Of a stretch of 64,000 nt of DNA, positions 1 to 64,000 are shown piece by piece (position 1 is the stretch's first letter; every line of letters starts with the position of its first letter). The stretch is taken from positions 1,681 through 65,680 of the forward strand of contig CAZGSX010000003.1 of assembly GCA_964528475.1 (NCBI GenBank), read 5' to 3'. Under the pieces are notes generated by a model. It saw only the letters and a program-made list of their open reading frames with translations. It had not been told where the DNA came from and did not search any database. Origin of the DNA: an uncultured Anaerolineales bacterium. GTDB lineage: Bacteria > Chloroflexota > Anaerolineae > B4-G1. The translations under genes were made by a program, and so were the position numbers.

Positions 1-18
1 GGAATCCCTAGTGGCAAT

Positions 19-564
19 GTGCGCAATCACTGGACGCTCGCCTTCTCGCCCCAGACCGCCCTGAAGATGAATGTGAGGGCTGGAGCGGCAGATGGCAAGC
101 TCGACTTCACAGGGCTGCAGGTCTCTGAACTGGATGTCGACCTGGGAGCCGGCACGTTCACCCTGCTCTTCGACGCCCCGAATCCTGTGCCCATGGACCA
201 CCTGACGCTCGATACCGGGGCCTCGAAGATCCAGGTCGAGGGCGTAGGAAATGCGAGCCCAGGGACCGTTCGTGTTCAGGGAGGCGTTGGCGACATCAGC
301 CTGGACCTAACCGGGAACTGGACAAGATCAGCCGATGTGACAATCAGGGCGGGAGTCGGAGCACTGCGGGTGACCTTGCCCTCTGACGTCGGTGTCGAGA
401 TAAAAACAACGAGCGGTCTGACCAACATTGAGGCCTATGGACTTAGACAGATGGGCGGGACGTACACGAATGACGCCTTCGGCGAGACGGATGTCGAGTT
501 GCGAGTCAGCGTCATGACAGCGCTTGGCAACGTCCGGTTGATCGAAGAAGGCGCGGAGGAGTAG
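19..564 (+). CDS. DUF4097-like putative adhesin / toast-rack beta-helical protein (5' end probably upstream of window start)
   Basis: Repetitive G/V/D-rich beta-strand pattern (GVGNASPGTVRVQGGVGDISLDLTGN, IRAGVGALRVTLPSDVGVEIKTTSG) typical of DUF4097/LiaG-like C-terminal domains. Open to the window edge; followed 1 nt later by a related repeat protein. Confidence 0.5.
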   Translation: MRNHWTLAFSPQTALKMNVRAGAADGKLDFTGLQVSELDVDLGAGTFTLLFDAPNPVPMDHLTLDTGASKIQVEGVGNASPGTVRVQGGVGDISLDLTGNWTRSADVTIRAGVGALRVTLPSDVGVEIKTTSGLTNIEAYGLRQMGGTYTNDAFGETDVELRVSVMTALGNVRLIEEGAEE

Positions 565-1727
565 TGATCCTGCCGAACCAGGGGCTGAAAGGAAGAGCAG
601 AGATGTATCAGCGAATAGGGATTGGATTGGTCGCAGTTCTCGCCTTGGGACTTCTGCTCCCGTTGATGTCGGTGACGGCCGCAAGCGGGCGTCCCGATGA
701 TGGCATCGTCATCTGGAATGAGGACTACATCCTCGCCGAGGGTGAAACAGTCGACGGCAATGTCATTGTCTTCAACGGGAATACAACCCTGGAGACGCAG
801 AGCCGGGTGAGAGGGGATGTAGTCGTCTGGAATGGCAACATCGATGCAGACGGCGTCATTGAAGGTAATCTCGTGGCGTCGAACGGGGACATCCAGCTAC
901 GCAGAAACGCTGAGGCCCAAGGCGACGTGGTATGCAGTTGGAACTGCAACATCGAGCGGGAAGAGGGATCCAGCGTCGGGGGAACGCTCGTGAGAGGGCC
1001 CTCGCTCCGGGGGTTCCTCCCCTTTGCTCAGCTCAGCCAGCCGAGGGCGATGGTGAGCAGGCCGGTCGAAGAGACGAGGCCGTTCTGGCTCTCGACCATG
1101 GAGCAGCTGCTCAGGGGGATCTTCCGCATGGCTCGCTGCTTGGCGACGATCCTGGTGATCGCCGTGACAGCAGGACTGGTGGCGCTCATCTGGCCAGATG
1201 CGACCTCTCAGATGGGCCAAACTGCCTTCGAGTCCCCGGGGACCAGCTTTGGGGTCGGCCTGCTCACCGTGGTCGCCGGCGTGGCTCTGATCATCACTTT
1301 GGCGGTCACCATCTGCCTCTCGCCCGCCGCCCTTCTCATAGCCGTCGCCCTCAGCGCTGCTGGACTGCTGGGATGGGTTGCGGTTGGGGCTCGGGTGGGC
1401 AGACGGCTCCTGAGAGCGTTGAACGCCAGTGAGGTCACGCCGACGTTGAGCGCTGGCTTGGGCACGCTGGTCATCAGCCTGGTCAGTGCAGGACTGAGTC
1501 GCGCCCTCTGCCTTTCTCCTCTCGGCTGGTTCCTCGTCCTCGTGCTGGGCTGTCTTGGGCTTGGCGCGGTTGTGCTGACACGTCTGGGCACCAGAGCCTA
1601 TGTCCCCGCACACGCTCGGGAGCCGATCGCCCCCGGCCCCCCGCTGGACGGTGGGGAAGGACCAGGCGAACTGGGCGTCGAGGAGGAAGGTGTAGAACAG
1701 CCTTCTGAGGGAGAGAATGGCGGCTGA
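564..1727 (+). CDS. Membrane protein with N-terminal bactofilin-like (polymer-forming cytoskeletal) repeat domain and C-terminal multi-TM region. Likely real start is ATG at 603, preceded by GGAAGAG.
   Basis: GNVIVFNGNTTL / GDVVVWNGNIDADGVIEGNLVASNGDIQL repeat motif. Four or more hydrophobic helices (ATILVIAVTAGLVALIW, VGLLTVVAGVALIITLAV, LLIAVALSAAGLLGWVAV, WFLVLVLGCLGLGAVVL). Acidic Pro/Gly tail. Confidence 0.45.
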   Translation: MILPNQGLKGRAEMYQRIGIGLVAVLALGLLLPLMSVTAASGRPDDGIVIWNEDYILAEGETVDGNVIVFNGNTTLETQSRVRGDVVVWNGNIDADGVIEGNLVASNGDIQLRRNAEAQGDVVCSWNCNIEREEGSSVGGTLVRGPSLRGFLPFAQLSQPRAMVSRPVEETRPFWLSTMEQLLRGIFRMARCLATILVIAVTAGLVALIWPDATSQMGQTAFESPGTSFGVGLLTVVAGVALIITLAVTICLSPAALLIAVALSAAGLLGWVAVGARVGRRLLRALNASEVTPTLSAGLGTLVISLVSAGLSRALCLSPLGWFLVLVLGCLGLGAVVLTRLGTRAYVPAHAREPIAPGPPLDGGEGPGELGVEEEGVEQPSEGENGG

Positions 1728-1992
1728 ACAGGCACCGTGATTGACCGTCCTATTGCGGAACATCCAGAGGGTCGGCGTCGTCTATAGACTGGATAGGACG
1801 GAGCAGAGCCTGACGAGCTCGTCCGCTGACGGCAGAGCGAGGGATGTGACAAAATCAAGGATGCGCCACAGAGAACAGACTAGAACCGCAAAGCCAGCTA
1901 GAATCAGGGGGCGACAGGTGGGCAGCCATCAAAGAAACAGCAAGATGCCTCTGATGGGGCGTGGTCGAGATCATCTTGATCAGCCTTAACGA

Positions 1993-2880
1993 ATGACATA
2001 TGCAAGAGCTAGGGAGAGGGCTATGAAGACGCGACGGTTTGGCCGCACTGATCATCGCAGCACGCTTGCCATTCTGGGGGGCTTTGCGTTCTCTGAGGTG
2101 ACGCAGGCTAGAGCTGACGAGGTGATGGAGAAGGTCATTGATGCCGGCATCAACCACATCGACGTGGCTCCGAGTTATGGGCGCGCCGAAGAGCGCCTGG
2201 GCCCGTGGTTGGCGAGAGAACGAGGGCGCTTCTTCGTCGGCTGCAAGACGACGGAGCGGACGAAGCAGGGGGCGGCGCGAGAGATGCGAGAATCGCTGGA
2301 GCGCCTCCAGATTGACGCGTTCGATCTATACCAGTTGCACGCCGTGACGAGCCTGGAGGAGTTGGATGAGGCGACAGCGGCGGACGGGGCACTTCAAGCG
2401 ATTCTGGATGCGCAGCAGGAAGGACTGACGCGTTTCATCGGCATCACGACGCACGGCATGGACGCCCCATCGGTCCTGTTGGAGGCGCTCAGCCGGTTCG
2501 ACTTCGACTCGGTGCTCTTCCCAGTGAACTTCGTCCTCTACTCGGACGACGATTACCGCCGCACGGCCGAAGAGCTACTACAAGTGTGTCTGGCCCGCGA
2601 CGTGGGGATGATGGCCATCAAGGCGATCGCAAAGGGCCTGTGGGAGGATGATGGAGAGAGAACGTACACGACCTGGTACCAGCCCTTTGACCAGCCTGAG
2701 GACATCCAGAGGGGCATCGACTTCGCTCTGTCGCAGGGAGTCAGCGGACTCTGCACGGTGGGTGACATAAGCTTGCTGCCACGTTTTGTCGCCGCGTGCG
2801 AGTCGTTTACGCCAATGGATGAGGAGGAGCAGGAGGCGATAATCGCCAAAGGTGAGCAATACGAGCCCATCTTCAACTGA
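1993..2880 (+). CDS. Aldo/keto reductase family oxidoreductase (probable start at ATG 2023, MKTRRFGRT)
   Basis: AKR signature GINHIDVAPSYG...E; LYQLHA motif; about 285 aa, typical AKR size. Confidence 0.8.
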   Translation: MTYARARERAMKTRRFGRTDHRSTLAILGGFAFSEVTQARADEVMEKVIDAGINHIDVAPSYGRAEERLGPWLARERGRFFVGCKTTERTKQGAAREMRESLERLQIDAFDLYQLHAVTSLEELDEATAADGALQAILDAQQEGLTRFIGITTHGMDAPSVLLEALSRFDFDSVLFPVNFVLYSDDDYRRTAEELLQVCLARDVGMMAIKAIAKGLWEDDGERTYTTWYQPFDQPEDIQRGIDFALSQGVSGLCTVGDISLLPRFVAACESFTPMDEEEQEAIIAKGEQYEPIFN

Positions 2881-2957
2881 CGCTACCGGTCTGATGCTAG
2901 CTCGGCCGCAGACACCTTCGTCCTGAACATGTCTTTGCCAGCAGCGGAGGAGGAGAA

Positions 2958-3677
2958 ATGAACCCACGATCAATCGTTTCAATATGTCTACTTGTGCTGA
3001 TGGTGGCAGGTTGTGGTAGGCGTGCCATACCAGCACCTGCTACGCCGACGCCCGAGCGGACGGTCAGCGAGAGCCCTCTCGCGCCTCCCCTCACACCCAC
3101 ACCCGCACCGACGGAGCAGACAAGTCCACTGCCTGATCCCGACACCAGTCCCCTCCAGCCGCCCGTCAGCAAGACTGAAGACGTCGTAGCTGCTGCCCAG
3201 GCCTACCTGGCCGAGGAGTTATCCGTCGATCTTGACCGGATAGAAGCAGTCAGTGTTGAGCCTGTCGAGTGGCCGGACACCAGCCTGGGATGCCCGGAGC
3301 CGGGGGAGGCCTACCTGCAGGTCATTACACCGGGGTATCGAATCATACTGGAGGCCGACGAGAAGCGGTACAGGGTACACACCGACCAAGACGGGGAGGC
3401 GATCCGCATCTGCGAACCACAACTGGAGAAGGGCCCTGCCGCCGCCGTGGCCTACCTGGCCCAGGCACTGGACATATCGGAGGAAGAGATCGAGGTGATG
3501 TCCATCGAAAGGTACGAATGGCCGGACGCCAGCTTGGGCTGCCCGGAACCGGGCAAGTCGTATATTCAGGTCGTCACGCCCGGCTACCGGGTGATTCTGA
3601 GGGCCCGAGGAGAGCTGTATGAGGTCCGCACCGACCTAGAGGGTGGGATCACGGTCCTCTGTGACCGCACTGACTGA
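2958..3677 (+). CDS. Lipoprotein of unknown function with internal tandem duplication (two ~85-aa Cys-containing repeats)
   Basis: Signal peptide plus lipobox (LLVLMVAGC-G). Pro/Thr linker. Repeat 1 VEPVEWPDTSLGCPEPGEAYLQVITPGYRIILEADEKRYRVHTDQDGEAIRICEP and repeat 2 IERYEWPDASLGCPEPGKSYIQVVTPGYRVILRARGELYEVRTDLEGGITVLCD. Confidence 0.6.
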   Translation: MNPRSIVSICLLVLMVAGCGRRAIPAPATPTPERTVSESPLAPPLTPTPAPTEQTSPLPDPDTSPLQPPVSKTEDVVAAAQAYLAEELSVDLDRIEAVSVEPVEWPDTSLGCPEPGEAYLQVITPGYRIILEADEKRYRVHTDQDGEAIRICEPQLEKGPAAAVAYLAQALDISEEEIEVMSIERYEWPDASLGCPEPGKSYIQVVTPGYRVILRARGELYEVRTDLEGGITVLCDRTD

Positions 3678-3828
3678 GACGCCAGATCATGCTGCGGGGT
3701 CCCTCTCAAGCACCCCCGCGGGCGGCGAGACCGAATGGGTTACCAACAGGAGCTCCGCAATGCGGAGCTCCTTCTCTTTCCGACACTCGTTCGCCGGAAG
3801 CGACGCATTAGCCGGCGCGATATCGAGT

Positions 3829-4737
3829 CTACTGACCTTCGACAATCGCCGCAAAGTCGTCCAGAGTCATCCCTCCACGAACTCTCAGCCGCGGCATCGT
3901 GAAGAGGCCTGCACGCGTGTGCATCTTTCCCCACTCCGTGGTGACGGCTCCCCAGTAGCCAGCTGACGCAAGCACGTCCACTACGTCAGCGTCCCATCGC
4001 CCTGACGGATAACAGAAGAAGCGGGGTGCGCGGTCGGTATGGTATTCTATGGCCTCTTTGATGCCCAGGATCTGATAGACGAGAAAGTCGTAGGAGCGTC
4101 CTCGGAGATCCACGTGGTCTCGACCGTGAGCTTGGATGTCCATGCCCGCGTCGGACATCTCCCGCATCTGCGCCCAGGTGAGGTAGGCAGCACTCTCCTG
4201 GTGAGCGGGAGTCGCCAACACGAAGAAGGTGGCCGGGAAACCGTACTCCAGAAGTCTAGGGAAAACAACCTCGTGGGCGTCGCGGTAGCCATCGTCGAAC
4301 GTGAGGGCGATCGGGTTCTCCGGGAGCGGGTATCCCTCGGTGAGGTAGAGATACAGGTCAGTCAAGGTGATGGGGTGGTACTCCGCTTCCTCCAGGAACG
4401 CCAGTTGGGCGTCAAAAGCCTCCGGAGAGACGGTCAGGTCACGTCGGTACTGATCGGAGTTGGCAGGCAGATCCGAGACATAATGGTACATCAGGATCGG
4501 CACATCCGCCTGCTCGGGCAAAGGCACCGGCGTAGCGGTAGGCCGGGATGCACGCTGAACCGCATCCGCTTCGGAGTCCTCGGCAACGTCCAGCGCTGGG
4601 CTGTGATAGGGAATCTCCCAGCGTCCGTGACTCGGAACGGCAGCGAGGGCAAGCAAGATCACCACTAGCAGGAGGCCAGATCCCAGAACCTTCGCTGTGC
4701 GCCACGTTCCCCGTCGCAAACATTCACCCAGTTTCAT
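3829..4737 (-). CDS. Polysaccharide deacetylase (NodB-homology, CE4) with N-terminal signal/TM
   Basis: NodB motifs TFDDGYRD, HGRDHVDL; N-terminal hydrophobic helix LLLVVILLALAA. Confidence 0.85.
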   Translation of the reverse strand: MKLGECLRRGTWRTAKVLGSGLLLVVILLALAAVPSHGRWEIPYHSPALDVAEDSEADAVQRASRPTATPVPLPEQADVPILMYHYVSDLPANSDQYRRDLTVSPEAFDAQLAFLEEAEYHPITLTDLYLYLTEGYPLPENPIALTFDDGYRDAHEVVFPRLLEYGFPATFFVLATPAHQESAAYLTWAQMREMSDAGMDIQAHGRDHVDLRGRSYDFLVYQILGIKEAIEYHTDRAPRFFCYPSGRWDADVVDVLASAGYWGAVTTEWGKMHTRAGLFTMPRLRVRGGMTLDDFAAIVEGQ

Positions 4738-4921
4738 CGTTACAATTCTCAGCCTCCACCAACCAGCGATACAATACCCTGATCATATGGGGCTGTCAAC
4801 CTTCCCGTCTCGCCGAGATGTGATGAAGCGACCGTCTGGGCAAACGCACGCAACGCAGATGCCCGCATACTAGCTCTTGCCGGACAAGGCCGGGCTTGAA
4901 GCTGACGTCCGACAGAACTGA

Positions 4922-5560
4922 TCAGTCTCGCCGAGAGACGCGCCACTGCCGGAGAGCCTGACGTGTGGCATCGAATGCCAGGGATGGAAGCCGATCGGGG
5001 TCAAAAAAACGAGCACGATCCGCGTCATCAGCGCCGTGAGGTACACCACCCGGCACCTTACCGCTATAGACAATCACAATATCTGCACCAGCCGCGTGTT
5101 CCTCCCCACCAACGACGTCCACCAGACCGGTGATCTCAACATCCAAGCCAGTCTCCTCGCGGCATTCTCGAACAGCTGCCTCGATCGGCGCCTCATCGTA
5201 ATCCACAAATCCACCGGGGAAAGTCCACAGCCCGCGTCGGGGTTCCATCCGTCGTCGGACGAGAAGCACCTGGCCGTCGCGCTCGGCGATCACCCCGGCT
5301 GCCACCTTATGCTCGCGAAAGACCACCATTTGACAGGAAGGGCAATAGCACCTTGAACGTCCGAACACATGCTTGACCTCAAGCGCGTGGCCACAGCGGG
5401 GGCAGTAGTTCAACTCCGGGGTTCGTGCCAAGGTGTATTGTCCTACGTCAGACTTCGGGGTGGCTGGCGCTGCTCGGCAGGACGGTACCCAGCGGGTGTC
5501 GCTGCTTCGCTTAAGACCGTGCTTGCCGACGGCGGCGTCGCCAAGCGCGAATCGTGGCAA
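4922..5560 (-). CDS. NUDIX hydrolase with N-terminal C4 zinc-ribbon (NudC-like). Annotated start overlaps the upstream anti-sigma gene by 50 nt; the true start is probably an internal or non-ATG codon.
   Basis: CPRCG...CPSC zinc ribbon. Nudix box GGFVDYDEAPIEAAVRECREETGL. Confidence 0.8.
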   Translation of the reverse strand: MPRFALGDAAVGKHGLKRSSDTRWVPSCRAAPATPKSDVGQYTLARTPELNYCPRCGHALEVKHVFGRSRCYCPSCQMVVFREHKVAAGVIAERDGQVLLVRRRMEPRRGLWTFPGGFVDYDEAPIEAAVRECREETGLDVEITGLVDVVGGEEHAAGADIVIVYSGKVPGGVPHGADDADRARFFDPDRLPSLAFDATRQALRQWRVSRRD

Positions 5561-6494
5561 CTACCAGTCCCACAGAGGCAAGGCCCAGCGAAATCTCGAG
5601 CGCAATCCATCCCCAAGGGCGCGACCTCAGAGCACCTATCTCCCTTGCACCTGGATCTGGCACAGCAGTAACCTCCGTCTGGTCAGGCGTGGGGGCCACC
5701 CACTCTGATCCGTTCCGGGCCAGCGCCGGTGCCTCGGCAGGGATGGTCGGGGTGAGATCAGTCATGGCCGTCACCGTGGGAGCCTCCAGGTCTCCACCCA
5801 GCTCCGCAGCTTCCTCCTCAGGGAGAATCTCCGCGGGAGGCGGAGTCGCCCCCGCTCCAGGTGGAGCTTGAGCCGCTCTGGTCGCCGCGGCGGAATCGTC
5901 TATCTCCTCAGTGAACGCCTTCTCCCCTTCTGGCAGCGGCTCCATCCCCTCCTGTGGTGGGACAGGAGAGGAGGGCGCGCGGTCCTTTGCTGGGTACGCC
6001 CCTGACTCACCTTCTTCAGCGGTCATCGCCTCAAGCGGCGCCTCCAGTTCCGCAAGCGGCGCAGGTGCGGAGGCCAGCCCCCCCACGCCAGGCAGCAGCA
6101 GATCACTGACCAATACCACAACAAAGAGAAGGCTCACCAGCGCAGTCGCCATTGTCAGCGCCGGCGCCACCCAGGCTCTCGTTCTCCTTTCTGGCTCCAG
6201 GCGTGGGCGGTGCACTTCAGCCCCTGAGCTCCGCTGTTCGACCATTGACTGCATCACTAAGAAGTTACGCGGTGCAGGCACCGACGGCAACTCGCGCACC
6301 AGTGAAACGGTCCGATGCATCGCTCGCAGTTCCGCACGCAGGGTCGGGTCCCGGGACAATCGTGCATCCAGATCGGCCTGCTGTGCCTCGCCTAGCTCAC
6401 CGTCCAGGTATGCCGAGAGTAACTCGTCAAGCTGCTCTTTGTCTTTGTCCCGATGACGCCCGAATAGTGGTAACATGCTCTTTGGTCGATCCAC
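5511..6494 (-). CDS. Membrane-spanning anti-sigma factor (cognate to the upstream ECF sigma factor)
   Basis: N-terminal anti-sigma domain (LDELLSAYLDGELGEAQQADLDARL). TM helix, Pro/Ala/Glu-rich extracytoplasmic region, second C-terminal TM. Start codon 36 nt downstream of the sigma gene stop. Confidence 0.7.
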   Translation of the reverse strand: MDRPKSMLPLFGRHRDKDKEQLDELLSAYLDGELGEAQQADLDARLSRDPTLRAELRAMHRTVSLVRELPSVPAPRNFLVMQSMVEQRSSGAEVHRPRLEPERRTRAWVAPALTMATALVSLLFVVVLVSDLLLPGVGGLASAPAPLAELEAPLEAMTAEEGESGAYPAKDRAPSSPVPPQEGMEPLPEGEKAFTEEIDDSAAATRAAQAPPGAGATPPPAEILPEEEAAELGGDLEAPTVTAMTDLTPTIPAEAPALARNGSEWVAPTPDQTEVTAVPDPGAREIGALRSRPWGWIALEISLGLASVGLVVATIRAWRRRRRQARS

Positions 6495-6530
6495 GCTTTC
6501 TAGATACTGCGTTTGATTGTTGTCCGTCTC

Positions 6531-7139
6531 CTATTTAAGACGATATTGATGGGGCAAAAGTTCCCCTTGGTCGCGGAGATAGTCTCGCAGCTTACCTCGC
6601 GCCCGTGCCAGACGCGACTTCACAGTCCCCAGCGGTACATCCGTTGCCTCGGCCACGTCCTGATAGCTGAGACCTTGAACGTCCGCCAGCACAAGGGTGA
6701 CCCGTTGGTCTGCGGGTAGCATCTGGATGCCGGACTGGATCACGCGCGCCATTTCCTCGCGCTCGGTGTACGCCTCCGGCCCCTCGATATCGCTGACCAG
6801 CGCAGGATTAGCCTCCTCGTCAATCTCGAAATCCTCGATCGATGTCGTGGGGTGACGCTTACGGCGACGCAGCTCGTCGTAGCAAGCGTTCGACACAATG
6901 CGCATCAGCCACGACTTGAAGGAAGCGGGATGCTCTCCTCGGAAACCCTCGATGTGCTGATAGGCGGAGATGAAGGCCTCCTGAGTGGCGTCCGAGGCCG
7001 CAGCGGGATCGCTCATGATGCGATAGGCGAGATTGTACACCTGACCCTGGTACGCCAACACGAGCTCGTTGAAGGCATCTAGATTCCCTCGCTGAGCCGC
7101 CGCGATCAGCCGATCCCGCTCTTCATCTTTCAGAGGCAT
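6531..7139 (-). CDS. ECF (sigma-70 family, group IV) RNA polymerase sigma factor
   Basis: Region 2 (AFISAYQHIEGFRGEHPASFKSWLMRIVSNACYDELRR) and region 4 (LADVQGLSYQDVAEATDVPLGTVKSRLARARGKL). Confidence 0.9.
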   Translation of the reverse strand: MPLKDEERDRLIAAAQRGNLDAFNELVLAYQGQVYNLAYRIMSDPAAASDATQEAFISAYQHIEGFRGEHPASFKSWLMRIVSNACYDELRRRKRHPTTSIEDFEIDEEANPALVSDIEGPEAYTEREEMARVIQSGIQMLPADQRVTLVLADVQGLSYQDVAEATDVPLGTVKSRLARARGKLRDYLRDQGELLPHQYRLK

Positions 7140-7423
7140 GGTTTCCGGGCGCTACTCATCCACAGGCTGCTCTGTCGCTTGCCAGTGAGCCACACTCATT
7201 ATGGCACAGAGAGGGCTTCGCGTCAAAGCGTAGCTCCCTTGCTCACAAACCCGAGAGCCGCTCAGCTCAGGTCATTGAGCCGGAGAAGATGGGACACGTG
7301 AACCGGGTGAGCGGCAAGATGTGCGGAGGCCGTCCGCAGATTTCGCAGCTCATACGGATTACGGCGGAGGGCTGGAGAAGCTGTCCGCAGGTGGGGCGCA
7401 GGCGGTTCGCAATCCCCGGCTCG

Positions 7424-9541
7424 CTAGGCTGCCTCGTCCAGCACGACCCGCACATCCACGGCCCAGGCCCCTTCACCAACCTGACCAACGATGAGCGGGT
7501 TCAAATCGATCTCAGACACCTCCGGGAGGTCCATTATCAGCCTCGCGACCCGACCTAGGGCATCAACAACGGCCTCCGTATCCGAGGCCGGCTGTCCGCG
7601 AACGCCCTCGAGGAGCTTCCCGGCCGCCGTCTCCTGGATCATCTCACGAGCATCCGCCTCACTCAATGGGGCCAGACGGAAAGCTACATCCTCAAACACC
7701 TCAACGTACACGCCACCGAGCCCAAACATAACCAGCGGTCCGAACTGCTCATCACGTTGGGCCCCCACGATCACCTCTAGCCCATCCGGCGCCATCCGCT
7801 GCACGTAGGCCTGCTCATCGACCCCGATGATTCTGCCAAAGGCGTCCCGCACGGCCTGCGCATCCGAAAGGTGCAACGCTACTCCCCCTACGTCGGTCTT
7901 GTGGACCACACCCGGTGCTACACGTTTCAGCGCCACCGGGTATCCCAGTCGATCGGCAGCAACGACGGCACCATCCGCCGTCTCCACCAGGTCCGCCGAA
8001 GGCACCGTCAGCCCATACGCCTCAACCAGCTGAGCCCCAGCGTTCGCGTCCAGCACGTGTCCCTCGGGCACCCTCTCCAGAAGAGCACGCGCCCGCTTCC
8101 GCTTGATCCCGATCGGCGCTGTATATTCCCGTCTGCGTTTCTTCTGTATCTGGTTGTAGCGCCGCAAGGCCCCGAGGCCGAGGGCTGCCCGTGCTGGCGT
8201 CAGGTAGTGGGGGACAAGATGTCCGTGGAGAATCTTTGCTGCACGACGGATCTTCCCACCGCCGTAGATGCAACAGACCACCGGCTTCTGCATGTCCCGA
8301 GCACGCGCACCTACCGCCTCGGCAACCTCGGGCGGGCCGGTCAAAGCTTGCGGAACGAAGACCACCAGTACGCCGTCCACCTCCGTCGCCTGGGACAGGA
8401 CATCCAGGGCATCTGTGAAATGCTTGGGCTCCGCTCCGCCAAGCATATCAACAGGATTACGCAGCATCGTGCCGGGCGGGCAGACCCCGCTCAAACGGGC
8501 CTGCGTATCGTCGCGGAGATGGCCCAGATGTAACCCCTGTCGGTCCAAGGCATCCGCTGCCACAGCTGCCGGGCCGCCAGCGTTGGTGAGCAAAGCGATG
8601 CGATCGCCAGACAGTGGCCGTCGGTAGGCGAGGGCCAGGCTGGCGTCCATCAATCCCTGCAGATCCTCCACATCTAGCGCTCCGGCGCGACGGCAGGCGG
8701 CCTCGAAGGCCCGGGCCTCACCAGCCAGAGCGCCGGTGTGAGAGGCTACAGCTCGCGTCCCGCTCGGTGTGCGTCCGGCCTTGACCACCACCAGCGGCTT
8801 CTCCTGCGCAAGATCAGACGCCACATCGACAAACGCCCGTCCGTTCGGAAGTCCCTCCACGTACGCCGCCACCACCCGAGTATACGGGTCAGCTGCCAGA
8901 GACGCGAGGGCATCGGCCATGTTCACATCGACCTGATTGCCCAAACTGATGATGCGAGAGAAGCCAACCCCCACGGTGTTGGCCCAGTCAACCGTGCCTC
9001 CGCAGATCGCCCCGGAATGGGATGCGAAACCGATGGGCCCCCGCTCCGGCATGGCCGTCAAGAACGTGGTGTCAACACGGCTAGTCGTGTCGAGTACCCC
9101 TATGCAGTTTGGTCCGATGACACGCATTTCGTATCTCTCGATGATCTCTCGCAGCTCCGCCTCTCGCTCCTCACCGCTGGCGCCCAGCTCGCCAAAGCCG
9201 CTGGCGACGACCACGGCCGCGCGGATACCACGCTCCCCGCAAGCCGCGACAGTCTGAATCGATAGATCCGGAGGGAGGACGATGACCGCGAGCTCCACCG
9301 GATCCGGCAGATCTGCCACGGAGGTATGGACATCCAACCCCAAGATCTTCCGCCCCTTGGGATTGACTGGGTACACCGGGCCGTCATAGCCGTGAGTCGC
9401 TAGATTATGCAGCACACCGTAGCTGAGCTTGTTCGGGTTCGAGCTGGCGCCGATGACAGCCACACCGTGGGGATGGAAGAAGGTATGCAGAGGATCCATA
9501 GTGAGCGTACACCTCCAGGCAGTAGGCACTAGACACCACAC
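7424..9541 (-). CDS. Acetyl-CoA synthetase (ADP-forming) / acetate--CoA ligase family, fused CoA-binding, ligase-CoA and ATP-grasp domains (probable start MDPLHTFF near 9499)
   Basis: CoA-binding Rossmann (VAVIGASSNPNKLSYGV...YPVNPKG), succinyl-CoA synthetase-like core, C-terminal ATP-grasp (GYPVALKRVAPGVVHKTDVGGV...MFGLGGVYVEVFED). Paralog of 26393-28501. Confidence 0.85.
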   Translation of the reverse strand: MWCLVPTAWRCTLTMDPLHTFFHPHGVAVIGASSNPNKLSYGVLHNLATHGYDGPVYPVNPKGRKILGLDVHTSVADLPDPVELAVIVLPPDLSIQTVAACGERGIRAAVVVASGFGELGASGEEREAELREIIERYEMRVIGPNCIGVLDTTSRVDTTFLTAMPERGPIGFASHSGAICGGTVDWANTVGVGFSRIISLGNQVDVNMADALASLAADPYTRVVAAYVEGLPNGRAFVDVASDLAQEKPLVVVKAGRTPSGTRAVASHTGALAGEARAFEAACRRAGALDVEDLQGLMDASLALAYRRPLSGDRIALLTNAGGPAAVAADALDRQGLHLGHLRDDTQARLSGVCPPGTMLRNPVDMLGGAEPKHFTDALDVLSQATEVDGVLVVFVPQALTGPPEVAEAVGARARDMQKPVVCCIYGGGKIRRAAKILHGHLVPHYLTPARAALGLGALRRYNQIQKKRRREYTAPIGIKRKRARALLERVPEGHVLDANAGAQLVEAYGLTVPSADLVETADGAVVAADRLGYPVALKRVAPGVVHKTDVGGVALHLSDAQAVRDAFGRIIGVDEQAYVQRMAPDGLEVIVGAQRDEQFGPLVMFGLGGVYVEVFEDVAFRLAPLSEADAREMIQETAAGKLLEGVRGQPASDTEAVVDALGRVARLIMDLPEVSEIDLNPLIVGQVGEGAWAVDVRVVLDEAA

Positions 9542-9746
9542 GGAGCATCCACCCCGCGTCAGCCAGTGCTCTTGCTTTCACGGTGCCATGATACTGGCAC
9601 AGGCCCGGTCTTGTCCAGCGACGGGCATTGCGCCTCAGGGCACGAATGACGTTCGGACCAAAGATATCATCTGACCCAGGCTTCGCGCCCACCCAGCTGG
9701 CAATGAAGCGAGATGGTGGTCAGGATACAAGATCGGAAGGGAGAAG

Positions 9747-9775
9747 TTGACCGGAGGGAGGTTCTCTGGTATAGT
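9747..9775 (+). promoter_or_regulatory. Putative sigma-70 promoter for tRNA-Leu: TTGACC -17- TGGTATAGT (extended -10)
   Basis: TTGACC 9747-9752, 17-bp spacer, TGG + TATAGT 9767-9775; tRNA 5' end 10 nt downstream. Confidence 0.5.
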
Positions 9776-9784
9776 TATTTTGGA

Positions 9785-9868
9785 GCCGGAGTGGCGGAAC
9801 AGGCAGACGCGCGCGACTCAAAATCGTGTGGGCTTTGACCCATGTGGGTTCGACTCCCACCTCCGGCA
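9785..9868 (+). tRNA. tRNA-Leu (anticodon CAA), class II with long variable arm
   Basis: 7-bp acceptor GCCGGAG/CTCCGGC, D-arm GCGGAACAGGCAGACGC, anticodon stem CGCGA/TCGTG with loop CUCAAAA, long variable arm, T-arm GGGTTCGACTCCCAC, discriminator A; CC but not full CCA encoded. Confidence 0.85.
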
Positions 9869-10324
9869 CCTCAGTATCAAGAACTTCTTGCGGCGTCCGG
9901 AGGGTGGCCACCTGCCCTGAGCGCCGCATTCGTCTATCAGGGATGCGAAGCCCGACCGATGCCCGCCCCGGCGCACTCCGTGACCCGGGCTTCTTCGTCG
10001 ACTTCGGCGCCCGCCTGACTATTGCTTACGGGAGTCCCGGCCAGACCCTTTGGGCCAGGAGGAGGTCCCCAAGGCCAGCGAGCCGCCTTACATCAGCGTG
10101 GTCGCGGGCGGTGGAGAAAGCAAAGGGCAGTGGTTGCCGCATGGGCGACGTCGACCAGGGACGCCGGTCCAGAGCTAATTGCCCCCAAGCTCAACGACGG
10201 GTTGGGACATGGGGCAACCAAGATGATTCGCCTCACCCGCTGTGGCGTCACTGTCTTGCAGTTGGGCCAACCAGTGACCAAGGGGTGAGTCATAGAGTCA
10301 TCCACGCTTCGAAGGGAGTAAGCG

Positions 10325-13168
10325 ATGAAGAGACGCGTATGGCCGTTCATTCTGGGCGCCCTGGCCGCGCTGGCCGTGGCGGCAGCCCCACTGCAGCAGA
10401 GAAACGTCACGTATCAGCGCTACGATGTGGTCATCGACGTGCAGCGGGACGGCTCGTTACTCGTGACAGAGACGTACGAACTGCGCTTCGAGGGTGAGTT
10501 CCGCACCGGGTTTGCGGAGATTCCACTGGACAACGTGACCGACATCGTAGACGTCACGGTGCGGGAAGGCGAGCGCCCTTACGTCCAGGGTGGTTACGGC
10601 ACGGGAACTTTCACCCTGGAACGGGGTTACGATGCCATTCGTGTCAACTGGGAGTACGAAGCCACCAGCGGCACCGAAGTTCGGACCTTCACGGTCGCCT
10701 ATCGCGTACTTGGGGGTCTGTGGGTCTATCCTGATTTCGACTGGCTGATGTGGCAGGCAGTACCAGCCGATCGCAGCGGGATCCCAACAGAGGCGAGCAA
10801 AGTGACAGTGCGCCTGCCGGCCCCAGTCGACGAAGAGCAGCTGGTCGTCAATTCCAGGGGCATAGACGCTACGGCTACCGTGGTTGACGCCACTACCGTG
10901 GTCTTTGAGTCCAGGGGTTCGCTCCGTCAGAACACGGCCTTCGAGGTGGAGGTCGGTTTCCCGCACGGTATGACCAGCGCTGGCATCTCTGACTGGCAGA
11001 AGCGCGCCGATGAGACAGCGGCGGATTACCGCTGGACCGATGTGACAGTCGACCTGGCGGTCGCTCAGGATGGATCGGTGACCGTCCACGAAAGGCACGC
11101 GTTGGACGTGAAATCCGGATACCTCTACAGCGGGTACCGGATCATTCCCTGGCTCTACTTGGACGGAATCGAGAGCGTGTCCGTGGAGTCGGCCGGGCAG
11201 TCCTTCCAGTTCAGCTCAAGCCCCTGTGAGTCCTGCTACGTGGTTGAGGAGAAGCCGAGACAACCGGATTGGGTTCTGTTTGACGGGGAACAGGTGGTAA
11301 TCGACAGCGATCGAGCAGGCGTGACCTTGGTCGAATGGTCCTTTCCCCCCCTAGGCGCCGGCGACACAGGGGCTTTCGACCTTAGGTATTCGGCGACGGG
11401 TGCCGTCAGGGTGCTAAGTGACACGCAAGAGATCAACTGGACCGTCGTCTTCGCGGACCGAGGTGTGCCCGTCGAAGGAGCTACCCTGAACGTCACCCTG
11501 CCTCCGAGTGTGGCGCCTGACCAGATCACCATCTCTGGAGGAGCACCCACCGTCCGGTCAGATGGTGTCCTACAGGTGCACCACGACGGGCCTGTGCCAG
11601 AAGGTCGTCCCTGGTCGGTTCTCATTCAGATGCCCCCGGGCACAACGGCAGCTAAGAAACCCATCTGGCAGCAGCAGCTGGAGCAGCAGCTCCGGAAGGA
11701 ACAGGCGCACTTCGAATCCGCACAGCAAGCAGCGGTCCGCACAGCCCGCTGGCAGGTGGCACTGGGGGCACTCGGATGTCTTTTCCCCATCCTGGGCCTG
11801 GCAGGCGTCGTGGCAGCGTGGTACGTGTGGGGTCGCGACCGGGCGGCACCCCCGGTGGCCGCATACCTCACCGAGCCGCCGTCAGACCTCCCGCCAGGGA
11901 TCGTCGCCTACCTGGTCGACGAGGAGCCGACGGTCAAGGGCGTTCTGGCCGATCTTCTCCGTCTGGCGACGCTTGGCCTGATCAGCGTGGATCTGCAGAA
12001 GGAGGATTTCACGGTTCAGCTGAACTGGCCCAACAAGCTAGAGGATGGCGAAACCGTCCGCGTAGGCGATGGAGAGCCCGTCGCGTTGAGCCAGCACGAG
12101 CGCACGCTCTTCAATCTGCTGGTCGAGCGAATCACTGAGCTTGGCGCAGGGACGGATCAGGTCGATGAGGCGGGCCAACGGCCCGTGGCCTTCTCCAAAA
12201 TCCAACGTGCCTTCCTGCGGGAGTTGCCCACGATTTACGAACAGATGGGCAAAGCGGCAGCCCAGTACTTCTCCGTGCTGCCGGAGACCGCGCGTCGACG
12301 CTGGACCCGTATCGGACAAGCAGTGGTGGTGGCCGCGATTACGCTGGGGCTCGCTGCCCTGTGCAGCAGCACCACGTTGGGCTGGCCTGCCCTCGCCCCC
12401 CCAGTTGGTCTGATGGTGGTGGGCCTGATGTTCATGGGCGCGAGCCGTTGGATGCCCCAGCGCACCACGCTGGGGATCGAGGAGGCAGCGAAGTGGCGGG
12501 CCTTCCGGCGCTACCTGAAGAACCTCAAGCAATTCGGCGATCTCGAGGACGCGCAGGTCGTGCTGGACGATCACTTCCCCTACGCTGTGGCGCTCGGGAT
12601 CGACGAAATCGTCCTGCGGCAAGCCGAGAAGATGGACGCCCAGGTACCGATCTGGATGGTCCCTGTTCCGGTACAGGTGGGCCCGCCCTCCGTCGCGCCC
12701 CGGTCGCAGCGGAGCCTCCGGGACCTAGTGGAGGGCACGCAGCACGGGCCGGCCTCCACAGTCGGCGACGCCAGGCCGGTGGAAGGCCGCCCTTCACCGA
12801 CCGGCCGACCTGCGGGGGCCAACCTGTCGCTCCAAGGTTTGTCGGACAATCTGAGCCGTTCCCTGAACAACGCCAGTCGGTCGCTCAGCTCATTGTTGAA
12901 TACGGCGGCCGGCCGCCAGGACGACATCGATTCCCCAGTTGGAGTGAGGGAGAAAGGAGCGAGCGAGGCTACCCAGATCCCACGGACGGCTGGGACCTCT
13001 ACGATGAAGATTCTGAGCGATATCCTGAAGGAATCCTCCTCAGGTGGCGGAGGTGGGGGTTTCAGTGGAGGCAGCTTCCGATCGAGCAGTTGGGGTGGAA
13101 GCCGGTCAAGATCCAGCAGTAGTTCCTCCCGACGCAGCGGCGGGGGCGGCAGCAGAGGGTTCGGATAG
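10325..13168 (+). CDS. DUF2207-family large membrane protein (signal peptide, extracytoplasmic beta-rich domain, central TM helices, C-terminal Gly/Ser-rich tail)
   Basis: Signal peptide MKRRVWPFILGALAALAVAAAP. TM helices ALGALGCLFPILGLAGVVAAWYVW and VVVAAITLGLAALCSS...LMVVGLMFMGA. Terminal GGGGGGFSGGSFRSSSWGGSRSRSSSSSSRRSGGGGSRGFG, typical of DUF2207. Confidence 0.7.
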   Translation: MKRRVWPFILGALAALAVAAAPLQQRNVTYQRYDVVIDVQRDGSLLVTETYELRFEGEFRTGFAEIPLDNVTDIVDVTVREGERPYVQGGYGTGTFTLERGYDAIRVNWEYEATSGTEVRTFTVAYRVLGGLWVYPDFDWLMWQAVPADRSGIPTEASKVTVRLPAPVDEEQLVVNSRGIDATATVVDATTVVFESRGSLRQNTAFEVEVGFPHGMTSAGISDWQKRADETAADYRWTDVTVDLAVAQDGSVTVHERHALDVKSGYLYSGYRIIPWLYLDGIESVSVESAGQSFQFSSSPCESCYVVEEKPRQPDWVLFDGEQVVIDSDRAGVTLVEWSFPPLGAGDTGAFDLRYSATGAVRVLSDTQEINWTVVFADRGVPVEGATLNVTLPPSVAPDQITISGGAPTVRSDGVLQVHHDGPVPEGRPWSVLIQMPPGTTAAKKPIWQQQLEQQLRKEQAHFESAQQAAVRTARWQVALGALGCLFPILGLAGVVAAWYVWGRDRAAPPVAAYLTEPPSDLPPGIVAYLVDEEPTVKGVLADLLRLATLGLISVDLQKEDFTVQLNWPNKLEDGETVRVGDGEPVALSQHERTLFNLLVERITELGAGTDQVDEAGQRPVAFSKIQRAFLRELPTIYEQMGKAAAQYFSVLPETARRRWTRIGQAVVVAAITLGLAALCSSTTLGWPALAPPVGLMVVGLMFMGASRWMPQRTTLGIEEAAKWRAFRRYLKNLKQFGDLEDAQVVLDDHFPYAVALGIDEIVLRQAEKMDAQVPIWMVPVPVQVGPPSVAPRSQRSLRDLVEGTQHGPASTVGDARPVEGRPSPTGRPAGANLSLQGLSDNLSRSLNNASRSLSSLLNTAAGRQDDIDSPVGVREKGASEATQIPRTAGTSTMKILSDILKESSSGGGGGGFSGGSFRSSSWGGSRSRSSSSSSRRSGGGGSRGFG

Positions 13169-13334
13169 GGCTCAACGACGACGCCCTGTGGGCTATGCCG
13201 CTGATCTGCTTCAACCGGTGGGGGATGGAGGACGACAACTAGCGTACCGCACGCGTACTATGATGAATGCCGGAAACGGCAGCCCGCATCCCTTCGAGTG
13301 ACAAGGACTGACCATTTCTTCTCCTGTTGCGCCA

Positions 13335-13343
13335 TGGTATAAT
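13335..13343 (+). promoter_or_regulatory. Extended -10 element TGGTATAAT upstream of 13373 gene
   Basis: TGGTATAAT 30 nt upstream of GTG start; GGGGAGG RBS at 13361-13367. Confidence 0.4.
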
Positions 13344-13372
13344 GGCCTCTAGATTACGTTGGGGAGGTCGAT

Positions 13373-14605
13373 GTGTCGCTTGTGGATGACTTGGTTGAAT
13401 TGATCACGACCCCACATGGGGCGTTGGCTTATCATCTGGTCACCCTGTTTGCGATCCAGTTGATCGTGGGCGTGGCGCTGGGTCATTGGCAGCGTCAGCG
13501 GGACCGAGCTGCCGCCCGTCTGGTGATTATGGCGCTGGGTCTTCTCCTGGCACGCCTTGTCATGATGCTGCTGGCCGTCGTAGCAGGCGTCAACCTCGTT
13601 TCGTCAGCCCTCGTGCTCCCTCCCCTGGAACGCTTTCTACAGTTCGTAACCTCCCTGCTCGTCATTTGGGCTTTCCTGCCCATTTTGAGAGAGAGAGTCC
13701 ATCTGAGCACATTCCTTCTCCTCTCTGGTGTCGTGTTGGCAGCGGTGGCCTATGCGGCATCCGCATCGCTCTGGTCTGAGGTGGAAACTGCGGGGACCTC
13801 CTATGCCATGGCGTGGCAAGGGAGGCTGTGGGAGCTTTCGACTGCCGCTGTGATCGGGCTGGCACTCCTGATAGGCCTCGCCTGGCGAGGAGCCGATTGG
13901 GGCTGGATGGCCTGCCTTCTCGCCCTGTGGCTCACAGGGCACATCCTGCAACTGATCGCTCCCATCCGAGACGTGCATTCTGCCCCTTGGGTACGACTGG
14001 CGAACCTGGCCGCTCTTCCGCTTCTCGCTGCCCTTGTCTATCGCCGGGCATTGGCCATGGCCAACGTGCCTGCAACCAGCAAGCAGGGCGTCTCTTCCAG
14101 CGCCATCGACCTGCTGACGGCAGTCCGTAGCATCCACTCTGAGGGCGACCTCAGGGCAGGCCTTGAGCTAGCACTGCCCACCATCGCTCGGGCCGTCGAC
14201 GCCGACATGGCGGCAGTTGGGCTTCTCGTTCCTGGCCTGGTAGACACGTTGCGCGTCGTCGCTCTGCACCCCAAGACAAACCCAGCCACCGAAAGAGGGG
14301 CCGTCGTCATTTCTCTCTCGGACTATCCGCTCTTGAACAGAGTGGCCCACAGTCGTCGCCCGGACGACACAAGCGGAGACGCCAGCACCGTGCCGGAAAC
14401 AGGGGATCTGTATCGCAGGCTCGGCTGGGAAAGCTCCGGGCCCTTGTTGGTGGAGCCGTTGATCAGCGGTAGAGAGATCCTGGGGCTGGTATGGGTGGGA
14501 AATCCGGAGTCCGAGCGAGAATGGAGCTCGCGTGAGGCGCAGATTCTTGAGGGGGCCGCCTTGGTGCTTGCCTGCGCCATCGCCGGCGAAGGCAATGGAG
14601 AGTAG
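13373..14605 (+). CDS. Polytopic membrane protein with C-terminal GAF-like domain (7TM-GAF sensor, no output domain)
   Basis: Six to seven N-terminal hydrophobic helices. C-terminal region (AVGLLVPGLVDTLRVVALHP...LLVEPLISGREILGLVWVGN) resembles a GAF fold. GTG start with RBS. Confidence 0.55.
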   Translation: MSLVDDLVELITTPHGALAYHLVTLFAIQLIVGVALGHWQRQRDRAAARLVIMALGLLLARLVMMLLAVVAGVNLVSSALVLPPLERFLQFVTSLLVIWAFLPILRERVHLSTFLLLSGVVLAAVAYAASASLWSEVETAGTSYAMAWQGRLWELSTAAVIGLALLIGLAWRGADWGWMACLLALWLTGHILQLIAPIRDVHSAPWVRLANLAALPLLAALVYRRALAMANVPATSKQGVSSSAIDLLTAVRSIHSEGDLRAGLELALPTIARAVDADMAAVGLLVPGLVDTLRVVALHPKTNPATERGAVVISLSDYPLLNRVAHSRRPDDTSGDASTVPETGDLYRRLGWESSGPLLVEPLISGREILGLVWVGNPESEREWSSREAQILEGAALVLACAIAGEGNGE

Positions 14606-14726
14606 CCGGGCATCACAGGACGCCGCGCTGTCAGTCGGATCCAGTCGGAGAGTGACTTGGCCATAGATAGGATGCACAACTCCGCACTCCGCCTTCATTC
14701 CCGCATCCAGGGGTGCAAGGTGTGGG

Positions 14727-15794
14727 GTGCAGGAGCTTGGTGGCGGAACGATGACTAACCAGCGCCATCCTGGCGAGTCGCAGCAAGGCCTCGTACGTCA
14801 GTTCCTCGTGCCTCTGGTGGTCACGCTCGTCAGCGTCGCCATGGTGTTGGGAGGCTTCCTGCTGGTGTGGCTAGACACTGCTCCGATGTCGCCGATGCCA
14901 ACCCAGGTTCTTGTCCAGCGGCCCTCCGTCACCCCTTTCCTGCCCACACTCACGCAGCAGCCACCGGCGACCCCCGTGGCTACCTTCGTGAGCCCCCTCT
15001 CGCCGCCGGAAGGGCAGACAGCGGAGCCGGAGATCAGTGTCGAGCCACCGATGGGAACACTTGCTCCCACCGCTCCGTGGACGCCAGTGCCTCCCCGTAC
15101 CGGAGCTCCCACAGCAGCACCCACGTGCGCTCAGCCGCCAGGCTGGTTCATCTACACTGTGCGGGAAGGCGATACGTTGACCGGACTGGCTCGGCTGTCC
15201 GGAGTGACGACGTGGACTCTAATGCGCAGCAACTGCCTGGAGACAACGGTCCTCTACGCTGGTCAGCGGCTCTACGTCCCACCGTCTTTCTACACTCCGC
15301 CCACGCCACAGCCCTCTCCGTGCGGACCCCCTAGCAACTGGGTGGTGTACACGGTACAGCCGCAGGAGACCCTCTACAGCCTGTCCATTCGCTTTGGTGT
15401 GGACATCGAGGTTCTGCGACGGGCCAATTGCCTGCGGAGCTACACGATCTATGCCGGGCAGGTGCTGTATGTGCCGCCTGGCCCGTGGCCGACCGCCACG
15501 TCCACCCCGTCCGTCTCGCCCACTCCCACGGAGCAGACGACAGCGACATCAACCCCGCCCTCGGTAACCCCGAGCCCGACGTTGCCCCATGCCACCGCGA
15601 CGCCATCGCCCAGCGCCACACAGGCGCCAGAACCGAGCGGCAGCCCCTCGCCAAGTCCGACGCCCTCTTCCACCGGCACGCCGACTGCCACCGGCACTTC
15701 CACGGTCACAGCGACGCCGACGGCGACATGGACGCCGACAGTGACGTCAACCGCGACGCCTACCCCAACCACCCCAACTCCTGAAGGCAACTAG
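14727..15794 (+). CDS. LysM-domain peptidoglycan-binding membrane protein with Pro/Thr/Ser-rich linkers
   Basis: N-terminal TM. Two LysM motifs (YTVREGDTLTGLARLSGVTTWTLMRSNCL...YAGQRLYVP and YTVQPQETLYSLSIRFGVDIEVLRRANCL...YAGQVLYVP). C-terminal PT-rich low-complexity tail. Confidence 0.8.
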   Translation: MQELGGGTMTNQRHPGESQQGLVRQFLVPLVVTLVSVAMVLGGFLLVWLDTAPMSPMPTQVLVQRPSVTPFLPTLTQQPPATPVATFVSPLSPPEGQTAEPEISVEPPMGTLAPTAPWTPVPPRTGAPTAAPTCAQPPGWFIYTVREGDTLTGLARLSGVTTWTLMRSNCLETTVLYAGQRLYVPPSFYTPPTPQPSPCGPPSNWVVYTVQPQETLYSLSIRFGVDIEVLRRANCLRSYTIYAGQVLYVPPGPWPTATSTPSVSPTPTEQTTATSTPPSVTPSPTLPHATATPSPSATQAPEPSGSPSPSPTPSSTGTPTATGTSTVTATPTATWTPTVTSTATPTPTTPTPEGN

Positions 15795-15924
15795 ACGCAG
15801 CTCCCGACTCACACGGTGGGTGCCCTCCAGCCACCGCATGCGGCAAGTTGCCTGGACGCGTAAAGCGTTCGTGGTAGAATGCCATTGACATCGTCCGTGA
15901 CGCCCTAAGGAGCGGCCTACTGCT

Positions 15925-17478
15925 ATGAGAGAGCTGGATAGTCGCTGGTGGAAGGGACTGGCACTCGTCGTCAGCGTGGCGCTGATCGTAGTGGCCGTGC
16001 ACGTGTTTACGACGACGCCGTTTGATGCAGCTGAGTTGACAGCGACGTCAACAGCAACGACATCGTATCACGTAACTCCTTCCCCAACAGCTACCTCCAG
16101 CGCGACGCCGCGCCCGACCGCCACTTCCAGACCGACAGAGACGCCCAGCAGGACGCCCAGCCCAACGCTGACCCCGTCTCCCACGCCTCCCCAACCAACG
16201 GCCACACCGACACTGACGCCGACACCGAGTCCAACGCCGCTCCCCAAGTGGATACCCACACCGGTCACGTTCCTGCCCGGGACCCCAACGCCCACGCCCG
16301 TCGTCGTGACGCGGACCAACTCGATCACAGAGACATTGACCCTAACCGCGCCAGAGCCCCTACCACTTGTGGATCAACGGGAAAATGTCATCAATGTGCT
16401 TCTCCTGGGCTCAGATCAGATCGGCACTGAGCAAGTAGGTCGGACCGACACAATCGTCGTCGTCAGTATCCATCCCGAGTTGCCCTCGGTCTCGCTCTTG
16501 TCCATTCCGCGCGACTTCTACGCCTGGGTTCCCGGCCGTGGCTTTGAGAAGATCAACACAGTGTTCAGCCGCGGAGGGCCAGCATTGATGAAGGCGACCA
16601 TCCTTCAGAACTTCGGGATACCTATCGACTACCATGCAAGGGTGGGATTCGATAGCTTTGCCAGGATCGTCGATGCCCTAGGCGGTGTAGAGGTGGCGGT
16701 CGAGTGTCCCCTCCACGACACCTTCCCCGATCCAGCGTCTCCCTCTGGGACAACCGACGTGGACTGGGAGCCGGGCATTCATCACCTGGACGGCAAGCAC
16801 GCCCTCTGGTACGCTCGATCTCGCTGGAGCACCAGCGACTTCGACCGCCACCGCCGCCAGCAGCAGGTGCTGCGCGGCCTCTATCGGCGTGCGATGAGCC
16901 TGGGCATCATCCCCAAGATTCCGTCTATCTGGAGCGCCTGGCGCGATAGCGTGTCCACCGATCTGGACCTCCAGGGGCTGATCCGCCTGGGCGCGATTGG
17001 GGCGCGGTTGGATACAACGTATATCAAGAGTCGCTTTGTTGATCAGTCCGTCCTGACCTCGTGGCGGGGTCCGGAGGGGATGTACCTTCTTCTCCCCGAC
17101 CACGAGGCGCTGGCATCGCTGGTTCGCTCAGCACTGGCGCCGCCACAGCCCGTGGAACGGAGGCCGCTGTGGCGCGTTGAGGTGGTGAATGGCGCACCTC
17201 GCGGGGACTGGGGGCTGGTGGCCGCAGAGAGACTGCGGTGGGAGGGCTTCGGTGTGGTGGACGTCCGGGCTGCGGATGGACCGCAGATTCGTACTCAGAT
17301 CATCGATCTGACGACAGCGTCGGATCCGGGATCGGCAACGGCTCTGAGCCAGCTGATGCGCCTGTATAAGCGACGACCAGATGATGTCATCACCAGCCCA
17401 ACTGAAGATAGAGGGATCGATTTTCAAGTGCTGCTGGGACTGGACTATGATCCCTGCGCAGCAGTCCGATCGCGCTAG
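15925..17478 (+). CDS. LytR-CpsA-Psr (LCP) family cell-envelope phosphotransferase with C-terminal LytR_C domain
   Basis: N-terminal TM, PT-rich linker. LCP core [25 protein letters not shown]...[23 protein letters not shown]...[47 protein letters not shown] -10 at 15875-15880. Confidence 0.9.
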
Positions 17479-17926
17479 ATCCAGTCATCAGCGACGCACC
17501 GGTCCCCCCACTTCTCCCGACCTACCCGTGTCGAACTGAACCAAGAACCGAACCGCTGTCCGGTGAGCATGCCGAGCCTACTGTCCAAACGTCCGTCAGA
17601 ATGCGTCTGTCTTCAGGAGGGGCTGTAATGGCAACTGCGCATGGTACGGAGTATCTCCGACTACGCTGGGGCCTGCGCCCGCCACCGAACGAGCCAACCG
17701 ACGGCAGTTGCGCCCCTTCCTCAGGAGTTAGGACTGCCACTCCAGCCTGGGCAGGACACGTCTGTCCGAGACTGGTCATTCACGGCGCCTTTCTCCCGCT
17801 TTGCTTCGGACCCGAAGGCCGGGGACTAGGGTGACGATGAGGTAGCATCTCGGGCGAGAGACAGGACCGCCACCACAGCGGGTCCCACAAGCAACGCTCT
17901 GGCGACGGATCCCTCGCGAGGAAGGA

Positions 17927-19399
17927 CTATGCAGACTGGATTCCGGATATCGGAAGAGCGTAGCGGACCGTGAGTCCTCCTCCGGGCGTCTCCTCGGCCC
18001 ACATCCGCCCCCCGTGCGCTTCCACAATGTGACGGGCAATGGAGAGCCCTAACCCACTCCCTCCAGTTGCCTGGCGGCGACCCGGATCACCACGCCAGAA
18101 GCGCTCGAATAGATGTGGCAACTGGTCAGGCGATACCCCCGGGCCGTCATCGATCACGGAGATGACGGTCTCTGTGCCTTCCCGCAGAGCTTCCACCCTG
18201 ATGCTTCCGCCCCGAGGGACATAGTGTAGGGAATTGGTGAGCAGGTTCCCCATTACCTGGGCCAGCCGGTCCCGGTCGGCGAAGACAGTGGGCAGAGCAG
18301 TCCTTGTCTCCAGGGCCAGGGCAACCCCTTGCTCTTGAGCCGCGGGCTGATACGCCTCCACAATGCCCTTGAGAAAGGCCTGGAGGTTCACACTGTCCCG
18401 CGCCAGCTGCAGCTTCCCGGCATCGGCGAGAGCCAGGATGCGCAAATCCTCAATCAAGCGGGCGAGTGTCCGGGTTTGAATGAGCGCTGACTCCAGATTC
18501 TCACGATCAGTAGGATAGATCTCGTCCAGCATAGCCTCCAATGTGCCCTGGAGAACAGTGAGAGGGGTGCGCAGCTCGTGAGCAATGTCAGCCGTCTGAC
18601 TACGGCGGGCTTCCTCTATGCGGTGAAGGCTCTCCGCCATTTCATTGAAGGACTCCGCGAGCTGCGCGACTTCGTCCTGTCCCCCAACCTCTGCCCGGAC
18701 CGAGAGATCGCCCTGCGCGATGGCCTCGCTGGCAGCTGTCAGCTCTCGCAGAGGAGCGGTGATCGAACGAAACAGCAGCCCCCCGATGATGAGCGCAACG
18801 CCCATGGCCACAGCCCCTCCTATCCAGAGATTCCTTCGGACGCGAGAGAGAAAGGCCGCTTGGGCAGGATCCAGGGGCCAGTCGGGCTGGGCTCTGAGCG
18901 CCGGGAGTAGGTAGCCCACAACCTCCCCGCCCACTTCGATGGGAACCCCCTCATCGACGTCAACCGGCGAGACCACCCCGCCGGGGAGGCCTTGAGTGTC
19001 CGCGACGACCTGCCCCTGCGGCTCTGCAACCCGGAACTCCAACACAGTTGGCGGACCACCCGGGCCGCCAGAATCCCTGCTCCGCCAGCGGTGCCACGGA
19101 CTGTGCCGCTCCTCGAGGGTGTTCTGAAGTCCTTCCCAGGAGCCACGCACCTCATAGTAGTCAGCCAGCTGAGTCGTCAACTCCTCCCATGCGCCACTGC
19201 GGGTCACTGCGTACCGCCGGAAGGCGCTCTCGGTGGCGCGGCCCGTCAGTATCGAGACAGTTCCCACGGCGACGAGGATGACAACCAAGAAAGCTAGCAT
19301 CCCCTTGCCGAATAGACTACGCATAATCACCCCGTCCAACTGAGTCGCTGTCGCCAGCGAGGCCTTGGGATCCGTTGCCCGCGAGAGGGACCCGCGCAC
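17927..19399 (-). CDS. Sensor histidine kinase (periplasmic sensor, HAMP, HisKA, HATPase_c), OmpR-partner type
   Basis: Two TM helices flanking a ~150-aa periplasmic domain. HAMP. H-box HELRTPLTVLQGTLE. G-boxes GGSGLGLSIARHIVEAHGG. Immediately downstream of the response regulator gene. Confidence 0.9.
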   Translation of the reverse strand: MRGSLSRATDPKASLATATQLDGVIMRSLFGKGMLAFLVVILVAVGTVSILTGRATESAFRRYAVTRSGAWEELTTQLADYYEVRGSWEGLQNTLEERHSPWHRWRSRDSGGPGGPPTVLEFRVAEPQGQVVADTQGLPGGVVSPVDVDEGVPIEVGGEVVGYLLPALRAQPDWPLDPAQAAFLSRVRRNLWIGGAVAMGVALIIGGLLFRSITAPLRELTAASEAIAQGDLSVRAEVGGQDEVAQLAESFNEMAESLHRIEEARRSQTADIAHELRTPLTVLQGTLEAMLDEIYPTDRENLESALIQTRTLARLIEDLRILALADAGKLQLARDSVNLQAFLKGIVEAYQPAAQEQGVALALETRTALPTVFADRDRLAQVMGNLLTNSLHYVPRGGSIRVEALREGTETVISVIDDGPGVSPDQLPHLFERFWRGDPGRRQATGGSGLGLSIARHIVEAHGGRMWAEETPGGGLTVRYALPISGIQSA

Positions 19400-19419
19400 T
19401 GCTTGCGGGCCGGGAGATG

Positions 19420-20121
19420 CTAGGCACTTTCCAGCTCCGGGTTCAATCGGTACCCCGCCCCGCGAACAGTGAGGACGTAACGAGGATCGGAGGGTGCGGA
19501 CTCGATCTTCTGGCGCAAGTTCTTGATATGGGCATCGACCGTGCGCTCGTAGGCCTCGAACGCCACCCCTTGCACCGCCTCGAGAATCTCCGCCCGAGAG
19601 AAGACTCGCCCCGGTCGGCCCATCAGAACCTCCAGCACATCGAACTCGGTGGGGGTCAGGTCCACTCGGTCACCCTCAACGGTCACCGTGTGGGTAGCCC
19701 GGTCCAGAGTGATCGGTCCCGCCCGCAGTACTGGAGCCGGCTCCCTGCCCTCGGAGGGCTGGGCCCGGCGCAGGACAGCGCCTACACGGGCGACAACCTC
19801 CCGAGGGCTGAAAGGCTTGGTGACATAGTCGTCAGCCCCCAGCTCCAGCCCCACAATACGGTCGGTTTCCTCAGCCCGGGCGGTGAGCATGATGATGGGA
19901 ACATCTCGCTCGCGACGAATTCGCCGAGTGAACTCGAGGCCGTCCATCTTAGGCATGAGAATGTCGAGGACGACCAGATCCGGCTGTTCGTGGCGTGCCG
20001 TGTAGAGGGCATCCTCGCCATTGTAAGCTGTAACGACGCGGTAGCCGGCCTGTTCCAGGTACGAACGTAGCAGCCGGACGATTTCCGGCTCATCATCGAC
20101 GACCAAGATTGTCTGGCTCAT
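19420..20121 (-). CDS. OmpR/PhoB-family response regulator (REC + winged-helix)
   Basis: ILVVDDEPEIVRLL...DLVVLDILMPKMDGLE receiver. C-terminal winged helix LTPTEFDVLEVLMGRPGRVFSRAEILEAV...VDAHIKNLRQKIE. Confidence 0.9.
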   Translation of the reverse strand: MSQTILVVDDEPEIVRLLRSYLEQAGYRVVTAYNGEDALYTARHEQPDLVVLDILMPKMDGLEFTRRIRRERDVPIIMLTARAEETDRIVGLELGADDYVTKPFSPREVVARVGAVLRRAQPSEGREPAPVLRAGPITLDRATHTVTVEGDRVDLTPTEFDVLEVLMGRPGRVFSRAEILEAVQGVAFEAYERTVDAHIKNLRQKIESAPSDPRYVLTVRGAGYRLNPELESA

Positions 20122-20371
20122 GGATCACCTTCCCTGCTCATCACGGTGCAAGATGGACTCAAGGTAGTATAGCGGGAACACCTCGATTCGAACAGCACCC
20201 GGACGTGCAGGGCGGCGACTGAGAAGCGTATCACCGCCTCTGCTGTGACGTGGATGGGCTCTAGATCATGCCACAAGGAACTCGCCCCACGGTCTCTGCT
20301 CCACGCAATTCCCTTCGTGTGTCCTCGCATCGCCAATCGCTGCGGATGTTCTGAGCTTCATCGTAGGATAC

Positions 20372-20410
20372 CAGCATTGCGTGAAGATTTGATGAAGGTC
20401 GGATGAAGAT
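20372..20410 (+). promoter_or_regulatory. Array of four direct hexamer repeats at exact 11-bp periodicity: putative OmpR-family response-regulator binding site upstream of the TCS operon
   Basis: TGAAGA(20372) N5 TGAAGG(20383) N5 TGAAGA(20394) N5 TGTGAT(20405). Adjacent to a minus-strand extended -10 TGGTATCCT (reverse complement of 20355-20363). Confidence 0.6.
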
Positions 20411-20843
20411 CCGATGTGATTCAGCAGATCCAGGCGGTGAGGTGCAGCGGATGTACGTCGTCGAAAGGAAGCATCGAGTGCACGCAAGGCACCATCTGGA
20501 GGCCACCGTGGAGAAGAGTGCGACTCCAACGCCCACATCACCCTCTGGCGCAAGGTTGACGTCGGATGCGGACTTTCGCGCGGACATGGCTGATGGGCCC
20601 CACTCCCTAACGTCACGACTGAGGCAGGTGCAGCACTTGATGGTGTGTGCATACCCTGCACTAAAGATCAGATTCGGATGCAGATTGAGAATCGTGGGTG
20701 GTCCGGCTGCAGGGTCACAAATAGAGGACGGTACGCGCGCTAACAACAGCTACGAGAGGGGGCGACTGGGATAGACCAAGTCATAGAATCGATGGATGTT
20801 ATTGAATGGCGTTGCGGATGATCTACAAAGCCTAGGCAAATAC

Positions 20844-20872
20844 TTGACAAACTGCCCGTTGTGTGTTATAAT
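20844..20872 (+). promoter_or_regulatory. Consensus sigma-70 promoter TTGACA-17-TATAAT upstream of fasciclin gene
   Basis: TTGACA 20844-20849, 17-bp spacer, TATAAT 20867-20872. About 150-nt 5' UTR before ATG 21024. Confidence 0.7.
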
Positions 20873-21023
20873 GTTGATAGTAAGAGTTCAGATTGAGGTT
20901 CAAAGAAGCAAGAGCTCAGATACGGGGAACGATGTGACAGCCGGGGACAGGAGGACACCAGACCCTCCCGCGGTTCAGACAAAGATCATCTGGTGATCAC
21001 ATAAAGACAGGAGAGTAGACATC

Positions 21024-21989
21024 ATGTTGAAGGCAAGAGTTGGCTTATTACTGGCGGTCGCAATGTTGGTCGCCGCGGTACCCGTGGCGTCCGCTGCTGG
21101 ACATCAGACGATCGTCGATATCGCCGTGCAGGATGGCCGATTCGAGACGTTGGTCGCTGCTGTGACGGCTGCGGATCTGGGCGGCGCTCTGTCCGGTGGG
21201 GAATGGACGGTTTTCGCTCCGACCGATGAGGCTTTCGCGAAGCTCGGGTTGAGCCCCAGCAACGTCGCGACTGCGTTTAGCAAGGACGAGCTGACGGATA
21301 TCCTGCTATACCACGTGCTCGAGGGGGAAGTCTATTCAGATAAGGCACTGGCCCTACAGGGTGACGTCACGATGGCCAACGGTCAGCGGGCTGGCCTCAA
21401 GAGCTTCCAGGGCGACATCTACGTCAACGATGACTCCAAGGTCATTATTGCGGACATCCCCGCCTCCAATGGCGTGATTCACGTAGTGGACACAGTGATT
21501 CTGGGACCATGGCCCAGGACAGGCGAGGAGTCGGATGCACCAGTGTCGGCTCCGGCAACGGGCGACACCATCGTCGACATAGCAGCAAGTGATGGGCGGT
21601 TCAGCACGTTGGTGGCAGCGGTAACAGCCACTGGCCTGGCAGACGCGCTATCCGGCGGGGAATGGACGGTGTTCGCTCCCACCGATGAGGCCTTCGCGAA
21701 GTTGGATTTGAATGCTGGCAACATCGCGCAGGCATTCAGCAAGGACGAGTTGACCGATATCCTGCTTTATCACGCCCTCCCGGTGGAGGTGTTCTCGGAT
21801 AAGGCCCTGACCCTCGTGGGCGACGTGACCATGGCTAACGGTCAGCGCGCCGGCCTGAAGAGCTTCCAGGGCGACATCTATGTCAACGATGACTCGAAGG
21901 TGATCATCCCCGACATCAACGCATCCAACGGGGTGATTCACGTCGTCGATACCGTGATTCTGCCGCCGTGGCCGCGGACCGATAAGTAA
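21024..21989 (+). CDS. Secreted protein with two tandem fasciclin (FAS1) domains
   Basis: Signal peptide. Two ~155-aa repeats each with FAS1 motifs (TLVAAVTAA..LGGALSGGEWTVFAPTDEAFAKL, DILLYHVL, SNGVIHVVDTVIL). The repeats are also about 85% identical at DNA level (21096-21560 vs 21561-21985). Confidence 0.85.
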   Translation: MLKARVGLLLAVAMLVAAVPVASAAGHQTIVDIAVQDGRFETLVAAVTAADLGGALSGGEWTVFAPTDEAFAKLGLSPSNVATAFSKDELTDILLYHVLEGEVYSDKALALQGDVTMANGQRAGLKSFQGDIYVNDDSKVIIADIPASNGVIHVVDTVILGPWPRTGEESDAPVSAPATGDTIVDIAASDGRFSTLVAAVTATGLADALSGGEWTVFAPTDEAFAKLDLNAGNIAQAFSKDELTDILLYHALPVEVFSDKALTLVGDVTMANGQRAGLKSFQGDIYVNDDSKVIIPDINASNGVIHVVDTVILPPWPRTDK

Positions 21990-22023
21990 CGCTCTCTGTC
22001 TGACAGGGGCTACGGGCAGGTTT

Positions 22024-22059
22024 GCAGCGACGGAGGCCATCGAATGGCCTCCGTCGCTG
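22024..22059 (+). terminator. Rho-independent terminator for fasciclin gene
   Basis: Perfect 16-bp inverted repeat GCAGCGACGGAGGCCAT-CGA-ATGGCCTCCGTCGCTG followed by TCTTATTTCC. Confidence 0.75.
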
Positions 22060-22546
22060 TCTTATTTCCTCTCGCACCATTGACCACCACTGTAGGGGCA
22101 CAATGCCCTATGTCTCCCCGCCAGCAGCCCCCCCAATCGGAGAACGCCAAGCCGCTTCGGCGAACTCCCAGGTCAGCTTCCAGGCATCTGCGTTGTCTCA
22201 ACCTCTCATGGGCTGCTGCGCGCTGCCTTCCCGGTGCTCCGCCGTCATGGAGAATTGTTAGGGCATGTATTAACAGGGACTCGAGCCTCAAAGCGGCTCA
22301 AGACCGGGTCAGGCGACGGGGGAAGGAAGCGGGAACTCGCATGTAGATTTGCCGATCATCAGCCGCAGAATGCCAAGACGTGCGTGCTCCGGAAGGCTTC
22401 AAGAGCGGTAAAAGACGAGAGGGGGAGTGTGGTCCACCCCCCCCGCCGGCACTACCTAGATGGCAGGACGGCAGTCCTGATCAACATCCGTCACGGCCAT
22501 CTACCGTCGTCCTGCATCTGGTTCTCAATACTGACACCATCTGGGA

Positions 22547-23368
22547 CTAGCGGCCCATGCCTCGACCACGCGGGCCCTGCTGTGGTCGGGGGCGTCCCCC
22601 GCGTCCAAAGCCCTTCGCACCGGGCATGAAGCCCCGGTCCAATCCTTCCTTCATCCACTCGGCCCGGTCCTCTGACAGACGTCCCTCCTCGATCGCCTGC
22701 CTCCTGGCCTCGCTCTGAGCCGCCTCCAGGGCGTCCCGCACTGCCTCCAAGTCGACTTCTCCAGCCTCAGCAAGCTCCTCCACGCTCTTCCCACCGTGGA
22801 GTTCCTTGAAGAGCTCGACGGGCTCCATTCCCAGCGCATCGGCCACCGCATCGAATAGCCCCGTCCAGCCATCACCAAACCGACCGAGAAGACGACCTCC
22901 GAAACGCTTAGTGCCAACTATCCGCGGCTCGCAGGACCGGTTGAGCTGGTCAGCAATGCGCTGTTCTAGCTGCTCCAGCATCTCCTCTCTCTGTGCCTCG
23001 GTCAGCCGACCTGCCTGCACCGCGTCGTCCAGCCGGACCGCGTGCTCCGCCAGAGCGCTCTCAAGCAGCTCCTGGGGATCAGCGCCCTCGGCCTTGGCGA
23101 TCTCGACGAATGTGTGGCCGTCTTCGAGGGCGGCCATGACCTCCTCCTCGCTCAGCCCTGTGAGATCGGCGGTCACGCTCGCCAGGCCCTGAAAGGGCAG
23201 CGGATCGGCAAAGCGACCTCCGCCAGGGAACGGTCCCCTGCGCATAGTCTGCCAGTCACCAAACGGCGGCTGAGGGCCCCGGGCATAGGCCACGCCCACG
23301 CCCATCAGCAACGCCAAGGTACCTGCAACAATGCCCAGTACGACGTAGCGTCTCCTACCCTGAAACAT
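22547..23368 (-). CDS. Exported hypothetical protein, possible CpxP/Spy/ZraP-like (LTXXQ-motif) periplasmic stress protein with Gly/Arg-rich tail
   Basis: N-terminal TM/signal (VVLGIVAGTLALLMGVGVAYA). LTEAQREEMLEQLEQ (LTXXQ-like). Helical Glu/Ala-rich repeats. GAGGAGG RBS. Promoter carries the same 11-bp repeat array as the TCS operon. Confidence 0.5.
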   Translation of the reverse strand: MFQGRRRYVVLGIVAGTLALLMGVGVAYARGPQPPFGDWQTMRRGPFPGGGRFADPLPFQGLASVTADLTGLSEEEVMAALEDGHTFVEIAKAEGADPQELLESALAEHAVRLDDAVQAGRLTEAQREEMLEQLEQRIADQLNRSCEPRIVGTKRFGGRLLGRFGDGWTGLFDAVADALGMEPVELFKELHGGKSVEELAEAGEVDLEAVRDALEAAQSEARRQAIEEGRLSEDRAEWMKEGLDRGFMPGAKGFGRGGRPRPQQGPRGRGMGR

Positions 23369-23430
23369 ATCGCACCTCCTCGTAGACGTAATCGTAGCCT
23401 AAACGCTCCTAGTATGATACCACAATAATA

Positions 23431-23469
23431 TGAAGATCTGATGAAGAAACAGTGCAGAATCGATGCAGG
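23431..23469 (+). promoter_or_regulatory. Second array of four hexamer direct repeats at 11-bp periodicity at the promoter of 22547-23368 (minus strand)
   Basis: TGAAGA(23431) N5 TGAAGA(23442) N5 TGCAGA(23453) N5 TGCAGG(23464). Minus-strand extended -10 TGGTATCAT (reverse complement of 23413-23421) about 9 bp away, so the repeats occupy the -35 to -75 region. Confidence 0.6.
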
Positions 23470-23473
23470 TCGC

Positions 23474-23665
23474 TTAGCTCTGCGTCAATTCGCCTCGCCA
23501 TGACTCAGGGAGCCGCAGCCAGTATCCGCCGTAGCCTCCGATGTAGAAGCGCAGCTTCGTGGCATCCGGTTCCTGACGCCGCAACAGATCGCGCGAGACG
23601 CACACCGTCAGGCCATCCACGGTCTCAAAGCTTACATAGGCGTCTGGATTGTCGGGCGCGGCCAT
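23474..23665 (-). CDS. Small hypothetical protein (63 aa), uncertain
   Basis: ORF only; lies between the CDF gene and the repeat array; no recognisable motif. Confidence 0.25.
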   Translation of the reverse strand: MAAPDNPDAYVSFETVDGLTVCVSRDLLRRQEPDATKLRFYIGGYGGYWLRLPESWRGELTQS

Positions 23666-23780
23666 CCGACCGGATGGTCCCTTGAAAAACGTTCATCACC
23701 CCATACACACCCACGTCCAGCGGATGCTCAGGATCCCGCCCCGCTTGCGGATGTATGCACGGGCAAAGGTGGATGGTATG

Positions 23781-24713
23781 TCAGCCGTTCTCTGATTCAT
23801 GGTTGTTCCCCTGATACGGACAGATGATCGTTCCGCCAGCACAACTCTGACACTCGACCTGGATGGTGGTATGCTCGATCCCGAACTGTTCAGCGAGCGC
23901 CGCCTCCAGGCGCTCCAAGATGCTTTGAGCTTCACTGATCGACTGGTCATCAAACACTACATGAGCGCTGAGCGCGATGTATCCGGGGCTTACCGTCCAG
24001 ACGTGCAGATCGTGGACCTGGGAGACGCCGGGGACGTCATTCATGGCCTCTGCCACCTGCGTTGCTGTCAAGCCCTGTGGCACACCTTCGATGAGGATGT
24101 GAAGTGCCTTGCGAAGTACGTTCCCAGCACCCACCAGGATAATGACAGCGATGACCAAACTGATCAGCGGATCGACAATTGTCCACCCGGTCAATACGAT
24201 GATCACGCCCGCGACGATGACGCCGATCGACGCCAGCGTGTCGCCGAGGACGTGCAAGAAGGCACTGCGGACGTTGAGATCCTCATGGTCGTGTCCACGC
24301 AAGACGAACGCCACCACGAGGTTCACGATCAAGCCGATGACGGCCACGACAAGCATCGGGCCAGCTAGGATGGGTTGGGGGTTCGAAAAACGTCCGATTG
24401 CCTCACGGACTATCTCGAACACCACCAACATCAGCGTCGTACCATTCACCAGGGCTGCCAGCACCCGCAGACGATGATACCCGTACGTGTGGCGGTCATC
24501 GGGTGGGAGCGACGTGAGGCGAATGGCAACGTAGCTCAAACCGAGAGCAAATGCGTCCAAGAAGACGTGAGCGGCATCTGATAGAAGCGCCAAGCTTCCG
24601 GTGACCAGCCCGCCCACCAATTCGGCGAAGAAGATCAGCCCGGTCAACGCCAGGGAGACGATGAAGCGCCTCTCTATCCCGCCGGACCCAACATGACCAT
24701 GGCTGTGACTCAT
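23781..24713 (-). CDS. Cation diffusion facilitator (CDF) family divalent metal exporter (CzcD/ZitB-like)
   Basis: His-rich N-terminus MSHSHGHVGSGG. Six TM helices with HxxxD motifs (LLSDAAHVFLDAF; FLHVLGDTLASIG). C-terminal cytoplasmic domain with Cys/His cluster. Confidence 0.9.
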   Translation of the reverse strand: MSHSHGHVGSGGIERRFIVSLALTGLIFFAELVGGLVTGSLALLSDAAHVFLDAFALGLSYVAIRLTSLPPDDRHTYGYHRLRVLAALVNGTTLMLVVFEIVREAIGRFSNPQPILAGPMLVVAVIGLIVNLVVAFVLRGHDHEDLNVRSAFLHVLGDTLASIGVIVAGVIIVLTGWTIVDPLISLVIAVIILVGAGNVLRKALHILIEGVPQGLTATQVAEAMNDVPGVSQVHDLHVWTVSPGYIALSAHVVFDDQSISEAQSILERLEAALAEQFGIEHTTIQVECQSCAGGTIICPYQGNNHESENG

Positions 24714-24941
24714 CGACCAGATCTCCGATGGGCCATTCCACCCTGTTTAACATTCATCTTGATGCATATCGTACCTCCAGACAGGGCGGCTGTCAAGAGA
24801 TGCATCCGGCGCAACACCGTTCGCTCGTACTCCGGGTCGCGCTGGCGAGCGGCACCCAGTCCAGCGGGGTGGGGTGAGACATTAGGCCCAAGACCTCCCC
24901 TCCGCCCAAGCGCCAGCCGGCTGAGAGTCGGCTGCGCCGCT

Positions 24942-25469
24942 CTAACCACCCTGGTCTTCCCTCTGTCGGTACGACCTCGCGCGGCTGACGTAGTGAGCGG
25001 CGCCATGCCGGAGGCGCTCAAGCTCCTCGTCGGTAAGCTCGCGAGCCACCCTGGCCGGCATCCCCAGAGCCAGATGACGGGGTGGAATGGCCTGATCCTC
25101 GGTCACCACCGCACCGGCACCGACCATCGCCTCACTGCCCACACTGGCGCCATTCAGCACGATGGCCCCGATGCCGATGAGTGCCCCGTCAGCCACAGTG
25201 GCCCCGTGTACCACTACGTGATGACCAACCGTAACGCCGGCACCCAGGCTGCACGGCAGGCCATCGTCGGTGTGAATCACCGACAGATCCTGCACATTGG
25301 TGCGGGGCCCGATCACGATTGGCGCGTTGTCGCCCCGGAGGACACAGCCGAACCAGATGCTAGACAGGGCACCGATTTCCACGTTTCCCACAACGGTAGC
25401 ATTTGGCGCGACAAACGCGCTGTCGGCAATCAGCTCCGGATGATCGATCATTAGTAGCCCTTCCCACAA
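24942..25469 (-). CDS. Gamma-class carbonic anhydrase / hexapeptide-repeat (LbH) family protein
   Basis: Left-handed beta-helix hexapeptide repeats (VGNVEIGALSSIWFGCVLRGD, VIHTDDG..., VGHHVVVHGATVADGALIGIGAIVLNGASVG). Likely start MIDHPEL. Confidence 0.85.
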   Translation of the reverse strand: MWEGLLMIDHPELIADSAFVAPNATVVGNVEIGALSSIWFGCVLRGDNAPIVIGPRTNVQDLSVIHTDDGLPCSLGAGVTVGHHVVVHGATVADGALIGIGAIVLNGASVGSEAMVGAGAVVTEDQAIPPRHLALGMPARVARELTDEELERLRHGAAHYVSRARSYRQREDQGG

Positions 25470-26392
25470 GGAATGCAGATCGCCGCACGAACCTGGCCCG
25501 CCACCCCCTCAACTGACGAGATCTGGAGCAGACAGTCACTGTACGTCTCTCCTGAGATGACGCCATATGGCGCTGACCAGTATGAGGCCCGTCTTTATTG
25601 TACCACAGTCAGCGCTACACCCCAGTGCCCGCCAAGGCGAAACGTGGGAAGCGCGCGGACGGCAGGAGTCAATACAGGCTTTCACCTCATTTCACCCGGA
25701 AGGGCCGTCTCCGAGACAAAGTCTGTCTGGACGAACGGCAAATCATCCCGAGGATCCTTGCCGAGGCCAGATCTCGGAATGCCCGCCAGCTTCGACGGAG
25801 AGAGCGCGATGGTGCCCAGATGGCATTCATCGATGCCTCTGGTGCGGCCTCCCAGGTGTTGGACCAACCGAACGGAGCGGGCTGGCGCCACGGCCTGCTT
25901 CCGGTACAATCCCCGTCATTGAATGAAGTACGTGGTTCGAGGTGTGCGAAGAGAAGCGACCGCCAGACAAGCGGAGCTGAGAGCCCTTCCGGGTTTCGTT
26001 CTCATCGACACCGACAAGACCGCAGTTTGGGTTGAAGGGCCCGGAGCGGAGGTGACCACCTCTGGGGTAGGTCTCATGTCCGATTTCACGATTATAAAGA
26101 TGCCCCTCGGGCACGAGTACTGCCGTCAAATGGGCACGTCGCGGCATAACCCAGTCCCGCCGCGACAGGGGTTGGGAATTCCAAGATGCCTCGATGGCGC
26201 CCTCTCGGTAACTTTCGTGGCGTCCTCCTTGCCCGGCGCGCTGACGGGGGAGGCTCCTCGATTCCATATCGCTGGCCTCTGCTTCAATCCGGAAGCATCG
26301 CCCACGAGTACAAGAGGTGGGGTTCTGCCGATACGCGTCGTCGCGGACACGCCATGAGACTGCAACTGGGCCGCTAGGTAAGGAACACGACT

Positions 26393-28501
26393 ATGCGCCA
26401 GATGGAACACGTGGCATTGGATAGGATCTTCTATCCGGAAAGCATTGCGGTCATCGGTGTGTCCGAGAGACCGGACAACTTGGCGGCCAACATCGTGCAC
26501 AACTTGCTCGCCTTCGAGTATCAGGGTGACGTCCACGCCGTGGGGCTCAAAACCGGTGAGGTGCATGGGGTCCCCATTCTCAACTCGGTCGAAGCCCTCC
26601 CTGACAACGTGGACCTGGCAGTAATCCTCACGCCGGCAACCGCCGTTCCTGGCCTACTCCGAGCCTGCGGAAAGAAAGGGATTAAGAGGGCGATCATTGA
26701 GTCCGGCGGTTTCACGGAGCGCTCAGACGCAGGGCATCTCCTTGAGCAGGAGGTGGTCGCGGCAGCCCACGCCTGGGACATACGCTTCATGGGACCAAAC
26801 TGCATCAGCGTCATCAATCTGGAGAACGGGCTCTGCCTGCCCTTCGTCCGGCTGGATCCGAAAGCGATCAGACGAGGACGCGTCTCGGTAGTGGCCCAGA
26901 GTGGCGGCATCTCGATCACCTATCTGATCCTGCTTAGCGAAGCCGGCCTGGGCGCCAACAAGATTGTGAGCATGGGGAATAAGACCGATCTGGACGAAGT
27001 CGACTACCTGGCCTATCTGCTGAATGACCCGACCACAGAAAGCTTGTGCCTCTATCTGGAGAGCATGGAGCGAGGGCGGCAGCTGCTCGAAATAGCGGCG
27101 GCCTCATCCAAGCCCATCATCGTGCAGAAGGCCAACCGCGGCCGCGCCAGCCGCCAGATTGCCTTTTCCCACACGGCGGCACTGACCAGCGATGATGTCA
27201 TCGTCGATGCCGCGCTACGGCAGGCCGGTGTCGCCCGTGCGCTCAGCTTCGATGACGCGGTGGCGCTAGCCCAGGCATGCACCCTCCCTGCGGTGAGAGG
27301 CGAGGATCTGCTGATCATCTCCCGATCAGGAGGGCATGCGGTGGTCGCTGCCGATGCAGCAGAGGCCCAGGGCTTCCATCTGGCGCCAATCCCGGAGAGC
27401 TTCGCCAGCGAGGCACGAGGCCTGTTCCGCGCGGATGTGATTGCGCCCACCAATCCACTCGATCTGGGCGCAATCTTCGATTTCGACCTCTATGCCCATA
27501 TCGTGGAGCGGGGGCTGCAAGCCCTGGATCCCGATGTACTGCTCCTGATCCATACATATAGCTCGGGACCCGAGGCGACCATGTCTCTGCACATGGTTCG
27601 GCGTCTGGAAGCATTGAGCCGGGGCCTGGAGACCCCGCTGGCCCTCTGTGCGTTCGCGCAGCGTGCAGACGTAGAGGCGCTCAGCCTCGAGACGGAACTA
27701 CCCGTCTTCACGAAGATCGAGTCTGCGGTGCGGGCGCTAGCGGCGTCGCGTGAGCGACACACTCGAACCGTCGGGCTCCTTCCCCTGCCTTCGACACCCC
27801 CTCAGAGATCTGACGAGGTGGAGGCCATCGTCGCCCAGGCAGGGACCCTGACCGCGGATCGAGCCCTCCATCTGTGTGCAGCCTTCGACGTCCCGGTGGA
27901 GACCTGGGCCGTCGTAGAGGACCAGGAAAGCGCCGTCAGCGCGGCCGCCAAGTTGGGATATCCCGTTGCCCTTAAGGGCCTCTCGTCCCGCGTTTCGCAC
28001 AAGTCCGACGCCGGGCTCGTCGTGCTGGACATTGCCGATCCCGAACGGCTTCGCCACGCCTTTGAGGAGATCGTTGAAGGGTTGAGCAAGGCTGACCACG
28101 ACGAACCGTGCAGACGGGTGATGGTACAGCCTATGGTATTCGGAGGGCGAGAGGTCATCATCGGCGGGAAGCGCGACCCCAACTTCGGCCCGGTGGTGAT
28201 GTTTGGCCTTGGTGGTGTGTATGTGGAGGTTCTGAGGGACGTCGTTTTCCGCCTGGCCCCGCTCTCTCGTGATGAGGCCTGGCGCATGTTGGATGAGATA
28301 CGCGGTCGTCAGCTCCTACATGGTGTTCGAGGCGCAGGGGGAGTAGACCGGGAGGCCATCGTCGACGCACTCCTGTGTTTATCGGATCTCATGGTCGCCT
28401 GCCCGGAAATCGCGGAGCTCGACATCAACCCGCTCCTCGTTCTCGAGCAGGGCGCTGCGGCAATAGATGCACGGGCGGTCGTCAGAAGCCAAACAGCTTG
28501 A
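26393..28501 (+). CDS. Acetyl-CoA synthetase (ADP-forming) / acetate--CoA ligase family protein (second paralog)
   Basis: CoA-binding domain (IAVIGVSERPDNLAANIV...). ATP-grasp C-terminus (GYPVALKGLSSRVSHKSDAGLVVLD...MFGLGGVYVEVLRDVVFRLAPL). Collinear homology to 7424-9541. Confidence 0.85.
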   Translation: MRQMEHVALDRIFYPESIAVIGVSERPDNLAANIVHNLLAFEYQGDVHAVGLKTGEVHGVPILNSVEALPDNVDLAVILTPATAVPGLLRACGKKGIKRAIIESGGFTERSDAGHLLEQEVVAAAHAWDIRFMGPNCISVINLENGLCLPFVRLDPKAIRRGRVSVVAQSGGISITYLILLSEAGLGANKIVSMGNKTDLDEVDYLAYLLNDPTTESLCLYLESMERGRQLLEIAAASSKPIIVQKANRGRASRQIAFSHTAALTSDDVIVDAALRQAGVARALSFDDAVALAQACTLPAVRGEDLLIISRSGGHAVVAADAAEAQGFHLAPIPESFASEARGLFRADVIAPTNPLDLGAIFDFDLYAHIVERGLQALDPDVLLLIHTYSSGPEATMSLHMVRRLEALSRGLETPLALCAFAQRADVEALSLETELPVFTKIESAVRALAASRERHTRTVGLLPLPSTPPQRSDEVEAIVAQAGTLTADRALHLCAAFDVPVETWAVVEDQESAVSAAAKLGYPVALKGLSSRVSHKSDAGLVVLDIADPERLRHAFEEIVEGLSKADHDEPCRRVMVQPMVFGGREVIIGGKRDPNFGPVVMFGLGGVYVEVLRDVVFRLAPLSRDEAWRMLDEIRGRQLLHGVRGAGGVDREAIVDALLCLSDLMVACPEIAELDINPLLVLEQGAAAIDARAVVRSQTA

Positions 28502-28526
28502 CGAAACCATGCTTTTCCGCTACAAT
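28498..28526 (+). promoter_or_regulatory. Putative promoter TTGACG-17-TACAAT for ffh
   Basis: TTGACG 28498-28503, 17-bp spacer, TACAAT 28521-28526; ffh ATG at 28567. Confidence 0.5.
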
Positions 28527-28566
28527 CGTTTCGCATTTTGGCGAAGCAGTATAGCTCACTGTAACC

Positions 28567-29892
28567 ATGTTTGAAAGCTTAACCGAAAAGCTGCAGTCTG
28601 TCTTTAGAGATCTGGGCAACCGAGGGATCCTGCGCCAGGAAGACGTGGACGAGGTGCTGCGCGAGATCCGTTTGGCGCTGCTTGAAGCAGACGTCAATTA
28701 CAAGGTTGTCAAGGACTTCACGGCGCGTGTGAAGGAGCGCGCCGTGGGGGCCGAGGTGACGAGGAGCCTCAGCCCAGCTCAGCAGGTCATCAAGATCGTC
28801 CACGAGGAGCTGATCGAGACGCTCGGCGAACCTGGTCGTCTGCAGCTGGGGGGACCAGCGCCTTATGTCATCATGGTCGTCGGCCTGCAGGGCTCTGGTA
28901 AGACCACAACCGTCGCCAAGCTGGCTCAGCACCTGTCGAAGAAGGGGCGGCTACCCTTGATGGTGGCCGGTGACACCTATCGACCCGCAGCAGGAGAGCA
29001 GCTTCAAGTGCTGGGCCGCCAGCTGGACTTGCCAGTCTATGGAGAGCGAGAGAGCAGCCCGCCCGATATCTGCGCCCACGGCGTCGCCGAGGCGCGTCGT
29101 CGCGGCCGTGACGTGGTTATCCTGGACACGGCCGGCAGGCTGCAGATCAACGATGATATGATGTCCGAGCTTGAGGCGGTAAAAGAGGCGACAAATCCTG
29201 TTGAGACGCTTCTTGTCGCCGACGCCATGACGGGACAGGAGGCCGTGAACGTTGCGGAGGGTTTCGATCGCCGCATCGATCTGACTGGCCTCATCCTAAC
29301 CAAGGTCGACGGTGACGCACGCGGTGGGGCTGCCATCAGCATCCGTGCAGTGACCGGCGTGCCGATCAAGTTCCTGGGAACCGGGGAGAAGACGGATGCA
29401 TTGGAAGTCTTCCATCCCGACCGGCTCTCATCCCGAATCCTGGGCATGGGGGATGTACTGACGCTCATTGAGCGAGCCGAGCAGACGTTCGATGAAGAGC
29501 AAGCCAAGCAGATGGAGCGCAAGATCCGCGAGGCCAGCTTCGATCTCGAGGACTTCTTGGAACAGCTCCAGCAGGTGAAACAGATGGGACCGCTGACTCA
29601 GCTTCTGGATATGATCCCCGGCATGAGAGGCCTGTCCCAGCAGGTCTCCCCGGAGGCCACCGATGACCAGCTGAAGCATATTGAGGCTATGATCCTCTCG
29701 ATGACCCCTGAGGAGCGACGCAACCCGCGCATCATCAAGGGGAGCCGCAAGAAGCGCATCGCTGGGGGCAGCGGCACGTCAGTGCAAGAGATCAATATGC
29801 TCCTCAAGCAGTTCCGCCAGATGCAGCGCATGATGAAGCAACTGGGACAGGGACGCGGGGAGATGAAACGGATGATGCGAATGTTGGGATAG
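28567..29892 (+). CDS. ffh: Signal recognition particle protein Ffh (SRP54)
   Basis: N-domain, G-domain P-loop GLQGSGKTTTVAKLA, DTAGR, TKVDGDARGG. Met-rich M-domain (MRGLSQQ...MMKQLGQ...MKRMMRMLG). Confidence 0.95.
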   Translation: MFESLTEKLQSVFRDLGNRGILRQEDVDEVLREIRLALLEADVNYKVVKDFTARVKERAVGAEVTRSLSPAQQVIKIVHEELIETLGEPGRLQLGGPAPYVIMVVGLQGSGKTTTVAKLAQHLSKKGRLPLMVAGDTYRPAAGEQLQVLGRQLDLPVYGERESSPPDICAHGVAEARRRGRDVVILDTAGRLQINDDMMSELEAVKEATNPVETLLVADAMTGQEAVNVAEGFDRRIDLTGLILTKVDGDARGGAAISIRAVTGVPIKFLGTGEKTDALEVFHPDRLSSRILGMGDVLTLIERAEQTFDEEQAKQMERKIREASFDLEDFLEQLQQVKQMGPLTQLLDMIPGMRGLSQQVSPEATDDQLKHIEAMILSMTPEERRNPRIIKGSRKKRIAGGSGTSVQEINMLLKQFRQMQRMMKQLGQGRGEMKRMMRMLG

Positions 29893-30009
29893 GTAGGGAG
29901 GCCGGCAGAATGGCCGAGGGGCGACCCGATCTTGGAGCTTTAGAGATCCGCATCGACCACCATCCCAGCGCGCTTATCGCTACTATTAACCAATCTGAAC
30001 AGGAGGAGT

Positions 30010-30576
30010 ATGGTCAAAATTCGATTACGTCGAGTGGGCTCGAAGAAGCAGCCTAGTTTCCGGGTGGTCGTAGCGGACTCCCGGGCCCCGCGAGACGGTC
30101 GGTTCATTGAGGAGATCGGCTTCTATAATCCGCGCACCGAGCCAGAGACGCTCCGTGTCAAGGAGGAACGAGCCCTCCATTGGCTGAGCGTCGGGGCGCA
30201 GCCCACCGAGTCCGCGGCGCGACTACTGAGGACGTTGGGTACCCTGGACCGCTTCGAGCGCCTGCAACAGGGAGAACCCTTGGAGGAGTTACTGGCTGAA
30301 GCAGAGGCCGTGGAAGAGGAAGCGATGGAAGAGCCTGCGGTGGAAGAAGCACTGGAGGCCGAGGAGGAGGCCGAGGGCGCGGAGGATGTAGCCGAGCAGG
30401 CTGAGCCGGAAGAAACGTTGGAGCCCGAAGAGACTGAGCCAGAAGAACCAGCAGCAGAGGATGAGGCAGAAGAGACCGCTGAGCCACCTGAGCCAGCAAC
30501 GGAGGATGAGACGGAAGAGACCGCTGAGCCAGAAGAAGCCGAAGGGGCTCAAGAAGAAGACGAGCCACAGGAATAG
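30010..30576 (+). CDS. rpsP: 30S ribosomal protein S16 with ~100-aa poly-acidic (Glu/Ala/Pro) C-terminal extension
   Basis: [41 protein letters not shown] conserved S16 core. Tail contains a tandem 45-nt repeat ([15 protein letters not shown] / [15 protein letters not shown]). Confidence 0.9.
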
Positions 30577-30743
30577 CGGGACATCTGTCGCCGGTGGTGT
30601 CGATGTATCCCGCCCCAGTGTGACCATAGGAGCTTGAACCGAGACCTTCGGCCCGGGCTATACCTAGTCGTGGAACGCTCGCCCACTGCGTCTTCGCAAT
30701 CACACATCCGGCCACGTCATCATTTGGAAGGGGGAGAACAGCC

Positions 30744-30983
30744 ATGGCTTCATCAATGAAGGATTTGGTTGAGTACGTCGCCAAGGCAATCGTGGATGAA
30801 CCTGAACAGGTACACGTTTCGGAGATAGAGGGTGAGAATTCGATCATCCTTGAGCTTCGCGTGGGGCCCGATGATATGGGCCGCGTCATTGGCAAAGGCG
30901 GACGCACCGCGAATGCGATGCGCCGCCTGGTACGCGTCCTGGCTGCCAAGCAGGACAAGCATGCCAACCTGGAGATTGTCTAG
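30744..30983 (+). CDS. KH-domain RNA-binding protein (YlqC/UPF0109 family)
   Basis: IGKGGRTANAMRRLV KH GXXG loop; 79 aa; canonical position between rpsP and rimM. Confidence 0.85.
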   Translation: MASSMKDLVEYVAKAIVDEPEQVHVSEIEGENSIILELRVGPDDMGRVIGKGGRTANAMRRLVRVLAAKQDKHANLEIV

Positions 30984-31053
30984 ATCAAACCCATGATGGA
31001 TCATCACGCATGGCGGGCTGATGAACTGCACCCGCCCGTAGCGTCGGGATGAC

Positions 31054-31641
31054 ATGAACGAGAGCAAACCAGCAGGTGGCTACCAGCAAGGCTCAGGAGT
31101 AGGAAGAGATCCTGAGCCTTCGTATATCGTCGTGGGTCAAGTGCGCCGCCCGCACGGCATTGGCGGGGAGATACGGGTCGAGATCCTCACGGACTACCCA
31201 GAAAGACTGGTCCGGCACCCGTACCTCTATCTCGCGTATCCGCAGTCGCCCGACGATGTGGAGCGGTACCCCCTGGAGTCAGTGCGGCCCCACAAGGGTG
31301 TCTTTCTCATCAAGCTCGAGGGGATCGATGATCGGGATGCGGCAGAGGAGCTGCGCGGCATGCTGGTGCAAGTACCGTTGGAGGACGCTGTCCCTCTTGA
31401 GGAGGGCGAGTACTACCACTTCCAGCTTCTGGGGATGGACGTGACAACCGATAGCGGAGAGTGGCTTGGGCGGGTGGCCGACGTGGTGGCCGCTGGTGCC
31501 CACGATGTCTATGTGATCCACGGGCCGCGAGGCGAGATCCTCCTCCCAGCTGTCGAGGACGTCATTCTGGAACTGGACACGGAGAGCGGGAAGATGATGG
31601 TCCATCTGCTCCCTGGGATGGTCGAGGAGAGTGAGGCGTGA
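31054..31641 (+). CDS. rimM: Ribosome maturation factor RimM
   Basis: VGQVRRPHGIGGEIRVEILTDYPERL N-terminal RimM domain; C-terminal PRC barrel; gene order rpsP-KH-rimM. Confidence 0.85.
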   Translation: MNESKPAGGYQQGSGVGRDPEPSYIVVGQVRRPHGIGGEIRVEILTDYPERLVRHPYLYLAYPQSPDDVERYPLESVRPHKGVFLIKLEGIDDRDAAEELRGMLVQVPLEDAVPLEEGEYYHFQLLGMDVTTDSGEWLGRVADVVAAGAHDVYVIHGPRGEILLPAVEDVILELDTESGKMMVHLLPGMVEESEA

Positions 31642-32747
31642 GCGACTTGCGCTATTGGGTAGGGTTCAACGAGGTTCGCGGCATTGGCCCCCTCAGACTG
31701 CGTGCACTGCTGGACCACTACGGGAGCATCGAGCGGGCTTGGCAAGCCTCGCCTGGAGGGCTGCGCAGCGTTGGCGTCGATGGCCGGACGGTGAAAAACC
31801 TGCAGAAGGTCCGCTCCGAGATGGATCTCGGCCAGAAGCTGCAGCAGATAGAGGCCGCTGGCGCACACGTGCTGACATGGGACAGCCCAGACTATCCGCC
31901 TCTCTTGCTCGAGACCTACGCACCGCCACCCGTCCTCTACGTCAAGGGGGAGCTTCAGAAGCAGGACGCCTGGGCAGTTGCCGTGGTCGGCACCCGCCGG
32001 GCCTCAACGTATGGTCGTGAGGTCACGCGTCGTCTAGCTGATGCCCTAGCCCGCAACGGCGTCACCGTAGTCAGCGGTCTGGCCCGTGGGATTGACGGTG
32101 TCGCTCACCGTGCGGCACTGGAGGCAGGGGGGCGCACCATCGCAGTATTTGGCTGCGGCATCGACACAATCTACCCCGCTGAACATCGGCAGCTGGCTGA
32201 GCAGATCGTTGCTCAGGGGGCCCTCGTCAGCGACTATCCGTTGGGCACCCGGCCTGAGGGCAGGAACTTCCCGCCGCGGAATCGCATCATCAGCGGCCTT
32301 AGCCTGGGCGTGCTGGTGACGAACGCTGGCAAGTCCAGCGGCGCCCTGATCACGGCCGACTTTGCCGCTGAGCAAGGGCGGGACGTATTCGCCGTCCCAG
32401 GCAGCATACTCACGCAGGGTAGCGTGGGGCCGAATCACCTGATCCAGGACGGCGCCAAGCTCGTCATCCGGGCCGAGGATATTCTTGAGGAACTTAATCT
32501 GACCATGGTCGCCGAGCAGAAACAAGCTCGGCTGGCCTTGCCAGAAGACGAGACGGAGGCAGCGCTACTGAAGCACCTCTCCTCGGACCCCACCCACGTC
32601 GATGAACTCCAGCAGCAGATCGCTCTGCCGATCTCCCAGGTGACCAGCACCCTGGCGATGATGGAGTTGAAGGGCATGGTCCGGCAGGTGGGCGGCATGC
32701 AATACGTCATCGCCCGGGAACCGGGGGTATCATACGTTGTAGAGTGA
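31638..32747 (+). CDS. dprA: DNA processing protein DprA (Smf)
   Basis: Rossmann-like core VVGTRRASTYGREVTRRLADALARNGVTVVSGLARGIDGVAHRAALEAGGRTIAVFGCGID; C-terminal winged helix. Confidence 0.85.
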   Translation: MSDLRYWVGFNEVRGIGPLRLRALLDHYGSIERAWQASPGGLRSVGVDGRTVKNLQKVRSEMDLGQKLQQIEAAGAHVLTWDSPDYPPLLLETYAPPPVLYVKGELQKQDAWAVAVVGTRRASTYGREVTRRLADALARNGVTVVSGLARGIDGVAHRAALEAGGRTIAVFGCGIDTIYPAEHRQLAEQIVAQGALVSDYPLGTRPEGRNFPPRNRIISGLSLGVLVTNAGKSSGALITADFAAEQGRDVFAVPGSILTQGSVGPNHLIQDGAKLVIRAEDILEELNLTMVAEQKQARLALPEDETEAALLKHLSSDPTHVDELQQQIALPISQVTSTLAMMELKGMVRQVGGMQYVIAREPGVSYVVE

Positions 32748-32840
32748 GAAGAGGGATGAACAGCCCTCGATCTCCGCGAGCACGCCCCAGCTGCACCTGC
32801 CTGGCGGCAATTTCATTCGCATTTTGAGAGGGAAACCACT

Positions 32841-33926
32841 ATGGCATTCTATGCACTAATCATGGCGGGTGGCACAGGGACAAGGCTTTGGCCAGCCAGC
32901 CGCCGAGATCGGCCCAAACAATCGCTCAAGCTGGTTGGCAAACGTACCATGTTTGAGCATACGGTGGATCGAATCGCTCCCCTCCTTCTACCGGATCAGA
33001 TGTTCGTGGTCGCGGGGGGTGAACACGTCCCGGATCTAGCGGATCAGGCGCCGGAGCTGCCAGAGGAGAACTTCATCGTCGAGCCAGTAGGCCGCGGCAC
33101 GGCGCCAGCCATCGGGCTTGGCGCCATCCATCTGCGCCGCAGGGATCCCAATGCGGTGATGGCGGTGCTCACCGCGGATCATTTCATCGCCGACGTCGAG
33201 CGCTTCCGATCGGTGCTTGAGGCCGCAGCGAAGGTTGCGGGCCAGGGCCACCTGGTGACGTTGGGGGTGGAGCCCTCCGCGGCGTCGACTGGATACGGCT
33301 ACATTCAGCGAGGCGAGCCCTTAGATCCTGTCGACGGTTTCCACGTCTTCCGGGTGGCACGCTTCACGGAGAAGCCAGACCAGGAGACAGCCGAGCGCAT
33401 GGTGGAAAGCGGTGACTACACATGGAACAGTGGCATGTTTATCTGGAGCGTGGAGCGGATCATTGAGGAGTTTCAGAAGCAGATGCCCGACTTCTACGTC
33501 AAGCTTGCGGAGTTGCAAGCAGTACTGGGAACGAACGGCTACCGGCCCACCCTGGAGCGCGTCTGGCCACAAGTCACCAAGCAAGCCATCGATTATGGCG
33601 TGATGGAGGGCGCCGAGGACGTCGTGGTCATCCCCGTCGACATTGGTTGGTCCGACATAGGAAGCTGGGGCAGCCTCGCGGATCTGCTGGCACGGATGGA
33701 GAACGAGGATAGCGAAGGGAATGTTGTCGTCGGCCAGCACGTGGGTATCGACACCAGGAGCTCAATGGTGTTTGGTGAGGATCGGCTGATCGCCACCATT
33801 GGGGTGGAGAATATGGTCATCGTGGATGCAGGGGATGCGATCCTGGTTTGCCCGATCGAGCGCGAACAGGAGGTCCGAGATCTGGTCCGCCGTCTTGAGC
33901 AAGAGGAGTTGAATCAGTACCTGTAG
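32841..33926 (+). CDS. Mannose-1-phosphate guanylyltransferase (nucleotidyltransferase domain only)
   Basis: MAFYALIMAGGTGTRLWPASRRDRPKQ sugar-nucleotidyltransferase signature; about 360 aa; no isomerase domain. Confidence 0.85.
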   Translation: MAFYALIMAGGTGTRLWPASRRDRPKQSLKLVGKRTMFEHTVDRIAPLLLPDQMFVVAGGEHVPDLADQAPELPEENFIVEPVGRGTAPAIGLGAIHLRRRDPNAVMAVLTADHFIADVERFRSVLEAAAKVAGQGHLVTLGVEPSAASTGYGYIQRGEPLDPVDGFHVFRVARFTEKPDQETAERMVESGDYTWNSGMFIWSVERIIEEFQKQMPDFYVKLAELQAVLGTNGYRPTLERVWPQVTKQAIDYGVMEGAEDVVVIPVDIGWSDIGSWGSLADLLARMENEDSEGNVVVGQHVGIDTRSSMVFGEDRLIATIGVENMVIVDAGDAILVCPIEREQEVRDLVRRLEQEELNQYL

Positions 33927-34047
33927 ACTCACCCAGCCGGGTTCCTGGTGACTTCTGAGGCCCTCTTGCGGAACACAGGTTCCAAGAGGGTCTCGTTGGG
34001 TTGAGGTTAGTGAGATATCAAATGACATTATTGCCGAAGGTTGGACT

Positions 34048-36423
34048 ATGAAAGCTTATTGTGTCAAATGCAAGGCCAAGCGAGAGATGGAAAGCCCCGA
34101 GCCAGTCTACACGAATAGGGGTGCGCCGGCTACGAAGGGTGTCTGCCCCGAGTGCGGCACGAAGCTGTTCCGAATGGGCCGCACTCCAGCTCACGAGGGT
34201 TTGGATCCGGACGAGCACACCGTGATGTCAAAGGCCCGAGCCAGGCGCGAAAAGCAACCCGGTCTGGTCATTGTGGAGTCGCCAGCCAAGGCGCGGACCG
34301 TCAATCGTTTCTTGGGCGACGACTACAGTGTTCGAGCATCGGTGGGTCACATACGTGACTTGCCCTCCAACCGGATGGGAGTCGACATCGATCGGGGCTT
34401 CGAGCCGCACTACGTCGTCCCCACGAAACGGAAGGACGTAGTACGGGAGCTCAAGGACGCCGTTAAGGAATCATCTGAGCTCTATCTGGCGACCGATCCG
34501 GACCGGGAGGGGGAGGCCATCTCCTGGCATCTCCTTGAGGTATTGGATCCCGTGATCCGGTGGCGTCCGGTCCATCGGGTCGAGTTCCATGAGATCACAG
34601 ATGAGGCGATTGAACACGCCTTTACCCATCCTCGTGAGATAGACATGCGTCGGGTGGATGCTCAGCAGGCGCGCCGGATCCTTGACCGCATTGTGGGATA
34701 CACCATCAGCCCGCTGCTGCGCGATAAGTTGGGACGACGCGGGCTCTCTGCCGGACGCGTCCAGTCGGTTGCCTTGCGGCTGGCAGTGCAGCGAGAGCGT
34801 GACATTGAGGTCTTCGTGCCGCTTGAGTATTGGTCTCTAGAGGCGGAGCTGGCGAAGACGGAGCCCGAGCCGGGCTATCCGGCCAGCTTCCTCGCCAAAC
34901 TACACCGTATTCGCGGTGAGGAAGTTGATCTCCACGGGGAAGACGACGTTCAAGCAGTGGTGGACGAGCTCGAGCAGGCGACGTATTCGGTGATCAGCGT
35001 GAAGGAGGGACAGCGCCGACGGAGGCCGTATGCTCCTTTCACCACCAGCACGATGCAGCAGCAGGCATCCTACAAACTAGGCTACACCACGCGGCGCACG
35101 ATGGCCGTCGCCCAGCAACTATACGAGGGTGTCGATCTGGGAGACGGGCCTGTCGGTCTGATCACGTATATGCGGACGGACAGCACGAACGTCGCTGAGC
35201 AAGCGCAAGCCAACACGCGACAGTTCATAGCCGACGAGTACGGTGAGGACTATCTGCCCCCGGAGCCCCCGCGGTACAAGACCAAGTCGAAAGCCGCGCA
35301 GGAGGCCCACGAGGCGATCCGTCCCACCAGTGTCTTTCGAACGCCGGAATCGCTGAAAAAGGTCCTGGATCGGAACCAGTACCAGCTCTACGAACTGATC
35401 TGGCGCCGGTTCGTGGCCAGTCAAATGACGCCCGCTATCTACGATACCATTGCCGCGGAGATCATTGCCGGGCCTTCCACGAATGAGGAGGAATGCCCTT
35501 ACCTCTTCCGCGCGAGCGGATCGACGCTCCGCTTCGCCGGATTCCTCATCGTGTACGAGGAGGAAAGGGACGAAGACGACGAGACCCCCGAGGAACGAAA
35601 ACGGGAGGAAATCCCGCCCCTGTCGGTGGACGAGCTGCTTGAGATGCTGCAACTGCTCCCGGCGCAGCACTTCACCCAAGCCCCGCCGCGTTACTCCGAG
35701 GCGACCCTGGTCCGCGATCTTGAGGAATATGGCATTGGCCGCCCAAGTACGTATGCTCCTATCCTATCCAAGATCCAGGAGCGCGGCTACGTGGAGCGAC
35801 GGGGAAAACGTCTCTATGCCACCGAAATCGGGATGATCGTCAACGACCTGCTTGTTGAGTACTTCCCCGACTATGTGGACATCATGTTCACGGCGCAGAT
35901 GGAGGAGGAACTCGACCTTATCGCCACTGGCGAGCGGGAGTGGGTGCCCATCCTCGAGTCCTTCTACGAACCCTTTGCAGAAGCGCTCGCCGAGGCACAA
36001 GATCGAATGCCTGAAGTGGACATCAATAGCCAACCCACCGGGGAGATGTGCCCGGAGTGCGGCAGCCCTCTCGTGTATCGCTATGGGCGTTATGGCAAGT
36101 TCATTGGCTGCAGCAACTTCCCCGACTGCCGCTTCAGCAAGCCGATCCTAGTCAAGACGGGAGCCAAATGCCCGCAGTGCGGCGGGGACCTGGTAGAGAA
36201 GAAGACTCGGCGGGGACGTACATTCTACGGGTGTGCGAACTACGACCCTGCTAACCCTGAGTCGTGTGATTTCGCGGTGTGGAAGCGACCGCTACCGCAA
36301 CCGTGCCCAGAGTGCGGAGGTTTGTTGCTGGAGGTACGCCAGGGATGGGCCAAGTGCGAAGCGTGTGAGCAGGAGTTCGAGATGGCGGACTTACCGGAGA
36401 AAGTCGACGAGTCAGGCTCGTGA
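34048..36423 (+). CDS. topA: DNA topoisomerase I with extra N-terminal C4 zinc-ribbon extension and three C-terminal zinc ribbons
   Basis: N-terminal CVKC...CPEC ribbon (aa 5-38). Toprim (LVIVESPAKARTV...DPDREGE). Catalytic Tyr region (ITYMRTDS). C-terminal CPECG/CPQCG/CPECG ribbons. Alternative start at internal Met (MSKARARRE). Confidence 0.95.
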   Translation: MKAYCVKCKAKREMESPEPVYTNRGAPATKGVCPECGTKLFRMGRTPAHEGLDPDEHTVMSKARARREKQPGLVIVESPAKARTVNRFLGDDYSVRASVGHIRDLPSNRMGVDIDRGFEPHYVVPTKRKDVVRELKDAVKESSELYLATDPDREGEAISWHLLEVLDPVIRWRPVHRVEFHEITDEAIEHAFTHPREIDMRRVDAQQARRILDRIVGYTISPLLRDKLGRRGLSAGRVQSVALRLAVQRERDIEVFVPLEYWSLEAELAKTEPEPGYPASFLAKLHRIRGEEVDLHGEDDVQAVVDELEQATYSVISVKEGQRRRRPYAPFTTSTMQQQASYKLGYTTRRTMAVAQQLYEGVDLGDGPVGLITYMRTDSTNVAEQAQANTRQFIADEYGEDYLPPEPPRYKTKSKAAQEAHEAIRPTSVFRTPESLKKVLDRNQYQLYELIWRRFVASQMTPAIYDTIAAEIIAGPSTNEEECPYLFRASGSTLRFAGFLIVYEEERDEDDETPEERKREEIPPLSVDELLEMLQLLPAQHFTQAPPRYSEATLVRDLEEYGIGRPSTYAPILSKIQERGYVERRGKRLYATEIGMIVNDLLVEYFPDYVDIMFTAQMEEELDLIATGEREWVPILESFYEPFAEALAEAQDRMPEVDINSQPTGEMCPECGSPLVYRYGRYGKFIGCSNFPDCRFSKPILVKTGAKCPQCGGDLVEKKTRRGRTFYGCANYDPANPESCDFAVWKRPLPQPCPECGGLLLEVRQGWAKCEACEQEFEMADLPEKVDESGS

Positions 36424-36524
36424 CGAAGGCTTGAGTGCCCTGAACGCGTTCGTTGGTCGTGGACCCGGCGTGATTTGTCCTATAGTCAACTCTGTGATAC
36501 ACTAGTCCGGCACCAAAGCGGCCG

Positions 36525-37619
36525 GTGAGATGCCCCGCTTGGCAGTGTCTTCAAGCAGGCTACATAGGCCAGGGGGTGAACATGACCATGCAATTCTTTC
36601 GGGAGCGCCAGGTTCCAGTGGCCGCGATCGGCGGCATCGTAGTTGGTCTGCTTCTTGGTCTGGCCGTGGGCTGGGGATTGTGGCCTGTTCAATGGACCAA
36701 CGCCACACCTGCGCAGCTTCGGTCTGACTTCCAGGAAAGCTATATCCTCCTGGTTGCCAACGAATACGCAGAAACGGGCGACCTGGAACGGGCACGCGAG
36801 AGGCTGGGTGTGACGTTCTGGGAAGGCGAGGAGCTCAGCCAGGCACTTCAGCGGGTAGAACAAGCCGAGGACGGACAGACTGCGCTTGACGTGCGCAGAC
36901 TGGCGCGGGATGTGGAAGCAGGAGCTTCAACCCCGGTCGACGAACCGTCAGAGGGCTTGGTTTCCAGGCTGCGCCCACTCACCCTGGTGTGCGGCATCGG
37001 GCTGCTGGTGGTGGCTCTGGTCGGAGGAGGCCTGTTCCTCTACTCGCGTCTGACCGAAACTCGTACGGCCCCGGTAGCGATAAAAGGTGAGAGGCGCCCA
37101 AGCCCGGCAGAGGAGACCGTTGCGGAGAAGGTCGCCTGGCAGGGTCAGTCGCCGAATGCGCAGTTCATCACCACATACGCGCATGGCGATATCCACTATG
37201 ATCCCTCCTTCAGTATCGAGCTGGAGAATGGCGAGTTCATGGGTGAGTGCGGGGTCGGCATCTCCGAAGTCATCGGTGCTGGTGATCCCGACAAGGCCAC
37301 AGCCCTTGAAGCCTGGCTGTTCGACAAGAACGATATCCGCACAGTCACGAAGGTGCTCATGTCCAAGTACGCCTTCAACGACGAGGCACTCCGCACCAAA
37401 CTCGCCCCCAAAGGGGAACCGGTGCTCGTCGAGGAGGACAAGGATGTGATTTTGGAGACGAAGGTGCTGCGCTTGCGCGCCCACATCGTGGAGGTGGTCT
37501 ACGGGGACGGAGATATGCCACCTGAGAGCTTCTTCGAGAAGCTGACAGTGGAGCTGGCTGCTTGGGTCAAACCTGACGCCCAGGACGCCGAGGCCCGCGT
37601 CCCAGTCTCTGCTCCTTGA
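36525..37619 (+). CDS. Hypothetical membrane-anchored protein (two TM segments); probable start ATG at 36582 (MTMQFF)
   Basis: TM helices VAAIGGIVVGLLLGLAVGWGLW and LVCGIGLLVVALVGGGLFLY; no recognised domain. Confidence 0.5.
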   Translation: MRCPAWQCLQAGYIGQGVNMTMQFFRERQVPVAAIGGIVVGLLLGLAVGWGLWPVQWTNATPAQLRSDFQESYILLVANEYAETGDLERARERLGVTFWEGEELSQALQRVEQAEDGQTALDVRRLARDVEAGASTPVDEPSEGLVSRLRPLTLVCGIGLLVVALVGGGLFLYSRLTETRTAPVAIKGERRPSPAEETVAEKVAWQGQSPNAQFITTYAHGDIHYDPSFSIELENGEFMGECGVGISEVIGAGDPDKATALEAWLFDKNDIRTVTKVLMSKYAFNDEALRTKLAPKGEPVLVEEDKDVILETKVLRLRAHIVEVVYGDGDMPPESFFEKLTVELAAWVKPDAQDAEARVPVSAP

Positions 37620-37722
37620 CAGTGTTGACTAGATTGGCTCTGCTCCTCTTTCTGACCGCCGGCAAGACAGGTGTCGATCGACTGGCGCATTGAGAAGCAG
37701 GACGTACTGAGCCATCTTCCGA

Positions 37723-38469
37723 ATGGACGCTGAGCACGAGAACAATCGCGACAAGAGGCATCCCCCGGAACCCCGTCTGCGGACACGCAGCGGGGTTCTT
37801 CCATGGATGCGCAGTATCGAGGGTGTGCGGCAGCATGTCCTGCATCGCTTCTTCCAGCTGCTCTATAACGAACTCGCAGGGTGCTACGACCTTGTGGCCT
37901 GGGCAGCATCGCAGGGCCGCTGGCGAGCTTGGAGGCGGGCGGCTCTGCGCCATCTGGCGGGTAAGAGCGTTCTAGAGCTAGGACACGGGTCTGGACATCT
38001 GCTGGTGGAGCTTGATCACCAAGGCTTTGTGCCTGTGGGGCTTGACGCCTCGCCCTTCATGGCCCGGCAGGCCAAACGACGGCTCCACAGTCAAGCCGTC
38101 CATGTCCCTCTCGTGCAAGCACGGGCTCAAGCCCTGCCGTTTCTGGGGGAGGCCTTCGATAGCGTGGTGGCCACCTTTCCCACCGACTTCATCATCTACC
38201 CACAGACATTGAGGGAAGTGGTTCGTGTCTTAAGACCCAGGGGGCGCCTCGTTGTCGTCCTGGGAGCGTCGTTTGTGGGCAGGGGCCCCATTTCGGGGCT
38301 TCTACGGTGGGTCTATCGGGCCACGGGGCAGGAGCCCGCGTCCGCCGACTTGATGATACCCCAGTTGGAACGCGCAGGTCTCTCGCCGCGCTTGATCTCA
38401 AGGCGGGTAGATCACACCGCCGTGGTGCTCCTGATTGCAGAAAGGCATGTTGAGAGGGGCTCTGCCTGA
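37723..38469 (+). CDS. Class I SAM-dependent methyltransferase
   Basis: Motif I VLELGHGSGHL, post-I DAS, motif II-like region; about 250 aa. Confidence 0.75.
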   Translation: MDAEHENNRDKRHPPEPRLRTRSGVLPWMRSIEGVRQHVLHRFFQLLYNELAGCYDLVAWAASQGRWRAWRRAALRHLAGKSVLELGHGSGHLLVELDHQGFVPVGLDASPFMARQAKRRLHSQAVHVPLVQARAQALPFLGEAFDSVVATFPTDFIIYPQTLREVVRVLRPRGRLVVVLGASFVGRGPISGLLRWVYRATGQEPASADLMIPQLERAGLSPRLISRRVDHTAVVLLIAERHVERGSA

Positions 38470-39154
38470 GATTCCGCGCACCACGCGCCGATCGATCCAG
38501 CGCACCAGGCTGAGACACGGCGTTGGGAAGAGTGTGTTGAAGTGGTTATTCTGCAGGTAGTGCACAGCACTCACACAGTACCGGCGCTGAGTGTGGCGAA
38601 GGATGATCAACGAACCGGACAGGGCAGGCCACGACGGGGAGGGGATGCTCGCTGGAAAGTGAAGAAGAAGCAACGAAACGGACGAGCGGCCCCGAGCAAG
38701 GCCAGGAACGGGCCCCAGCCGCTGCACGTCTGCCACACGGCGGTCATGACCCTCGAAAACCTCCCCTTATGGCCGCCTCAGCTCTTTCCAACTCACTACT
38801 CACCCTTCGCGCAGCAAGGGGGGTGTTGAAGAACACGCTAGGCGCCCAACTGTGCAGGACGGGTCTCAACCCGACGTCCTGATCGGGCCCGAATGGAGTG
38901 ACCTTGGTCCGAACTTGTTGCTCCGGGCCGTGCCTGTCTCACCTATTGAGCTAGCGGGGACTTATTGTACACTCTCTCGGCACGCGGGTGTTGAAGAACG
39001 ACTGGATAGACTGATGGCACAGGCTGGACGCTTCACTTCAAGCGTGGGATACGTGCGAGATGGGGAAGCCCTGGCGAGAATGCCCGATCCTGCTGCCTCG
39101 ATATCCCGCCGGTGGACCCGGATGCGACCTATTCAAAACCCGCCAGCCCACCAC

Positions 39155-39183
39155 TTGCCTCGGCACACCGTCTGTGGTAGAAT
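39155..39183 (+). promoter_or_regulatory. Promoter TTGCCT-17-TGGTAGAAT for tRNA-His/tRNA-Arg
   Basis: TTGCCT 39155-39160, 17-bp spacer, TGG + TAGAAT 39175-39183, tRNA 5' end 12 nt downstream. Same architecture as 58169-58197. Confidence 0.55.
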
Positions 39184-39194
39184 ATTGGCAACAA

Positions 39195-39269
39195 GGTGGG
39201 TGTGGCCTAATTGGTTAAGGCACCTGGTTGTGGCCCAGGCGATTGCGGGTTCGAGTCCCGTCACTCACC
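39195..39269 (+). tRNA. tRNA-His (anticodon GTG) with encoded G-1
   Basis: Extra 5' G (G-1) before acceptor GTGGGTG/CACTCAC. D-arm GCCTAATTGGTTAAGGC. Anticodon loop TTGTGGC. T-arm CGGGTTCGAGTCCCG. Discriminator C (pairs with G-1). Confidence 0.85.
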
Positions 39270-39274
39270 CAGCG

Positions 39275-39298
39275 AAAGCCGGATCAAGATCCGGCTTT
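39275..39298 (+). other. Spacer hairpin between tRNA-His and tRNA-Arg (likely processing/insulating structure)
   Basis: AAAGCCGGATC-AA-GATCCGGCTTT perfect 11-bp stem. Confidence 0.4.
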
Positions 39299-39309
39299 CA
39301 TAGTACTAG

Positions 39310-39386
39310 GCCCCCGTAGCTCAACTGGACAGAGCGTCGGACTTCGAATCCGCAGGCTGGGCGTTCGAATCGCCCCGGGGGCGCCA
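39310..39386 (+). tRNA. tRNA-Arg (anticodon TCG) with encoded CCA
   Basis: Acceptor GCCCCCG/CGGGGGC. D-arm GCTCAACTGGACAGAGC. Anticodon stem TCGGA/TCCGC with loop CTTCGAA. T-arm GGGCGTTCGAATCGCCC. Discriminator G, then CCA. Confidence 0.85.
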
Positions 39387-39752
39387 GGCGAAGCCGCCTC
39401 GCCCTGCGCGGTCGGGGCGGTTTCCATTGCTGAGGCAGGATCTTGAAGACGGCTGCATCCTGGTTATGCGTCGACACCCTCCCATCCGGTATCCCAAAGC
39501 ACTAGCATCCACAATCATCACGCTGTCAGGACTCGCACAGGAAAATGCGACGGACTTGCCGAGTGAGGAGACACGCCGTCCAGGCCCTGCGGTCGGAGCG
39601 CAGCCTCGATCAGCGGAGGCATCTTCTTCCCTCCAACAAGCCGTGTCGCACGGTGAAGGCGCCTTATGCCCGTAGGCCCGGACCGTCGATTGCCGTGACG
39701 ATTGGGCCAGAGACAGAGGCTGATATGAAAAGCAAGTCTACGAGGAGGCATT

Positions 39753-41063
39753 ATGACGCTGCGCATAGGCATTCGTCGGGAGGACAAGAGCAGATGGGAG
39801 CGCCGCGTGCCCATCATTCCCGAGCACGTACATGAGCTGCGAACAGACCACGGCATGGAGGTATGGTTACAGCCGTCGCAGATCCGGACATTCCCTGACG
39901 AGGCTTACCGCGCAGCGGGGGCGCACATCTCAGAGAGCCTGTCAGCGTGCCCTGTCGTCTTCGCGGTGAAGGAGATGCCTGAGGACTTCTTTGATCGCGG
40001 ACACACTTACGTCTTCTTCGCCCATGTGATCAAGGGACAGCCCTACAATATGGAGATGCTGCAATCCCTGCTGGATAAAGAGTGCCAGCTGATTGACTAT
40101 GAGAGGGTCACGGACGAAGAGGGGCGGCGCTTGATCTTCTTCGGCCACCAAGCGGGACAAGCTGGGATGATCGATACACTGTGGGCTCTGGGGCGCCGAC
40201 TTGAGCGGGAGGGAGTGGAAAGCCCTTTCTCGACCCTGCAACAGACCCACGCTTACGAGGATCTAGACCAGGCCAAGGAGGCCATCTCCATGGTGGGGAG
40301 TCGCATTGCCCAAGGAGGATTGCCGAAGCCTGTGAGGCCCCTCGTGTGTGGCTTTGCCGGCTACGGCAATGTGTACCGTGGAGCAGATGAGATCATAGAG
40401 CTGTTACCCGTGGAGGAGATTGAGCCCGACGAGGTGGAGACGGTGGCAGAGAGGAGCGGGACAGGAGACAGGGTGTACAAGGTGGTGTTCAAGGAAGAGC
40501 ACACCGTAGAGCCCAAGCACCCCGAGGACACGTTCGAGCTGGAGACGTATTACGCTCACCCAGAGAGATACCGCTCCAGATTCGACACGTATCTGCCCCA
40601 TTTGACCCTGTTGGTCAACTGTGTCTATTGGGAAGAGGCATATCCTCGATTGGTCACGAAGCAGGATCTGCACGCGCTGTACGGTGCCTGTGATCAGCCG
40701 CGACTGCGTGTCATCGGCGACATCAGCTGCGACATCGAAGGGGCGATTGAGGCCACCGTGAAGTGTACAGAGCCGGGTGCACCGGTCTACGTCTACGACC
40801 CCTTCGAAGATCGAGCCGCCGAGGGTGTAGCGGGACGTGGTCCAGTGGTACTGGCCGTGGATATCCTGCCCAGTGAGCTTCCCCGCGAGTCCTCCCGCTA
40901 TTTCAGCGGCGTGCTGATCGACTACGTACCGGCCATCGCCAGGGCCGATTACTCGCTTCCATTTGAGGAGCTGGACCTGCCGCCCGAGATCAAGAGAGGC
41001 GTCATCGTCCATCAGGGTAAGCTGACGCCTGACTACGGCTATCTCCGGGAACACCTTCCCTAG
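39753..41063 (+). CDS. Lysine-ketoglutarate reductase (saccharopine dehydrogenase, L-lysine-forming; AlaDH/PNT-like LKR domain)
   Basis: Strong similarity to the LKR half of eukaryotic AASS, recalled from memory: IGIRREDKSRWERRVPIIPEHV; YVFFAHVIKGQPYNMEMLQSLLDKECQLIDYERVTDEEGRRLIFFGHQAGQAGMIDTLWALG; YWEEAYPRLVTKQD. Confidence 0.8.
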   Translation: MTLRIGIRREDKSRWERRVPIIPEHVHELRTDHGMEVWLQPSQIRTFPDEAYRAAGAHISESLSACPVVFAVKEMPEDFFDRGHTYVFFAHVIKGQPYNMEMLQSLLDKECQLIDYERVTDEEGRRLIFFGHQAGQAGMIDTLWALGRRLEREGVESPFSTLQQTHAYEDLDQAKEAISMVGSRIAQGGLPKPVRPLVCGFAGYGNVYRGADEIIELLPVEEIEPDEVETVAERSGTGDRVYKVVFKEEHTVEPKHPEDTFELETYYAHPERYRSRFDTYLPHLTLLVNCVYWEEAYPRLVTKQDLHALYGACDQPRLRVIGDISCDIEGAIEATVKCTEPGAPVYVYDPFEDRAAEGVAGRGPVVLAVDILPSELPRESSRYFSGVLIDYVPAIARADYSLPFEELDLPPEIKRGVIVHQGKLTPDYGYLREHLP

Positions 41064-41223
41064 AGGGTCCGGGGAGACGGTTGCCCTTAATGCAGCTGCC
41101 GCTCGCCAGAGGCCTCCGGGCCTTGGAGACAGCGGCAACAGGGACACTGGGCTTGTCCGCAGTTCAAACATATACTATGCTTTGACAGCGCGATAGAAGT
41201 CAAGTTGGGCTGAAAAGCACGAA

Positions 41224-42549
41224 ATGGAGGCTGCAATGAAGAGCGTTCTGGTCTTTGGCGCCGGTCTGGTCGCAGGCCCGCTGGTTCGGTATCTGCTTGA
41301 TCACGGATTTCATGTGCAGGTCGCCAGTCGTACCCTGAGCAAGGCACAATCGCTGGTCGAAGGCCATCCGCAGGGAGGAGCTATCCAATTCGACATGGGT
41401 GAGGATGAAGCTCAGCTGGAGAGCTTGGTCGCTGAAGCCGACGTCGTCGTGAGCTTGCTGCCCTACACCTTCCACGTGCAGATAGCAAGAGCCTGCATCC
41501 GCCAGCAGCGCCCGCTGATCACGACCAGCTACGTGAGCGACGAGATGCAGGAGCTCGATGGGAACGCGCGAGAGGCCGGGATCATCATACTCAATGAGCT
41601 AGGCCTCGACCCAGGCATCGACCATATGTCTGCCATGCGCATCATCGACCAGGTGCACGAGAACGACGGTCAAATCAAGGCCTTCCGGTCCTTCTGCGGG
41701 GGGTTGCCGGCGCCCGAGGCCAACGATAACCCCCTGGGCTACAAATTCTCCTGGAGCCCGCGGGGCGTGCTTCTGGCCGGGCGGAACGACGCGCGCTATC
41801 TTGAGCACGGCTGTGTGGTGCAGGTGCCGAACAGCCGATTGTTCGCCACACATTATGTGACCTGGGTCGGGGATCTGGGCGACTTCGAGGCCTACCCCAA
41901 CCGCGACTCACTCCCGTACATCGAGCGTTACGGTATCCCGGAGACGGAGACGATATATCGGGGCACGTTGCGCAACCTGGGGTGGTGCGACGCCATGCAG
42001 AAGCTCAATCAGCTGGGGTATTTTGGGCTGGAAGAGCGCCCGGGCCTGCCGGAGAAGACCTTCCGCCAGGTGATGACGGAGCTGATCGGAAGGGAAGGAA
42101 CCTCCGATCTGAGACACGATCTCGCCCAGCATCTGAACGTAGCACCCAACTCGGGGGTCGTGGGTGCTTTCGAGTGGCTCGGGCTGATGGAAGATGAACC
42201 AGTGCCACAGGAAACGACGCTGCTCGACGTACTTGCCCATCGCATGCTGGACAGGATGGTATATGGTGAGGGCGAACGGGACATGGTGATCCTAGTTCAT
42301 GAGTTCGTCGCGGACTACGGAGATCGGGGGGAATCCATCACCTCCACGTTGGTTGACTTCGGCCGACCCGACGGTGCTACGGCGATGGCGCGCACAGTGG
42401 GGACGCCAGCGGCCATCGGCGCACGTATGATTCTGGAGGGCAGGATCACGCTATCCGGGGTTCAGATTCCGGTGGTGCCCGAGATCTATGAGCCGATCCT
42501 GGAGGAGCTGGAACACTTAGGCATCGCCTTCGAAGAGAAAGTGATCTAG
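41224..42549 (+). CDS. Saccharopine dehydrogenase (L-glutamate-forming; SDH, Rossmann NAD(P)-binding)
   Basis: N-terminal Rossmann KSVLVFGAGLVAGPLVRYLLDHGFHVQVASR. Sacchrp_dh C-domain similarity to the AASS SDH half. Confidence 0.8.
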   Translation: MEAAMKSVLVFGAGLVAGPLVRYLLDHGFHVQVASRTLSKAQSLVEGHPQGGAIQFDMGEDEAQLESLVAEADVVVSLLPYTFHVQIARACIRQQRPLITTSYVSDEMQELDGNAREAGIIILNELGLDPGIDHMSAMRIIDQVHENDGQIKAFRSFCGGLPAPEANDNPLGYKFSWSPRGVLLAGRNDARYLEHGCVVQVPNSRLFATHYVTWVGDLGDFEAYPNRDSLPYIERYGIPETETIYRGTLRNLGWCDAMQKLNQLGYFGLEERPGLPEKTFRQVMTELIGREGTSDLRHDLAQHLNVAPNSGVVGAFEWLGLMEDEPVPQETTLLDVLAHRMLDRMVYGEGERDMVILVHEFVADYGDRGESITSTLVDFGRPDGATAMARTVGTPAAIGARMILEGRITLSGVQIPVVPEIYEPILEELEHLGIAFEEKVI

Positions 42550-43298
42550 TACTCGACGTAGACGCCACGGATGCGACTCAAGCCCCACTCACCAAGGAGA
42601 ATGAGTCCAACAAAGGGCAGATCTACGACGGCGGTGAACGCATACATCACCGTCAACCAGCGGATGGCCAGCTGCAGAGGCTGACCGAGACGCTGCATGA
42701 TCGCGGGTCCCAGCCCGGCGAACCACGCCAGAGCGACAGCTATCAGCAGGAACAGGATGAGTGGCGTCCAGGATTCTCTGTCAGACTGGCTGGGCAACAT
42801 GGTGTTGCTGATGGCGAAGATGAGATACGCCCACAGCCACACGTCCGGCGTGTGAAGCATGGCCACAAAATGACGAGCCAGGCCAGACAGGCTTCCGTCC
42901 CCCAGGGCTTCCCGTAATCCGCCAATGCCGAAGACCAGATAGCCGATGGCGAGAATGGCAGCACTGCCAACGAGCAGCGGCGCCAGTCCAATCAGACTAG
43001 CGCGCACGACGTCACTTGCCTCGACGGGCACGAACCCCAACTGAATGCGCTCATCGGCCACGCGGGGGCGAACCGAGACGCGCCCCACACGGACGCCAAG
43101 CAGCTTCGCCATCAGCGCGTGGCTGAGTTCGTGGAGCAAGATGCCAGGCATGAGGGGGAGGGCGTACAAGACGACGGCGATCTCACGATCACCGGTAAGG
43201 AGCAACATCGCCCCTTGGAGATGGCGGTGAATCCAGCGCTCCAAGAGCAGCAGGAGCGCCAGGGCCACCGCCAACCCGACCAAGAGGATCCAATTCAC
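42546..43298 (-). CDS. Polytopic membrane protein with HExxH motif (putative M50/site-2-like or DUF3267-type zinc metalloprotease)
   Basis: HELSHALMAKLLG within a TM helix; five to six TM segments. Confidence 0.5.
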   Translation of the reverse strand: MNWILLVGLAVALALLLLLERWIHRHLQGAMLLLTGDREIAVVLYALPLMPGILLHELSHALMAKLLGVRVGRVSVRPRVADERIQLGFVPVEASDVVRASLIGLAPLLVGSAAILAIGYLVFGIGGLREALGDGSLSGLARHFVAMLHTPDVWLWAYLIFAISNTMLPSQSDRESWTPLILFLLIAVALAWFAGLGPAIMQRLGQPLQLAIRWLTVMYAFTAVVDLPFVGLILLGEWGLSRIRGVYVEY

Positions 43299-44068
43299 GA
43301 GCCCTGGTGGGCGGTAAGCCCCTTCTTCACGATCTCTGCGAAGTCACGGGCCTTCAAGCTCGCCCCACCGACCAGTGCACCGTCGATCTCTGGCTGCGAC
43401 AGGAATTCCACCACATTGGCCGGCTTAACGCTTCCTCCGTATTGGACGCGCATCGTCTCTGCCACACTGTCGTCGTAGAGATCCGCCAGTACCTCACGGA
43501 CGGCTCTTCGAATGATGTCGTTTGCGTCTTCGCCATGAGCCGGGACGCCGGTCCCAATGGCCCAAATCGGCTCATAAGCCATCGTGACCAGGCGAGCCTG
43601 CTCAGCCGTGACGTCCTGAAAGGCGGCCCGCACCTGGCGCCCACAGAACTCCTCGGTCTTTCCAGCTTCGTTCTGTTCCAGGTTCTCGCCAACGCATACG
43701 ATAGGCTTGAGGCCGTGGGACAGTGCCGCTCGCAACTTCCTATTAATCCACTCGTCAGTCTCGCCAAAGAGCGTGCGGCGTTCCGAATGGCCAATGATGA
43801 CGTAGTCGCAGAGCCCCTTGAGCATCAGGGGGCTGATCTCCCCCGTGAAGGCGCCCTCTTCCTCCCAATGCATATTCTGCGCACCGAGACCAATGGTCGA
43901 ACCGGCCAGTGCGTCCTGCACGGCATCCAGGGCCACAAAGGGTGGGCAGACAGCCACATCACACCCTTCCACACCTTCGAGCTCTTCCTTGAGCGCCTCT
44001 ACCAGTGACAGGGCTTCGGCGATCGACTTGTGCATCTTCCAGTTACCGGCGATGAACGGTCTGCGCAT
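43295..44068 (-). CDS. tpiA: Triosephosphate isomerase
   Basis: MRRPFIAGNWKMHK; catalytic region HSERR...; AYEPIWAIGTG; about 257 aa. Confidence 0.95.
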   Translation of the reverse strand: MRRPFIAGNWKMHKSIAEALSLVEALKEELEGVEGCDVAVCPPFVALDAVQDALAGSTIGLGAQNMHWEEEGAFTGEISPLMLKGLCDYVIIGHSERRTLFGETDEWINRKLRAALSHGLKPIVCVGENLEQNEAGKTEEFCGRQVRAAFQDVTAEQARLVTMAYEPIWAIGTGVPAHGEDANDIIRRAVREVLADLYDDSVAETMRVQYGGSVKPANVVEFLSQPEIDGALVGGASLKARDFAEIVKKGLTAHQGS

Positions 44069-44080
44069 GTTATCTCTCCC

Positions 44081-45304
44081 CTATAGGTCGTCCAGTGCGG
44101 CCACGCCTGGGAGCGTTTTGCCCTCTAGGAATTGGAGACTTGCACCTCCTCCCGTAGAGACATGACTCATCTGGTCAACCAGGCCAACTTGCTGTACAGC
44201 CGCTGCGGACTCTCCTCCGCCAACGATGGTCGTCGCGTCCAGTTCGGCCAGCAGACGTGCCATCTCGAAGGTTCCGACTGCAAACGTCGGCATCTCAAAC
44301 ACCCCAAGCGGTCCGTTCCAGGTGACTGTCTTGGCCCCTTTCAGCGCCGAATCGAAGGTGACGAGGGTCTTTGGCCCAATGTCGAGGATCTGCCATCCTG
44401 CCGACACCTCGTTTGGAGCAACAACCCGCGTCTGGGCATCGTTGTCGAAAGCGTCAGCGACCACGACGTCGACGGGTAGCACCAGCTTCCCCGCCGCCTT
44501 GTTCAGCAGCGACTTGGCCGTCTGGATAGCATCCTCCTCCACCAGACTGTCACCCACCTCAAAGCCCATGGCCTTGAAGAACGTATTGGCCATGCCCCCT
44601 CCGATCAGAATGCGGTCGCACCTTCCCAGCAGGCTCTCGATGACCGAGATCTTGCCTGAGACCTTCGCCCCTCCGAGAATCGCCACAAACGGCGGCTCTG
44701 GATCCTCCACCGCCCTTCCCAGGAACTCCAACTCCTTCTCAACCAGAAGGCCAGCGACCGCGGCGCCTCCTTTGGCCCGCATCGCCCTGGCCACTCCCTC
44801 CGTCGAGGCATGGGCGCGATGGGCGGCACCGAAGGCATCGTTAACGTAGACGTCGGCAAGGGCTGCAAGCTCAGACGCGAGGTCGGGGTCGTTTGGTTTC
44901 TCCCCGGGATGGAACCGCGTGTTCTCCAGTACGATCACCTCGCCAGACTGCATCTGCTCAACGGCCTGGGCAACAGCCTCACCCACACAGTCATCCAGCT
45001 TCTCCGCCTGTTGACCCAGCAACGCCGACAACCGCTCGGCTACTGGATCCATCCTGAGCCCTTCGACGACCTCCGCTTTGGGGCGACCAAGATGGGACAT
45101 CAGAATCACAGCCGCGTCATGATCCAGCAGATGTCGAATCGTCGGCAGAGCGGCCTCAATCCGGGTATCGTCCGCTACTTCGCCCTCCTTGAGCGGTACG
45201 TTGAAGTCGACACGCACGAGAACGCGTTTTTCCGCCACATCTACATCGCGCACCGTCTTCTTGTTCATGAACTCTCCTTTCCCGTCAACCAGCTGAGCAA
45301 GCAT
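44081..45304 (-). CDS. pgk: Phosphoglycerate kinase (probable start at MNKKTVRD)
   Basis: [20 protein letters not shown]-terminal [17 protein letters not shown] motifs. Confidence 0.95.
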
Positions 45305-45380
45305 CCATCACACCAGTCCTAAACAGAACCTGACAGGCCCGGTAAGCCGCGGGCCTGTCAGATCCTGCCAACCGCCCTCG

Positions 45381-46382
45381 CTATAGGGTCTTGCTGACCC
45401 TGACACCCTCGCGGACCATCTGACTGGTGAAGCCCCACTCATTGTCGTACCAGCTCATAATCTTGACCAGCGTCCCATTGACTACCTGAGTCATGCCCAC
45501 GTCAACAATGGAAGCGCGAGAATCTCCAATGACATCGGACGAGACGATTGGGTCTTCAGCCACGCCGAGGATACCCTTGTACTTGTCGCTCGCAGCCTCT
45601 TCCCTGAAGATATCGTTGACCTCCTCGACGGACGTCTCCTGCGAGGTCACGAAGATGATATCCGAAATGGAGCCCACGGGGATGGGCGCACGAACGGCGA
45701 CCCCGTCGAATCGACCCTGGAGCTCAGGAAGAACCTTCGTAGTAGCGATGGCCGCACCGGTGGTGGTGGGCACGAAGTTCGCCGCTGCCGCTCGGCCCCT
45801 CCTGACCTTCTTGCTCGGCCCGTCGACAATGGCCTGGGTTGACGTATAGGCGTGGATCGTGGTCATGATGGCGTTCTCCACACCGATGCGTCGCCCCATA
45901 ACCTCCACGACCGGTGTGATGCAGTTCGTGGTGCAGCTGGCGCAGGAGAGATAGCGGACAGACTCGTCCTCGGGGACGTTCACGCCGTGCACGATGGTCG
46001 GGACACCCTCGCCCTTGGCTGGGGCTGACAGGATCGCGAACTTGGCGCCCGCCTCCAGATGCTTCTTCAGGCCCTCCTCGTTGCTGAAGATCCCAGTGCA
46101 CTCAAACGTGATGTCCACACCGAGCTCGCCCCACGGTAGCTGGGCCGGATCCCTCTCGGCGAAGAACGCAATTTCCTTACCGTCGACGATGAGGCCGTTT
46201 TCACCGACCTCGACATCCTTCTCATACCTCCCGTAGACCGTGTCGTACTTGAGGAGGTAAGCCAGGTTGTCCAGCGGCACGATATCGTTGACGCCCACAA
46301 GCTCCAACTCAGGGGTGTCGAGGATGATCTTGAATGCCGCCCGCCCAATCCTTCCGAATCCGTTGATTGCTACTTTAGCCAT
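45381..46382 (-). CDS. gap: Glyceraldehyde-3-phosphate dehydrogenase (type I)
   Basis: MAKVAINGFGRIGR; active site ASCTTNC; about 333 aa. Confidence 0.95.
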   Translation of the reverse strand: MAKVAINGFGRIGRAAFKIILDTPELELVGVNDIVPLDNLAYLLKYDTVYGRYEKDVEVGENGLIVDGKEIAFFAERDPAQLPWGELGVDITFECTGIFSNEEGLKKHLEAGAKFAILSAPAKGEGVPTIVHGVNVPEDESVRYLSCASCTTNCITPVVEVMGRRIGVENAIMTTIHAYTSTQAIVDGPSKKVRRGRAAAANFVPTTTGAAIATTKVLPELQGRFDGVAVRAPIPVGSISDIIFVTSQETSVEEVNDIFREEAASDKYKGILGVAEDPIVSSDVIGDSRASIVDVGMTQVVNGTLVKIMSWYDNEWGFTSQMVREGVRVSKTL

Positions 46383-46495
46383 TGTCTTCTTTTCTCCTTT
46401 TCCTCATAGATCGATGTGTACTGTGGGTCAACGTGCCCTCGCGGACAGTTGACGTGCCATTGTGGACTAGTTCCACGTAGATGCGGCTCTGTGAG

Positions 46496-47911
46496 TCATC
46501 CGGACCTCACGAGTCGCTCCTCGAACTGATGGATCAGTGTCTGCGCCAACTTCTGGCTGTCGTGACGCCAAGGTCGTTCCTTATCAACCAGATCTGCCGT
46601 GACCAGACGGTACTCGGCGTCTGAAGGGACTTGAGTTTTCACCATCTCGACCTCCGGCTGGTCTTCTGCAGAAGCGGCGGAGGCCAGGCCGGACTCCAGA
46701 TCTGCATTGGCCAGCACTACCGGAAAGAGGGCTTCCCCCACGTGATTCGTAAGCGCCGCGACGTGGTCGCCAACGGTGTAGCCCTCGGTTTCCCCCCGCT
46801 GGCTGGCCACGTTGCAGACGTAGACCTTGAAGGCTCGACTGGCGGCAATAGCTTCCGCTATGGCAGGGACGAGAAGATTGGGTAGCACACTGGTGTACAG
46901 ACTCCCGGGTCCAGCCACAATCATGTCCGCGTCCAGAAGAGCACGAACCGCGCCAGGATACGCAGGCGCATCGCCGGGATCCAGATAGACACGCTGGATT
47001 GCCCCTTCCGCCTCTGGAATGCGGGACTCGCCGGTTACCCGGCTGAGCTTTGCACCCGCGAGAGCATCAGCTCCATCAGACGGCGAAGACTGCATCGCCT
47101 GCACCAGGTCGGCAGTAAGCGTCACGTTCTGCAGCGTGCTGGGCACCACCTGCCCCTGTACAGCCAGCACCCGACCGGATTCCAGAATAGCGCGTTCAAA
47201 ACTCCCCGTCACCCCTGCCATGGCGGTGATGAACAGGTTGCCGAAGCTATGCCCGTTCAGACCGCTTCCCCCACCAAACCGATATTGGAACAGATGCGTG
47301 GTCAGAGCCTCATCATCAGCGAGCGCGGCGATGCAGTTGCGAAAATCCCCTGGGGGAAGCACGCCGAGCTCGCGCCGCAGCCGTCCCGAGCTCCCTCCGT
47401 CGTCAGCCACTGTGACAATGGCAGTGATATTCGATGTGTACTCCTTCAGGCCGCGCAGGAGAGTGGAGAGCCCGTGCCCCCCACCAATAGCGACCACCTT
47501 GGGACCGCGCTCTCGGCGCCGATATCGCCACAGGGTCCTGGCCAGCGTCTCGGGGCTGACGTCCACAAATGGTCGCAACAGGGCGCGATTAAGCCCCACA
47601 ATCGCTGCAGACACGGCAGCGAGGCCAAAGAGGACGAACAGCCCAGCCCGGGCAGCACGCGGTATGAACTGCAGCGTCAAGTAGTAGAAGACTCTCGGCA
47701 GCGGGTAGAGCTCGCGCAGCAGGAAGCTGAAGCCCAGACTTAGGACAGCGACGCCAGCCACCAGAACCAGCAACCAGCGCTTCACGTACATGCCGACAGG
47801 GAGACACTGGATAGCGAAGCGGAGATACCGGCGCAGATTGCGGGCTGCAGTGTTCTCGTTACCCACCAGGCGACCTCTCTTGTCAGCGTCCGCGTCACGG
47901 TTCCCAGTCAA
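46496..47911 (-). CDS. Gluconeogenesis factor YvcK/CofD-family (UPF0052) with ~130-aa N-terminal two-TM extension
   Basis: VVAIGGGHGLSTLLRGLKEYTSNITAIVTVADDGGSSGRLR core. N-terminal helices WLLVLVAGVAVLSLGFSFLL and LFVLFGLAAVSAAIVGL. Confidence 0.85.
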   Translation of the reverse strand: MTGNRDADADKRGRLVGNENTAARNLRRYLRFAIQCLPVGMYVKRWLLVLVAGVAVLSLGFSFLLRELYPLPRVFYYLTLQFIPRAARAGLFVLFGLAAVSAAIVGLNRALLRPFVDVSPETLARTLWRYRRRERGPKVVAIGGGHGLSTLLRGLKEYTSNITAIVTVADDGGSSGRLRRELGVLPPGDFRNCIAALADDEALTTHLFQYRFGGGSGLNGHSFGNLFITAMAGVTGSFERAILESGRVLAVQGQVVPSTLQNVTLTADLVQAMQSSPSDGADALAGAKLSRVTGESRIPEAEGAIQRVYLDPGDAPAYPGAVRALLDADMIVAGPGSLYTSVLPNLLVPAIAEAIAASRAFKVYVCNVASQRGETEGYTVGDHVAALTNHVGEALFPVVLANADLESGLASAASAEDQPEVEMVKTQVPSDAEYRLVTADLVDKERPWRHDSQKLAQTLIHQFEERLVRSG

Positions 47912-48128
47912 CGATTCCAGTCTATTATAGCTGAATGCATCCTCATCGTCAACGGGCGAGCGCCGCCAGAGGGCGCCATTTGCGGCTGGGTTCCAGGATC
48001 CTTCCAGGGCCTGGGCGCTCAGACCCCGTTGGTCCGGCCAGATTCTTCTGCTGCCCTCTGTGCTCTCTATCGGTTCGCCCTGGACTAAACAAGCAGCGAC
48101 CCCACGGGGGCTCTCAGCTCAGGCCCAC

Positions 48129-48998
48129 CTACTCGTACCAGTCTTCAGCACTCAGAGGCATCCCGGGCTGTCCCGTCGTGATTCCGGGGCCAAGGGCCTG
48201 TCGAACGCGTTGGGCAATCAAGCTGCACGCTGGCGCCTCTCGCACGGTCTGCGTTCGGGGACGTGGCAGGTCAACGTGCACCTCCGCGATGATAGAGGCC
48301 GGGCGGGGGCCGAGCACCAGCACACGGTCCGCGAGGTAGACAGCTTCGGGCACGGAATGCGTCACCATCACCACAGTCTTCTGTCGAGCCTGCCAGATGC
48401 GGAGCAACTCCCGTCCCATGCGCTCTCGAGTCAGGGCATCCAGCGCCCCAAAGGGCTCATCTAAGAGAAGGAGCTGCGGATCGTGCACCAGGGCCCGGGC
48501 CAGCGCCACCCGTTGGGCCATGCCACCTGACAGTTGGGCCGGATACGCATCCTCGAAACCCCTCAAGCCCACCAGATCCACAAGCGCCTGCGCTTTCTCC
48601 TCAGCCCTCTCGTCCCTGACCCCGTTCACCTCCAACGGCAGTGTCACGTTCTTCCTGACCGTGCGCCACGCCATCAGCGTAGGGTCCTGGAATACGAAGC
48701 CCACGCGACGGCTGGGACGCTCAACCCTGTCGCCGTTAAGATAGATGGCCCCGGTCGTCGGCCGCTCCAGACCTGCGATCAGCCGAAGCAGTGTTGATTT
48801 CCCGCAACCGGAGGCACCGACCAGACAGACGAACTCCCTCTCCTGTACCTTAAATGAGAGGTTCTCCAGCACAGATAGACGTTCAGCGGGTCGCTGATAG
48901 GACTTCCCAACATTTTCGACAGTCAGCAGGTGGTGGTTGTCAGACACGTGATTATGGCAGGTACTCATTGGTGAAGGCTTCTTGAGGATCGACATCAC
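48129..48998 (-). CDS. ABC transporter ATP-binding protein (NitT/TauT nitrate/sulfonate/bicarbonate family)
   Basis: Walker A GASGCGKST, signature LSGGMAQRVALARAL, Walker B LLLDEPFGALD, H-loop. Confidence 0.9.
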   Translation of the reverse strand: MMSILKKPSPMSTCHNHVSDNHHLLTVENVGKSYQRPAERLSVLENLSFKVQEREFVCLVGASGCGKSTLLRLIAGLERPTTGAIYLNGDRVERPSRRVGFVFQDPTLMAWRTVRKNVTLPLEVNGVRDERAEEKAQALVDLVGLRGFEDAYPAQLSGGMAQRVALARALVHDPQLLLLDEPFGALDALTRERMGRELLRIWQARQKTVVMVTHSVPEAVYLADRVLVLGPRPASIIAEVHVDLPRPRTQTVREAPACSLIAQRVRQALGPGITTGQPGMPLSAEDWYE

Positions 48999-49938
48999 CA
49001 GTCAGCAGATCGGCCTCCCGCATCACTTCGACGGTATTCTCCCACGCTTCCGGACTCGATGCACCAAGGGGTTCGCCGCGCCAGTAGTCAAGAGAGGCCT
49101 CAAGAACGCCCCTCTGCACCGCCTCATTCTCCTCGAGCCCTTCCACATAAGCCTTGCAGATCTCGAACGCAGCATCCGGATCACTCAGCGTGTCCTCCAG
49201 CCCCCGCAGAAAAGCGCGAGCGAAGGCCCGCACCAAGTCCGGTCTGTCTCCAAGGATCTCCTCACTGGCGATAACGCCATTGGAGACCAGTGGGGCGTAA
49301 TCAGCCACAGGCATCAGCTCGATCTCATACCCTCGCTGTCTGAGCTGAACTGGCTCATTGTTGGCGTAAACGACAGCTGCGTCAACACGTCCGACAGTGA
49401 GGTTCTCCAGGGCAGCGTACCCAATGACCTCCAGGTCGATTTGCTCTTCGTCGACGCCCGCGGCCGAGGTAAACGCCTTCCAGCCGATGTAGCTGGCTGC
49501 ACCAAACGTCTCCGGTATGCCAACCTTTCGCCCTTCCAGGTCAGCTGGTTGCTGGATGGCACTCTCCTTCAAGGCCACGACAGCAACGGGAAACTTCCGC
49601 CACCAAGCGACGAATGTGACCACGGGCATACCCTGGGCCCGAGCCTTGATGATCTGATCCCCACTGGCAATCGCGAAGGGGGTCCACCCGGCGGCCACCA
49701 ACTGGACGCCTTTGGTGTCGTAATCACCATAGTCCAACTCGAGCTGAATGCCTTCTTCCTGGAAGTAACCGCGCTCGATGGCCACGTACCAAGGGGCAAA
49801 CTGGACGTTGGCGACAAAGCCCATCGGCAGGCGCACGTCAACAGGTTCCGCCGTAGGTGCCGGATTCCCGGGACGACCACAGGCCATCAAAGCAATGAGC
49901 GTTGCCACCGTCACCACCGGGGCAGCATATCTGATCAT
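48952..49938 (-). CDS. ABC transporter substrate-binding protein (NMT1/THI5/SsuA-like periplasmic component), lipoprotein
   Basis: Signal peptide plus lipobox (LIALMACG). NMT1-like fold (QLVAAGWTPFAIASGDQI...VGIPETFGAASYIGW). Confidence 0.85.
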   Translation of the reverse strand: MIRYAAPVVTVATLIALMACGRPGNPAPTAEPVDVRLPMGFVANVQFAPWYVAIERGYFQEEGIQLELDYGDYDTKGVQLVAAGWTPFAIASGDQIIKARAQGMPVVTFVAWWRKFPVAVVALKESAIQQPADLEGRKVGIPETFGAASYIGWKAFTSAAGVDEEQIDLEVIGYAALENLTVGRVDAAVVYANNEPVQLRQRGYEIELMPVADYAPLVSNGVIASEEILGDRPDLVRAFARAFLRGLEDTLSDPDAAFEICKAYVEGLEENEAVQRGVLEASLDYWRGEPLGASSPEAWENTVEVMREADLLTGDVDPQEAFTNEYLP

Positions 49939-50033
49939 TGTGTCTCCTTAGCTATTACTGACATCTCCCTATTCCCTATAGACCGTTCTCAGTTGACGGT
50001 GGGGATGCAAGCAGGAAATCGTGATTCGAAACC

Positions 50034-50942
50034 TCACCTTGCCTCAGTGTCTCGCCACCGCAGCAGTGCGCGCTCAGCTAGACCTACGATGCCGTAGAGC
50101 AGCTGCGCCAGTATGACCAGCGTTCCGATTCCTACGAACACCTGGGGCGTGTCATAGACTTGTTGACCCTGCTTGAGCAGATATCCCAACCCCTGGTCAG
50201 CTGCGACGAACTCCCCAACCACGGCGCCGATGACGGCCAGCGTGGCGCCCACCTTGACGCCCCCCAGCAGCGTAGGCAGGGCTGCTGGCACCTCCAACAT
50301 CCAGATCATCTGCCAACGGTTGGCCTCCAGCGTGCGCATCAGATCGTGCAGATCCTGCCCCACACCTCGTACACCGACGACCGTGTTGACCAGGATGGGG
50401 AAGAAGACAATCAAGGCGCAGACTAGAACCTTAGACAGGATCCCGGTCCCGAACCAGATCACCAGCAGAGGGGCGATGGCCACGGTGGGGACCGACTGGG
50501 ATGCCACAATGAAGGGTGACAACAACTGCTCCGCCAGGGGGGAATGAGCGAGCAGATACCCTATCAGGGTGGCAGCTGCCGCGCCAATACCCAGCCCAGT
50601 CAGAATCTCGGTCAACGTCACCCGTACATGGAGCCAGAGGGTACCGCTGGCAATCAGGCTGCCCCAGCGCTGGACGACGGCAGCGGGCGACGGCAGAATG
50701 AAGACGGGGTAGTTGCCCACCCAGATGATCGCCTGCCAGAGCACCAAGAATACGGTCAGGCTCAGCAAGGCGAGGCCCATTCGCGACACGCGTCTGTTGG
50801 TCATACAGGCCATCCAACAAGAACCTCGCAGATGATCACTCATCCGCGAGGCAGAACCCACGGAAAAGAAAAACCCCGAAGACTGATCAAGCCTCCGGGG
50901 GACAAATCTGCTTCGCCGCAAGAAAGCTGCGGCACCTCTCAT
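50034..50942 (-). CDS. ABC transporter permease (SsuC/TauC-like)
   Basis: Six TM helices. EAA-like loop (LMRTLEANRWQMIWMLEVPAALPTLLGGVKVG). First gene of the permease-SBP-ATPase operon. Confidence 0.85.
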   Translation of the reverse strand: MRGAAAFLRRSRFVPRRLDQSSGFFFSVGSASRMSDHLRGSCWMACMTNRRVSRMGLALLSLTVFLVLWQAIIWVGNYPVFILPSPAAVVQRWGSLIASGTLWLHVRVTLTEILTGLGIGAAAATLIGYLLAHSPLAEQLLSPFIVASQSVPTVAIAPLLVIWFGTGILSKVLVCALIVFFPILVNTVVGVRGVGQDLHDLMRTLEANRWQMIWMLEVPAALPTLLGGVKVGATLAVIGAVVGEFVAADQGLGYLLKQGQQVYDTPQVFVGIGTLVILAQLLYGIVGLAERALLRWRDTEAR

Positions 50943-51120
50943 CTCCTTCCATCCGGACTTTTACCGTCGGCCCCGGTCTGGGTGGCTTTGTCATCGTCCG
51001 CCACCGTCACCGGATCGACCGCCTGCGCGGCTCGCGGGCTCGGCGAGCGTCTGGCTCACCTTACCGCCGGTCGGGAATCACACCCTGCCCCGAAGATGAT
51101 TATTCAATTGTGTGGTGCAA

Positions 51121-51148
51121 ATTATACTGCCCTTGGAGCACCTGTCAA
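51121..51148 (-). promoter_or_regulatory. Consensus sigma-70 promoter (TTGACA-16-TATAAT) on minus strand for ABC transporter operon
   Basis: Minus-strand read TTGACAggtgctccaagggcagTATAAT (TTGACA = reverse complement of 51143-51148; TATAAT = reverse complement of 51121-51126). About 170-nt leader to permease ATG at 50942. Confidence 0.65.
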
Positions 51149-51261
51149 GCCGCCACCGCATACAGGCACGCTCGGTCTTCTCCCTTCGGGAAAACCGCTG
51201 CTCCTCCCGGCGGAGGGTCCACAGGCTGAAGGAGCGCTCTGTCGTAACACCCGGTGGGGAG

Positions 51262-52464
51262 CTAGATCAACCCGAGCTTCCGCCCTCCCTTCTTGAAGGC
51301 CTCGATGGCATGGTCCAGCTGGTCCTCAGTATGCTCCGCGCAGAGCTGGACCCGAATGCGAGCCTTGTCCCGGGCCACCATCGGGAAGACGATGGCAAGC
51401 ACATAGACACCCTCTTCCCACACGAAATTCGCCAGCTCCTTTGCAGTCTTGCTTTCCCCGCACATGATGGGCACAATTGGCGTCTCGCTGTGGCCGGTAT
51501 CGAAGCCCAACTCCTTCATCCTATCGAGGAAGTACTGGCGGTTCTTCCATACGCGTTCGACGCGCTCTGGATGCTCGGTCATGACGTCGATGGCGGCGAC
51601 GGTGGCCGCCACGACCCCAGGCGGAAGGGCGCCACTGAGGAGCCAGGTCCGGGCCTTGTTCATGGAGAACTTTATCAGCTCCTCGCTGCCGCTGATGTGG
51701 CCACCGACGATGCCAAAGGCCTTGGAGAAGGTACCCATCTCCGCGTGCACTTGGTCGCGGGTGAGGCCGAAGTGATTGACGATGCCCCGTCCCCCTTCAC
51801 CGAGAACGCCCTCGCCGTGGGCGTCATCGACGTAGACGCCGGCGCCATGGCGGGCGGCGATGTCCGCGATCTCCGGCAGGGGCGCGAGGTCGCCGTCCAT
51901 GCTGAAGACCCCATCGGTGACGATCCAGATGTGCTGATAGGGGGGCTGATGTGTCTCCGCCTCCTCCATGATACGGGCCAGGTCATCGACGTCCTTGTGC
52001 TTGTAGATGGCCTTGTCGGCTCGCGTGAGGCGCATGCCGTCGATGATGGATCCGTGGTTGAGCTCGTCGGAGACGTAGAGATCGCCCTCTCCAGCCAATT
52101 GGGCGATGATGCCCTGGTTGGTCATGAAGCCGGTCTGGAAGGTCAGGGAGGCAGGTGCGCTTTTGAACTCGGCCAGGCGCTGGTCGAGGGCTCTGTGGAC
52201 GGACATGTCGCCGGCAATGGATCGATCGCTCCCGGCCCCCGCCCCGTATTTCTCCGTGGCGGCAATCATGGCCTCCACAACCTTGGGGTGGGTCGACAGG
52301 TTCAAGTAGTTGTTGGAGCAGAGGACGACGACCTCCCTGCCCTGTACGACGGAGACAGGCTCGCTGGGACCCTGTAACTCCCGGGGTTCCCACGTCAGCC
52401 CCTCCTCCTTAAGCCGCTCATATTCTTCACCAAGATAATCTATAGGGTTCCGCTCGACGCTCAT
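51262..52464 (-). CDS. kbl: 2-amino-3-ketobutyrate CoA ligase (glycine C-acetyltransferase), PLP-dependent alpha-oxoamine synthase family
   Basis: Class II aminotransferase-like fold with PLP lysine region (GTFSKAFGIVGGHISGS). Immediately downstream of the tdh-type gene. Confidence 0.85.
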   Translation of the reverse strand: MSVERNPIDYLGEEYERLKEEGLTWEPRELQGPSEPVSVVQGREVVVLCSNNYLNLSTHPKVVEAMIAATEKYGAGAGSDRSIAGDMSVHRALDQRLAEFKSAPASLTFQTGFMTNQGIIAQLAGEGDLYVSDELNHGSIIDGMRLTRADKAIYKHKDVDDLARIMEEAETHQPPYQHIWIVTDGVFSMDGDLAPLPEIADIAARHGAGVYVDDAHGEGVLGEGGRGIVNHFGLTRDQVHAEMGTFSKAFGIVGGHISGSEELIKFSMNKARTWLLSGALPPGVVAATVAAIDVMTEHPERVERVWKNRQYFLDRMKELGFDTGHSETPIVPIMCGESKTAKELANFVWEEGVYVLAIVFPMVARDKARIRVQLCAEHTEDQLDHAIEAFKKGGRKLGLI

Positions 52465-52531
52465 GTGTGTTCTCCTTTGGATATAGTACTCTGCAGCCCG
52501 GGCGATAGTCCGGGGGTGAGATACAGCGCAC

Positions 52532-53500
52532 TCAGACGTCCAGCTTCTTCCTCAGGGCGCTGAGCATGTCCTCAACCATCGCAGGGAGGTCATACTCCGG
52601 GCTCCATCCCCACTCCTCCCGTGCTGCGCTATCATCGATGGAGCGCGGCCACGAATCGGCGATTTCCTGACGGTAGTCAGGCTCGTACTCAATTTCGAAG
52701 GTCGGGATGTGTCTCTTGATCTCGGACGCCAGCTCCGCCGGGGAGAAGCTAAGCGCTGACAGGTTGAAGTCCGCATGGTGCTCGAGCTGATCGAACGGCG
52801 CGTCCATCAACATCAGCGTCGCCTGGATGCAATCCGGCATATACATCATGGGGAGCACGGTATCCTTCTCCAGGAAACAGGTGTAGCGCTGATGTTTGAG
52901 CGCCTCGTAGAATATCTCCACGGCGTAGTCGGTGGTGCCGCCACCGGGCAACGTCTCACTGCTGATGATGCCTGGATAGCGCACACCGCGCACGTCGAGC
53001 CCGAAACGGTCAACGTAGTAGTCACAGAGCAGCTCTCCGGCGACCTTGGTCACGCCGTACATGGTGGTGGGCCGCAGAATCGTCTCCTGGGGTGTATCGT
53101 CCTTGGGCGTATCGGGCCCGAAGACGGCGATGGAGCTGGGCCAGAACACCTGCGATATCTCACGCTGCCGTGCAATCTCCAGGACCTGATAGAGACCGTC
53201 GAGATTGACGCGCCAGGCTAGCTGAGGGTTCTTCTCACCGCTGGCGGACAGAAGTGCGGCCAGGTGATAGATGGTGTCGATCTCGTACTGATCGAGCACC
53301 GCCTCGATGGTCTCCGGTCTGGTCGCGTAGATCCTCACAAAGGGGCCGGAATCGCGCAGCTCCGGCTCGGGTTCGGTCTTGTGACCAGCAGCTACCACAT
53401 TTTCGCCGCCATACCGTCTCCGCAGCGCCATGGTTAACTCAGAGCCGATCTGACCGACGGCGCCGGTCACCAAGATTCTGGGTCTCCGATGGTTGGACAC
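52532..53500 (-). CDS. tdh: L-threonine 3-dehydrogenase of the NAD-dependent epimerase/SDR-extended type
   Basis: ILVTGAVGQIGSEL Rossmann; YxxxK-type SDR-extended fold; about 320 aa; tdh-kbl adjacency. Confidence 0.8.
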   Translation of the reverse strand: MSNHRRPRILVTGAVGQIGSELTMALRRRYGGENVVAAGHKTEPEPELRDSGPFVRIYATRPETIEAVLDQYEIDTIYHLAALLSASGEKNPQLAWRVNLDGLYQVLEIARQREISQVFWPSSIAVFGPDTPKDDTPQETILRPTTMYGVTKVAGELLCDYYVDRFGLDVRGVRYPGIISSETLPGGGTTDYAVEIFYEALKHQRYTCFLEKDTVLPMMYMPDCIQATLMLMDAPFDQLEHHADFNLSALSFSPAELASEIKRHIPTFEIEYEPDYRQEIADSWPRSIDDSAAREEWGWSPEYDLPAMVEDMLSALRKKLDV

Positions 53501-53634
53501 TATGATACCTCCATGTTACTCATTCCGGATGTAGCCAGCTATGGCTCCCACTGATAACGGCTCTCAGCCTGCCACGACGTAACAGGATCAGCACGAGAGC
53601 GACCGCAGTGAGTATAGCACATGGCGGCTCTTTT

Positions 53635-53662
53635 TTCAATGGCGAGCGGTGTGTGCTATAAT
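53635..53662 (+). promoter_or_regulatory. Promoter TTCAAT-16-TGcTATAAT (extended -10) for alpha-galactosidase gene
   Basis: -35 53635-53640, TGC + TATAAT 53654-53662, RBS AAGGGGATAGGGG, ATG 53696. Confidence 0.5.
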
Positions 53663-53695
53663 GGGCATCCGGCCATCGAACAAGGGGATAGGGGA

Positions 53696-55912
53696 ATGAG
53701 CTACACTGTTGGCAACGGAACACCCACGTGGAGCGAACCCGACCGGCTCGCCAGGGTGCGCTATCGCGTCGGCGACCGCACCGAGGTGATGGAACTGAAC
53801 GAGCCGAACCGAGCCCGCCATCTGGAGGGGATTCGATTCATCTGGCGCTGGCAAGATGAGGACGGGGGCTATCGGATGTGGGTCCGGGTGACGCATCGCG
53901 GCGAGGAGCCGATCTACGTCCATGAGATCGACGTCCTGGAGGCGCCGGTGCCCCGGCTGGGCTCAGCACCCAGCGCGTGGTCTGTCTATCAGAACGGCTG
54001 GCAGTCGTGGTCGCCCTGCTTCGCCCGCCGCCTGGGGAATGGGCTTCAGACGACGCCGGAGACTCCGGCGTATCGTCGCAAGCACCAACCGCACTGGCGT
54101 CCCGGGCGGGAAAGGGCGATCTCGTCCGAGTGGGTGACGGTGCTGTCGTCCAGGGGCGGTGAGGATCGCGCCGCGCTGCTGGTGGGATTCATAACGGCGG
54201 CGAACCAACTGGCGGAGATCCGCGTGCGCGAAGACGGGACGCAGTTGACGGCTCGCTGCTATTGCGATGCGGTGAGACTCGACCCAGGCGACTCGCTGAG
54301 CTCGGAGACGCTGATTCTGCGCGCGGGGCCAGATCCCCTCTCCCTACTCGAGGGTTGGGCGAGCGAGATGGGGAGGGAGATGAAGGCGCGGGTGCCCTCG
54401 AGCTCGCCCACGGGTTGGTGCACGTGGTACACTTTCTACGGGGAGAACACGGCCCGGGAAGTGGTGGACAACGTGGCGACCATCGATGACTACGCACTTC
54501 CGCTGGACGTGGTGCTGATCGATGATGGGTATCAGACGGCGATCGGCGACTGGTTCTCGCTGGATGAGGAGAAGTTCCCGGATGGGATGGAGGCGGTGAC
54601 GGAGCAGATCGGCCGCAGCGGACGGACGCCGGGACTATGGACGGCGCCGTTCGGGGCAGCCGCGGACTCGCAGCTCTTTGCGCGGCATCGTGAATGGTTC
54701 CTGCAGGATGAGGATGGGGAGCCAGTCGTAGGCTGGATCCACTGGGGGAAGACGTGTCACGCGCTGGACTGTACCCACCCAGAGGTACTGGACTGGCTGG
54801 GGGAGGTGTTCGGCCGGTTGCGCCGGGAGTGGGAGATCTCGTTCTTCAAGATCGACTTCCTGTTCGCGGCTGCGCTGGCCGGCCGGCGGCAGGACGAGAA
54901 GGCGACTCGGGCGCAGGCGCTGCGCCGCGGGGTGGAGGAGATCCGGAAGGCGATCGGTAGGCGAGCGTTCCTGCTGGGCTGCGGGGCGCCGCTGGGGCCG
55001 TGCGTGGGCTTGGTGGACGGGATGCGGATTGGGGCGGACGTGGATCCAAACTGGTATCCGATCTGGCGGAACGATCTATCCGCGGTGTCCACGCAGAACG
55101 CGCTGCGCAACGTCATCACCCGCTCCCCCGTCCACGGCAGGCTGTGGGCGAACGACCCCGATTGTCTGTTGGTGCGCCAGCGGGGAGACGACATGGACCT
55201 TGTGCTGAACGAGATGCGCACTCTAACGGCGCTGGTGGCGCTATCGGGCGGCTTGACGCTCAATTCGGACGATCTCACAGCGGTGGAGGAAGGTCGACTG
55301 AAGTACCTGCGTCAAGCCCTGCCTCCCACGGGCGTGTCCGCTCGCGCCGTTGACCTGTTCGAGCGGGAGATGCCGCGCTTGTTCGTGCTCTCCGTGGAGC
55401 GAGACTGGGGGCGATGGTGGGTGGCCGCAGCTACCAACTGGGAGGACGCCACCACTGAGACAACGGTCCAGCTCTCCGAGGTGGGCGTGCCGTCGGGACG
55501 TTACCACGTGTTCCATTACTGGCGGCAGCGTTACCTGGGAGTGGCGGACGAGGTGGTGACGGTGCGCCGGCACCAGCCGCACGAGACGGCAGTGCTTCTG
55601 CTGAAGCCGGTGTCCGACCGGCCGGACCTGCTGACGACGACGTTCCATGTGAGCCAGGGCCTGGCGGAAGTGAGCCACTACCAATTCGAGCTGATCGACG
55701 CCAGATGCACGATGGAGATCACGCTGGAGAAGGCGGGGCGACAGTTCGGCCGACTGTTCTTCACGGTGCCGAGGAGATGGCGCGTGTCGGAGGCGCAGGT
55801 GGACGGCCGTCGGCAGGCACCGGTGGACGAGCAGGCGCATGTCGTCAGTCTTGGCCTGACATTGGAGGACAAGGCAGAAATCGAGATCTCCTTCGAGAGA
55901 ACAACCACCTGA
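53696..55912 (+). CDS. Alpha-galactosidase (glycoside hydrolase family 36, melibiase-type). ORF track start 53621 is probably too far upstream.
   Basis: GH36 motifs VLIDDGYQ, GLWTAPF, FFKIDFL (KxDF), CGAPLG; about 740 aa with N-terminal and C-terminal beta-sandwich regions. Confidence 0.75.
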   Translation: MSYTVGNGTPTWSEPDRLARVRYRVGDRTEVMELNEPNRARHLEGIRFIWRWQDEDGGYRMWVRVTHRGEEPIYVHEIDVLEAPVPRLGSAPSAWSVYQNGWQSWSPCFARRLGNGLQTTPETPAYRRKHQPHWRPGRERAISSEWVTVLSSRGGEDRAALLVGFITAANQLAEIRVREDGTQLTARCYCDAVRLDPGDSLSSETLILRAGPDPLSLLEGWASEMGREMKARVPSSSPTGWCTWYTFYGENTAREVVDNVATIDDYALPLDVVLIDDGYQTAIGDWFSLDEEKFPDGMEAVTEQIGRSGRTPGLWTAPFGAAADSQLFARHREWFLQDEDGEPVVGWIHWGKTCHALDCTHPEVLDWLGEVFGRLRREWEISFFKIDFLFAAALAGRRQDEKATRAQALRRGVEEIRKAIGRRAFLLGCGAPLGPCVGLVDGMRIGADVDPNWYPIWRNDLSAVSTQNALRNVITRSPVHGRLWANDPDCLLVRQRGDDMDLVLNEMRTLTALVALSGGLTLNSDDLTAVEEGRLKYLRQALPPTGVSARAVDLFEREMPRLFVLSVERDWGRWWVAAATNWEDATTETTVQLSEVGVPSGRYHVFHYWRQRYLGVADEVVTVRRHQPHETAVLLLKPVSDRPDLLTTTFHVSQGLAEVSHYQFELIDARCTMEITLEKAGRQFGRLFFTVPRRWRVSEAQVDGRRQAPVDEQAHVVSLGLTLEDKAEIEISFERTTT

Positions 55913-55969
55913 GCGAGACGCTGGCCGCGGCAGGCGTCATCTGGCACGGGACCATCCTGGCTGGAGCTA

Positions 55970-56647
55970 ATGAAACGGAAAACGGAATCTGCTGTATACG
56001 CGCACAGGGAATTGCTGGACGAGTATGGCGACCGCGCCTGGCACCCGCGGGATCCCGTCGCCACCCTGGTTAACACTATCCTGTCGCAGAACACGAACGA
56101 TGTCAACCGCGATGCCGCCTACTCTAGCCTGCGGGAGCGATTCACGACGTGGGAGGAGGTGCGCGACGCGCCGGAGGACGAGCTGATTGAGGCGATCCGC
56201 TCCGCAGGGCTGGGGCCGACGAAAGGGCCACGGATTCAAGGGGCGCTACGGCAGATCACGGACCGAGAAGGGGAAATCAGCCTGGAGTTCCTGCGGGACA
56301 TGTCGACGGGGGAAGCGCGGGAATGGCTGGCGGACCTGCCCGGGGTGGGCCCGAAGACGGCGGCCATTGTCCTCTGCTTCGCGCTGGGCAAACCGGCCTT
56401 CCCGGTGGATACACACGTGCATCGGGTGAGCCAGCGGCTGGGACTGATTCCCGAGGGGACGAGCCGGGAGAAGGCACACGACATACTGGAGGAGATCGTC
56501 CCGGAGGAGCACTACTACACATTTCACCTTAACCTGATCGCGCACGGTCGCGCCGTCTGCCACTCGCGCACTCCCGAGTGCCCGGGCTGCCCCCTGCGGG
56601 AAGACTGCGACTATTACGCACAGAAGCAGAGTGACGGCGCTGCCTGA
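55970..56647 (+). CDS. nth: Endonuclease III (HhH-GPD base-excision repair glycosylase with 4Fe-4S cluster)
   Basis: HhH motif LPGVGPKTAAIVL; catalytic D; C-terminal C-x6-C-x2-C-x5-C (CHSRTPECPGCPLREDC). Confidence 0.9.
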   Translation: MKRKTESAVYAHRELLDEYGDRAWHPRDPVATLVNTILSQNTNDVNRDAAYSSLRERFTTWEEVRDAPEDELIEAIRSAGLGPTKGPRIQGALRQITDREGEISLEFLRDMSTGEAREWLADLPGVGPKTAAIVLCFALGKPAFPVDTHVHRVSQRLGLIPEGTSREKAHDILEEIVPEEHYYTFHLNLIAHGRAVCHSRTPECPGCPLREDCDYYAQKQSDGAA

Positions 56648-56790
56648 TCAATTCCTGGAGCAGTCCCATTGAAGACCAAAGTGCTCGCCTCTGTCAAGGC
56701 AGCGCCAGGCACCGCCGGATCGCCGCCGGGATCGGACTGAGGGGGGTCGACTCGAGGGAGCTTCGCAGGCGACTGCCGTGGTAGATCACG

Positions 56791-57159
56791 ATGAGTAGAG
56801 CACGCGTCAAGTTGGGGCGCAGGGGAGAGGAACTGGCCGCGGACGCACTATCCCGACGCGGCTACGAAATCGTCAGCCGAAATTGGCACTGCCAGCTCGG
56901 GGAGGTCGACATCGTGGCCCGTCGCGGCGGGACCTGGGCCTTCTTCGAAGTGCGCACGCGGCGCGGTCGAGCGTTCGGCACCCCGGAAGAATCGGTCACG
57001 GCGAGCAAGATAGAGCGTATGGCTGATGTGGCGCGGCTGTTTCTTGCCGAGAATGACGTTAACGTAAACGCCGTCAACTGGCAAATCGGCGTCGTCGCCG
57101 TGGAAATGGATGAGGTGGGACATCTGCTGCGGATCGAGATCTATGAGACGCTCTGGTAA
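56791..57159 (+). CDS. yraN: YraN-family (UPF0102) endonuclease
   Basis: GEELAADALSRRGYEIVSRNW...GEVDIVARRGGTWAFFEVRTRRG canonical YraN motif; 122 aa. Confidence 0.85.
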   Translation: MSRARVKLGRRGEELAADALSRRGYEIVSRNWHCQLGEVDIVARRGGTWAFFEVRTRRGRAFGTPEESVTASKIERMADVARLFLAENDVNVNAVNWQIGVVAVEMDEVGHLLRIEIYETLW

Positions 57160-58156
57160 CGACGACAAGCAGGGGCCCGCCTCCTGGACCACAGGCTCCC
57201 CTTCGCCGCTGGTGGTGATCGTGGGCCCGACCGCGGTGGGCAAGACCTCCCTCTCCCTCCACCTTGGCGAGGCTCTAGATGGCGAGATCATCTCGGCCGA
57301 TTCCCGTTCCTTCTACCGCGGCATGGACATCGGCACGGCCAAGCCAACCCGGGAGGAGCGAGAGCGCGTCCACCACCACCTCATCGACATCGCCGATCCG
57401 GATGAGACCGTAGGACTGGCAGAGTACCAGGACCTGGCCTACGCAGCCATCGACCAAGTGCTGGCGCGCGACAAGCTTCCGCTCCTCGTGGGCGGGACCG
57501 GTCAGTACGTCAAGGCCGTTGTCGAGGGGTGGCGGATCCCCCGCGTGATGCCGCATCCGCACCTGAGAGAGGAACTGGAGGACAAGGCCGAGCGGGAGAG
57601 TCCCTATGCCCTGCACGCCTGGCTGGAGCAGCTCGATCCCCAGGCTGCTGAGGACATCCATCCCCATAACGTGCGCCGAGTGGTACGCGCCCTCGAGGTC
57701 TGCCTAGTCACAGGGAGGCCCATCTCCAGGCAACAGGGAAAGGATCCCCCGCCGTACCACATCCTCCAGATTGGCCTCACCATGGACCGTGAGAAGCTCT
57801 ACGAGCGCGCCGATCGGCGCCTGGAGATGATGATTGAGGACGGCCTGGTGGAAGAAGTGCGCAGCCTACTCCAACAGGGATACATCTGGGAGCTCCCCTC
57901 CATGTCAGCGGTGGGCTACGCCGAGTTTCGCCCCCTGTTGGAGGCCGAGCGCCAGGGAAGCGCGCCTACGCCGGAAGATCTGGACGCAGTCCTTGACGAG
58001 ATTCGGCATGACCTCCGGCGCTTCATCCGTCACCAGTACAACTGGTTTGATCCCGACGACACAAGCATCCACTGGTTCGACGCCTCCGAAGCCACCCACG
58101 AGGAGATAGAAGGCATGGTCCGCGAATGGCTCAACGAGCTGCGCTCGCCATCGTGA
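57146..58156 (+). CDS. miaA: tRNA dimethylallyltransferase MiaA (start placed at ATG 57146, overlapping yraN by 14 nt; ORF track gives 57110)
   Basis: P-loop VVIVGPTAVGKTSLSLHL; DSRSFYRGMDIGTAKPT; HHLID; about 335 aa. Confidence 0.9.
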   Translation, partial: RRSGNDDKQGPASWTTGSPSPLVVIVGPTAVGKTSLSLHLGEALDGEIISADSRSFYRGMDIGTAKPTREERERVHHHLIDIADPDETVGLAEYQDLAYAAIDQVLARDKLPLLVGGTGQYVKAVVEGWRIPRVMPHPHLREELEDKAERESPYALHAWLEQLDPQAAEDIHPHNVRRVVRALEVCLVTGRPISRQQGKDPPPYHILQIGLTMDREKLYERADRRLEMMIEDGLVEEVRSLLQQGYIWELPSMSAVGYAEFRPLLEAERQGSAPTPEDLDAVLDEIRHDLRRFIRHQYNWFDPDDTSIHWFDASEATHEEIEGMVREWLNELRSPS

Positions 58157-58168
58157 GGGTAGGGTAGT

Positions 58169-58197
58169 TTGCCTCAACGACGCCCTGATGGTAGAAT
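58169..58197 (+). promoter_or_regulatory. Promoter TTGCCT-17-TGGTAGAAT for GNAT gene
   Basis: Identical hexamers and spacing to the tRNA-His promoter (39155-39183). Confidence 0.5.
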
Positions 58198-58251
58198 GAA
58201 CGACACTGTGTAGCGCTCAGCCGCGGACCGATCAACCCAGGAAATCACGTC

Positions 58252-58782
58252 ATGCACGTTCGCCCAGCCGAACCAAAGGACTTATCCGCCTGCAGCGAGC
58301 TGGACCACTCATATACCACTGATCAGGTATGGCAGATGGACACCCGCAGGACAGATGGGGCTTGGCGAGTGGTGTTCCGCACAGTCCGGTTGCCTCGGGA
58401 GATCCAGGTCGATTATCCGCGGCAAGGGGAGGATCTTCTGGCGGGCTGGAGGCGCCGCGACGGCTTCATCGTGGCAGAAATAGACGATCGCGTGTGGGGC
58501 TATGCCACCCTGACTGTGCAGCCCGAGCATGGCATCCTGTGGGTGGACGATCTGGTTGTAGATCGATCTCAAAGACATCGTGGGGTTGGAACCGCGCTCC
58601 TGAAGGCCTGTGCCCAGTGGGGATGCAGTCAGGACATGGTCCGGCTAACCGTGGAGGTGCAGACCAAGAACTACCCCGCCATACGCTTCTGCCGCACGCG
58701 CGGCCTCACGTTCTCCGGATATAACGATCACTATTGGGCAAGTGAGGACATCGCCGTATTCTTCACGGGTAGGCTGCGGTAG
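58252..58782 (+). CDS. GNAT family N-acetyltransferase
   Basis: Acetyl-CoA binding motif A LVVDRSQRHRGVGTALL; about 176 aa. Confidence 0.85.
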   Translation: MHVRPAEPKDLSACSELDHSYTTDQVWQMDTRRTDGAWRVVFRTVRLPREIQVDYPRQGEDLLAGWRRRDGFIVAEIDDRVWGYATLTVQPEHGILWVDDLVVDRSQRHRGVGTALLKACAQWGCSQDMVRLTVEVQTKNYPAIRFCRTRGLTFSGYNDHYWASEDIAVFFTGRLR

Positions 58783-58943
58783 TCGATCGGGCCCAGGGCG
58801 ACGGGAGTCCCGTCGTTAGAGTCGCTTTTTGACAAGGTACGCATCTGCTTCTGCCCCCGACAGACTGGGACCAGTGCTTACAGCAGAAGACGAGAGCCGG
58901 GAGGGGAGAAGCAACAGGGTATCATCTGGTACTGGTTAATGTA

Positions 58944-60959
58944 TTGATTGGGTCGATGGGTTCTTTATTGGTATTAGATATTCAGAGGCTACTTGAGTGG
59001 GTTAATGTCGTGCTCACCTCCGGCATTGTCATCTTCTCCTTTGCCCTTCTCCTGTATCTCCTGATTCACAGTCATCACAACCGAGTTGCGCGTACGTTTG
59101 CCTTCTTGCTGGGATGCGTTCTGCTCACGTACTTCGTGGATCTGGCACTGTTTGGGGTTAAGGAGGCGCGGGCGGCGCAGCCGTGGCTCAGAGTGCAGTG
59201 GGTCGGGATTGCCCTTGCGCCAGCCGCCTATCTCAACTTCTCTAACGCCTTGCTGAACACGACAGGAGAGCGGAGCAGGCTGCAGACAGTCGCCGTCTAT
59301 GTGAGCTATGTGCTGAGCGGTCTCTTGCTGGGAGGCGCAGCCTTTGGAGACCTGGTGGTACAAGGCAGCTTGTCCACAGATCAGCTGCCACACCTGCTCC
59401 CGGGTCCCCTGTTCCCCTTGTTCACTCTGTACTTCTCAGTGGCGGTGGCCTGGGGCGCAGCTAACGTGTTGCGCGCGCGGAGTCGCTGTCTCACCTCGAC
59501 CTCTCGACGACGCATGTCGTACCTGGCAGCTACCTTCGCTGCCCCGGCCGCAGGGGTCTTCCCGTATCTGCTGCTCGCAGGTTGGCCCACCCCTGCACCG
59601 GGAATAGGGCTCTGGCTGGTCCTGATCGTCGGGAACATCTCCGTGGGGGCGATGCTGGTCGTTCTGTCCTACAGCGTGGTTTCCTTTGGTGCTCTGACCC
59701 CTGACCGTGTGGTGAAGCACCGCCTGGTGCACTTTCTCCTGCGAGGGCCCTTCGTGGCCACGCTAGTAGCTATCATCATTATTGTGACCTCCCAGACGGA
59801 AGGGTGGCTGGGACTCCCCAGTCGGCGCCTCATGCTGTTCGGTGTCGTCGGCTTGATTCTGCTGCTGCAAGTCGCCATTGAAGTCGCCAAGCCATTGATT
59901 GACCGAGCGCTTTACCGCCAGGATCGGGCAGAGATCGAATGGATCCAGGGGCTCTCGAATCGTCTTCTCACCTCGACTGACCTCCACCAGTTCCTGGAGA
60001 GTGTGCTGACAGCGCTGTGCGAGCTCCTAAGAATTGACACAGCTTTTGTGGCAGTCATGGACGACGGCGAGGCCCATCTGGAGGTCGCCTGTGGAGACCT
60101 GAAGACCAGCCAGCCCGGGGATCTGTCCCTGGAGGCTTGGCGTGTGTCTTTGCAGCGAGTGGGCACGACGGAGAACCATGAGACACGCGCCGGCGATGAG
60201 TCGCCAAGCCGAAGAAAGAGGAATGGCGAACAGCGGCAACTGGTCCGCCATGGTGATCTTTTCGTATGGAATGGGTACTGGCTTGCCCCGCTTCGCTCAA
60301 GCGGCGACACAACTATGATCCTGGGCGTGCTTGGTCTTGCGGCGCGGGCCCCCGAGCCGAACCTGACACCGGAGGAGAAGCGCGGCGTGGACAACCTGCT
60401 GGCCCAAGCAGCCGCGGCTCTGGAGGACCGACAGCTCCAACAGGGCATCTTCAGCGCCCTGGGACGAATCATGCCGGAGATTGAGGACATTCAACGACGT
60501 CGGGGAATGGTCCACTATTCAGGCGACGAGGCCCTCTCCGGGTTCAGGGCAATCGGGTCCAGTGAGTTCCGCGAATGGGTATTCGAGGCGCTCAAACACT
60601 ACTGGGGAGGCCCCAAGCTGACCACCAGTCCCCTTATGTCGCTGCAGATTGTGGAACGGGCAACCCGCGAGCAAGATGGCAACCCGATGAAGGGCCTCCG
60701 CTCGGTGCTTCGCCAGGCCATCGAGCGGCTGCGACCCGAGGGCGAGCGGAAGATGACCGCTCCCGCCTGGGTCCTGTTCAATATCCTGGACCTGAAGTTC
60801 CTTCAGGGGCAGAAGGTACGGGAGGTGGCGCAACGCCTGGCGATGAGCGAGTCGAACCTGTACCGGAAGCAGCGCGTGGCGATCCAAGCGGCGGCTCAGA
60901 TGCTCGCGGAGATGGAGCGCGAGGAGTTAGAGAACCAAGCGGAGGGAGCCAAGACGTAG
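58944..60959 (+). CDS. Polytopic membrane sensor protein: N-terminal 7-8 TM domain, central GAF-like domain, C-terminal sigma-70 region-4-like HTH
   Basis: TM helices through about aa 300. LRIDTAFVAVMDDGEAHLEVACGD...GVLGLAARA (GAF-like). C-terminal ILDLKFLQGQKVREVAQRLAMSESNLYRKQRVAIQAAAQML resembles the sigma70_r4_2 HTH. Confidence 0.6.
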   Translation: MIGSMGSLLVLDIQRLLEWVNVVLTSGIVIFSFALLLYLLIHSHHNRVARTFAFLLGCVLLTYFVDLALFGVKEARAAQPWLRVQWVGIALAPAAYLNFSNALLNTTGERSRLQTVAVYVSYVLSGLLLGGAAFGDLVVQGSLSTDQLPHLLPGPLFPLFTLYFSVAVAWGAANVLRARSRCLTSTSRRRMSYLAATFAAPAAGVFPYLLLAGWPTPAPGIGLWLVLIVGNISVGAMLVVLSYSVVSFGALTPDRVVKHRLVHFLLRGPFVATLVAIIIIVTSQTEGWLGLPSRRLMLFGVVGLILLLQVAIEVAKPLIDRALYRQDRAEIEWIQGLSNRLLTSTDLHQFLESVLTALCELLRIDTAFVAVMDDGEAHLEVACGDLKTSQPGDLSLEAWRVSLQRVGTTENHETRAGDESPSRRKRNGEQRQLVRHGDLFVWNGYWLAPLRSSGDTTMILGVLGLAARAPEPNLTPEEKRGVDNLLAQAAAALEDRQLQQGIFSALGRIMPEIEDIQRRRGMVHYSGDEALSGFRAIGSSEFREWVFEALKHYWGGPKLTTSPLMSLQIVERATREQDGNPMKGLRSVLRQAIERLRPEGERKMTAPAWVLFNILDLKFLQGQKVREVAQRLAMSESNLYRKQRVAIQAAAQMLAEMEREELENQAEGAKT

Positions 60960-61059
60960 CAAGCGGTATTGACGGTTCATCCAGTCCCGAGGGGGACATC
61001 CAGCGTCCGGGCCTCGTGAAAAGCACCAGAGAGCCCTCACGCATGGCCCAGGGCGGAGC

Positions 61060-62151
61060 ATGGCGCGAGGAAGGACCGGCACGGAGGTAGTGATGGGGCG
61101 TAGAGGAGAATGGATCCCTCCCGAAGCACCACTAGGCGAGGGATACTGGCGAGCGCTGTTGCGCGATGGAGAAGCCGCGAGCGCTGCGCCCGCGGTCAGT
61201 CCCACGGAGGTGTGGAGAAATCGTGCGCCTGAATCAGGCACGGCGCCCGAGCAGACCGCTGAGTCATCCGACGTTGAGGACCCTTGGGAGCGGGCCCGTC
61301 ACCTGATGGCTGTAGAGCGTACGATGGAGCTGCCGGTTGTGGGCTGCAACCGCGGAGGGTTGCTCGTGGCCTGGAATGGCCTGACCGGATTCGTGCCAGC
61401 CTCCCATCTGCTTGAACTGACTCCGGTGGCCGACGAGCGAGAGCGCCGGAAGGCCATGGAGGAGTACATTGGCAGCCGGTTGCCCCTTCAGATCATCGAA
61501 TTGGACCGCGACAGGGAGCGCTTTGTTCTATCGGAGCGCGCAGCGCAGATCGACTCTCAAGAGGGCGAGGGATTGCTTGACCAGCTTGAACCTGGGGAGA
61601 TCTGTCAAGGCCGGGTGACCAGTCTGTGTTCCTTCGGTGCCTTCATTGATTTGGGAGGGTTTGAGGGGCTGGCGCACATCTCCGAGCTTTCCTGGGGAAG
61701 AGTGGGGCACCCCAGAGAGGTGTTGGAGCCCGGGGAGATGGTGGGCGTGTACGTTCTGAACGTGGATCCCAAGCGGGAACGGGTGGCGTTGAGTATCAAG
61801 CGCTTGCAGCCTAACCCGTGGGAGTCCGTCGAAGAGCGGTACGCCGTGGGGCAAATGCTGGAGGGCAGGGTGAGTCACGTGGTGGACTTCGGCGCCTTCG
61901 TTCAGATAGAGAAGGGACTCGAGGGGCTCATTCACGTCTCGGAGCTGCAACCCGGCAACCCGTGTGATCCGCGCGATCTGCTGAGAGCCGGTGACCAGGT
62001 CTCCGTGACCGTGCTGTCGATAGACGGCGGCCGACAGCGCATGGGGCTGAGACTCGACGAACGGCAGTCGACGACCGCAACAGCTTCAGCCTTATCCGAG
62101 GGTGCTGAGACACCCCTTAGAGCATCGGAAGAGCATGAGAGACAGATATAA
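61060..62151 (+). CDS. S1 RNA-binding domain protein (three S1-like domains; ribosomal protein S1 paralog), probable start MGRRGEW at 61093
   Basis: S1 OB-fold motifs: GRVTSLCSFGAFIDLGG.EGLAHISEL; GRVSHVVDFGAFVQIEKGLEGLIHVSEL; VVGCNRGGLLVAWNGLTGFVPASHL. Confidence 0.8.
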   Translation: MARGRTGTEVVMGRRGEWIPPEAPLGEGYWRALLRDGEAASAAPAVSPTEVWRNRAPESGTAPEQTAESSDVEDPWERARHLMAVERTMELPVVGCNRGGLLVAWNGLTGFVPASHLLELTPVADERERRKAMEEYIGSRLPLQIIELDRDRERFVLSERAAQIDSQEGEGLLDQLEPGEICQGRVTSLCSFGAFIDLGGFEGLAHISELSWGRVGHPREVLEPGEMVGVYVLNVDPKRERVALSIKRLQPNPWESVEERYAVGQMLEGRVSHVVDFGAFVQIEKGLEGLIHVSELQPGNPCDPRDLLRAGDQVSVTVLSIDGGRQRMGLRLDERQSTTATASALSEGAETPLRASEEHERQI

Positions 62152-64000
62152 CAGCCAGCAGCCACGCGGCGGCGTACTGAGCCCCCTGTTGCAGCAAATT
62201 CTCGCCTTGCTGGTCATCGCCCTGGGCAGCATCACCTTGCTGGCGGTCTTTGGTGTGACCGACGGTCAATGGGCCAACGCTTGGGTCAGGCTTCTCCATC
62301 GTGCCGTGGGTTGGGGCGCCTACCCGTTGGGCGCATCGATCGTCTTCGCAGGCTTGCTGTGGCTCCAGTACCTTCTGGACCGAGACATTCATTGGCGATG
62401 GCGGCCGTTTGTCGGTGCCGAGCTGGTCTTCTTCAGCCTGCTGGGCCTGACGCATGCGCTCCTCGGTCGGAACGATCCCTGGATGTGGACGCAGAGGGAT
62501 TGGGGGGGCGGATTGGTGGGATGGGGGCTGTCGATCCTACTGTCAACGTACCTCGGCTGGCCCATCGCTGTTCTCAGCCTAGCGCTCCTCTCAGTGCTGG
62601 GGCTGGCCCTCGTATTTGACGTGACGTTAGATGAGCTGAAACGGAGTATCCGGGTGGTGCAGGGTGGCATCGCCGCCTATCGAGCGCGACGCGCCAGGGC
62701 CCAACTGGCGCGCGAGCGCTCGACAGGCGCCGGACCCTCGAACAACCCGGAGGGTTCCGGCGCCGCGGACAGTGCATCCAAGCACCCATCCAACGCCTCC
62801 TCGTCATCGAGATCGAAGGGCGGATCACGTGACCGCCCGAGCCGGACGCGGGGCGCCACCCCTGAGAGAGCTACCCTACCTCCCCTCAGCTTGCTGGACG
62901 AGTCTGAAGGCCCCCCGCTGACGGATCAGCAGATTCGTCACAAGTCCCGGATCATCAGAGAGACATTGGCCCAGTTCGGCCTGCCCGTGGAGGTGGTGGA
63001 GGTGCGAATGGGCCCAGCAGTCACCCAGTTTGGGGTGGAGCCGGGATTCGTGGAACGCGCCCGTTCTGGAGACCGGAAGGTACGGGTCCGCCAGATCACC
63101 CAGCGCACTGATGACCTAGCGCTGGCTTTGGCGACGCCGCGCCTACGTGTGGAGGCCCCGGTCCCGGGTCGACCATTTGTCGGCATTGAGGTCCCGAACG
63201 AGGACATCCAGGTGGTCGGTGTGCGGGAGGTCATGGCGTCGGACGCCTTTCAGCGGCTCGACTCTCCTCTGGCCATCGCCCTCGGCCACGACGTGGCCGG
63301 TCAGGCGGTCGCTGCCGACCTCATCAAGATGCCCCACCTCTTGATCGGCGGGACGACAGGCTCCGGCAAGTCCGTCTGCATCAAGTCTATCACCACCTGC
63401 CTGGTCTGCAACAACACGCCCGATGACCTGCGCCTGGTGATGATCGATCCCAAGATGGTCGAGCTTGTCCGCTTCAGCGGCCTTCCACACCTCTACGGTA
63501 GCGTGGAGGTCGATCTGGATCGGGTTGTCAAGGTGCTCCGATGGGTGGCCCTGGAGATGGATGAGCGGTACAAGCGCTTCTCGGACGCATCAGCCCGCCA
63601 TCTGGACGACTTCAACCGGCGGATGGACAAAAGAGACAAGCCTACCTTGCCGCGCATAGTGGTGCTGATTGACGAGCTAGCTGACTTGATGATGCTAGCA
63701 CCGGAGGCCGTGGAGCAGCTTCTGTGCCGCATCGCCCAGATGGGGCGCGCCACGGGGATTCATCTGGTCGTAGCGACCCAGCGTCCCAGCACCGATGTGG
63801 TGACAGGCCTGATCAAGGCCAACTTCCCAGCCCGCATTGCCTTCGCTACAGCCAGCCAGGTTGACTCCCGCGTGATTCTAGACATGCAGGGGGCGGAGAC
63901 TCTCCTGGGCGACGGCGATATGCTCTTCCTGGCCCCCGATGCGGGATATCCCAAGCGTGTCCAAGGCTGTTATGTCTCGCCCGAGGAGCTGGATCGGGTC
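62135..64000 (+). CDS. ftsK: DNA translocase FtsK/SpoIIIE (5' part; truncated by window end). Absent from ORF track because it has no stop codon in the window.
   Basis: N-terminal four TM helices, Ser/Arg linker. Motor domain LIGGTTGSGKSVCIKSI (Walker A), IVVLIDELADLMM (Walker B), IHLVVATQRPSTDV. ATG 62135 overlaps the S1 gene stop. Confidence 0.9.
   Translation, partial: MRDRYNSQQPRGGVLSPLLQQILALLVIALGSITLLAVFGVTDGQWANAWVRLLHRAVGWGAYPLGASIVFAGLLWLQYLLDRDIHWRWRPFVGAELVFFSLLGLTHALLGRNDPWMWTQRDWGGGLVGWGLSILLSTYLGWPIAVLSLALLSVLGLALVFDVTLDELKRSIRVVQGGIAAYRARRARAQLARERSTGAGPSNNPEGSGAADSASKHPSNASSSSRSKGGSRDRPSRTRGATPERATLPPLSLLDESEGPPLTDQQIRHKSRIIRETLAQFGLPVEVVEVRMGPAVTQFGVEPGFVERARSGDRKVRVRQITQRTDDLALALATPRLRVEAPVPGRPFVGIEVPNEDIQVVGVREVMASDAFQRLDSPLAIALGHDVAGQAVAADLIKMPHLLIGGTTGSGKSVCIKSITTCLVCNNTPDDLRLVMIDPKMVELVRFSGLPHLYGSVEVDLDRVVKVLRWVALEMDERYKRFSDASARHLDDFNRRMDKRDKPTLPRIVVLIDELADLMMLAPEAVEQLLCRIAQMGRATGIHLVVATQRPSTDVVTGLIKANFPARIAFATASQVDSRVILDMQGAETLLGDGDMLFLAPDAGYPKRVQGCYVSPEELDRV

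What the first reader, a model, noticed from the sequence alone, without database searches (positions are those of the whole stretch)
17927..24713. Inferred envelope or metal-stress module: sensor kinase/regulator pair, LTXXQ-type periplasmic protein and CDF exporter, resembling Cpx/Zra systems
The target gene (22547-23368) has an N-terminal signal or TM anchor, an LTEAQ (LTXXQ-like) motif and helical acidic repeats. In Proteobacteria, CpxP/Spy/ZraP-family proteins are controlled by OmpR-family regulators (CpxR, ZraR/BaeR). A His-rich CDF Zn/Co/Cd exporter lies immediately upstream on the same strand, with a 63-aa ORF between them. The system appears to be an analogous but unannotated regulon in a non-proteobacterial high-GC lineage. 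The CDF gene may be co-transcribed.
Basis: partly seen in the sequence, partly recalled or inferred. Interest (0 to 1): 0.6.

Follow-up and report, generated by a model that had tools for sequence, protein, structure and literature searches.

The report
Sensor system with conserved secreted partner
A two-component sensor system in a Chloroflexi-type bacterium appears to switch on itself and one secreted, acidic, all-helical protein through a shared repeat in both promoters; this resembles the Cpx/Bae envelope-stress systems of E. coli, but the protein belongs to a different, uncharacterised family.

Summary
The genes are real, but the labels need correcting. The 273-aa exported protein ("X") is not a CpxP/Spy/ZraP (LTXXQ) protein. 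It has no Pfam hit to that family, hhalign gives 1.3% probability against Spy, and fold searches find no match. It is two copies of a five-helix domain related to DUF2680. Its "LTEAQ" most likely caps the start of a helix.

The link to the sensor system is well supported. A heptamer repeat (TCTTCAT, 11-bp phasing), followed by a -10 box at fixed distance, occurs at two places in the 64-kb window: before X and before the regulator-kinase operon. The same element precedes X or regulator genes in about ten other Anaerolineae loci. Among 80 genomes from three phyla, 47 have an OmpR-type regulator within 7 kb of an X homologue, and 20 also have an HtrA protease.

The metal-stress reading is weak. 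The CDF exporter has its own promoter without the repeat, it neighbours X only in the closest relatives, and X has no conserved His/Cys/Met.

The "63-aa ORF" is probably the end of a 108-codon selenoprotein gene with two adjacent in-frame UGA codons.

The parts
17927..19324 (-). Sensor histidine kinase: two TM segments flanking a ~140-aa extracytoplasmic domain, then HAMP, HisKA and HATPase_c. The longest ORF runs to GTG 19399; the likely true start is ATG 19324.
   Evidence: Pfam domains. The best NCBIfam match is BaeS_SmeS over the full length, 286.7 bits, below its cutoff of 500. The L006 orthologue (70% identity) aligns from its residue 1 to 19324.
19420..20121 (-). OmpR/PhoB-family response regulator (receiver domain plus winged-helix Trans_reg_C).
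   Evidence: Pfam 1e-35 and 3e-27. No NCBIfam equivalog reaches its cutoff. It is 81% identical to the L006 orthologue.
20365..20420 (-). Candidate autoregulated promoter of the regulator-kinase operon. It has four heptamers at 11-bp phasing (ATCACAT cgg ATCTTCAT ccga CCTTCAT caaa TCTTCAC), then 7 nt, then TGgTATCCT (-10 at 20370-20365). The leader to the regulator ATG is about 240 nt.
   Evidence: A PWM built only from other genomes scores 37.8 bits here, the top hit in the window; the maximum over shuffles is 10.6. The same element is found at the orthologous position in L006, 7408-7436.
20844..20872 (+). Consensus sigma-70 promoter (TTGACA-17-TATAAT with TG) for the fasciclin gene. It has no heptamer repeats, so it is not part of the inferred regulon.
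   Evidence: 12 of 12 match. The PWM finds no site here.
21024..21989 (+). Exported protein with two fasciclin (FAS1) domains. It lies between X and the regulator operon, convergent with X. Its terminator is at 22024-22060.
   Evidence: Pfam Fasciclin 5.8e-58, two stretches. Terminator. The same position and orientation are seen in L006 at 73% identity.
22420..22444 (-). Terminator-like hairpin with a T-run, about 100 nt after the X stop codon.
   Evidence: Consensus scan only. The count of such sites in the region is not above the shuffle expectation, so this is weak evidence.
22547..23368 (-). X, a 273-aa exported protein. It has a signal peptide or anchor (aa 1-29, AYA|RG) and a basic G/R/P-rich linker. 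Acidic five-helix domain 1 covers aa ~57-146 and contains RLTEAQ at 121-126. A second basic linker leads to acidic domain 2 (aa ~166-247, containing RLSEDR), followed by a basic RG-rich tail.
   Evidence: ORF. AF2 pLDDT >90 in both domains. Weak DUF2680 hit at 14.9 bits for X itself, while 70 of 72 relatives hit DUF2680. Charge pattern. More than 1859 relatives were found by profile search.
23414..23458 (-). Candidate regulator-dependent promoter of X: TCTGCAC tgtt TCTTCAT caga TCTTCAT, then 7 nt, then TGgTATCAT (-10 at 23419-23414). It is about 45 nt upstream of ATG 23368, with an RBS GGAGG.
   Evidence: Exact match to the repeat pattern. The PWM from other genomes scores 32.2 bits, second best in the window. 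Its geometry is identical to the regulator promoter and to the L006, L099 and L102 X promoters.
23474..23800 (-). Probable selenoprotein gene of 108 codons from the 'CC/Se motif' family. Its ATG at 23800 overlaps the CDF stop by 20 nt. Tandem in-frame TGA TGA lies at 23698-23693, and a conserved hairpin CCATCC-GGTC-GGATGG lies at 23677-23662.
   Evidence: NF041239 matches across the TGA pair (27-33 bits, cutoff 40). Replacing the pair with CC scores 33.5 bits against 25.4 for AA. The layout is identical in 8 metagenome loci, with synonymous variation around an invariant TGATGA and hairpin.
23781..24713 (-). CDF-family divalent-cation exporter (ZitB/CzcD-like).
   Evidence: Pfam Cation_efflux 5.6e-50 and ZT_dimer 3.8e-20. 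TIGR01297 scores 287 bits, above its cutoff. The ZitB equivalog scores 253.6 bits, below its cutoff of 408.
24768..24796 (-). Promoter-like site for the CDF-selenoprotein unit (TTGACA-17-TACGAT), with no heptamer repeats.
   Evidence: 10 of 12 match. No PWM hit.

Best explanation
The core unit is a three-gene module, X plus response regulator plus histidine kinase, split here by an inserted fasciclin gene.

Proposed mechanism:
- The membrane kinase (BaeS-like over its whole length) senses an extracytoplasmic signal and phosphorylates the OmpR-family regulator.
- The regulator binds arrays of three to four TCTTCAT heptamers spaced 11 bp apart. These arrays replace the -35 region of two promoters.
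- From there it activates its own operon (autoregulation) and the gene for X.
- X is exported. It consists of two acidic five-helix domains, each made of three short helices plus a DUF2680-like hairpin, joined and flanked by basic Gly/Arg-rich disordered segments.

The most likely role of X is an extracytoplasmic stress-response partner of the kinase. It could feed back on the sensor domain, act as a holdase or adaptor for damaged secreted proteins, or do both. That would make it a functional analogue, but not a homologue, of CpxP/Spy.

The CDF exporter and the small selenoprotein upstream form a separate transcription unit with its own promoter. They can at most add read-through transcription into X.

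Shown computationally: the gene content, the shared and conserved cis-element, the cross-phylum synteny, and the non-membership of the LTXXQ family.

Inferred: regulator binding, activation rather than repression, the stimulus, and the biochemical role of X.
For: Cis-element:
- The pattern TCTTCAT-N4-TCTTCAT gives its four best matches (0-2 mismatches) only at 23430-23458 and 20381-20409 in 64 kb.
- Both sites are followed after 7 nt by TGgTATC(A/C)T.
- A PWM built from nine promoters of other genomes scores 37.8 and 32.2 bits at these two sites. The next independent hit scores 2.7 bits and the shuffle maximum is 10.6.
- The element is conserved at both promoters in the orthologous L006 locus, although X itself is only 48% identical there.
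- It is also found upstream of X-family or regulator genes in L014, L016, L019, L021, L023, L027, L028, L043, L099 and L102.

Synteny:
- 47 of 80 genome loci with X homologues have an OmpR-type regulator within 7 kb, and 41 have a kinase.
- Of the 34 regulator genes within 3 kb of X, 26 are on the same strand: 17 as RR-HK-X and 9 as X-RR-HK.
- Regulator density is 7.8 per 100 kb within 3 kb of X, against 1.9 beyond.
- 20 of 80 loci also carry an adjacent HtrA-like protease, and 23 of 80 a MacB-type ABC ATPase.

Protein:
- The AF2 models are confident, with pLDDT >90 in both domains.
- The N-terminal signal sequence is conserved across relatives.
- The kinase aligns end to end with the BaeS_SmeS model.
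Against: - There is no experimental data of any kind.
- The PWM sites in other genomes were first found with a pattern taken from this window. Their sequences are therefore not independent evidence, although their positions upstream of X or regulator genes are.
- The regulator gene has an unusually long leader of about 240 nt.
- X and the regulator operon are separated by an unrelated gene in this genome.
- The domain has no structural match that would indicate a chaperone or any other activity.
- Two of the orthologous elements (L024, L030) point away from X.
- The stimulus is unknown.
- The CDF-selenoprotein-X order is conserved in the closest relatives, so some functional link to metal handling cannot be excluded.
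Confidence: 0.62

Rival explanations
1. Metal (Zn/Co/Mn) stress module. The kinase senses metal excess, and X is a ZraP-like extracytoplasmic metal-binding or buffering protein working with the CDF exporter, all as one regulon.
For: - The order gamma-CA, CDF, selenoprotein, X is conserved in the window, L006/L103, L099 and L102.
- In L006 the regulator operon begins with a GDT1/UPF0016 cation transporter, and an ArsR-type regulator lies upstream of the CDF.
- The X domains are very acidic, with net charge -13 to -14 each.
- No terminator was found between the CDF and X.
Against: - The CDF promoter lacks the heptamer element. Only two sites in the window have it.
- None of 80 wider X loci has a CDF, GDT1 or fasciclin gene within 7 kb.
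- No His, Cys or Met position in X is conserved in at least 50% of 72 relatives, apart from the initiator Met and two linker positions.
- No match to Pfam LTXXQ or to any metal-binding family is listed for X or among the 25 families most often matched by relatives.
Confidence: 0.15
2. X is a true, divergent member of the CpxP/Spy/ZraP (LTXXQ) family.
For: - An RLTEAQ motif at aa 121-126, with a degenerate second copy RLSEDR.
- An exported, all-alpha protein linked to a two-component system.
- hhalign places the family's GRLTxxQ motif on the second LTPEQ of Spy.
Against: - That hhalign alignment covers only 20 columns, with probability 1.3%.
- No LTXXQ hit in X at E<=0.1, or among the top 25 families of 72 relatives at E<=1.
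- The profile search against PDB sequences does not retrieve CpxP, Spy or ZraP.
- Foldseek with the whole model and with a single domain gives no hit below E=0.38 and no Spy or CpxP chain in the top 50.
- In the model, T123 sits immediately before helix 5 (residues 124-143), so the motif is best read as an ordinary helix N-capping box.
Confidence: 0.03
3. X is a dedicated accessory subunit of the kinase (like LpqB for MtrB, CseA for CseC, or YycH/YycI for WalK). It would have no chaperone or effector role, and its induction would only keep its stoichiometry with the kinase.
For: - In Actinomycetota, X is the gene directly after the kinase (RR-HK-X). In many Anaerolineae and Firmicutes it is directly before the regulator (X-RR-HK).
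- X evolves much faster than its neighbours (48% against 70-82% identity), as expected for a protein co-evolving with a variable sensor domain.
Against: - In this window and in L006, X has its own strong regulator-type promoter and sits apart from the operon. It could therefore greatly exceed the kinase in amount.
- 33 of 80 homologue loci show no regulator within 7 kb.
- A repeat architecture with disordered basic linkers is unusual for a stoichiometric sensor partner.
- This rival overlaps with the best explanation and cannot be separated from it with the tools used here.
Confidence: 0.15
4. The proximity of X and the two-component system is coincidental, and the repeats are chance or a different factor's site.
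For: - The genes are 2.4 kb apart with an unrelated gene between them.
- Consensus-type scans are noisy.
Against: - The same element with the same geometry occurs at both promoters, and again in orthologous and more distant loci.
- The synteny holds across three phyla.
Confidence: 0.05

Closest known systems
CpxP / Spy / ZraP (LTXXQ family) with the CpxAR, BaeSR and ZraSR systems of Enterobacteria
   Same: - A small exported all-alpha protein whose gene sits next to an envelope-stress two-component system.
- It is apparently induced through direct-repeat regulator boxes.
- The kinase is BaeS-like over its full length.
- In actinobacterial relatives a DegP/HtrA-type protease completes the triad.
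- It has an LTxxQ-like motif.

The roles of CpxP as CpxA inhibitor and DegP adaptor, and of Spy as a BaeR/CpxR-induced chaperone, are taken from general knowledge and were not tested here.
   Different: - No sequence or profile similarity.
- The predicted fold is a compact five-helix domain present twice, not a single bent hairpin forming a cradle dimer.
- It has basic Gly/Arg-rich disordered linkers and tail.
- It occurs in lineages generally regarded as single-membraned (Chloroflexota, Actinomycetota, Firmicutes), where there is no classical periplasm.
DUF2680 (Pfam PF10925; Bacillus subtilis YckD)
   Same: - The last two helices of each X domain, with the conserved A-V-x-x-G-R-L-T-x-x-Q turn, match this model.
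- 70 of 72 relatives hit it, with best E=1.2e-9.
- Both are exported proteins.
- No function is described in the searchable literature.
   Different: - X itself scores only 14.9 bits against a gathering threshold of 25.
- X carries an extra three-helix HTH-like sub-domain before each hairpin.
- The unit is duplicated (triplicated in some relatives).
- Disordered basic segments are added.
Operon-encoded extracytoplasmic accessory proteins of two-component systems (LpqB-MtrAB, CseA-CseBC, YycH/YycI-WalRK, LiaF-LiaRS)
   Same: An exported protein encoded directly beside the kinase or regulator genes, with conserved gene order.
   Different: No homology was detected to any of them. None appears among the Pfam or NCBIfam hits listed. 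In this window X has an independent promoter.
Secretion and envelope-stress systems with an HtrA protease next to the regulator pair (CssRS-HtrA/HtrB of Bacillus and Streptomyces, MprAB-PepD of Mycobacterium)
   Same: Actinobacterial X loci have HtrA divergent from, or following, an OmpR-type regulator and HAMP kinase. The comparison with CssRS and MprAB gene orders is from general knowledge.
   Different: - Those systems are not known to include an X-like protein.
- The window itself has no HtrA gene in the cluster.
- The regulator does not reach any NCBIfam equivalog cutoff.

Membership tests
LTXXQ / CpxP-Spy-ZraP family (Pfam PF07813 and relatives) | Significant match to the family HMM | tested here: not met
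   There is no LTXXQ, CpxP or Metal_resist hit for X at E<=0.1. None appears among the 25 families most often matched by 72 relatives at E<=1.
LTXXQ / CpxP-Spy-ZraP family (Pfam PF07813 and relatives) | Detectable homology to a solved member (E. coli Spy; sequence checked against PDB 3OEO) | tested here: not met
   hhalign of the 72-sequence profile against Spy gives probability 1.3% over 20 columns around the motif only. A profile search of PDB sequences does not return Spy, CpxP or ZraP.
LTXXQ / CpxP-Spy-ZraP family (Pfam PF07813 and relatives) | Two LTXXQ motifs within one ~100-aa helical hairpin domain | tested here: not met
   There is one LTEAQ (aa 122-126) and one degenerate LSEDR (aa 231-235). 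Each lies in a separate repeat, at the turn before the last helix.
LTXXQ / CpxP-Spy-ZraP family (Pfam PF07813 and relatives) | Spy/CpxP fold (long bent helices forming a cradle-shaped dimer) | tested here: not met
LTXXQ / CpxP-Spy-ZraP family (Pfam PF07813 and relatives) | Induction by an envelope-stress two-component system (a functional feature, not a homology feature) | tested here: inconclusive
   A conserved regulator-box-like promoter is shared with the regulator operon. Actual induction cannot be tested with these tools.
DUF2680 (PF10925) | Score at or above the Pfam gathering threshold (25 bits) | tested here: inconclusive
   X scores 14.9 bits (E=0.029), below threshold. 70 of 72 aligned relatives match at E<=1, with best E=1.2e-9. 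X is therefore a divergent relative rather than a clean member.
OmpR/PhoB-type two-component system | Receiver plus winged-helix Trans_reg_C regulator, and a HAMP-HisKA-HATPase_c kinase | tested here: met
   All domains score far above their gathering thresholds.
BaeSR (equivalog level) | NCBIfam equivalog cutoffs for BaeS and BaeR | tested here: not met
   BaeS_SmeS scores 286.7 bits against a cutoff of 500. BaeR scores 221 bits against a cutoff of 380. The proteins are BaeS-like in architecture only.
Cation diffusion facilitator (TIGR01297) | Superfamily HMM above its cutoff | tested here: met
   287.4 bits against a cutoff of 82. The ZitB equivalog is not met (253.6 against 408).
CC/Se motif family (seleno)protein (NF041239), for the small ORF | HMM match at or above 40 bits, with CC or C-Sec at the motif | tested here: inconclusive
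   The read-through products score 27.4 bits (window) and 33.5 bits (L006), below the cutoff. The alignment spans the TGA pair. The score falls from 33.5 to 25.4 bits when the pair is changed from CC to AA, so both TGAs fall on the motif.

The most novel reading that the evidence does not exclude
The X family is the single-membrane-lineage counterpart of CpxP/Spy. The family consists of repeats of a three-helix plus DUF2680-hairpin domain, has more than 1800 members, and has no described function.

Under this reading, X is a secreted protein induced by a BaeS/MprB-like two-component system through TCTTCAT direct repeats. It both feeds back on the kinase sensor domain and handles damaged secreted proteins, in concert with HtrA where that protease is present. 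The role would have evolved independently of the proteobacterial LTXXQ proteins.
Probability: 0.3. Interest if true: 0.65.

Novelty: new variant of a known kind. Interest (0 to 1): 0.5.

Why it matters
Envelope and secretion-stress signalling is well mapped in Proteobacteria and a few Firmicutes and Actinobacteria, but hardly at all in Chloroflexota.

This locus offers three things for such work:
- A concrete, testable regulon: a defined binding motif, two promoters and one dedicated target.
- A likely context for a large domain family of unknown function (DUF2680-related repeats), which is linked to OmpR-type sensor systems across three phyla.
- A case study in motif over-reading. It suggests that an 'LTXXQ' motif alone is not evidence of CpxP/Spy ancestry, because here it most likely acts as an ordinary helix cap.

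The neighbouring small gene would matter separately if it truly encodes two adjacent selenocysteines. Bacterial Sec insertion depends on the spacing between the UGA codon and its hairpin, and a tandem UGA pair tests how strict that spacing is.

Tried and rejected
- **Whole-protein and single-domain Foldseek against the PDB.** Only insignificant hits appeared (bestrophin, designed toroids, ACP), so no fold assignment was possible.
- **Profile search of PDB sequences.** The top hits were 8VD6 (E=4.7e-11) and 8TNM. The only protein-design papers citing these codes are the ProteinGenerator and Chroma papers, so both appear to be de novo designs. I rejected them as biological relatives.
- **Rfam scan of 17000-26500 at E<=1.** It returned only two sub-threshold chance hits. 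There is no riboswitch in the long fasciclin or regulator leaders and no SECIS family hit.
- **RNA folding of the conserved hairpin region.** The energy is no better than shuffled sequence (z about 0). Support for the hairpin rests on sequence conservation, not thermodynamics.
- **Search for a GDT1 or 98-aa ORF remnant in the window's regulator leader.** None was found.
- **tRNA scan for tRNA-Sec in the window.** None was found among the three tRNAs, which is uninformative for a 64-kb fragment.
- **Literature searches for DUF2680, PF10925, YckD and LTXXQ.** No functional study of this family turned up.
- **First attempt to seed the metagenome scan with the 13-sequence alignment.** It failed because the alignment was too divergent. 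A 6-sequence alignment worked.
- **Tat export.** I considered it because of the RRR in the N-terminus and rejected it, because relatives have K-rich n-regions without RR.

Full report
**1. What is in the region**

Read on the minus strand, the gene order is as follows:
- a gamma-carbonic-anhydrase-like gene (24942-25469);
- a CDF exporter (23781-24713);
- a small reading frame (23474-23800, discussed in section 7);
- the 273-aa exported protein, called X here (22547-23368);
- on the plus strand, a gene for a protein with two fasciclin domains (21024-21989);
- back on the minus strand, an OmpR-type response regulator (19420-20121) and a HAMP/HisKA/HATPase_c histidine kinase (17927-19399).

The orthologue alignment puts the kinase's true start at ATG 19324.

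**2. X is not an LTXXQ/CpxP/Spy protein**

- Pfam gives no LTXXQ-type hit. The only suggestive match is DUF2680 (PF10925) at 14.9 bits, covering aa 117-139.
- A direct search finds only 17 close homologues. A profile search finds more than 1859 relatives of 220-370 aa with two or three repeats. Most carry DUF2680 hits and are either unnamed or carry unrelated automatic names.
- Of 72 aligned relatives, 70 match DUF2680, with best E=1.2e-9. No LTXXQ, CpxP or Metal_resist family appears among the 25 most frequently matched families.
- hhalign of this profile against E. coli Spy aligns only 20 columns around the motif, at probability 1.3%. The Spy sequence was first checked against PDB 3OEO.
- AlphaFold2 predicts two similar five-helix domains with pLDDT >90 (aa ~59-143 and 166-244). 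The segments between and around them are disordered. A single-domain model has mean pLDDT 90.4.
- Foldseek against the PDB gives nothing better than E=0.38, and no Spy or CpxP chain in the top 50.
- In the model, T123 of RLTEAQ lies immediately before helix 5 (residues 124-143). The motif therefore reads as a helix N-capping box, not a sign of shared ancestry. That is my inference from the model.
- The two domains are strongly acidic (pI ~4.2, net charge -14 and -13). The linkers and tail are basic and rich in Gly and Arg (pI 11.5-12).
- Apart from the initiator Met and two linker positions, no His/Cys/Met position is conserved in at least half of the relatives.

**3. The link to the two-component system is real**

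Immediately upstream of X the sequence reads: TCTGCAC-tgtt-TCTTCAT-caga-TCTTCAT, then 7 nt, then TGgTATCAT.

Upstream of the regulator gene it reads: ATCACAT-cgg-ATCTTCAT-ccga-CCTTCAT-caaa-TCTTCAC, then 7 nt, then TGgTATCCT.

- Searching the 64-kb window for TCTTCAT-N4-TCTTCAT gives four matches with 0-2 mismatches. All four lie at these two places.
- Heptamer direct repeats with 11-bp phasing that overlap the -35 position are the classic arrangement for activation by OmpR/PhoB-family regulators. This point comes from general knowledge, not from a test here.
- In the orthologous metagenome locus L006, the same array with the same spacing to a -10 box precedes X. It also precedes the operon that contains the regulator. 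In that locus the regulator is 81% identical, the kinase 70%, and X only 48%.
- Scanning all fetched loci (1.03 Mb) found 27 matches. Most lie just upstream of X-family genes or regulator genes in Anaerolineae loci. Two further loci, L099 and L102, show the same.
- A position weight matrix built only from nine promoters of other genomes scores 37.8 and 32.2 bits at the two window sites. The next independent hit scores 2.7 bits, and the maximum in shuffled sequence is 10.6.

Within this window the inferred regulon is therefore exactly two promoters: the regulator-kinase operon and X.

**4. Synteny across phyla**

- In Gaiellaceae (Actinomycetota) the order is HtrA-like protease (divergent), regulator, kinase, X. 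Sometimes a MacB-type ABC transporter lies between the kinase and X.
- A scan of species-representative genomes returned 80 loci with X relatives. They come from Anaerolineae and other Chloroflexota, many Actinomycetota, and some Firmicutes such as Brevibacillus, Paenibacillus, Syntrophomonas and Anaerovorax.
- Using tblastn with the window's own proteins, 47 of 80 loci have an OmpR-type regulator within 7 kb, 41 have a kinase, 20 have an HtrA homologue, and 23 have an ABC ATPase.
- Regulator genes are four times denser within 3 kb of X than further out (7.8 against 1.9 per 100 kb). Of the 34 within 3 kb, 26 are on the same strand as X, 17 as RR-HK-X and 9 as X-RR-HK.
- The X...regulator-kinase order on one strand in the window matches the Anaerolineae pattern X-RR-HK, with the fasciclin gene inserted between.

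**5. The CDF/metal component**

- The CDF has its own promoter-like site (TTGACA-17-TACGAT, 24796-24768) without heptamers. The fasciclin gene has a perfect consensus promoter. Neither is picked up by the matrix.
- No CDF, fasciclin or GDT1 homologue was found within 7 kb of X in any of the 80 wider loci.
- The order gamma-CA, CDF, small gene, X is nevertheless conserved in the closest relatives (L006/L103, L099, L102).
- In L006 a GDT1-family transporter sits in the regulator operon.
- No terminator was detected between the CDF and X.

A lineage-specific metal connection and some read-through transcription therefore remain possible. The conserved core, however, is X plus the sensor system, not the exporter.

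**6. Most likely mechanism**

Shown computationally:
- an OmpR-type regulator and a BaeS-like kinase;
- a shared, conserved direct-repeat promoter element at the regulator operon and at X;
- an exported, two-domain acidic protein that co-occurs with such sensor systems across three phyla, and with HtrA in one of them.

Inferred:
- the phosphorylated regulator binds the heptamers and activates both promoters;
- X acts outside the cytoplasm as a stress-response partner of the kinase. It could provide feedback on the sensor domain, act as a holdase or adaptor for damaged secreted proteins, or do both.

This makes the system work like Cpx/Bae with CpxP/Spy while failing the membership tests for that family. 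I put about 0.75 on the regulatory link, and about 0.4-0.5 on the specific extracytoplasmic role. My overall confidence in the explanation is 0.62.

**7. The small gene**

The 63-aa ORF has only 13 relatives among 1.84 billion representative proteins. Its reading frame continues upstream through TGA TGA into a 34-codon ORF whose ATG (23800) overlaps the CDF stop. L006 has the same layout.

The evidence that this is one gene:
- Eight metagenome loci all keep the layout ...IRWTWVCMG-TGA-TGA-xFFxGPSGRM... . Codons on both sides vary synonymously.
- The TGATGA and a 16-nt hairpin (CCATCC-GGTC-GGATGG) starting 15 nt downstream are invariant across those loci.
- With the TGA pair written as CC, the product matches NCBIfam NF041239 'CC/Se motif family (seleno)protein' across the junction. 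It scores 27.4 bits for the window and 33.5 bits for L006, below the cutoff of 40.
- For the L006 product, the score drops to 30.1, 28.2 and 25.4 bits for CA, AC and AA respectively. Mutating the nearby Cys costs only 1 bit.

Both TGAs therefore fall on the family's Cys-Cys motif. The simplest reading is a selenoprotein with two adjacent selenocysteines, translationally coupled to the CDF gene.

Caveats: the hairpin is not thermodynamically unusual, no Rfam SECIS model matched, and the Sec machinery could not be checked in a 64-kb fragment.

**8. Novelty and verdict**

I found no publication on the function of DUF2680 or YckD, or on this family's link to two-component systems, in the searchable library.

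A sensor system that induces a dedicated exported partner is a known kind of arrangement. The family filling that role here, its motif, and its distribution across three phyla appear to be undescribed. I rate it a new variant of a known kind, with interest 0.5.

Noticed in passing
window 23474-23800 (-); TGA TGA at 23698-23693; hairpin 23677-23662; also L006 4441-4755 and L096-L103: The '63-aa ORF' is the 3' part of a 108-codon frame with two adjacent in-frame UGA codons. Both fall on the Cys-Cys motif of the NCBIfam 'CC/Se motif family (seleno)protein'. An invariant hairpin lies 15 nt downstream. The layout is conserved in 8 metagenome loci with synonymous variation around it. This is a probable tandem-selenocysteine protein, translationally coupled to the CDF gene.
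   Followed up: partly
window 20844-21023 (+): The fasciclin gene has a perfect TTGACA-17-TATAAT promoter with a TG extension, and a 5' leader of about 145 nt with no Rfam match. The gene occupies the same inserted, convergent position in the orthologous L006 locus.
   Followed up: partly
window 22547-23368 compared with L006 4867-5751: X evolves far faster than its neighbours. It is 48% identical between the two loci, against 70-82% for the regulator, kinase, CDF, fasciclin and gamma-CA proteins. The promoter repeats in front of X are nevertheless conserved.
   Followed up: yes
window 20122-20365 (-); L006 7437-8626: The regulator gene has a leader of about 240 nt after its repeat-containing promoter. 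In L006 the same promoter is followed by a 98-aa ORF and a GDT1/UPF0016 cation-transporter gene before the regulator. No remnant of these is detectable in the window.
   Followed up: partly
L024 6667-6684 (-) and L030 6674-6691 (-): In two Anaerolineae loci the heptamer array points away from X. In L024 it sits about 40 nt upstream of an exported alpha/beta-hydrolase (S9-peptidase-like) ORF, which could be a further regulon member in that lineage.
   Followed up: partly
window 14727-17478 (+): Beyond the kinase's 3' end, on the opposite strand, lie two cell-envelope genes: a LysM-domain protein and a LytR-CpsA-Psr family protein. Both have long Thr/Pro-rich low-complexity linkers. The neighbourhood is thus rich in wall-associated functions.
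   Followed up: no
loci L016, L021, L024, L028, L058, L092 and others: A MacB-type ABC ATPase, sometimes with an FtsX-like permease, lies directly next to X homologues in 23 of 80 loci. This suggests a second recurrent partner besides the sensor system and HtrA.
   Followed up: partly
PDB 8VD6 and 8TNM against the X family profile: Two apparently de novo designed proteins (cited in the ProteinGenerator and Chroma papers) match the natural family profile, with E=4.7e-11 for 8VD6. The match is at the 'GK(T/S)xxEIAxxxGxSxD' three-helix motif. The generative models seem to have reproduced a common natural helix-turn-helix-like sequence pattern.
   Followed up: partly
L024 6809-7390, C-terminal tail of its X homologue: Some single-domain X relatives end in Met/Gly/Arg-rich tails (for example HGKMDGMRGMRGMPGMRG) that recall Met-rich Cu(I)-binding motifs. 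The window protein has only a short RGRGMGR tail.
   Followed up: no

What the first reader, a model, noticed from the sequence alone, without database searches (positions are those of the whole stretch)
20372..20410. Four TGAAGA-like hexamers at exact 11-bp periodicity upstream of the OmpR-family two-component operon
TGAAGA-N5-TGAAGG-N5-TGAAGA-N5-TGTGAT begins at 20372, 20383, 20394 and 20405, so each repeat is one DNA helical turn from the next. That is the canonical head-to-tail binding-site geometry of OmpR/PhoB-family regulators. The array sits about 8 bp from a minus-strand extended -10 (TGGTATCCT), which puts it on the -35 to -75 region of a promoter reading toward the regulator gene (start 20121). 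This implies autoregulation. It could alternatively regulate the divergent fasciclin gene.
Basis: seen in the sequence. Interest (0 to 1): 0.7.

Follow-up and report, generated by a model that had tools for sequence, protein, structure and literature searches.

The report
Response-regulator binding array at autoregulated promoter
A row of four short DNA repeats spaced one helical turn apart is almost certainly the docking site of the neighbouring BaeR-like two-component regulator, which thereby switches on its own operon and a nearby membrane-protein gene; this is a well-supported but textbook kind of bacterial gene switch, here in an uncultured Anaerolineae bacterium.

Summary
The hexamers start at 20382, 20393, 20404 and 20415, exactly 11 bp apart. 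On the minus strand they read ATCACA-N5-TCTTCA-N5-CCTTCA-N5-TCTTCA, then 8 nt, then the extended -10 TGGTATCCT. A second array with identical geometry lies at 23431-23469, ahead of a 273-aa membrane-anchored protein gene. A 21-base pattern common to both sites never occurs in shuffles. Five other Anaerolineae genomes carry eight further arrays in the same positions, aligning without gaps. A matrix built only from those foreign sites ranks the two window sites first and second (43 and 29 bits; random maximum 3.3). Within the 902-nt intergenic region, only the array is conserved. The adjacent regulator's closest solved relative is BaeR, with a near-identical recognition helix. The half-site YCTNCA has the published BaeR core CTNCA. 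In relatives the array heads an efflux-pump operon that ends in the regulator and kinase genes, so the 237-nt leader here looks like a deletion scar. I conclude the array is a pho-box-like activator site that drives autoregulation. It is a new member of a known kind. No binding or transcript data exist.

The parts
20382..20420 (-). Array S1. Four phased half-sites read on the minus strand. From distal to proximal they are ATCACA (20420-20415), TCTTCA (20409-20404), CCTTCA (20398-20393) and TCTTCA (20387-20382). The period is exactly 11 bp, at about -62 to -24.
   Evidence: Foreign-site matrix score 43.3 bits. It is the only conserved block in the 902-nt intergenic region.
20365..20373 (-). Extended -10 element TGGTATCCT of the S1 promoter, 8 nt downstream of the proximal half-site. 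There is no -35 match (ATCAAA at the 17-nt position). The inferred transcription start is near 20358.
   Evidence: T1, A2 and T6 of the -10 hexamer are invariant in all 10 arrays, and so is the 8-nt spacing. The start site is inferred, not mapped.
20122..20357 (-). Leader of about 237 nt between the inferred start and the regulator gene. It is not conserved and is probably a scar left by loss of efflux genes that occupy this position in relatives. The ribosome-binding site GGAAGGTG lies 4 nt before the ATG.
   Evidence: no conservation; the L081 98-aa ORF is an MFP gene fragment; ORFs here lack coding signature.
19420..20121 (-). OmpR/PhoB-family response regulator (233 aa), BaeR-like, with recognition helix ERTVDAHIKNLRQKIES. 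It is the presumed protein that binds the arrays.
   Evidence: Pfam Response_reg + Trans_reg_C. Best solved relative is BaeR 4b09, E 4.7e-57. The helix is invariant in 7 orthologues.
17927..19399 (-). Sensor histidine kinase (HAMP, HisKA, HATPase_c), BaeS-like, co-transcribed with the regulator. Orthologue alignments begin at residue 24-28, so the true start may be the ATG near 19324.
   Evidence: (full-length alignment to NCBIfam BaeS_SmeS, 287 bits, below the cutoff of 500).
23431..23469 (-). Array S2. Four phased half-sites read on the minus strand. From distal to proximal they are CCTGCA (23469-23464), TCTGCA (23458-23453), TCTTCA (23447-23442) and TCTTCA (23436-23431). The period is 11 bp.
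   Evidence: Foreign-site matrix score 28.6 bits. Orthologous arrays precede P273 homologues in L062, L081, L083 and L084.
23414..23422 (-). Extended -10 element TGGTATCAT of the S2 promoter, 8 nt downstream of the proximal half-site. The inferred start is near 23407, giving a 39-nt 5' UTR with ribosome-binding site GGAGGTG.
22547..23368 (-). P273, the second predicted target gene. It has an N-terminal membrane anchor, a disordered linker, two five-helix repeats (faint DUF2680 similarity) and a Gly/Arg-rich tail. Its function is unknown.

Best explanation
The array is a cis-regulatory site made of four head-to-tail half-sites (consensus YCTNCA, with the proximal one always TCTTCA), each one helical turn (11 bp) from the next. 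The phosphorylated BaeR-like regulator encoded just downstream (19420-20121) binds it, most likely as two tandem dimers. The two proximal half-sites occupy about -40 to -24. They replace the missing -35 element of a minus-strand promoter that has only an extended -10 (TGGTATCCT). The bound regulator is therefore inferred to recruit RNA polymerase in the pho-box manner. This activates transcription of the regulator-kinase operon (positive autoregulation) and, through a second identical array at 23431-23469, of the membrane-anchored protein P273. Shown computationally: the repeat, its non-randomness, its duplication in the window, its conservation and fixed geometry across genomes, its linkage to this regulator, and the BaeR-like helix and half-site core. 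Inferred: actual binding, two-dimer stoichiometry, the transcription start, and activation rather than repression.
For: (1) Exact 11-bp phasing never appears in shuffles.
(2) The 21-base pattern GATACCA-N8-TGAAGAT-N2-GATGAAG occurs exactly twice in 64 kb, both times upstream of minus-strand genes, and 0 times in 100 shuffles.
(3) Eight further arrays in five other Anaerolineae genomes (L001, L005, L062, L081/L082, L083, L084) align without gaps over 56 nt. All have the proximal TCTTCA, the 8-nt spacer and a TAYNNT -10.
(4) A matrix built from those eight sites alone scores S1 at 43.3 bits and S2 at 28.6 bits. These are the top two hits in the window, against a maximum of 3.3 in 100 random 64-kb sequences. 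The maximum in 1.38 Mb of non-orthologous loci is 2.5 bits.
(5) Only the array is conserved within the 902-nt intergenic region. Strain variants change only a spacer base and the degenerate fourth position of a distal hexamer.
(6) Arrays always precede either the P273 homologue or an operon that ends in the orthologous regulator and kinase.
(7) The regulator's best solved relative is BaeR, and its helix ERTVDAHIKNLRQK resembles BaeR's DRTIDSHIKNLRRK. Published BaeR sites are TCTNCANAA and TTTTTCTCCATDATTGGC, with core CTNCA (PMC3799227).
(8) The helix is invariant in the seven orthologues that have arrays. A 46%-identical regulator (L085) has a different helix and a different upstream repeat, CTAAGA-N5-CTAAGA.
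(9) PHO boxes are 11-nt units (7 conserved plus 4 less conserved) bound head to tail (PMC4415409). M. tuberculosis PhoP recognises 7-bp direct repeats with a 4-bp spacer (PMC4832192 abstract).
Against: There is no experimental evidence for binding, transcription start or induction. The simple promoter scan found no full sigma-70 promoter on the minus strand here, as expected for an activator-dependent promoter, but this leaves the start site inferred. About 237 nt of non-conserved leader separate the promoter from the regulator gene, so read-through into the gene is assumed. L001 has a plausible second promoter closer to its regulator gene (TTGCAA-17-TATATT, read). Two orthologous loci with upstream sequence lack a clear array. 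L003 has only a degenerate candidate, and L002 has no regulator gene. The regulator and kinase score below the NCBIfam BaeR and BaeS cutoffs, and RegX3 and MtrA are nearly as similar overall. Sites that overlap the -35 position can also repress.
Confidence: 0.75

Rival explanations
1. The same array binds the adjacent regulator but represses. Occupying -24 to -62 would block RNA polymerase, giving negative autoregulation.
For: The half-sites overlap the -35 position. Some OmpR-family regulators repress from such positions (general knowledge).
Against: None of the 10 promoters has a usable -35 (ATCAAA and ATCAGA in the window), while all keep a good or extended -10. The distance from the proximal half-site to the -10 is invariant at 8 + 3 nt, the signature of activator-dependent promoters such as pho-box promoters. 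A repressor site would not need fixed helical register with the -10.
Confidence: 0.1
2. The array is a genuine OmpR/PhoB-type site, but a different paralogous regulator encoded elsewhere in the genome recognises it.
For: The window's genome is not fully available, and OmpR-family paralogues are numerous. L001, L004 and L005 each have a second regulator-kinase pair just downstream, at about 30% identity.
Against: Arrays co-occur with this orthologous regulator in every genome where they are seen, and in L005 and L062 they head the operon that contains it. The recognition helix is invariant among these orthologues and BaeR-like, matching the CTNCA core. The nearby paralogues are not conserved across loci.
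Confidence: 0.08
3. The array controls the divergent fasciclin gene (21024-21989, plus strand) rather than, or in addition to, the regulator operon.
For: The fasciclin gene is the divergent neighbour in the window and in L081, L082, L084 and L088.
Against: The fasciclin gene has its own perfect TTGACA-17-TATAAT promoter with a TG extension at 20844-20872, 424 bp from the array. The array's orientation and distance are fixed relative to the minus-strand -10. L001 and L005 have arrays but no adjacent fasciclin gene.
Confidence: 0.05
4. The repeat is a chance tandem duplication, or the coding sequence of an overlapping ORF, with no regulatory role.
For: ORFs overlap it (20261-20746 minus, 20403-20774 plus). 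An automatic gene caller placed a 107-aa gene at 20449-20772.
Against: These ORFs lack the codon-position GC pattern of real genes here (GC3 0.54-0.64 against 0.70-0.73) and have no homologues beyond the array itself. The array recurs in the window and in five other genomes with fixed geometry.
Confidence: 0.01

Closest known systems
E. coli/Salmonella BaeSR envelope-stress system and its BaeR box (mdtABCD-baeSR, spy, acrD promoters)
   Same: The regulator's best solved relative is BaeR, with a near-identical recognition helix (HIKNLR). The kinase aligns end to end with the BaeS_SmeS model. The half-site YCTNCA contains the published BaeR core CTNCA/TCTNCA (PMC3799227). In relatives (L005, L062) the site heads an efflux-pump operon that ends in the regulator and kinase genes, like mdtABCD-baeSR (PMC7657598).
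   Different: Scores are below the NCBIfam BaeR and BaeS equivalog cutoffs, so this is not an orthologue by that standard. The linked pump is a MacB-type ABC transporter with two HlyD-type adaptors, not an RND/MFS pump. There are four strictly 11-bp-phased half-sites that abut the -10. The E. coli mdtA site read here has two half-sites about 10 bp apart and lies about 20 nt from the -10. The second target is a DUF2680-like membrane protein with no detectable fold similarity to Spy. The host is Chloroflexota (Anaerolineae), not Proteobacteria.
PhoB pho box (E. coli) and PHO boxes of other phyla
   Same: The 11-nt direct-repeat units have about 7 conserved plus 4 less-conserved bases, and the regulator's effector domains bind them head to tail (PMC4415409). 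The site replaces the -35 element and sits about 10-11 nt upstream of the -10 (pho-box position from my own knowledge of Makino et al. 1988 and Blanco et al. 2002). Two boxes (four units) occur at strong promoters.
   Different: The half-site is TCTTCAY rather than CTGTCAT. The regulator is below the PhoB cutoffs (245 bits against 296). No phosphate-uptake genes are nearby, and the kinase has a BaeS-like rather than PhoR-like architecture.
Mycobacterium tuberculosis PhoP, RegX3 and MtrA direct-repeat operators
   Same: They belong to the same family, and RegX3 and MtrA are the second and third closest solved relatives. PhoP binds 7-bp direct repeats with a 4-bp spacer as a cooperative dimer (PMC4832192).
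   Different: Their recognition helices differ at the base-contacting positions (KTLDVHVKRLR and RLVNVHVQRLR against RTVDAHIKNLR), and their published motifs differ.

Membership tests
OmpR/PhoB-family response-regulator operator (tandem direct-repeat site) | Two or more direct (head-to-tail) repeats of a 6-7 bp half-site at a spacing of about 10-11 bp | tested here: met
   Four hexamers at exactly 11 bp in S1 and S2. Ten arrays align without gaps.
OmpR/PhoB-family response-regulator operator (tandem direct-repeat site) | A cognate regulator with a receiver domain and a winged-helix Trans_reg_C domain | tested here: met
   Pfam PF00072 (1e-35) and PF00486 (3e-27) on 19420-20121. The gene is adjacent to arrays in every genome examined.
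OmpR/PhoB-family response-regulator operator (tandem direct-repeat site) | Physical, phosphorylation-enhanced binding of the regulator to the repeats | not testable with these tools
   This needs EMSA, DNase footprinting or ChIP with the purified protein.
Class II (pho-box-like) activator-dependent promoter | The site overlaps or replaces the -35 element, the -10 element is kept, and the distance to the -10 is fixed | tested here: met
   The proximal half-sites lie at about -40 to -24. The -35 position reads ATCAAA or ATCAGA. The 8-nt spacer to (T/G)GNTAYNNT is invariant in 10 of 10 arrays.
Class II (pho-box-like) activator-dependent promoter | A mapped transcription start downstream of the -10, and regulator-dependent activation | not testable with these tools
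   No transcript data are available. The starts near 20358 and 23407 are inferred from the -10 position only.
BaeSR system (equivalog membership) | Regulator and kinase score above the curated NCBIfam BaeR and BaeS cutoffs | tested here: not met
   BaeR NF007982 scores 221 bits against a cutoff of 380. BaeS_SmeS NF012163 scores 287 against 500, and PRK10549 scores 262 against 603. The system is BaeSR-like, not a BaeSR equivalog.
BaeSR system (equivalog membership) | DNA half-site containing the BaeR core CTNCA (TCTNCANAA) | tested here: met
   Twenty-nine of the 40 hexamers in the ten arrays contain CTNCA (9 of 10 at the proximal position in the training-free sense, 10 of 10 as TCTTCA), and all 40 end in CA. 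The consensus is tctgCA / cTtCA / cTTCA / TCTTCA, against the literature motifs.
BaeSR system (equivalog membership) | Autoregulated operon that couples an efflux pump with the two-component genes | tested here: inconclusive
   This is present in relatives L005 and L062, with HlyD-HlyD-ABC-MacB then regulator and kinase. The pump is a different class, and it is absent from the window.
Spy/CpxP family (for target protein P273) | Sequence or fold similarity to Spy/CpxP | tested here: not met
   No Pfam or NCBIfam hit, only faint DUF2680 at E 0.029. No PDB fold match reaches E <= 0.001.

The most novel reading that the evidence does not exclude
The arrays define a small, conserved envelope-stress or efflux regulon of Anaerolineae. 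Its regulator keeps the BaeR recognition helix and the CTNCA half-site across the Proteobacteria-Chloroflexota divide, through deep conservation or ancient transfer. Its principal output is a previously undescribed membrane-anchored protein with two helical repeats (P273, DUF2680-like) that plays the role Spy or CpxP plays in Proteobacteria. The pump genes have been lost repeatedly from the operon, leaving the autoregulatory promoter stranded on a long leader.
Probability: 0.3. Interest if true: 0.45.

Novelty: new member of a known kind. Interest (0 to 1): 0.3.

Why it matters
The finding gives a concrete, testable operator, promoter architecture and two-target mini-regulon for a two-component system in Anaerolineae. 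This is a largely uncultured class in which almost no transcription-factor sites are known. It also suggests that BaeR-type DNA specificity (helix HIKNLR, half-site CTNCA) can be transferred between phyla for regulon prediction. It links a family of uncharacterised DUF2680-like membrane proteins to a stress or efflux response. It does not reveal a new mechanism: phased direct repeats, replacement of the -35 element and autoregulation are textbook features of OmpR/PhoB-family regulators.

Tried and rejected
(1) Rfam scan of 19900-21200 at E <= 1 gave no RNA family, so the leader is not a known riboswitch or sRNA.

(2) I suspected P273 was Spy/CpxP-like because of its GRLTEAQ motif. There is no family hit beyond a faint DUF2680 match. 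The AlphaFold model (mean pLDDT 67; first repeat 93-95) has no PDB match at E <= 0.001. I rejected the idea as unsupported.

(3) I tested the intergenic ORFs as genes, including the gene caller's 107-aa call at 20449-20772. They have no codon signature and no homologues. Rejected.

(4) I looked for a MacB-type efflux operon in the window. There is none, only a generic ABC ATPase hit at 48312-48896.

(5) I searched the window for further regulon members. Nothing scores above noise after S1 and S2.

(6) A literature search for TCTTCA direct repeats bound by response regulators, and for DUF2680, found nothing relevant.

(7) S1 contains a 6-bp inverted repeat, TCGGAT-N4-ATCCGA (20399-20414). It is absent from the other nine arrays, so I do not consider it a palindromic operator.

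I repeated it without that row.

(9) I did not use the metagenome-contig scan, because the genome and encoding-contig look-ups gave enough independent arrays.

Full report
**Observation**

The repeat is real but mis-placed by ten bases. On the plus strand, TGAAGA, TGAAGG, TGAAGA and TGTGAT start at 20382, 20393, 20404 and 20415, not at 20372, 20383, 20394 and 20405. Tandem Repeats Finder reports 20382-20416, period 11, 3.2 copies.

The repeat is far beyond chance. Three TGAAG at period 11 occurred in none of 300 dinucleotide-preserving shuffles of the window. Any 5-mer repeated three times at period 11 is expected 0.05 times per 64 kb.

**A second array in the window**

TGAAG-N6-TGAAG occurs at only one other place in the 64 kb, at 23431. 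Reading that region shows the same architecture:

- S1: GATACCA-N8-TGAAGAT-N4-TGAAGG-N5-TGAAGA-N5-TGTGAT
- S2: GATACCA-N8-TGAAGAT-N4-TGAAGA-N5-TGCAGA-N5-TGCAGG

A pattern of 21 specified bases, GATACCA-N8-TGAAGAT-N2-GATGAAG, matches exactly these two sites and nothing in 100 shuffles, even with three mismatches allowed.

In the direction of transcription (minus strand) both sites have four hexamers of the form YCTNCA, then TCTTCA-N8-TGGTATC(C/A)T. S2 lies about 39 nt upstream of a 273-aa gene (22547-23368, minus), which has the ribosome-binding site GGAGGTG.

**Genes**

- 19420-20121 (minus) is an OmpR/PhoB-family response regulator.
- 17927-19399 (minus) is a HAMP/HisKA/HATPase kinase.
- 21024-21989 (plus) encodes a protein with two fasciclin domains.
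- 23781-24713 (minus) is a cation-diffusion-facilitator transporter.

The regulator's best solved relative is E. coli BaeR (4b09, E 4.7e-57), followed by RegX3 and MtrA. The kinase aligns end to end with the NCBIfam BaeS_SmeS model. Both proteins score below the curated cutoffs, so the pair is BaeSR-like and not an equivalog.

The recognition helix reads ERTVDAHIKNLRQKIES, against DRTIDSHIKNLRRKLES in BaeR. RegX3 and MtrA differ at the exposed positions.

**Comparative evidence**

A genome-collection scan with the kinase returned six orthologous loci from Anaerolineae/Anaerolineales MAGs. Kinase identity is 58-72% and regulator identity 75-85%. Look-ups of P273 homologues added syntenic contigs L081-L084.

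A tolerant scan required a proximal TCTTCA with at most one mismatch, plus three upstream hexamers in 11-bp phase keeping T3, C5 and A6. It found arrays only at these places:

| Locus | Array start | What follows |
|---|---|---|
| L001 | 8867 | regulator gene, 290 nt downstream |
| L005 | 791 | HlyD-HlyD-ABC-MacB/FtsX efflux operon, then the regulator and kinase |
| L062 | 1637 | P273 homologue, then the same efflux genes, GDT1, regulator and kinase |
| L081/L082 | 4764 | P273 homologue |
| L081/L082 | 7397 | 98-aa ORF, GDT1, regulator and kinase |
| L083 | 3971 and 5575 | P273 homologue; contig end |
| L084 | 4745 | P273 homologue |

All ten arrays align without a gap over 56 nt. The consensus is tctgCAtc.aa.cTtCATcc...cTTCA..gAaTCTTCAcA..c.tc.GgTAta.T. 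The proximal half-site is TCTTCA in 10 of 10. The 8-nt spacer is invariant. The -10 hexamer keeps T1, A2 and T6 in all.

**Non-circular and negative tests**

A log-odds matrix built only from the eight foreign arrays ranks S1 (43.3 bits) and S2 (28.6 bits) as the two best positions in the window. The best score in 100 Markov-random 64-kb sequences was 3.3.

In 1.38 Mb of non-orthologous loci, fetched around unrelated kinases, the best score of the ten-site matrix was 2.5 bits.

A blastn of the whole 902-nt intergenic region (20122-21023) against all orthologous loci hits only the array, at window 20376-20417. The pairwise alignment with L001 shows identity concentrated in the array and the -10.

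Strain variants of the same species (L088, L089) differ only at a spacer base and at the degenerate fourth position of a distal hexamer.

ORFs overlapping the region, including a 107-aa gene called automatically at 20449-20772, lack the codon-position GC pattern of the real genes and have no homologues.

**Link to the regulator**

Three lines of evidence tie the arrays to this regulator:

1. Arrays occur only beside this orthologous regulator-kinase pair or beside P273 homologues that are syntenic with it.
2. The helix YERTVDAH(I/V)KNLR is invariant in the seven orthologues. A 46%-identical regulator in L085 has a different helix (SLDVYIGYLR) and a different upstream repeat, CTAAGA-N5-CTAAGA. 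This is a single control.
3. Published BaeR sites are TTTTTCTCCATDATTGGC and TCTNCANAA, with the conserved core CTNCA (PMC3799227), which matches YCTNCA.

E. coli BaeR binds upstream of mdtABCD-baeSR (PMC7657598). The E. coli mdtA promoter read directly shows CCTCCA and TCTCCC about 10 bp apart. The core is shared, but the geometry there is looser and farther from the -10.

**Mechanism**

Taking the -10 hexamer TATCCT (20370-20365) as -12 to -7, the half-sites lie at about -29/-24, -40/-35, -51/-46 and -62/-57. The -35 position reads ATCAAA in S1 and ATCAGA in S2, each 3 of 6 matches to TTGACA.

PHO boxes are two 11-nt units, with seven conserved and four less-conserved bases, bound head to tail by the effector domains (PMC4415409). 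From my own knowledge, they sit about 10 nt upstream of the -10 and substitute for the -35.

The present arrays reproduce that layout. I therefore infer class-II-type activation by two tandem regulator dimers, with positive autoregulation through S1 and induction of P273 through S2. Repression from the same position is the main mechanistic rival. It fits poorly with the missing -35 and the invariant register to the -10.

**The long leader**

About 237 nt separate the inferred start (about 20358) from the regulator's ATG (20121; ribosome-binding site GGAAGGTG). This stretch is not conserved.

In L005 and L062 the array is followed by a MacB-type efflux operon, an unknown gene, GDT1 in L062, and then the regulator and kinase. 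In L081 only a 98-aa fragment of the first HlyD gene and GDT1 remain (tblastn 75% over 79 residues). In L001 and in the window everything between the array and the regulator is gone.

The simplest history is repeated loss of the pump genes from an ancestral array-pump-regulator-kinase operon. That leaves the autoregulatory promoter on a non-coding scar. The window has no copy of the pump.

**The fasciclin alternative**

The fasciclin gene has its own perfect TTGACA-17-TATAAT promoter with a TG extension at 20844-20872, 424 bp from the array. Arrays in L001 and L005 have no fasciclin neighbour. Control of fasciclin by the array is not excluded but is unlikely.

**P273**

P273 has an N-terminal membrane helix, a disordered linker, two five-helix repeats (residues 60-142 and 166-244) and a Gly/Arg-rich tail. 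Similarity to DUF2680 is only faint, and no solved structure matches. The idea that it is a Spy/CpxP analogue is unsupported, and its function remains unknown.

A distant DUF2680 protein (P0015, L085) is also linked to a regulator-kinase pair, a MacB-type pump and an HtrA-like protease. This is consistent with an envelope-related role.

**Verdict**

This is a new, well-defined member of a known kind: an OmpR/PhoB-family direct-repeat operator at an autoregulated, activator-dependent promoter. It has BaeR-like specificity and sits in an uncultured Anaerolineae lineage. All functional steps (binding, transcription start, activation) are inferred and need the experiments listed under next steps.

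Noticed in passing
window 20844-20872 (+): A perfect sigma-70 consensus promoter (TTGACA, 17-nt spacer with a TG extension, TATAAT) lies about 150 nt upstream of the fasciclin gene start (21024). A 12-of-12 match is unusual in a 62% GC genome and suggests strong constitutive expression.
   Followed up: partly
window 23474-23665 (-): A small 63-aa ORF lies between the cation-efflux gene and array S2. It is conserved in syntenic loci (52-89% identity to the 59-aa genes in L081, L083 and L084), and its L084 homologue has a weak Pfam CC_Se_fam hit. Its stop codon is 5 nt from the distal half-site of S2.
   Followed up: partly
L081 7511-7807: The called 98-aa gene is a fragment of the first HlyD/MFP gene of the efflux operon seen in L005 and L062 (75% identity over 79 residues). 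It looks like a pseudogene remnant that documents loss of the pump genes.
   Followed up: yes
L002 1-3749 (same MAG as L001): A second kinase copy, 72% identical to the window's, follows the end of a MacB permease gene, a 414-aa ORF and the unknown gene X. No response-regulator gene sits in front of it. This may be a paralogous pump-linked kinase or a binning or assembly artefact.
   Followed up: partly
L085 1480-1510: A distant system combines an HtrA-like protease, regulator, kinase, MacB pump and DUF2680 protein. It has a different direct repeat upstream of its regulator, CTAAGA-N5-CTAAGA at 11-bp period, and a different recognition helix.
   Followed up: partly
L003 388-443: A degenerate candidate array (GATTCA-N5-TATTCA-N8-TGGTACAAT) lies upstream of a 707-aa ORF with no Pfam hit. 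That ORF directly precedes the regulator gene in this genome. It is unclear whether the array is functional.
   Followed up: no
window 20399-20414: Array S1 contains a 6-bp inverted repeat, TCGGAT-GAAG-ATCCGA, formed by two spacers. It is absent from the other nine arrays, so it is probably incidental.
   Followed up: yes
L001 9069-9097: A sigma-70-like promoter (TTGCAA-17-TATATT) sits within the leader, about 115 nt before the regulator gene. This suggests a second, possibly constitutive, promoter in that genome. The window has a TATACT at about 20166-20171 but no good -35.
   Followed up: no
window 22547-23368 (-): P273 consists of two internally repeated five-helix modules, each ending in a G-R-L-(T/S)-E motif, plus a C-terminal GRGxGxGW-type tail conserved among homologues. 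No solved structure resembles it.
   Followed up: partly
L001 6014-8789 (-): Divergent from the L001 array are a Trypco1-domain gene (trypsin co-occurring domain) and a 742-aa trypsin-like peptidase gene. Together with the HtrA-like protease in L085, this hints at a protease link to the regulon.
   Followed up: no

What the first reader, a model, noticed from the sequence alone, without database searches (positions are those of the whole stretch)
23431..23469. Second, nearly identical 4x11-bp hexamer array at the promoter of the CpxP/Spy-like exported protein gene
TGAAGA-N5-TGAAGA-N5-TGCAGA-N5-TGCAGG begins at 23431, 23442, 23453 and 23464. It has the same orientation and the same position relative to a minus-strand extended -10 (TGGTATCAT, reverse complement of 23413-23421) as the array at 20372. 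Two copies of such a specific periodic motif about 3 kb apart, each at a minus-strand promoter, are unlikely by chance. They mark a small regulon.
Basis: seen in the sequence. Interest (0 to 1): 0.7.

Follow-up and report, generated by a model that had tools for sequence, protein, structure and literature searches.

The report
Response-regulator binding array at promoter
The four evenly spaced six-letter repeats are real and conserved in related bacteria, and they look like docking sites where the neighbouring two-component response regulator switches on a secreted protein gene and its own operon, which is a sound but ordinary kind of bacterial gene switch.

Summary
TGAAGA/TGAAGA/TGCAGA/TGCAGG start at 23431/23442/23453/23464. 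On the gene (-) strand they read as TCTTCA-type direct repeats with an 11-bp period, and the proximal one ends 11 nt before TGgTATCAT. The sister array starts at 20382 (not 20372) and has the same geometry.

A matrix built only from other species' arrays scores these two sites at 38.7 and 40.6 bits. The shuffle maximum is about 2, and nothing comparable occurs elsewhere in the 64 kb.

The same four-unit array, 11-nt gap and -10 occur upstream of orthologous exported-protein genes and of the RR-HK operon in about a dozen Chloroflexota (Anaerolineales-like) contigs. In one relative it also precedes an M50 protease/HtrA-like pair. None of these promoters has a usable -35.

My reading is tandem OmpR/PhoB-type response-regulator boxes (two dimers) that replace the -35. 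They would give positive autoregulation plus activation of a secreted helical-repeat protein.

The 'CpxP/Spy-like' label fails sequence and fold tests. The protein belongs to a very large, uncharacterised DUF2680-like repeat family. It is linked to such two-component systems, and to HtrA, in Actinomycetota as well, so a functional analogy remains plausible.

This is a new member of a known kind. Binding by the regulator is inferred, not shown.

The parts
23431..23469 (-). Four-unit direct-repeat array of the exported-protein promoter. On the gene strand, distal to proximal, it reads CCTGCA-tcgat-TCTGCA-ctgtt-TCTTCA-tcaga-TCTTCA with an 11-bp period, at about -62 to -24 relative to the inferred start site.
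   Evidence: Cross-species matrix score 38.7 bits for 23427-23470. Conserved in orthologous loci.
23414..23422 (-). Extended -10 element TGgTATCAT, 11 nt downstream of the proximal hexamer. No usable -35: the best match is ATCAGA, 3 of 6.
   Evidence: The transcription start near 23407 is inferred, not mapped.
23375..23379 (-). Shine-Dalgarno GGAGG, 6 nt before the ATG at 23368-23366.
   Evidence: Read from the sequence.
22547..23368 (-). Target gene: a 273-aa exported protein. It has an N-terminal signal-like helix with AYA|RG, two ~65-80-aa all-helical repeats carrying GRL(T/S)xxQ-type turns, and a Gly/Arg-rich tail. It is a distant DUF2680-like protein.
22420..22444 (-). Terminator-like hairpin followed by a T-run, downstream of the exported-protein gene. 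It would make the gene a single-gene transcription unit.
   Evidence: consensus scan only.
20382..20420 (-). Sister array upstream of the RR-HK operon. On the gene strand it reads ATCACA-tcgga-TCTTCA-tccga-CCTTCA-tcaaa-TCTTCA.
   Evidence: Cross-species matrix score 40.6 bits. It is the only part of the intergenic region conserved in L006/L049.
20365..20373 (-). Extended -10 element TGgTATCCT of the RR-HK promoter, 11 nt after the proximal hexamer. It would give a leader of about 237 nt before the RR start codon.
19420..20121 (-). OmpR/PhoB-family response regulator (receiver domain plus winged-helix Trans_reg_C), the proposed binder of both arrays. Its recognition helix is ERTVDAHIKNLRQKIE.
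17927..19399 (-). Sensor histidine kinase: two membrane-spanning segments around a ~135-aa extracytoplasmic domain (read from the sequence), then HAMP, HisKA and HATPase with no PAS domain. The best NCBIfam matches are BaeS-type, below cut-off. The true start is probably the ATG at 19324.
20642..20685 (-). Weak array-like site (aTCTGCAtccgaATCTGAtc...) about 220 bp upstream of the RR-operon array. It could be an auxiliary site or a relic.
   Evidence: 8.4 bits against a shuffle maximum of about 2. Not examined further.

Best explanation
The array is a set of four head-to-tail half-sites, that is two tandem 'boxes', for an OmpR/PhoB-family response regulator. The most likely binder is the regulator encoded 3 kb away at 19420-20121.

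Proposed mechanism, in order:
- The kinase (17927-19399) senses an extracytoplasmic signal and phosphorylates the regulator.
- The phosphorylated regulator binds as two tandem dimers on one face of the DNA, following the 11-bp period.
- The promoter-proximal dimer sits where a -35 element would be and recruits RNA polymerase to a promoter that has only an (extended) -10. This is class II, PhoB/PhoP-like activation.

The array at 23431-23469 would turn on a secreted helical-repeat protein. The near-identical array at 20382-20420 would give positive autoregulation of the RR-HK operon.

Gene neighbourhoods in relatives point to an envelope protein-quality and/or divalent-metal stress response as the physiological role. 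There, HtrA-like and M50 proteases sit behind the same array, a GDT1 cation transporter lies inside the array-driven operon, and a CDF exporter lies next door.

Shown here: the sequence, its geometry, its conservation and its genetic linkage. Inferred: binding by this regulator, activation rather than repression, the start sites and the signal.
For: 1. Non-random, matched arrays.

2. Phylogenetic footprint. I collected 22 distinct arrays (18 from other species' contigs, 4 from the window's own species) by searching for two TCTTCA-like hexamers 11 bp apart followed after 11 nt by TAnnnT. They share aTCTGCA-tcnaa-CnTTCA-N5-TCTTCA-tnnaa-TCTTCAcac-N8-TAtAnT. The two distal units were not used in the selection and are conserved all the same. 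The encoded exported proteins are only 41-57% identical. The array is the only conserved stretch in the 930-nt RR-fasciclin intergenic region.

3. Linkage to the regulator. Arrays lie upstream of the RR-HK operon in L006, L012, L046 and L048. The exported-protein gene sits directly upstream of RR-HK in L048, L054 and L055. The recognition helix is the same in L006, L012, L048 and L054, and nearly the same in L055, whose promoter carries a variant of the array.

4. Activator-type promoter. All 20 array promoters checked (20 of the 22 arrays) match a -35 at 3 of 6 positions or fewer, while the -10 matches at 4-6 of 6 in 18 of the 20. The same genome has a perfect TTGACA-17-TATAAT at 20844-20872, so its polymerase appears to use standard promoters.

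5. The regulator is an OmpR/PhoB-family protein. Its closest solved relatives are BaeR, RegX3 and MtrA.

6. Structural precedent. M. tuberculosis PhoP binds 7-bp direct repeats with a 4-bp spacer. In cryo-EM activation complexes, one to three tandem dimers occupy PHO boxes, and the downstream pair overlaps and replaces the -35 contact (PMC4832192 abstract; PMC11825685).

7. Functional theme. The L053 array precedes Peptidase_M50 and Trypsin_2/PDZ genes. Actinomycetota relatives have an htrA-like gene, RR, HK and a DUF2680-like gene with TCTTAG-type 11-bp arrays.
Against: There is no experimental binding, start-site or expression data. The assignment to the adjacent regulator rests on linkage only. 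The window holds only two sites, so 'regulon' is a small claim, and the rest of the genome was not available to scan.

The window's exported-protein array has unusual distal units (TCTGCA and CCTGCA where relatives have CnTTCA and TCTGCA), so the distal dimer site may be weak. The RR-operon promoter implies an unexplained leader of about 237 nt. Read-through from the upstream CDF/small-protein genes could also express the target gene, since there is no terminator in the 105-bp gap. An array overlapping the -35 position could in principle repress.
Confidence: 0.75

Rival explanations
1. The sites and the regulator are the same, but the regulator represses. Binding over the -35 region occludes RNA polymerase, which would give negative autoregulation and stress-relieved expression of the exported protein.
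For: The array covers about -62 to -24 and therefore the -35 position. OmpR/PhoB-family proteins can repress, as in the PhoP repression complex (PMC11825685).
Against: None of the 20 promoters checked has a functional-looking -35 that would need occluding. The fixed 11-nt gap to the -10 is conserved across all arrays, which is the hallmark of a precise activator-polymerase geometry. Positive autoregulation is reported for the related C. glutamicum MprAB system (PMC12113857).
Confidence: 0.1
2. The arrays are bound by a different OmpR/PhoB-type regulator encoded elsewhere in the genome, for example the phosphate regulator. The TCTTCAT half-site shares TCAT, the orientation and the ~10-nt distance to the -10 with the E. 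coli pho box CTGTCAT.
For: The regulator's best NCBIfam scores include PhoB and RpaB, all below cut-off. The half-site resemblance to pho boxes comes from my own knowledge of the pho box. L053 carries arrays but no RR/HK within 9 kb.
Against: One array sits at the regulator's own operon in four lineages, and the target gene is fused to RR-HK in L048, L054 and L055. The kinase lacks the PAS domain of PhoR and scores far below the PhoR cut-offs. No phosphate-related genes are linked.
Confidence: 0.07
3. The periodic hexamers are not protein-binding sites. They would be a chance or compositional feature, a relic of duplication, or a DNA-structural element.
For: The arrays are AT-rich islands in a 62% G+C sequence (one search gives the composition), and short repeats can arise by slippage.
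Against: Expected chance count is 0.02. The cross-species matrix scores are about 39-41 bits against about 2 in shuffles. Conservation is position-specific across proteins that are only 41-57% identical, while the flanks are not conserved.
Confidence: 0.02

Closest known systems
PhoB/PhoP pho (PHO) boxes of the OmpR/PhoB family, with class II activation by tandem dimers
   Same: Direct repeats with an 11-bp period (a 6-7-bp core plus a 4-5-bp spacer). Two boxes make four half-sites. The proximal pair occupies the -35 position of a promoter that keeps only its -10. The regulator gene is autoregulated. The 4PhoP activation complex is a direct structural precedent (PMC11825685; PMC4832192).
   Different: The half-site is TCTTCA(y), not CTGTCAT or GTTCACC. 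The kinase has a large extracytoplasmic domain and no PAS domain. The targets are a secreted repeat protein and, in relatives, proteases and a cation transporter, not phosphate-uptake genes.
MprAB envelope-stress system of Actinomycetota (mprA-mprB-pepD/htrA)
   Same: An OmpR-type regulator with positive autoregulation and an HtrA-like protease as target. The C. glutamicum MprA motif TKTTAAGAAM reads on its other strand as TTCTTAA (PMC12113857), which resembles TCTTCA here and TCTTAG in the Gaiellaceae-type loci. Those loci carry an htrA-like gene, RR, HK and a DUF2680-like gene with arrays of identical geometry. From memory, He & Zahrt 2005 describe two 8-bp direct repeats 3 nt apart, also an 11-bp period. 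That paper could not be read here.
   Different: The window regulator is only about 44% identical to the actinobacterial ones and has a different recognition helix (ERTVDAHIKNLRQKIE against SNSLDVYIGYLRRKTE). The sensor domains do not align. There is no htrA in the window.
CpxAR-CpxP/Spy, BaeSR-Spy and ZraSR-ZraP: a two-component system driving a small periplasmic helical chaperone or kinase modulator
   Same: The logic is the same: a neighbouring envelope sensor system apparently induces an exported all-helical protein that carries an LTxxQ-type motif (LTEAQ at residues 122-126). The kinase's best family matches are BaeS-type and BaeR is the closest solved regulator. CDF and GDT1 metal transporters are linked.
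   Different: There is no detectable homology or fold match to CpxP, Spy or ZraP. The protein is a two-repeat member of a different and very large family. The binding motif is unlike the CpxR GTAAA-N5-GTAAA (my own knowledge).
DUF2680 (PF10925), for the target protein
   Same: All 15 aligned family members hit PF10925 around the AVxxGRLTxxQ helix-turn region, with a best E-value of 3.4e-8.
   Different: The window protein itself scores E=0.029, below the curated cut-off. The family has no known function, and no paper in the library treats one.

Membership tests
OmpR/PhoB-type response-regulator binding array (tandem direct-repeat boxes) | Direct (not inverted) repeats of a 6-7-bp core spaced about one helical turn (10-11 bp) apart | tested here: met
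   Four units at exactly 11-bp spacing in both arrays. No inverted repeat in 23380-23500.
OmpR/PhoB-type response-regulator binding array (tandem direct-repeat boxes) | The promoter-proximal pair overlaps the -35 position of a promoter that lacks a -35 consensus but keeps a -10 | tested here: met
   11 nt from the proximal hexamer to TATCAT/TATCCT. The -35 match is 3 of 6 or fewer in all 20 promoters checked. The start site itself is not mapped.
OmpR/PhoB-type response-regulator binding array (tandem direct-repeat boxes) | A cognate regulator with a winged-helix Trans_reg_C domain encoded nearby, with a copy of the site at its own operon | tested here: met
   RR 19420-20121 has Response_reg plus Trans_reg_C. 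The array at 20382-20420 lies upstream of it, and the same holds in L006, L012, L046 and L048.
OmpR/PhoB-type response-regulator binding array (tandem direct-repeat boxes) | Specific, phosphorylation-enhanced binding of the regulator to the repeats | not testable with these tools
   Needs EMSA, footprinting or DAP-seq.
Pho regulon (PhoR-PhoB/PhoP and pho box) | A PhoR-type kinase (cytoplasmic PAS between the membrane/HAMP part and HisKA) and a PhoB equivalog score | tested here: not met
   HAMP 209-259 is followed directly by HisKA 264-328. PhoR models score 179 and 130 bits against cut-offs of 334 and 390. PhoB TIGR02154 scores 245 against 296.
Pho regulon (PhoR-PhoB/PhoP and pho box) | Targets are phosphate-acquisition genes (pst, phoA and the like) | tested here: not met
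   The targets are an exported repeat protein and the two-component operon. In relatives they are GDT1, M50 and HtrA-like genes.
MprAB (actinobacterial envelope-stress two-component system) | The regulator is orthologous to MprA, with the same recognition helix | tested here: not met
   About 44% identity to the Gaiellaceae-type regulators. The helix is ERTVDAHIKNLRQKIE against SNSLDVYIGYLRRKTE. No reference MprA sequence was available, so orthology of those loci to MprA is itself inferred.
MprAB (actinobacterial envelope-stress two-component system) | An HtrA/PepD-type protease gene linked to and controlled by the system | tested here: inconclusive
   Absent from the window. The same array precedes M50 and HtrA-like genes in L053, and an htrA-like gene is divergent from RR-HK in L013.
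CpxP/Spy/ZraP family (LTXXQ proteins), for the target gene product | Sequence membership: Pfam LTXXQ/CpxP-like models, or similarity to solved Spy, CpxP or ZraP | tested here: not met
   No such family for the window protein at E<=1, nor among the 25 families listed for the 15 homologues (76 more families were not shown). A profile search against PDB sequences at E<=10 returns no Spy, CpxP or ZraP.
CpxP/Spy/ZraP family (LTXXQ proteins), for the target gene product | A fold like the Spy/CpxP bent helical-hairpin cradle | tested here: not met
CpxP/Spy/ZraP family (LTXXQ proteins), for the target gene product | Presence of LTXXQ motifs in an exported, all-helical protein | tested here: met
   LTEAQ at residues 122-126, which lie in invariant or near-invariant columns of the alignment. 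The second repeat has LSEDR in the window protein and LTxEQ in most homologues. The N-terminal hydrophobic helix and the AYA motif are read by eye only.
DUF2680 (PF10925) | Score above the Pfam gathering threshold | tested here: inconclusive
   The window protein scores 14.9 bits against a cut-off of 25 (E=0.029). All 15 homologues hit weakly, with a best E-value of 3.4e-8. Precomputed PF10925 hits are on record for 7 homologues, P0003, P0006, P0007, P0012 and P0014-P0016.

The most novel reading that the evidence does not exclude
The TCTT(C/A)(A/G) 11-bp array may be the cis-code of an unrecognised envelope-stress module that spans phyla (Chloroflexota and Actinomycetota). In it, an OmpR-type two-component system would control members of a very large uncharacterised family of secreted helical-repeat proteins (DUF2680-like, LTxxQ-bearing, more than 15,000 sequence clusters), together with HtrA and M50 proteases. 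The secreted protein would act as a non-homologous functional analogue of CpxP/Spy/ZraP: an extracytoplasmic chaperone, metal buffer, and/or feedback modulator of the kinase.
Probability: 0.3. Interest if true: 0.55.

Novelty: new member of a known kind. Interest (0 to 1): 0.32.

Why it matters
The result gives a precise and testable regulatory model for an uncultured Chloroflexota lineage in which essentially no transcription factor sites are known: the binding motif, the promoter geometry, the regulator and two target units.

The cross-species matrix can be used to define the full regulon in metagenome-assembled genomes. The linkage offers a first functional handle on a very large family of secreted helical-repeat proteins with no assigned function. 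That linkage joins the two-component system, the DUF2680-like secreted protein, HtrA and M50 proteases and cation transporters, and it is seen in two phyla.

The mechanism itself is textbook for OmpR/PhoB regulators, so the value is in annotation and hypothesis generation, not in new concepts.

Tried and rejected
- **Single-protein scan of genome contigs** with the exported protein found nothing. The alignment-based rescan worked.
- **RNA elements.** Rfam at gathering thresholds on the window, L006 and L012 found no riboswitch or RNA element in the leaders of either promoter. I had suspected a Mn riboswitch before GDT1.
- **ORFs in the RR-fasciclin gap.** The ORFs at 20403-20774(+) and 20118-20336(-) have no relatives outside the same species and were set aside as probably spurious. 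A gene caller had annotated the first of them.
- **Literature.** Searches for DUF2680 function and for a TCTTCA/TGAAGA regulator motif gave nothing usable. The original MprA-box paper is not held, and further MprA searches did not recover its sequence.
- **Other regulators from syntenic loci.** An ArsR- or Crp-type regulator, both encoded near the CDF gene in relatives, was considered as the binder. I rejected this because, from general knowledge, such proteins use inverted repeats, and those genes are absent from the window.
- **Inverted unit after the RR-operon -10.** The single inverted unit (20350-20362 against the array) was judged a likely chance match.

Full report
**Observation**

The + strand carries TGAAGA (23431), TGAAGA (23442), TGCAGA (23453) and TGCAGG (23464), exactly as reported. 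All neighbouring genes lie on the - strand. There the array reads CCTGCA-tcgat-TCTGCA-ctgtt-TCTTCA-tcaga-TCTTCA, followed by 11 nt (tattattgtgg) and TATCAT, with TGG just before it.

The sister array reads ATCACA-tcgga-TCTTCA-tccga-CCTTCA-tcaaa-TCTTCA, followed by 11 nt (cgcaatgctgg) and TATCCT, again preceded by TGG. It starts at 20382, not 20372.

A three-unit degenerate pattern has 3 matches in the window, all inside these two arrays, against 0.02 expected. The two-unit pattern likewise hits only these arrays.

**Genes around the arrays**

On the - strand:
- A sensor kinase at 17927-19399, with HAMP, HisKA and HATPase domains and no PAS domain. Its best NCBIfam matches are BaeS-type, below cut-off.
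- An OmpR/PhoB-family response regulator at 19420-20121.
- A 273-aa protein with an N-terminal signal-like helix at 22547-23368.
- A 63-aa protein at 23474-23665, whose orthologue has a weak CC/Se-family hit.
- A CDF cation exporter at 23781-24713.

Between the two arrays, on the + strand, lies a fasciclin-domain gene (21024-21989). It has a perfect TTGACA-17-TATAAT promoter with TG at 20844-20872.

The array at 23431-23469 fills the 105-bp gap between the small gene's stop codon and the exported-protein gene. A GGAGG sits 6 nt before the ATG. A terminator-like hairpin follows the gene at 22444-22420.

**Comparative evidence**

The exported protein has orthologues of 44-56% identity on contigs assigned to uncultured Anaerolineales, and on JGI, ENA and Logan metagenome contigs. 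Synteny is conserved: CDF, small protein, exported protein, (fasciclin), [GDT1], RR, HK. In L048, L054 and L055 the order is exported protein, RR, HK directly.

Upstream of the exported-protein gene every orthologous locus has the same structure. For example, L006 reads TCTACA-tcgaa-CGTTCA-tcctg-TCTTCA-tagaa-TCTTCA-cactccttggg-TATACT. A second array precedes the (GDT1-)RR-HK operon in L006, L012 and L046, and the RR gene in L048.

I collected 22 distinct arrays by searching for two TCTTCA-like hexamers 11 bp apart, followed after 11 nt by TAnnnT. Eighteen come from other species' contigs and four from the window's own species. The consensus is aTCTGCA-tcnaa-CnTTCA-N5-TCTTCA-tnnaa-TCTTCAcac-N8-TAtAnT. 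The two distal units were not part of the selection and are clearly conserved.

A matrix built only from the non-window species finds exactly the two window arrays, at 40.6 and 38.7 bits. Shuffled windows reach about 2 bits at most. The next independent site is 20642-20685 at 8.4 bits.

In the 930-nt RR-fasciclin intergenic region, the array is the only stretch that aligns to other species. Strain-level differences between the window and L001 fall at weakly conserved positions: the distal hexamer G to C, and a spacer A to G. More distant, lower-G+C relatives (L050-L053, L055, L059-L061) keep the architecture with variant units (CCTTTA, TTTTCA, TTCTTA) and the same 11-nt gap to TACAAT or TACAGT.

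**How it most likely works**

Hexamer or heptamer direct repeats one helical turn apart are the binding mode of the OmpR/PhoB family. M. tuberculosis PhoP binds 7-bp repeats with a 4-bp spacer as a head-to-tail dimer (PMC4832192). Cryo-EM activation complexes show one, two or three tandem dimers on PHO boxes. The downstream pair overlaps the -35 element and replaces the sigma region 4 contact with -35 (PMC11825685).

The arrays here have that geometry. Taking the -10 as -12 to -7, the four units lie at about -29/-24, -40/-35, -51/-46 and -62/-57.

None of the 20 array promoters checked matches a -35 at more than 3 of 6 positions, even allowing 16-18-nt spacers. The -10 matches at 4-6 of 6 in 18 of the 20. 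The fasciclin promoter shows that a full consensus promoter exists in this same genome.

I therefore read both promoters as activator-dependent. The regulator would be the adjacent OmpR/PhoB protein, because:
- one array sits at its own operon in four lineages;
- the target gene is physically fused to RR-HK in others;
- its recognition helix (ERTVDAHIKNLRQKIE) is the same in L006, L012, L048 and L054, and nearly the same in L055, whose promoter carries a variant of the array.

Binding, activation and the start sites (about 23407 and about 20358) are inferences.

**What the regulon may do**

The target protein has no Pfam or NCBIfam family above threshold. An alignment shows two repeats of a ~65-80-aa helical module (...GLSxEE...GKSxAEIA...AVxxGRLTxxQ...) and a Gly/Arg-rich tail.

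AlphaFold models the two modules as helical domains. In the full-length model the first scores pLDDT above 90 and the second about 85. The first domain modelled alone scores pLDDT 90.

All 15 homologues touch DUF2680 weakly. A profile search of 1.8 billion representative proteins finds 15,039 clusters at E<=1e-3 and 7,714 at E<=1e-10. Many have 3-5 repeats and some reach about 1,190 aa. I found no functional literature.

The neighbourhood does suggest an analogous role:
- In L053 the same array precedes a Peptidase_M50/CBS gene and an HtrA-like (Trypsin_2 plus PDZ) gene.
- In L006 and L012 a GDT1 cation/proton antiporter lies inside the array-driven operon.
- A CDF exporter is always adjacent.

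None of the protease or GDT1 genes occurs in the window.

**An unexpected parallel in Actinomycetota**

Distant homologues of the exported protein in Gaiellaceae- and Thermoleophilia-type MAGs lie immediately downstream of an OmpR-type RR-HK pair (about 40-47% and 33-37% identical to the window proteins). In L013, the one locus examined in detail, an HtrA-like protease gene lies divergently upstream of the pair.

Directly upstream of the DUF2680-like gene these loci carry TCTTAG-N5-TCT(T/C)AG-N5-TCTTAG, then 11 nt and a hexamer about 5 nt before the ATG. That is the same geometry with a leaderless-like start. The htrA/RR intergenic region carries the motif in the other orientation (CTGAGA-N5-CTAAGA-N5-CTAAGA).

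The C. glutamicum MprA motif TKTTAAGAAM reads as TTCTTAA on its other strand. MprAB there autoregulates positively and binds the htrA promoter (PMC12113857). I therefore regard the actinobacterial loci as MprAB-like and the window system as a Chloroflexota counterpart of the same design.

It is not demonstrably an orthologue. The recognition helix differs (SNSLDVYIGYLRRKTE against ERTVDAHIKNLRQKIE) and the sensor domains do not align. In mycobacteria a chaperone (DnaK) is proposed to hold MprB inactive, and the authors draw the comparison with CpxP and CpxA (PMC8561658). That makes a kinase-modulating or chaperone role for the secreted repeat protein a reasonable but untested idea.

**Rivals**

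- Repression by the same regulator is possible but fits poorly with promoters that have no -35 and a rigidly conserved activator-type spacing.
- A different OmpR-family regulator, such as PhoB, is disfavoured by linkage, by the kinase architecture and by the targets.
- Chance or a purely structural repeat is excluded by the statistics and by position-specific conservation.

**Verdict**

The mechanism is the standard OmpR/PhoB tandem-box design. The system is an uncharacterised member of that kind in an uncultured lineage.

The most interesting by-product is the recurrent link, seen in two phyla, between such two-component systems and a very large family of secreted helical-repeat proteins of unknown function.

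Noticed in passing
L013 7843-7870; also L014, L016, L018, L025, L033, L035, L042-L045 (upstream of the DUF2680-like gene) and the htrA/RR intergenic regions (e.g. L033 3429-3456): Actinomycetota relatives carry TCTTAG/TCTCAG units with an 11-bp period. An 11-nt gap and a hexamer then follow, about 5 nt before the ATG of the DUF2680-like gene, which looks like a leaderless start. The htrA/RR intergenic region carries copies in the opposite orientation. The geometry matches the window arrays although the regulator's recognition helix differs. The motif resembles the C. glutamicum MprA motif.
   Followed up: partly
window 20642-20685 (-): A weak third array-like site (aTCTGCAtccgaATCTGAtc...) lies about 220 bp upstream of the RR-operon array. 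It scores 8.4 bits against a shuffle maximum of about 2. It could be an auxiliary site or a relic.
   Followed up: no
window 20844-20872 (+): A perfect TTGACA-17 nt-TATAAT promoter with a TG extension lies upstream of the fasciclin-domain gene (21024-21989), which sits between the two arrays.
   Followed up: no
window 50937-51101 (-): An FMN riboswitch (RF00050, 94.7 bits). Also tRNA-Leu at 9785-9870, tRNA-His at 39196-39270 and tRNA-Arg at 39310-39386.
   Followed up: no
window 19324 vs 19399 (-): The longest kinase ORF starts at GTG 19399. The orthologue in L054 begins MRSLFGKG..., which points to the ATG at 19324 as the true start and leaves a gap of about 96 nt after the RR gene, as in L006.
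   Followed up: partly
window 20118-20336 (-) and 20403-20774 (+): The ~237-nt leader of the RR operon holds a 72-aa ORF whose stop overlaps the RR start codon (ATGA). A 123-aa ORF lies on the opposite strand and was called as a gene in L001. Neither has relatives outside the same species. In relatives the equivalent leader holds a GDT1 gene or an unrelated small ORF.
   Followed up: partly
L050 ~2345, L052 ~423, L053 ~5251, L055 ~230, L059 ~520: A conserved leader motif, GGCAGGTT(A/G)G(G/A)A(A/G)A with GAGCTA(G/A)CC following in L050, L052 and L053, sits immediately downstream of the -10 of the array promoters in the lower-G+C relatives. It is absent from the window.
   Followed up: no
L059 1124-1492; L061 6330-6698: Downstream of the exported-protein homologue only a C-terminal fragment of a histidine kinase remains, although the array promoter is intact. 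This may be a decayed two-component system.
   Followed up: no
window 22547-23368 (-), protein residues 246-273: The Gly/Arg-rich C-terminal tail (...GRGGRPRPQQGPRGRGMGR) is conserved as RGRGMGW in orthologues. Its function is unknown. The repeat family as a whole has more than 15,000 representative clusters, some with five or more repeats.
   Followed up: partly
window 23474-23665 (-): A 63-aa protein is conserved between the CDF exporter and the exported-protein gene in all syntenic loci. Its orthologue has a weak hit to the CC/Se-motif family (PF28096). Its stop codon lies 4 nt from the array.
   Followed up: no
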